From positions 1 through 64,000 of the forward strand of contig CAXHJY010000193.1 in assembly GCA_964016885.1 (NCBI GenBank): 64,000 bases of DNA. The letters run 5' to 3'. Below the pieces are notes generated by a model that was not told where the DNA came from, searched no databases, and saw only the letters and a program-made list of their open reading frames with translations. The stretch is from Eledone cirrhosa (Eukaryota). Position numbers and translations under genes: made by a program. Shown here piece after piece: positions 1 through 64,000 of this stretch (its first letter is position 1; each line of letters begins with the position of its first letter).

Positions 1-130
1 CCAACAAACTTAGTTTTTGACACTTCTTGCTCTGACCACACTAAGAAAATTACTAAGCCCCTACATTTTCTATTACACAATCCACTCTCACCCATGCATA
101 TCATGTGACAGGTCATAACACCATACAGCC
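1..130 (+). repeat. Interspersed repeat fragment, homologous to 30020-30135 (probable degenerate LINE 3' end)
   Basis: Both loci share agtttt(t/c)gaca...cttgctctg(a/g)(c/t)cacactaagaaaat(t/g)actaagcc...tcatgtgaca. Family not identified. Confidence 0.5.
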
Positions 131-295
131 TCTCTGATGCTTTGGATATTTCCACAATGCTGCTACACAGAAATGATGTTTAGTGATTTATTTATCGGTT
201 GCAGGAATTTATTATATATTTAATTAAATTTGTATTAAAAAATATTATATATTTAATTAATTTTATATAGAACTGTGATCCTTGAAGGTTCAATA

Positions 296-428
296 ATGGT
301 TTCTTCATCTGGCACAAGGCCAGTAATTTGAAGGGAAGGGGAAAAGTCAATTAAATAGTCCCTAGTGTGTGACTGGTACTTTACTTATCGATTTTGTAAA
401 GATGAAAGGCAAAGCTAACCTCGCTTCA
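296..428 (-). mobile_element. tRNA-derived SINE fragment (major family of this window)
   Basis: Reverse complement carries the family core tttgcctttcatc...gataagtaaagtaccag...ggccttgtgcc. Confidence 0.7.
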
Positions 429-1388
429 CTAAGGTCTGTGCCCTAGACGACTGCCTGGTTGGGTTTCACTGAAGTCTGTGCCCTAGACGACTGCCTAGTT
501 GGCCTTAATGATAGCATCTGACCTGCATATATGACTGCCTAGTTGATATTGTCTAAATTCCAATGCAAAAGCCTTGTTTCTAGGTTGGAAGTGCAGGCCC
601 TTTCTCTTATTGGTGGGACATTAATAAAATAAACTAAAATAAAAATAAAATTACAAGAACCTTACACACATGTTTGCACACAAACCAGCACGTGCATAAT
701 CACGTGTGCACACAGATATCGCACGCACCCTCTTCTGTGCAAATGCATTTGTATACAAACTGTATCTGTTAACTATACATACAAACAGAGCCTGCTAAGT
801 ATATACATACACACATACATCGGGTCTGCAAACTATACACACGTATATACATACATGCACACATACCATTTTTTTTCTTCTTTTAAATAGATAGCAATGA
901 AATCAGAGATTCTATATATCGCTAACGAACAACCAACATATATCCTAACAGACAGGCAGTCACATACATACATATGTATATGTACACATACACACATTAA
1001 GCTATACACTTGATTTCACCTTTTTATAAACCTATTTTTAAACCCATTTACACATTCGCATGTGTATGTATGTATATATATATATATATATATATACGCA
1101 CGCACACATAAACTATACATATATATACATTTTTGTGTCTGCGTTTATATATATATATATATATGTATGTATACACGATCACATGTACTAACACGAGCTA
1201 TGCGCTCGTAATTTTCCAACTTCCTTCATGTCTTTCCTTCTCATTTTTCGTTCATTTATTCCTCTCTTTCTTCGTATGTCCATTATCTTCTCTCCTTCAT
1301 TCGTCGTCTCCTATCTTTTTTTCTTTTCAATCATCTATCTCTTCTCGTTCCTTTCTCCGATTTCTTCCACTGGCCAACTCTCTCTCTC

Positions 1389-1423
<35 letters not shown>

Positions 1424-2250
1424 GCATGCATATATGTATAAATGAATGCATGCATGTATGTCTCTATGCATGCATATATGTATAAATGTACGCGTGTATA
1501 TGTATGAATGCTTCCTCTAATGTTAAAGCACTATTTAAGATCCTATCGTCGATGTTGTAAACTGACTTGTTAGTAAGTCTTTCTAAACCATGAGAAGAAA
1601 AGAAAGACAGATAGGAAGATAGATAGATAGATAGAAAGGAAGGAAAGAAGAGAGAGGAAAATAGATAAAGGAAGAACGGAAGGAGAGAAAGAACGACTAA
1701 ACTGACGAAACAATCACCCATTAAACCAACTAACAGACTTAACCACTCATTAAATCAACAATCAGAGCATTAGTCCAACATGTCATTAGACCAACAGACT
1801 ACATGTCCTGTCATGGACCTTTTTTTTTTTTTTTTTGCTACTAAACCAACAAGTCATTAGACTAACCACCCATTAGGCCGACCATCTGACCAGACCACGA
1901 GACCAACAAGCCATTAGACCTACCAACAGACTAACCATCCGTCAGACCATTAGACCAACAAGCCAGTCCCAAAACAGGAAGGGATGCTTAAAGGCGAGCA
2001 GTAGTAGTAGTAGTAGTAGTAGTAGAAGTGGGAGGAGTTAAGATGTGTAAAGCACTGCGGCCTAGATTAATTGCTGCCTGGAATAGATCGTTGGTATCTA
2101 TATTTAGACATAGACACACACACATACGTACACATGCTCACACACACATACACGTACATATACACACACTCACACATACACAGCTGGCTTGTATTAGTCA
2201 AGACAGACTGAAATGGTAGCTGGGAGGAAAGAGAAAGAGAGAGACAGACG

Positions 2251-2292
<42 letters not shown>

Positions 2293-2583
2293 CGTATATA
2301 TAAATATATATAAAATGTACACACACATTATATATGTATACATATGAGAGAAAGACAGACATTTATATATATATATATATATATATATGCGTGTCTGTGT
2401 ATGTATATCTAATCACATGCCAGTCATGTACGATCGCTATGGAGATGATGATAAGCTCGTTCCTCTTCAAATAACTTCTTTTCGTGGTAGCGGTTGGTAG
2501 TTTTGGTAGCGTCAGTTTAGCCCTAGGTCAGTCATGGTAGATCATGATCAGAACACATTCCAGTTGTGACCATTACCGTCCGT

Positions 2584-2644
<61 letters not shown>

Positions 2645-3421
2645 CTGCATTGTCGAATGTGCACTTCCTGCTTGTTTTTTCAAGCATTAATTTCAAGGAG
2701 ATTTTTAGCTGCTATTTCCAGCAGGGCGAGGAATAGCGACCACATAGTCTTCCTTAGCCATTCCAGTCATGATCATCCTCCCTCTTCGTTTTTTATTTTT
2801 TTATTTTTGTATATCTATGGATGCATTGTCGAATGTGCACTTCCTGTTCGTTGTTTTTAAGGAATTTTGGGCTGCAATTTCTAGCAGGTCGAGCAATATC
2901 GCATTGGCTCGTGAGATAGGTGGTGGGCTATGAGGATGGGTGCAAAGTGTGTGTGCGTGCGTGTGCGGCTTCCCTACTCCACGGTGTAATTTTTGTGAGA
3001 AAAGCGAGGGTCAATGGCCTTGACCTTTACAGGTTTATCTCCCTCCCAGCCTGTTGAAGTTAATGTGGCTGATGTCTAGTTAGTACATCTGTAGGTCAGC
3101 TTGTATATCTTGTAAGGTCAATATGTCTGCTAGGAACACGTGAGGTGGTGGTGGTGATGACGATGGTGGGGGAGGAGGAAGAAAGCTGGGTGTGTGTGTT
3201 TGTGGGAGTGGTTCGAGGCGACGTCTGCTCGGAATGTGTTTAACAGCTACAGTTACCCCTACACTCGGTGAGTAAGGCATAAAGGATACACACACACATA
3301 ACACACAGCGGGTGAGACTCGGGGACCGTGGAGGTGTGTTTTTGGTGGTGGTGATGGTGGTGGGTAATAGAGAAATAAGGGCGCGTGCATTCACACTCAC
3401 AATACACATGCACTCACAGAT

Positions 3422-3458
<37 letters not shown>

Positions 3459-3687
3459 CATATATATAGTATATGTAAGTGAAAATTTAAAATGCTTGTT
3501 TTTTCTTCTTGGGCGGCCGCCAACATGCAGATAACTATAAATGATAGTTGAATAGGTCGGGTAAAGTACCCGTGGACATGGAAAAAAAAAAGTGAGCCGA
3601 AATGCCAGCGGGCATTGAACCTTGTATCTTCCTAGTGATGTTAAAATGCCGAAATACGTTCTTATTTGGTACCTTATAATTCCAAAA

Positions 3688-3923
3688 GGGCAGTGGATTG
3701 GCAGTATCGGTAGAGCGTCGGACACCAAGCTTTGTGACTTGTAGTTACGTCCCTTTACGTTGAGAGTTCAAATCTCGCCACGGTTAACTTTGCCTTTCAT
3801 CCTTATGGGGGCGGGGAGTCGATAAAATAAAGTACCAGTAATACATTGGGGTCGATTTGATCGACTTTCCTCAAATTTCCTCAAATTGCAGGCCTTGTGC
3901 CAAAAGTAGCAACCATTATTATT
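3688..3923 (+). mobile_element. tRNA-derived SINE, near full length (central domain resembles the MetaSINE-type domain, from recall)
   Basis: A-box-like ttggcagtatcggtagagcgtcggac, B-box-like gagttcaaatctcgcc, core ctttgcctttcatcctt..ggggtcgataaaataaagtaccag, 3' ggccttgtgccaaaagtag..(att)n tail. Many copies in the window. Confidence 0.8.
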
Positions 3924-4338
3924 TAGCATGGAAAGTTTTGGGTGGGTTTACAACCTACCCCCACCACTATAAGCTGAAAGATGGGTGGGGGAAGTGGTTA
4001 TGGAGAGTTTATGTTGACTATTAAATAATTAAAAATAAAAAAAGTTCGTTTATTTAAAATATAATTAAAATAGACTTGAAAAGAAAAATTCTCCACACAG
4101 CCACACCCCGATTTAACGAATATAAAATTTTGCTTTTTAACTTCCACGGAACGAAACCTTTAAACCAGTTATCCATAAACGTGAGGGTTTGGGGTGAGAT
4201 TTGAGCTTTCCAGTGGCGGAGGGAAGAAGTTATTTCAGAATTTGGGGCCTTGTTTTTGTTGTATATATATTAATTAATGTTGATTTTTAACGGCGATAAA
4301 TGTTAAATTAGATTTATGTAAGTCTCGTAATCACCATC

Positions 4339-4990
4339 GTTATGTAACATACAGTGTTATATACAATAGTACTAATATTAAATTAATATAGGTCTGTTAA
4401 TGTTATGTAATATACAGTGTTATATACAATAGTACTAATATTAAATTAATATAGGTCTGCTAATGTTATGTAATATACAGCATTATATACAAGCTTACTA
4501 ATATTAAATTGATATGTCTGTTAATATTATGACTACTAATATAAATTTATAGCTGTGAATGTTATGTAATAAATTGTATTATATACAAGATGACTAATAT
4601 TTTATTAATATTAAATTAATGTAAATCTATTAATGTTATATAATAAATATTATATGCAATATTACTAATGGATTAATATAAGTCTGTTTATGTTATGTAA
4701 TAAACAGTATTATTTACTATATTATATACTATACATGGCTAGCAATATTATATTAATGTAAATCTGTTAATGTTATGTAATAAACAGTATTACATATAAG
4801 GCTACCAATATTAAATTAGTATAAGCCTGTTAATGTTATGTAATGTGCAGTATTATATATAAGGCTACTAATATTAAATTAATATAAATCCGTTAATGTT
4901 ATGTAATGTGCAGTATTACATATAAGGCTACCAATATTAAATTAGTATAAGCCTGTTAATGTTATGTAATAAACAGTATTATATACATGA
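4339..4990. repeat. AT-rich minisatellite, ~63-bp unit, ~10 diverged copies
   Basis: Recurring gttaatgttatgtaat..cagt.ttata...tactaatattaaattaatata; first two units start at 4339 and 4402. Confidence 0.85.
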
Positions 4991-5324
4991 CTATTTTCTT
5001 CCTGCCATATGTGGGGGTGGGTGGAGTGGGATTATGAAACGGCCACACACACATACACCATGCACGCACACAACACACGCACACACACCCCACATACACA
5101 CTCGTAGTTTTTATTTTTATTTTTATCCCAGAGCGCTACAGGCTTCTCATCTTCCGCTTCTGGAACACCTGTTAGTAGTAGTAGCAGCAGTGGTAGTATT
5201 GGTAGTAGTAGCAGAAGCAAGGATATGAGCCCTGATGAAAGCAGACCGCTGATCAAAGACATTCCAGTTTTTCAGTCTAGCAGATTATATTTATGTCTTT
5301 CCTTTTTGAAAACATTTTTTGAAA

Positions 5325-5522
5325 TCTGGCTGCTATTTTTGGCATGTCGAAGGGTTTGACTTGAAAATTTGGCTGCTATTTCTAGCATGTTGAAGGGTTG
5401 AACTTGGAAATCTGATTGCTATTTCTAGCATGTCGAAGGGTTGGATTTGGAAATTTGGCTGCTATTTCTAGCGTGTTGAAGGGTTGGATTTAGAAATGTG
5501 GCTGCTATTTCTAGCATGTCGA
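5325..5522. repeat. ~43-bp tandem repeat (about 5 copies) derived from a dispersed repeat motif
   Basis: tggctgctatttctagcatgtcgaagggttgga.ttggaaat is repeated. The gctgctatttctagc motif also occurs singly at e.g. 2708, 33914 and 35278. Confidence 0.8.
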
Positions 5523-5656
5523 TAAAAGTGGCCACAGAGACTGGAACATATGTTTCTCCCTCCCCCGCCGCCCTTCCCCCTCTCATGTTTGTTTCTGTTT
5601 CTCTCTTCTCTCTACATATTTAAGTTTCAGGTGTAAATGATAAACACACACACACG

Positions 5657-5660
5657 TATG

Positions 5661-5696
<36 letters not shown>

Positions 5697-5726
5697 TATA
5701 TATATGTATGTATGTATGTATATATG

Positions 5727-5798
<72 letters not shown>

Positions 5799-5898
5799 TA
5801 TGTATGTATATATATATATGTATGTATATATATATATGTATGTGTATATATATATATGTATGTATATATATATATATGTGTATATATATATATGTATG

Positions 5899-5967
<69 letters not shown>

Positions 5968-6012
5968 TATGTATGTATGTATGTATGTATGTATGTATGT
6001 GTATGTATGTAT
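5657..6012. repeat. (TA)n/(TATG)n microsatellite
   Basis: Directly visible. Confidence 0.95.
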
Positions 6013-7857
6013 AAGCTGTGGAATCGCTTCTTGACTTCATGGATGATTTCTTCCTATCCCAACTGGTGCTCGAACCAACGAGGTGCCACAAAAACGTCCT
6101 AGACTTAATTTTCAGCAATCCTGATATGGCCGATCTGGGCTGTATCGGCGATGTTACTCCCCATTACACCTTATCGGACATAACGTTTGGCGCCCCTGAT
6201 GTCTTGGCGGCAATAAAGGAAATCAAGCATAATTCAGCAGTAGGTCCCGATAGGTTCCCTGCTTGTGTCTTGAAGGCGTGTCAACACCAACTTGCATCTC
6301 CTCTTGCCAATCTGTGGCGGAACTCACTGGATGCTGGATATGTGCCAGAAAACCTTCTATCCCAGTCTGTTGTCCCAGTTTTCAAAAAGGGAAACAAATC
6401 CCTTGCCGTGAATTACCGTCCAATCTCACTCACCTCTCATATCATTAAGGTATTTGAGCGAGTGGTGAGATCGCGAATGACCCACTTCCTTGAGAGTAAC
6501 AATATGCTGAACTCCAACCAGCATGGATTCCGTAATGGAAGGGATTGCCTGATGCAGCTACTGCATCACTTTGATGACATTTTGAGAGCCTTGGGAGAGG
6601 GTTCCAACACTGATGTTATCTACCTTGATTTCAGCAAGGCCTTTGACAGGGTTGATCATAACATTCTACTGAGAAAGCTGTCCAATATTGGTGTCACTGG
6701 AAAGCTGCTGCAGTGGATCAAGAGCTTCCTGTCAAACAGAACCCAACATGTTGTAGTTGAGGGAGTCAAATCAAGCCCAGCCAAAGTCAGTAGTGGGGTC
6801 CCACAAGGCACTGTGTTGGGCCCACTTCTCTTCATCATCTATATTAATGACATCACTGACATCATCAAACACAGCAACATTAAAATTTTCGCTGATGATT
6901 CCAAGCTCCAAAAGGTCATCAATGGCGTGGATGACCGGATAAGCCTTCAGTCAGACCTACTGGCTGTTACCCAATGGGCAGAAAAGAACAACATGTTACT
7001 GAACGAAGACAAATTCGAACTGATCCACTTTGGAAAAGAGGATGCTCTGAAACTCCCGTACTCCCTTCCCTCCGAGGAAACTCTCGTGGCATCTAACATC
7101 AGAGACTTGGGAGTAACCGTGGACAGCAACATAAGCTGGACCACGCATATAAGCAGCAAAGTTGACATGGCCCGCAGAATGTGTTCCTGGATCCTCAGAA
7201 CCTTCCAGTCGAGAGATTCCCGCACCATTATCCTTCTCTTCTCTACTTTCGCCCGACCACACCTTGAATACTGTTGTCCACTGTGGTCTCCCCACACGAA
7301 ACAAAGTATCATGAAACTTGAAGCTCCTCAAAGGGCAATCATGAAAAAGATAGATGGCATGTCAGACCTTGACTACTGGGGTCGATTAGAAAACCTGAAA
7401 CTTTACTCACTCCAACGTCGCCGTGAGCGTTATATTATCTGCATGATGTGGAAAATGTTCCATCATCACTGCCCAAATGATGTTGGCATCGCCTTCAAGA
7501 TACACCCAAGGCTTTGGCCCCGTGCTATCCGTCCCATTCAAAAATCTAAATCGCAACTCATAACAACAATACGGCACAATTATTTCACCTCAATCGGCCC
7601 TGCTCTCTTCAACATCACACCAGGACACGTCAAAACAGAAACTGACCACACAAAATTCAAGAAGTCTTTGGACAAATTCCTCCAAGTAATCCCGGACAAA
7701 CCACCCACACCCGGATATGTCTTCGCAAACAGTAATTCTCTTCTCGAATGGGCCATGGTGCCCAAATCCTGAATTGAAAGACTTCGCCAGGTGGTGCTAT
7801 TAAGTTAGACATGGCCTGGGCCAATACTGGCCAAAACATTTCAAAGTTATTCAAAGT

Positions 7858-7860
<3 letters not shown>
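6013..7860 (+). mobile_element. 5'-truncated, internally deleted CR1-group LINE (family 1), inserted in (TA/TATG)n
   Basis: RT ORF, short 3' UTR and ttcaaagtta-type tail running into microsatellite; both ends abut (TATG)n. Confidence 0.9.
6018..7772 (+). CDS. LINE ORF2 remnant (endonuclease C-terminus fused to reverse transcriptase), 584 aa open frame
   Basis: [12 protein letters not shown] (EN end), [84 protein letters not shown]. Probably not translated on its own because it is 5'-truncated. Confidence 0.85.
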
Positions 7861-12096
<4,236 letters not shown>

Positions 12097-12106
12097 AGAA
12101 AAGAAA

Positions 12107-12874
12107 TTGAGAAAAGAAATTGAGAAGGCGTATGTCCTCATAGCGCCTCATATGGCGATGCTAAGCCGTGTCCTCAGGGAGGAGAAAACCGAAGGGAGGG
12201 ATGAGGAGAAGGAGAGGGAAAAGGAAGAGGAAAAAGAAAAGGAGGAGAGCACAAGCACGGACCTGAAAGAAAATGATATACCCTCCGCTACAAGCAGGGA
12301 GGGCAGGCCGGGCAACCAACAAGCTAAGGGCAAAGGTGAAAAGCGAAATCACCTTCCGAAGGAGAACCAAGCGCAGAGGGACCAGTGGACAATTGTTCAA
12401 AGAAAGAACAGAAAGCACCGAGACACTGGGAGCAAAAAACCCCAAGTAATGTGCAAGTTTTTCAAGAACGGGACATGCTGGCATGGAGAGACAGGGATGG
12501 GATGCAGATTCGCCCACCCTAGGTCTCAAACGAACTATGCCCATCATACTCGCGCAACATGCCCCAGCCAAAGCCGAAATAAGCCGCTCCAGAAGTATGC
12601 TGATGTCGCGCGTGCTGCACCAACAAGGAGAAGGCACGCACATGCCGACGAGATACAGATGGCAGCAGCAGATCAGAAAAATTTTTTAGTGATGGCAGAG
12701 AAGATTGTGGGACAGCTGACCTGGCTGCATCGTCTCCAGAGCCAGGGTCATCCACACCAGCACTCGAGACCACCGCAGTTAAGGGACCCAGAGTGGCCGC
12801 CGCTGACACCAGACCAGGTGTCATACCGACAGCCATTACTGGCACCCCAAAAGTCACACCATTGCTGCTGCTGA
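12107..12874 (+). CDS. LINE ORF1 (C-terminal part) with CCCH-type zinc finger
   Basis: Open frame with [22 protein letters not shown] (C-x7-C-x8-C-x3-H) after a basic [10 protein letters not shown] motif. It lies directly upstream of and overlaps ORF2. No true start (truncated). Confidence 0.75.
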
Positions 12875-15834
12875 ATGTCAGGGGCCTGGTGAAACTCAGC
12901 AACATGAGTAAAATTTCCTACCTGGGAGACTTAGCCATAAGCAATCAAGCACTATGCATGGCACTAACCGAAACGCACCTGACAAGCAGTATAGCAGATG
13001 CAGAAATACATATACCGAAATATACTGTATTTCGTTCGGACAGGAAGGAGAGAACTCATGGTGGGGTTGCTCTGTATATCCGTGAAGATGTCACACCAAT
13101 TGTACTGTTGACACATTCAAACTCAGTCTGTGACACACTGATAATACATATGAAGCAACTACAGACGGTAATATGTGTCACATATCGGCTGCCCGATGCC
13201 CCCAGTCATGAGGGTAAATTTGAGGATAGCCTAAGTAGGATAGAAGAGGTCCTTGACAAACTGGACCAGGGTCTCAACATCCTACTGCTGGGAGACTTCA
13301 ACCTACCAAACGTCAAATGGCCTGAGGGCCACCTCCTCCCTGGAATGACGTCAATAGAACAGAGACAGACGGAATCCCTGCTGGCCCTCACACACAGGCT
13401 GTTCATGGAGCAAGCAATACTCCTCCCAACAAGAGGCGAAAATGTCCTGGACCTCTGTTTTACAAACAACGAAGTGCTCATCCACAATGTAAAGGTGACA
13501 CCAACAATTCTCTCGGATCATAACTTGGTAGAGCTAATGATATGTGGTCCAAGAGAACCAACAGAGACAAAACCACCAAGAAGCTCCGGGACGCTATCCA
13601 GCCTTAACTTCTACGGGGCTGACTGGAAGAGGATTAAGAGTGAAATCCGGAAGCAAACATGGAGTGCAAACATCGCCACAAAAGACACTAACACACAATT
13701 TCAACACTTCATGACAACGATACACACCATATGCAAAAAGTGTGTCCCGGAGAAAGAGGCAAACAGACACAAAAATCTTATTCCCAGAGATAGGAAAATC
13801 CTTATGAGACGTAGAACTAAACTCTCAAACCAGTTGAATAGTCAACAAAACCAAAACAAGAAGGAATCCTATTTGAAACGTGCACTACTTGACACCGAGA
13901 TTGCACTCAAGCTTTCACATGAGAATGAGAGGGCAAGGAAAGAGAACAGGGCCATAGAAAACATTAAAACAAACCCTAAGGCCTTCTTTAAATTTGCAAA
14001 AGAAACTGCCTCAGTACACTGCAAGATTGGACCACTCTTCCACACGGACGGTTCATTAACCGAAAATCCCCAAGAGATATGTGAAATACTGAACGAACAG
14101 TACAAAAGTGTCTTCACATGTCCACTGAGGCACATGCAAATAACGAAGCCAGAGGAGTTCTTTGATGCCACAACACTACATCAAGAAATGGCAACCATCA
14201 ACCACATAGACATAACGGAGGAGGATGTGGTGTACGCCATTGATGAAATTAGAACAGACTCGGCTGCTGGACCTGATGGATTCCCAGCAGTTCTCCTAAA
14301 AATATGTAAGCGGGCCTTAGCAACTCCACTGAAGATGCTCTTCAGAAGCTCCTTGGCTAGCGGTGTACTACCCAGGGAGCTGAAAGAAGGCACAATATGC
14401 CCTATCCATAAAGGAGGTAGTAGAGCGGAGGCCAAGAACTATAGGCCAGTCTCCCTGACGTCGCATATCAGTAAGGTCATGGAGCGAGTCGTCAGAAAGA
14501 AACTAATCACTTTCCTCGAAGAAAATGACCGCCTGACTAGCACGCAACATGGCTTCCGCCCAGGAAGAAGCTGCCTTACACAGCTGCTACATCACTACGA
14601 CTGGGTACTGAGACAGCTACTAGACAGCTCACATGTAGACGTGATATATCTTGACTTTGCGAAGGCCTTTGACAAGGTCGACCACGGAATGATATGTCAC
14701 AAACTACACGGACTCGGCATAACTGGAAAAGTAGGTGAGTGGCTGCATGGCTTCCTGAGGGACAGAAGCCAGGCAGTCGCAGCAAATGGGGCCCTCTCGA
14801 GGGAAACACCGATAACAAGTGGGGTGCCTCAGGGGACAGTCCTGGGACCACTACTGTTTTTGGTGGCTCTCTCGGACATGCCCTCTGTGGTGCATGCAAC
14901 AACATCCCTCACTAGCTATGCTGATGACACTAAGGTAGCACAGGCAATCAAAAACCCGGCTGACGCTGCCCTCTTACAGCAGGATCTGGATGCCATATAC
15001 AGATGGGCGGAAGAAAACAACATGCAGTTTAATGCTGGCAAATTCCAAGCCCTACAATACAAACCTGCAAACACAAACACAAATATAGCGGAACACAGCT
15101 ACACAGGACCAGGAGGGACCGATATCCCCGTGTCAAAATCGATACGAGACCTGGGCATAGACATGAGCGATGATGCATCTTTTTCTTCACACATCATGAA
15201 GGTGGCGACAGCATGTAGACGATTCGCTGGCTGGATCTTGAGGACTTTCCTTACAAGAGATCGAGACACCATGTTGACACTGTGGAGGACTTTTGTCCTA
15301 AGCCGCCTGGACTACTGCTCCCAGCTGTGGTCACCCCATAGTGTCGGACTAACCACAGAGCTTGAGGCAATCCAGCGAAGCTACACCAAGAGGATTGCCG
15401 AGATGAGGGAGACAAGCTACTGGGAGAGGCTGAAGGAACTGAACCTCTACTCCTTGGAGCGAAGACGGGAGAGATACGCAGTGATCTACATGTGGAAAAT
15501 CCTGGAGGGACTAGCACCAAACTTTGGCATTGGGAGCTGGACCAACCGTCGAACAGGACGTCACTGTGTGGTGCCAAAGGTCCCGTCTTCCACATCTAGA
15601 ATAAGGAGCAGGTATTGCAATAGCCTGGGATTCAAGGGCCCTCAACTCTTCAACAGGCTGCCGAGGCATCTGCGAGACTTGCATGACGTGGAGGTGGATG
15701 TCTTTAAGAAACATCTCGACACCTTGTTATCCAGGATCCCGGATGAGCCCACAGCAAGACACGAGGGAAACCTAAGGGCAGCAGCAACAAACTCCCTCCT
15801 ACACCAGTGGCCAACCTATACAGGCTGGAGATAA
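12793..15834 (+). CDS. LINE ORF2: AP-endonuclease + reverse transcriptase, 1013 aa uninterrupted
   Basis: EN motifs LNVRGL, LTETHL, DR..R.HGGVALY, LLGDFN, PTRGENVLDL, SDH. RT motifs [44 protein letters not shown]. The frame is actually open from 12604; the real start mechanism is uncertain (see findings). Confidence 0.93.
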   Translation: MAAADTRPGVIPTAITGTPKVTPLLLLNVRGLVKLSNMSKISYLGDLAISNQALCMALTETHLTSSIADAEIHIPKYTVFRSDRKERTHGGVALYIREDVTPIVLLTHSNSVCDTLIIHMKQLQTVICVTYRLPDAPSHEGKFEDSLSRIEEVLDKLDQGLNILLLGDFNLPNVKWPEGHLLPGMTSIEQRQTESLLALTHRLFMEQAILLPTRGENVLDLCFTNNEVLIHNVKVTPTILSDHNLVELMICGPREPTETKPPRSSGTLSSLNFYGADWKRIKSEIRKQTWSANIATKDTNTQFQHFMTTIHTICKKCVPEKEANRHKNLIPRDRKILMRRRTKLSNQLNSQQNQNKKESYLKRALLDTEIALKLSHENERARKENRAIENIKTNPKAFFKFAKETASVHCKIGPLFHTDGSLTENPQEICEILNEQYKSVFTCPLRHMQITKPEEFFDATTLHQEMATINHIDITEEDVVYAIDEIRTDSAAGPDGFPAVLLKICKRALATPLKMLFRSSLASGVLPRELKEGTICPIHKGGSRAEAKNYRPVSLTSHISKVMERVVRKKLITFLEENDRLTSTQHGFRPGRSCLTQLLHHYDWVLRQLLDSSHVDVIYLDFAKAFDKVDHGMICHKLHGLGITGKVGEWLHGFLRDRSQAVAANGALSRETPITSGVPQGTVLGPLLFLVALSDMPSVVHATTSLTSYADDTKVAQAIKNPADAALLQQDLDAIYRWAEENNMQFNAGKFQALQYKPANTNTNIAEHSYTGPGGTDIPVSKSIRDLGIDMSDDASFSSHIMKVATACRRFAGWILRTFLTRDRDTMLTLWRTFVLSRLDYCSQLWSPHSVGLTTELEAIQRSYTKRIAEMRETSYWERLKELNLYSLERRRERYAVIYMWKILEGLAPNFGIGSWTNRRTGRHCVVPKVPSSTSRIRSRYCNSLGFKGPQLFNRLPRHLRDLHDVEVDVFKKHLDTLLSRIPDEPTARHEGNLRAAATNSLLHQWPTYTGWR

Positions 15835-16041
15835 AATGTGTAACAACAAGGGCGGTGCCCCAGCATGGCCTCAGCCGGATGGCTGAAACAGGTAAAAGAG
15901 TAAAAGAGTAAAAGAGTATATGTATATACATACATATATACATACATACATATATATATATATACATACATATATACATACATATATACATACATACATA
16001 CATATATACATACATACATATATATATATACATACATATAT

Positions 16042-42239: not shown

Positions 42240-42557
42240 CGATAGAGTGTAGCTCAGAGATCAGAGAATCACTCCAGGTAGAGCCATTACTTCTCTGAAT
42301 TGAGAGATCACAGCTCCTAGACTATGGGCATGATGTTAGAATGTCTCAGGAAAGAATCGCTAGACAGATTTTATAAGCAAAAACCAACCGGCAAGAGGCC
42401 CAGGGGTAGAGCTCAAGCAATATGGTTGGATAACATCCATAATCTCTGTTGGTCTCGCTTGGGGATCCAACCGGATCAGTTGGAGATGGTTGCTTCTGAC
42501 AGGACCCACTGGAAGGAATGTTTGAGGACTCTGACCGCACAATCCTCTCAGAAATAA
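42240..42557 (+). mobile_element. Degenerate RTE-clade LINE 3' fragment
   Basis: PTGKRPRGRAQAIWLDNIHNLCWSRLGI...DRTHWKECL, an RTE C-terminal signature. Confidence 0.65.
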
Positions 42558-42878
42558 GTGCCCTTCACTTGGACAGATAGAATTTCTTTGTTGCCAGCAC
42601 ATTTCATAGGTCCCTAAACTTATTTTTACCTTGTTCTTTGTCAACTTTATCTTTTATCCCTCCAGAGCTCAGTAGAATAAATCCATTAAGTCCATTACTA
42701 GGGTCAATTTAACCAACTCCCTTCCTCTTCCTCACCCCTCCTCTTCCCTACCCCTCTTCTACTTCCCCACCCCTCCCCCTCCTAATTCATCACCCCTCCC
42801 CCTCCTCTTCCCCCTCCTCCTCTTCCTCACCCCCTCCTCATCTATTGCTGATCTTGTGCCTAAAATTAGAAACTGTTA

Positions 42879-43110
42879 GAGGCTGTGAAATGGCTGGGTT
42901 GTTGGAGCATCGGACAAAATACTTTGCTGTATTTGTTCTGACTCTTTATATTCTCAGTTCAAATTCTACAGAGGTCAACTTTGCCTTTCATCCTTTCGGT
43001 GTTGAAGTAACAAAGTACCAGTCAACTACTGGGGTTGATATGATTGACTCCCCTCAACCTCCAAAAATTGCTGGCCTTTTGCCAAAATTAGAAGCTATTA
43101 TTATTATTAT
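42879..43110 (+). mobile_element. tRNA-derived SINE (diverged)
   Basis: agttcaaattc..gaggtcaactttgcctttcatcctttcgg..aagtaccag..ttgctggcctt..(att)n. Confidence 0.75.
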
Positions 43111-43246
43111 CGACTCTTACATACATACACACATATATATGCTCTCACATGTACACTCATATTCACATACACACACTCACACATTTACACTTTTACATAC
43201 ACATAATTATACTCATACATTCATATACACATTCATTTAGACTGAA

Positions 43247-43311
<65 letters not shown>

Positions 43312-44360
43312 ATCATACTCATACAAACACATATACACTCTTACACACACACACATTCAATTATTCAGACTGAATCACACACTCACAGTCGCACACATAC
43401 ATACAGACATTCTTTAGAATTCGACATGTGATTTCATACCCAGCACCACCTCCTCCAACTTTCCTTCCCCTCCACCTTCAACTTTCCCTCCTAGTAAAAA
43501 AAACTTCAGAGTTCATTAGCCTCTTTATCAAGGGACGTAACTCTACTTTCCAGAACATTCTATATAAATCTAAACTGCCCTAGCCATCGAGGTAGTCTCT
43601 ATGTCATTCTAAACCGTGCTCATATTTCAATCTACTGCCTTACACTGCCCTCCAACGAAATATGAAGCACATTCTGGATAATGCATTCCTAAGTACACTG
43701 TCTGAATGCGATAGGATGGTCACGGCTGGAATATCTTTCATCATAGGTTTGCTGTACCAGAGCTTGACATGGGGTGAAACACAACTATTAAAAATAGTAG
43801 CTTAATTTCCCCTCATCTCACGTCGCCTTACATTATCTGATCCAGCTCTTTGAACTCTTCTAAGTTCAAATTCAGCCTCGCATCACTGGGCCCCTTGTGA
43901 GAGGAAACAAGATATATGGGACTTAGCTAATTGTGATAGGACCCTCTAATGTCAAAACAGAACAACCTGTTGATTGCAGCAGCACTGAAGTGAGACATAC
44001 AGGCCTCCTTGTAGTGGACAGCAGGACCTATGAGACCCGAGACCTTAGGATCTTCAATATCGGAGTGAGTGATGTGATGATTGGATCCACCTCTCAATCA
44101 CACCCATACCCTGCATTACAACAAGTATTTTAAGGTCATTTTCCCACCTCCTATCACTGAAACACCTATCATATTTCTGCCAGGAATTACAACAGACAAA
44201 TTGTATCAGCAATAAAAATGACCAATAGAGACATAGTTTACTAGGTCTAATCTCACTGAACCAGGTTCTTTCTTTTCTTTCACTGTACTCCATAATATCA
44301 GGTTTGTCTAATCCTTATTTATCTGAGACATATCTGAGACATATCTTTACTCTTTTACAG

Positions 44361-44434
44361 GATATATTAAGGTGTCGTGTATTAACATCTGGAATCTTTG
44401 AAACCCGATTTATTGTTGATAAAGTAAATTTCCA
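44361..44434 (+). CDS. GNAS: G-protein alpha-s subunit, coding exon (vertebrate exon 8 equivalent; switch I)
   Basis: ttttacag acceptor; [24 protein letters not shown](H), containing the R201-equivalent; gtaagt donor; 74 nt. Confidence 0.97.
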
Positions 44435-44571
44435 GTAAGTAATCAAATATATTTATTTGTTGTTCTTGTTCCTATTATTAAAAAACCCTAAGAAACCTCC
44501 TATGAGAAGGAAACCAGCTAAACTTACATAGGTGTGAGCTGTAACATTTAAATTTTGTTTTCTTTCCACAG

Positions 44572-44751
44572 TATGTTTGATGTAGGTGGCCAAAGAGATG
44601 AAAGAAGGAAGTGGATTCAATGTTTTAATGATGTCACTGCCATAATATTTGTCACTGCATGTAGCAGTTATAATCTGGTACTAAGAGAAGATAACACCCA
44701 AAATAGACTTAAAGAATCTTTAGAATTGTTTCAAAGTATTTGGAATAATAG
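44572..44751 (+). CDS. GNAS: G-protein alpha-s subunit, coding exon (vertebrate exons 9+10 equivalent; G3/switch II)
   Basis: ccacag acceptor; [59 protein letters not shown](R); gtgag donor; 180 nt. Confidence 0.98.
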
Positions 44752-45312
44752 GTGAGCATAGTCTGTCTACTATTCTCTCCTATCAAACTCTTCCTCTTTC
44801 CCTATTTCATTTACACAAACCCTTTTTGTTCCATATTTTAATGTAAAACACTGGCTGGGATTTTCAAATCATTTTGAAAATAATCAAGAATTTGGAGTGA
44901 TTTAGTGATATAACTAACCTTGCTTAAATGCAAAACACTGTCTGATGAAATCATGTCAGCTGTTGTTACAGTTGCATAATTGCACAATGTGCTGGCATTT
45001 CAGAAATGCACATAACGTCAAAGCATGGTGTCCGATACTGTCAATCCACAATGATGTAATTATACTAACCTGTCTTAACATTTATTAGTATATATATATT
45101 ATAAAGAGTTGGAACCCAATGGCTAACCTCTTGGCGTTTCAACAGCTGGTTCCAGACTCTTTATAATATAATCATACTCTCCTACCCCAAGTATCGAGTA
45201 CTGTTCAGTAATGATTTAACCAGTTTCAAGCTGATTTATATATATTATAATGATTTAACCAGTTTCATCCTGATTTATATATATTATGTATATATATATA
45301 TATATATATATA

Positions 45313-45506
45313 GGGCGGTGAATTGGTAGTATCGGTAGAGGGTCGGACGCCATGCTTTGCAGCAAAGAGTTACGGCCCTTTATGGTCTGAGTTCAAATCC
45401 CGCCGAGGTTAATTTTGCCTTTCATCCCTTACGGGGTCGATAAAATAAAGTACCAGTAATACACTGGGATAATTGCTGGCCTTGTGCCAAAAGTAGAAAC
45501 AATTAT
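45313..45506 (+). mobile_element. tRNA-derived SINE (intronic)
   Basis: gggcggtgaattggtagtatcggtagag...gagttcaaatcccgccgagg...core...ggccttgtgccaaaagtagaaac. Confidence 0.8.
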
Positions 45507-45578
45507 GTATATATATATATATATAATTAATAAACACACATATATATATCCTTATCCTTCTATTTTTCCCTTTCCTAG

Positions 45579-45709
45579 ATGGTTGAGAAGTATCTCAGTA
45601 ATTCTATTCTTGAATAAACAAGATTTATTGGCTGAGAAAGTGAAAGCTGGAAAGTCAAAAATCGAAACATATTTTGCTGATTTTGATCGTTACATAACCC
45701 CTGTAGATG
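45579..45709 (+). CDS. GNAS: G-protein alpha-s subunit, coding exon (vertebrate exon 11 equivalent; G4 NKxD)
   Basis: tttcctag acceptor; [43 protein letters not shown]; gtaagc donor at 45710; 131 nt. Confidence 0.97.
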
Positions 45710-46435
45710 GTAAGCAATCTATTATTTTACATAACCCCTGTAGATGGTAAGCAATCTATTATTTTACATAACCCCTGTAGATGGTAAGCAATCTATTATT
45801 TTACATAACCCCTGTAGATGGTAAGCAATCTATTATTTTACATAACCCCTGTAGATGGTAAGCAATCTATTATTTTACATAACCCCTGTAGATGGTAAGC
45901 AATCTATTATTTTACATAACCCCTGTAGATGGTAAGCAATCTATTATTTTACATAACCCCTGTAGATGGTAAGCAATCTATTATTTTACATAACCCCTGT
46001 AGATGGTAAGCAATCTATTATTTTACATAACCCCTGTAGATGGTAAGCAATCTATTATTTTACATAACCCCTGTAGATGGTAAGCAATCTATTATTTTAC
46101 ATAACCCCTGTAGATGGTAAGCAATCTATTATTTTACATAACCCCTTGTAGATGGTAAGCAATCTATTATTTTACATAACCCCTGTAGATGGTAAGCAAT
46201 CTATTATTTTACATAACCCCTGTAGATGGTAAGCAATCTATTATTTTACATAACCCCTGTAGATGGTAAGCAATCTATTATTTTACATAACCCCTGTAGA
46301 TGGTAAGCAATCTATTATTTTACATAACCCCTGTAGATGGTAAGCAATCTATTATTTTACATAACCCCTGTAGATGGTAAGCAATCTATTATTTTACATA
46401 ACCCCTGTAGATGGTAAGCAATCTATTATTTTACA
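45690..46435 (+). repeat. 37-bp tandem array, 20 copies, spanning the exon/intron boundary
   Basis: Unit ttacataacccctgtagatg|gtaagcaatctattatt. All copies are identical except one extra T in copy 13 (~46146). 20x37+1+5 = 746 bp. Confidence 0.97.
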
Positions 46436-46675
46436 GTCATTTTATCTCCTTTTTCTACGATCTGTGAATAATATTCTAAAGGGTCTCTACCTTAACTCAT
46501 GATTAATACAGAAGACATGTCATGGATTGAACCTGGGAGGGCCACATGATGGCAATGTGAATGTTTTAACCACACTGTTATGTTGTTGTTTTTTCTGTTT
46601 ATTTTTTGTTTTGTTAGGAAGGAAGGGACAGTACCCATGACCTGTGCTGTAGCCATAATCTTCATAGGACCCATG

Positions 46676-47580
46676 ACCTTAGTACCCACGACCTTCTCAC
46701 TACCCACGACCTTCTCACTACCCACGACCTTCTCACTACCCACGACCTTCTCACTACCCACAACCTTCTCACTACCCACAACCTTCTCACTACCCACGAC
46801 CTTCTCAATACCCCCGATCTTCTCACTACCCACGACTTTCTCAATACCCCCGATCTTCTCACTACCCACAACCTTCTCACTACCCACAACCTTCTCACTA
46901 CCCACGACCTTCTCACTACCCACGACCTTCTCATTACCCACAACCTTCTCACTACCCACGACCTTCTCACTACCCACAACCTTCTCACTACCCACAACCT
47001 TCTCACTACCCACGACCTTCTCACTACCCACAACCTTCTCAATACCCCCGATCTTCTCACTACCCACAACCTTCTCATTACCCACAACCTTCTCACTACC
47101 CACGACCTTCTCACTACCCACGACCTTCTCACTACCCACAACCTTCTCACTACCCACAACCTTCTCACTACCCACGGCCTTCTCACTACCCACGGCCTTC
47201 TCACTACCCACAACCTTCTCACTACCCACGACCTTCTCAATACCCCCGATCTTCTCACTATCCACGACCTTCTCACTACCCACAACCTTCTCATTACCCA
47301 CAACCTTCTCAATACCCACAACCTTCTCACTACCCACGACCTTCTCACTACCCACGACCTTCTCACTACCCACAACCTTCTCACTACCCACAACCTTCTC
47401 ACTACCCACGACCTTCTCAATACCCCCGATCTTCTCACTACCCACGACCTTCTCACTACCCACAACCTTCTCATTACCCACAACCTTCTCATTACCCACA
47501 ACCTTCTCATTACCCACAACCTTCTCACTACCCACGACCTTCTCAATACCCCCGATCTTGTCACTATACACGACCTTCAC
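46676..47580. repeat. 18-bp minisatellite (~50 copies) with degenerate flanks to ~46630 and ~47790
   Basis: Unit cccac(g/a)accttctcacta, with variant cccccgatcttctcacta. Confidence 0.95.
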
Positions 47581-47918
47581 ACTGCCCATGGCCTCATTAC
47601 AAAGCCATGACCTTCAGTGCTCACAACCTTTGCAGTAGCTACGACCTTCATAGTACGTGTGACCTTTACAGTACATGTGACCTTCTCAGTGTCCACAATC
47701 TTTGCTGTAACCATGACATTTGCTGTTCCCACAACTTTTACATTGTCCTTGACCTTTTCAGTAGCCATGACCTTTGCGGTGCCGACAACTTTGTATTGCT
47801 CACAATCTCCTTCAATTTGACTTGGATATTACTGAAAATTAGTCTGATTGATTATTGCTGTGTATATCTTATTTAGAATAGGTATACCGTATTCCTGTGT
47901 GATGTAAGAGGTGATTAA

Positions 47919-48137
47919 CCCTCTAGCATTTACATTACTCTATATATACTATTGTATTTTTGAGGGTAAAGGCTTTATCTTATATAATTATCTCACATAA
48001 TATCGAATCTACTAGATTTTTATATTTATTTTGAGAACAATACCTTAACATAAGTATGAGTGGCCAGTTATGGCCAATTTGAACAGAAAGAAGTGAGAGA
48101 ATTCTGGCTGGATATGGCTGGTTTAAATGCTAAAAGG
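47919..48137. mobile_element. piggyBac-like MITE
   Basis: ttaa|ccctctagcattta ... taaatgctaaaagg|ttaa; body matches 38872-39070. Confidence 0.75.
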
Positions 48138-48437
48138 TTAAAGGAGTTGGTACTAAGAATGGCATCCAACCCTAAAACATTGCCACAAAAAGGACCCTGT
48201 GATGAGTATGAAGAAAGTCAGGGGGCCAGTAAAGCTAATCTCTTTAGCAGGGGCAATTGCTTTCAAATACTTGTTTTATGTTCCACAATGTGAACAATCT
48301 GTTAAAGTTGATATTGTTGATAAAAATGAGAAGCTACAGTTACCTCACTGAATAATTTAAGGGTGACTGGGCCACATTGTTAATTATAACAAGACATTTA
48401 CTTTACCCCAATTATTTTTTTTCCTCTCTGTTTGTAG

Positions 48438-48505
48438 CCCACACTGAGCCTGGTGATGACCCAGAAGTTGTCCGAGCGAAGTACTTCATTCGTGATGAAT
48501 TTTTA
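48438..48505 (+). CDS. GNAS: G-protein alpha-s subunit, coding exon (vertebrate exon 12 equivalent)
   Basis: tttgtag acceptor; (A)HTEPGDDPEVVRAKYFIRDEFL; gtgagt donor; 68 nt, phase 1 to phase 0. Confidence 0.97.
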
Positions 48506-48856
48506 GTGAGTAAATTCTTAGCTCTTTTATTTGATTAGTCATCATTCTTCTAACGAGTATCATCAAATTTCTGAGGGGAACTGTAAAAAAAAAAACATAA
48601 ATTGTACTGAAGAGTTTTTGCAAGGGAGACAATTCTTCTTCCTTCATTATTTTATATATGAAATAAAGAAGGGCCTCCAAGAGAAATTTTGCAAGGCGGG
48701 TACAAGACCACTTTGGGGCCCAAAGCAAGCAAAGATTTTTCTAAAAATGGATGTTGTATGGTTGCTGTGGGGCTTCTTAGCTGGTGAATTATATATTAAA
48801 AAAAATGGCCTCGGATTTTTTTTATTGATATATATATATATGTGTGTGTGCAGTCT

Positions 48857-49248
48857 ACCTTTCGTGGTAGGGTCTATACCGTAGTTAGAACTCAATGTAA
48901 TCCATTAGCAAGTAATTCAGTGAGATCCAGAGCTTGGTTCCGTGTTTCACTGAGTCAATCTTTCAGATATAGTCTGATATATTACATATTAGTTTAACAA
49001 TGATAACAAAGGTAAGTTATTATACATACTTTACATTTTTCATTCATTGTTTTACGATCGTTTCAGAGGGTTGATCATATTGATATATTGACTGATCTAC
49101 AGCAGTTAGAGAACTGTATACTATCAGACATAATATATAAGGTTCGATCATACCGTCTTCTTGGGAAACAATCTCTGGATCTCACTGAATTACTTGCGAA
49201 CGGATTACCTTGAGTTCTAACTACAGTATAGAACCTACCACGAAAGGT
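48857..49248. mobile_element. ~390-bp element bounded by 76-bp inverted repeats (MITE-like or PLE-derived)
   Basis: acctttcgtggtagggtctatac...gtgagatccagag (48857-48932) versus ctctggatctcac...cctaccacgaaaggt (49173-49248), with few mismatches. Confidence 0.7.
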
Positions 49249-49398
49249 TAACCAAATTGAATATGTATATATATATATGTCTTCTTCGGAAACATTGTTT
49301 CCAAAGAAGACGGTATGTATATGCACATAAACACACACACACTCACACACACATACACATACATGACACCATGTTGAAAAAAATCCTAGTTGTTGTAA

Positions 49399-49620
<222 letters not shown>

Positions 49621-50014
49621 TGTGTGATGACGATGATGAGGACAAGGATGATGACGATGATTACGATGAAGATGGTGATGATGATGATGATAACAGCGGT
49701 TATGGCAGCGGTGAGGACGAAGATGATGAAAATGAAGACGATGATGGCGAGGACGACACGATGACGACGATAATAATAATGATGATGATGATAATATTAA
49801 TAATAATAATGATGCAAACGTTGTCACTGTCGCATCCCATCATGCTCTCTGTTAGACTCAGTGTGCGGCAACTTTTTATCTTTTAAACAAACAAAAAGAG
49901 AAAAAAAAAAACAACCAACCAACCTACAAACAAAATACAAAAAAAAACAAAACGAAAAGCAAATAAAAAAAGAAGAAAAAAAAAGAAAACGAAACGAGCC
50001 ATACACAAAGACAG

Positions 50015-50019
<5 letters not shown>

Positions 50020-50057
<38 letters not shown>

Positions 50058-50066
50058 TATACATAC

Positions 50067-50097
<31 letters not shown>

Positions 50098-50153
50098 CAT
50101 ATATAAATATATATGTATATACATATATATATATATATATACATATATAAATA

Positions 50154-50185
<32 letters not shown>

Positions 50186-50254
50186 CATACATATATATAT
50201 ATGTATACATATATATATATATATATACATATATAAATATATATGTATATATAT

Positions 50255-50311
<57 letters not shown>

Positions 50312-50820
50312 AATATATATATATATACATATATAAATATATATATATATACATATATAAATATATATATATATACATATATAAATATATATATATATAC
50401 ATATATAAATATATATATATACATATATAAATATATATATATATACTTATATAAATATATATATATACTTATATAAATATATATATATACTTATATAAAT
50501 ATATATATATATATACATATATAAATATATATATATATACATATATAAATATATATATATACATATATAAATATATATATATACATATATAAATATATAT
50601 ATATACATATATAAATATATATATATACATATATAAATATATATATATACATATATAAATATATATATATACATATATAAATATATATATATACATATAT
50701 AAATATATATATATACATATATAAATATATATATATACATATATATATATATACATATATAAATATATATATATACATATATAAATATATATATATACAT
50801 ATATAAATATATATATATAC

Positions 50821-50875
<55 letters not shown>

Positions 50876-51096
50876 CATATATAAATATATATACATATAT
50901 AAATATATATACATATATAAATATATATGCATATATACATATATATATGCACATATATATATGCATATATGTATATGTACATATATTCATAAATATGCAT
51001 ATATATATGTATATATATATATTATATATATATTATATATATATATATATTATATATATATTATGTATATATATATATTATATATATATAATATAT

Positions 51097-51130
<34 letters not shown>

Positions 51131-51141
51131 ATATATATATA

Positions 51142-51187
<46 letters not shown>

Positions 51188-52451
51188 ATATATTAATATA
51201 TATATATATATATATTATAATATATATTATTATTATAATATATTATATATTATATATATATATTATAATATATATTATATATTATATATATATATTATAT
51301 ATATTATTATATATATATATTATATATATATATATTATATATTATATACATATATATATTATATATATATTATTATAATATATATTATATATTATAATAT
51401 ATATTATATATTATATATATATATTATAATATATATTATATATTATATATATATATTATATATATATATTTTATATATATATATTATATATATATATTTA
51501 TATATTATATACATATATATATTATATATATTATATATTATATATATATGTATATATATATATATTATATATATATATATTATATATATATATTATATAC
51601 ATATATATATTATATATATATTATATACATATATATATTATATATATATATTATATATATATTATATACATATATATATTATATATATATATATTTATAT
51701 ATATATATAATATATATATATATTATATACATATATATATTATATACATATATATATTATTACATATATATATTATATACATATATATATTATATACATA
51801 TATATATTATATATATATATATTATATATATATTATATACATATATATATTATATACATATATATATTATATACATATATATATATTATATACATATATA
51901 TATATTATATACATATATATATTATATACATATATTATATATATATATATATTATATACATATATATATTATATACATATATATATTATATACATATATA
52001 TATTATATACATATATATATTATATACATATATATATTATATATATATATATATATTATATATACATATATATATTATATACATATATATATTATATACA
52101 TATATATATTATATATATAATTATATACATATATATATATACATATATATATTATATACATACATATATATATTATATAATATATTATATACATATATAT
52201 ATTATATACATATATTAATATTATATATATATATATAAACATATATATATTATATATATATTATATACATACATATATATATTATATATATATTATATAC
52301 ATATATATATACATATATATATTATATATATATTATATATATATTATATACATATATATATACATATATATATTATATATATATTATATACATACATATA
52401 TATATATTATATATATATTATATACATATATACATATACATATACATATAC

Positions 52452-52501
<50 letters not shown>

Positions 52502-52512
52502 CATACATACAT
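50020..52512. repeat. 2.5-kb (TA)n-derived array
   Basis: Directly visible; sub-units catatataaatatatatata and tattatatacatata. Confidence 0.95.
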
Positions 52513-53510
52513 TCACACGAAGATGAAAAGGGAAGGAATTTTATTTATTTTTTTTCCGTCAACCCAACAGGTCATATTGGCCTAGTTGTTGGTACCAGTA
52601 ATTCTATTTAATAGGACAGACATTGACCAGGGGGAGGGGGCAGATAGATGACATCCCGATGGTGATGGTGATGGTCATCATCAGCATCATCATAATGATC
52701 ATAACCATGATGATGATGTTGATGGTGATGATGATGATGATAGTGGTCATGGTGATGGTGATGATGATGATGATGATAGTGGTTATGGTGGTGATGATGA
52801 TGATAGTGGTGATGGTGGTGGTGATGATGATGGTGATGGTGATGGTGATGATGATGACCATGACAATGGTGATGTGATTTGATGCGAAACAGTGGTGATG
52901 GTGATGTTGTTGGTGGCGATGGTGGTGGTGGTGGTGGTGGCAGTGTTGTTGTTGTTGTTGTTGTTGTTTGCGATGGTGGCGGTGTTGGTTGATGGCAATA
53001 GATGGCAGCACTGGTAGTTGGCGGTGAATAACAGTGATAGAAATGTGGTGATTATTGTCGTAGTGTTGATGATGATGATGATCACGATGGTGATGATAAT
53101 ATTGATGATGATAGTAGTAGTAGTGATGATGACGGTAAAAGGAGGCCACTTCAGAACCCCCTACCCCCCACCCCCTTCGCCCCCACCACACCCTCCAGTC
53201 TTTTCAATTTCTAAACTGGTTGATAATGTATCTTGTGTGTGTGTGTGTGTGTGTGTGTGTGGGAGATAGTGTGTGTGTGTGTGTGTGTGTGGTGGTAGTA
53301 GTATTAGGAGCAATAGAGAGTAGGTTGTTATACTGCTACACATATACTTACGTACCATCTCTCTCATATATATGTTTGTATATACACACAAACAGAATAT
53401 ACACACATCTTATATATATATATATATTTGTATATACACACATCTTATATATATATATATATATATTTGTATATACACACATCTTTCTATATATATATAT
53501 ATATATATAT

Positions 53511-53585
53511 AAATTATCCAAATCAAAAGAAAAACAGTTATATATACTCTAATTAATGTTTTGAGTATTTTTTTCTCCCACGTGT

Positions 53586-53626
<41 letters not shown>

Positions 53627-53705
53627 ACTACATGTGGGAGAAAAAAAGTACTCAATACATTAATTAGAGTATATATAACTGTTTTTCTTTTGATTTGGAT
53701 AATTT
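53511..53705. repeat. ~76-bp inverted repeat around a (TA)n spacer
   Basis: aaattatccaaatcaaaagaaaaacagtta...ctcccacgtgta versus tacatgtgggag...taactgtttttcttttgatttggataattt. Confidence 0.9.
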
Positions 53706-53728
53706 TTCTAAAGCTACTCCTTGCTGAA

Positions 53729-53771
<43 letters not shown>

Positions 53772-53956
53772 CTGATGATGATGATATATATCTGTTTATA
53801 TGTATATGTGTGTATATGTCTGTATGTATGTTTTGGGTGTGTGTATATATATAAATGTGTGTGTGTGTATATATATATGTGTGTGTGTGTGTGTATATAT
53901 ATATGTGTGTGTGTGTGTATATATATATATGTGTTTGTGCATGTGTGTGTATATAT

Positions 53957-54009
<53 letters not shown>

Positions 54010-54146
54010 AATATATATACAATTGGCGGTATATATACACATTTATAAATAAAAAACAAGCAAAATTATTGACAGGTTTTATACTATATTGGACCCCTTC
54101 CTGACACCAAGGCTTTTAGCTATCTGTTACAACACCCAGACATTGC

Positions 54147-54578
54147 ACCTATTCTAAACCAGACACACACAGGGATATGGTGTACTGATTCTAAACCAGA
54201 TACATACAGGGTTATGGTATACCTATTCTAAACCAGATATATACATAGATACAGTGTACCTATTCTAAACCAGATATATACAGGGGTATCCTGTACCTAT
54301 TCTAAACCAGATATATACAGGGGTATCCTGTACCTATTCGAAACCAGATACACACAGGGATATGGTATACCTATTCTAAACCAGATACACACAGGGATAT
54401 GGTATACCTATTCTAAACCAGATACACACAGGGATATGGTATACCTATTCTAAACCAGATATATACATAGATACGGTGTACCTATTCTAAACCAGATATA
54501 TACAGGGGTATCCTGTACCTATTCTAAACCAGATACACACAGGGATATGGTATACCTATTCTAAACTAGATACACACA
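54147..54578. repeat. 37-bp minisatellite, ~12 diverged copies
   Basis: Unit acctattctaaaccagatacacacagggatatggtat and variants. Confidence 0.9.
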
Positions 54579-54913
54579 GCAAAAAAAAAATTTGATAGCC
54601 TCAATATAGAGTCAATAGATTCAATATTTCTAGGAAATTCAACAGTAAGGTATTGCCACCATAGTGTTTGCCAGCTGTTAGAAAACATTAATAATCTAAT
54701 ATATTGTAACATATCTAGACGAAGGGGTTAGTGAATGACAGATGAAATGACTTTGTGGTCTATAATTATCTCTTTGTTTTGTGTTCAAATCTCAGTGGGA
54801 TCTGTAAAATACTTCACCATTTAAATTACTAGGGGTGGGGCTAGGGTTGATTGAATCTCCCTCTCTCCCTCTCTCTTCTAAAATTTGAGGCTTGTGTAAT
54901 CAATCATCATTGT

Positions 54914-55035
54914 CGTGGAGGCGAGTGGCTTAGTGGTTAAGGTGTTGGACTCATAATCATAAGGTCGTGTGTTTGATTCCTGGACCAGGCTGTATGTTGT
55001 GCTTTTTGAGCAAGACACTTCATTTCACAATGCTT
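54914..55035 (+). mobile_element. Second tRNA-derived SINE family, 5' part
   Basis: ggaggcgagtggcttagtggttaaggtgttggac (A box), gtttgattcc (B-box-like), then ttgagcaagacactt. Confidence 0.6.

Positions 55036-64000: not shown

Follow-up and report, generated by a model that had tools for sequence, protein, structure and literature searches.

In the cephalopod Eledone cirrhosa, an exon/intron border of the Gs-alpha gene is multiplied into 20 tandem 37-bp units (positions 45690 to 46435, plus strand), each with an intact splice donor, and the major transcript is spliced at the first of them (donor 1). We are fairly confident that this is a locally born minisatellite in which donor 1 is spliced and the other 19 donors are silent passengers, with Gs-alpha dose unaffected and a small leak possible. 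Positions refer to the window, the 64,000-nt stretch of DNA that we analyzed, which opens a 69,892-bp contig (C220) that is unplaced in the assembly.

The repeated exon/intron border and its gene

The identity of the gene as Gs-alpha (GNAS class), proposed in the first-pass annotation of this DNA, is upheld by best similarity to Gs-alpha proteins, by PF00503, and by the C-terminal sequence. Six exons in the window encode residues 162 to 377. The exon at the array (131 nt, 45579 to 45709, plus strand) corresponds to residues ∼263 to 307 of the Octopus vulgaris protein (93% identity by tblastn), and the 43 residues that it encodes match the O. vulgaris G(s) alpha entry (PF00503) at 95% identity. 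It ends at donor 1 (45709/45710) and begins behind a pyrimidine-rich acceptor (45552 to 45578, plus strand), with 17 of 18 pyrimidines at −20 to −3 (0.94), which would be the likely exon-definition partner of donor 1. The next exon (68 nt, 48438 to 48505, plus strand), placed by tblastn and by a spliced contig, provides the acceptor for donor 1. The last coding exon (49474 to 49620, plus strand; 98% identity) carries the TCAVDT motif, the C-terminal helix, and the stop. Across these three exons, the reading frame is intact and identity to O. vulgaris is 93 to 100%.

The gene is split in the assembly. Residues 1 to 127 lie on the minus strand of C17, near 34.27 to 34.31 Mb and ∼9 kb from a scaffold gap of 200 N (C17:34,261,896-34,262,095), and C220 likely belongs in this gap. 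Multikilobase AT-rich microsatellite tracts (window positions 7858 to 12092, 16843 to 19824, 50051 to 52509, and 60429 to 62816) are the likely reason that the contig stayed unplaced. An exon for residues ∼128 to 161 was not found in the window or in 96 kb of genomic sequence. There was no second Gs-alpha 3′ half among 20 genome-search matches, so the locus in the window is likely the working gene; we also rejected an extra Gs-alpha copy that would relax selection, since the genome searches found no second copy.

Each unit of the array combines the last 20 nt of the exon with the first 17 nt of the intron (45690 to 45709 and 45710 to 45726 in the first unit). The donor GATG/GTAAGC is intact in 20 of 20 units, with first intron bases at 45710, 45747, and so on to 46414, and 19 of the 20 units are identical; the exception, unit 13 (46134 to 46171), is 38 bp long with one additional T. 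TRF described the array with a period of 37, 20.1 copies, 99% matches, and a score of 1483. The word TTACA stands at both ends, at 45690 to 45694 within the exon (codons CGT TAC ATA; plus strand) and at 46431 to 46435 (plus strand), after which unique intron sequence follows; the feature is thus 20 units of 37 bp plus a terminal TTACA. Direct count and TRF agree here with the first-pass annotation, which had described 20 tandem donor-bearing units, 19 of them identical, and TTACA microhomology at both array ends.

The first unit straddles the authentic exon/intron border, and the junction 45709/48438 is present in a spliced contig. A 31-nt core of the unit had 19 matches in the 3.0-Gb assembly, all inside the array, and the backwards control had 0; a DNA search with the unit gave matches on the array's contig only. 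We therefore ruled out a dispersed satellite or mobile origin of the unit, as no other locus in the assembly matches. The same intron holds an older second minisatellite (18 bp, 50 copies, 90% matches; window positions 46683 to 47588) 250 bp downstream, and an unrelated 37-bp minisatellite with 11.7 copies (87% matches; window positions 54147 to 54579) lies downstream of the gene.

To establish the array in reads, we examined 4 of 24 public runs over positions 45552 to 45763 (the exon and the first two units), donors 3 to 20 and the 3′ flank being covered only indirectly. Run X2, from organism A, is DNA-like because the intron is present in it (the library type is unrecorded). It yielded a 67-nt repeat-loop contig at a depth of 155, its length (37 + 30) being what 31-mers give when a 37-bp loop collapses. 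A second contig, of 307 nt at a depth of 8.7, follows the unit through TTACA and then continues into the 3′ flanking sequence present in the window. The resulting loop/flank depth ratio of 17.8, which comes from one DNA-like run with low flank depth, perhaps the assembly's own sample, and is silent on other individuals, compares with predictions of 18.5 for the assembled allele, 9.3 for ten copies, and 0.3 for one copy. This ratio indicates that the array is genuine and has about its assembled length; provided that the flank depth is diploid, this length is the mean of the two alleles. The presence of the array in reads, a check named in the first-pass annotation, was thereby confirmed.

Donor choice and its consequences

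Donor 1 (ATG/GTAAGC, 45707 to 45715, plus strand) agrees with the donor consensus CAG/GTAAGT at 6 of 9 positions and was seen in use: a loose contig end after 45709 is the start of the exon at 48438. Donors 2 to 20 (45744 to 46419, plus strand) have the same sequence, and no use of them was seen. The evidence comes from run X1 (organism A, likely the same species), which is RNA-like because it is spliced. It contained one 1,348-nt contig (depth, 21) with 0 differences over 45576 to 45709, which joins the 131-nt exon upstream to the previous exon and downstream, through donor 1, to 48438. Coverage past 45711 fell to a depth of 0 in all bins, with no intron, and no contig in X1 ran past donor 1 (1/1 spliced contigs of organism A uses donor 1). 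X1 and X2 are different samples of one study; the array was seen in X2, and X1 is without an intron contig. The X1 evidence is one assembled contig from one run, and contigs drop rare forms and nonsense-mediated decay (NMD) depletes its targets, so it speaks for the major form. The major transcript is spliced at donor 1, and for this form the first of two alternatives offered by the first-pass annotation, that donor 1 is selected, holds.

In organism B, a relative, 9 of 9 junction-crossing raw RNA reads (6 in X23 and 3 in X24) were at the homologous donor, and there were no intronic reads among 11 (X23) and 9 (X24) reads. As the intron of organism B is unseen, these reads are silent on donor competition.

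Preference for the intron-proximal site among equal donors is a rule drawn from other constructs. The first-pass annotation had carried it over to this array, where it found no support; the human F7 gene uses its most upstream donor (excerpts of PMC1557585). The available parts of PMC10078293 and PMC6280755 contain nothing specific on the proximal-site rule or on reiterated donors. RNA structure was rejected as the selector of donor 1: a weak hairpin whose loop contains the donor can form in each unit (z-scores, −0.33 and −0.68), and all 20 donors have low predicted accessibility (0.001 to 0.005), with donor 20 equal to donor 1.

The downstream donors would enlarge the exon from 131 nt to 168 to 835 nt, and by frame computation, only donor 1 yields the full protein; each of donors 2 to 20 leads to a premature stop. 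Donor 2 shifts the frame, and translation would then end within the next exon, at a stop 58 nt ahead of the last junction. All 18 of donors 3 to 20 lead to an in-frame stop, the TAA at 45748 to 45750 (plus strand; translation of the extended exons), 101 to 731 nt upstream of the last junction, and in their products the last exon, which supplies TCAVDT and the C-terminal helix, is missing. Our recomputation reproduced the frame arithmetic of the first-pass annotation for donor 2 and for donors 3 to 20. If the 50- to 55-nt rule applies in molluscs, the products of donors 2 to 20 all qualify as putative NMD targets, though that of donor 2 only just.

Position, unlike structure, sets the donors apart, as donor 1 is the first to be transcribed and lies closest to the strong acceptor at 45578. 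This acceptor may pair across the 131-nt exon with the donor that is transcribed first, a mechanism modeled on F7; this upstream-first rule was established in mammalian cells, not in a mollusc. A leak of likely a few percent to donor 2 (compare ABCA7, IFI6, and CBS below) would give a premature stop and likely NMD, and the array would persist because it is cheap, not through selection.

Origin of the array and minisatellite background

All 20 units share exon letters that differ from organism B at 45690, 45694, 45699, and 45708, and two of these four letters make TTACA where organism B has CTACG. The final A of TTACA comes from ATA, the codon for an Ile in the window that is Val and Ala in O. 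vulgaris and O. bimaculoides. Because the units agree with the exon in the window, the array either arose after these letters did or was homogenized later.

The simplest reading, drawn from the sequence, is that TTACA-mediated slippage followed by recent amplification gave rise to the array. Lineage-specific substitutions would have created the exonic TTACA 37 bp ahead of a second TTACA in the intron; the first duplicate could then have come from slippage or unequal repair involving the two words, and further slippage or unequal exchange may recently have amplified it. The array is most likely a young, locally born, and neutral minisatellite.

Differences from organism B number 5 in the last 23 exon bases (45687 to 45709) and 0 listed in the first 108 (P ∼ 1e-4 by a post hoc Fisher test), and another 3 lie at the start of the next exon, within its first 28 bases (48438 to 48465); this exon has no array. 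A variable loop, and not the repeat, may account for the clustering.

We sampled the genome for minisatellites with a period of 15 to 100, at least 5 copies, and at least 85% matches. Forty stretches totaling 399,600 bases contained 17, of which 2 had at least 95% identity and at least 10 copies; 89,800 bases within and alongside the gene's 5′ half contained 5, and the window contained 3. Since minisatellites are this dense, a few donor-spanning arrays are expected by chance: a rough expectation, assuming 100,000 to 200,000 donors, is 15 to 260, or 2 to 26 if a tenth are locally born. Ladders of three GGTAAG motifs gave 55,529 overlapping matches against 67,057 in the backwards control and are thus unenriched. 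This pattern is unusable for finding other donor-spanning arrays, and the first 100 matches all came from a few arrays on C1. Separately, 48-bp minisatellites with a similar-looking consensus were seen on C17 and C2 (L015:1385-2505, L016:5780-6627, L024:327-1291, and L042:8841-9180); judged by eye, they likely form a dispersed family.

Alternative readings and known systems

If array length varied and altered the dose of Gs-alpha, the array would gain greater importance. The second alternative in the first-pass annotation was of this kind: a copy-number rheostat in which the extra donors bind U1 or are spliced according to their number, so that longer alleles send more transcripts to NMD. In favor of this reading, each of the 19 extra donors is intact and would lead to a stop 58 to 731 nt upstream of the last junction. 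Human IFI6 and CBS use donor 2 or 3 (excerpts of PMC1557585), and the length of the ABCA7 variable-number tandem repeat (VNTR) is inversely correlated with expression (excerpts of PMC5954066). NMD would also conceal the products from contig evidence. Against this reading, no contig goes beyond donor 1, and the near-perfect identity of the units suggests youth rather than selection on donors. In F7 minigenes with 1 to 6 or 8 to 12 monomers, donor choice was unchanged (excerpts of PMC1557585); this series resembles the minigene experiment proposed in the first-pass annotation and argues against its intron-proximal premise. One-unit retention in ABCA7 is likewise independent of length (excerpts of PMC5954066). 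By these comparisons, a U1-decoy or NMD rheostat seems unlikely. We also think it improbable, taken more broadly, that the array is length-polymorphic and tunes Gs-alpha either through NMD of transcripts from donors 2 to 20 or through a 3-nt microexon that adds an Asp (see below); such tuning would amount to a heritable dial on cAMP signaling and a molluscan exception to the upstream-first rule.

An indirect effect, in which the array serves as a protein-binding platform and alters inclusion of the 68-nt or 131-nt exon by length or tissue, appears very unlikely. It has a precedent only, in that skipping of ABCA7 exon 19 increases with VNTR length (excerpts of PMC5954066), whereas the X1 contig contains the 131-nt exon joined to both neighbors, skipping either exon (131 or 68 nt) causes a frameshift, and the flanking acceptors are pyrimidine-rich (0.89 to 0.94).

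The microexon itself would arise if donor 1 were joined to an internal AG at least 71 nt away, ATG were included, and that unit's own donor served as the exit. Each unit reads CCCCTGTAG and then ATG/GTAAGC (TGTAG/ATG/GTAAGC), with an AG three bases ahead of the donor, and the reading frame would then run on to the usual stop with a single Asp added (TPVD-D-AH). This would be the array's sole outcome giving a full-length protein variant. The X1 junction is without an extra ATG, however, and the AG follows a weak tract, with 0.67 pyrimidines compared with 0.89 to 0.94 at the three true acceptors nearby. The extra Asp is in 0 of 5 cephalopod Gs-alpha proteins, though those species may lack the array. 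On balance, we judge this route highly improbable. The chance that the array was mis-expanded in assembly, for which one could point to the unplaced contig, to the splitting of the gene between it and C17 beside a scaffold gap, and to the near-identity of the units, is close to negligible, given an X2 depth ratio of 17.8, where the assembled allele should give 18.5 and a single copy 0.3.

A neutral minisatellite with donor 1 in use extends to a cephalopod the pattern in which the first of many identical donors wins. Since every wrong donor destroys the protein of this core signaling gene, the locus is a clean natural test of splice choice in a long-intron invertebrate, and the array is likely to mislead gene annotation and the mapping of short reads. 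A limited search for literature on intron minisatellites and splicing in octopus returned only a general review of human repeats, which is not proof of absence.

Several human arrays place donors in a comparable position. In the available excerpts of PMC1557585, the minisatellites of IFI6 (6-16) intron 2 and CBS intron 13 and the intron arrays of LMNB2 and PDGF repeat the donor 10 to 25 times after the authentic one; two additional donors are used in IFI6 and CBS, whereas LMNB2 and PDGF use the first only. The 25-bp VNTR in ABCA7 intron 18 is like the Gs-alpha array in having a donor inside the repeat unit (De Roeck et al. 2018, excerpts of PMC5954066). Its second-unit donor frameshifts, with NMD predicted; the paper lists two frameshifting isoforms, the first at 14% and the second at 2%, and array length changes next-exon skipping and expression. 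The ABCA7 unit, however, begins at GT in an array that varies from ∼0.3 to 9.7 kb (excerpts of PMC5954066), whereas the Gs-alpha unit spans the border.

The closest counterpart is the VNTR in F7 intron 7 (IVS7), in which splicing takes place only at the intact donor that lies most upstream (Borensztajn et al. 2006, excerpts of PMC1557585). When that donor is knocked out, the next is activated, and stronger downstream donors, up to a consensus value of 91, fail to compete (same excerpts). The two arrays share a 37-bp unit, a first unit over the exon/intron border, intact repeated donors, and splicing at the most upstream of these, here in the major form. They differ in that the F7 unit has 4 exon and 33 intron nt in 5 to 9 polymorphic copies, while the unit in this mollusc has 20 and 17 nt in 20 copies; we take their origins to be independent, claim no sequence relationship, and regard the shared 37 as chance. 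The Gs-alpha array is thus most likely an instance of the F7-type border minisatellite, a class in print since at least 2006.
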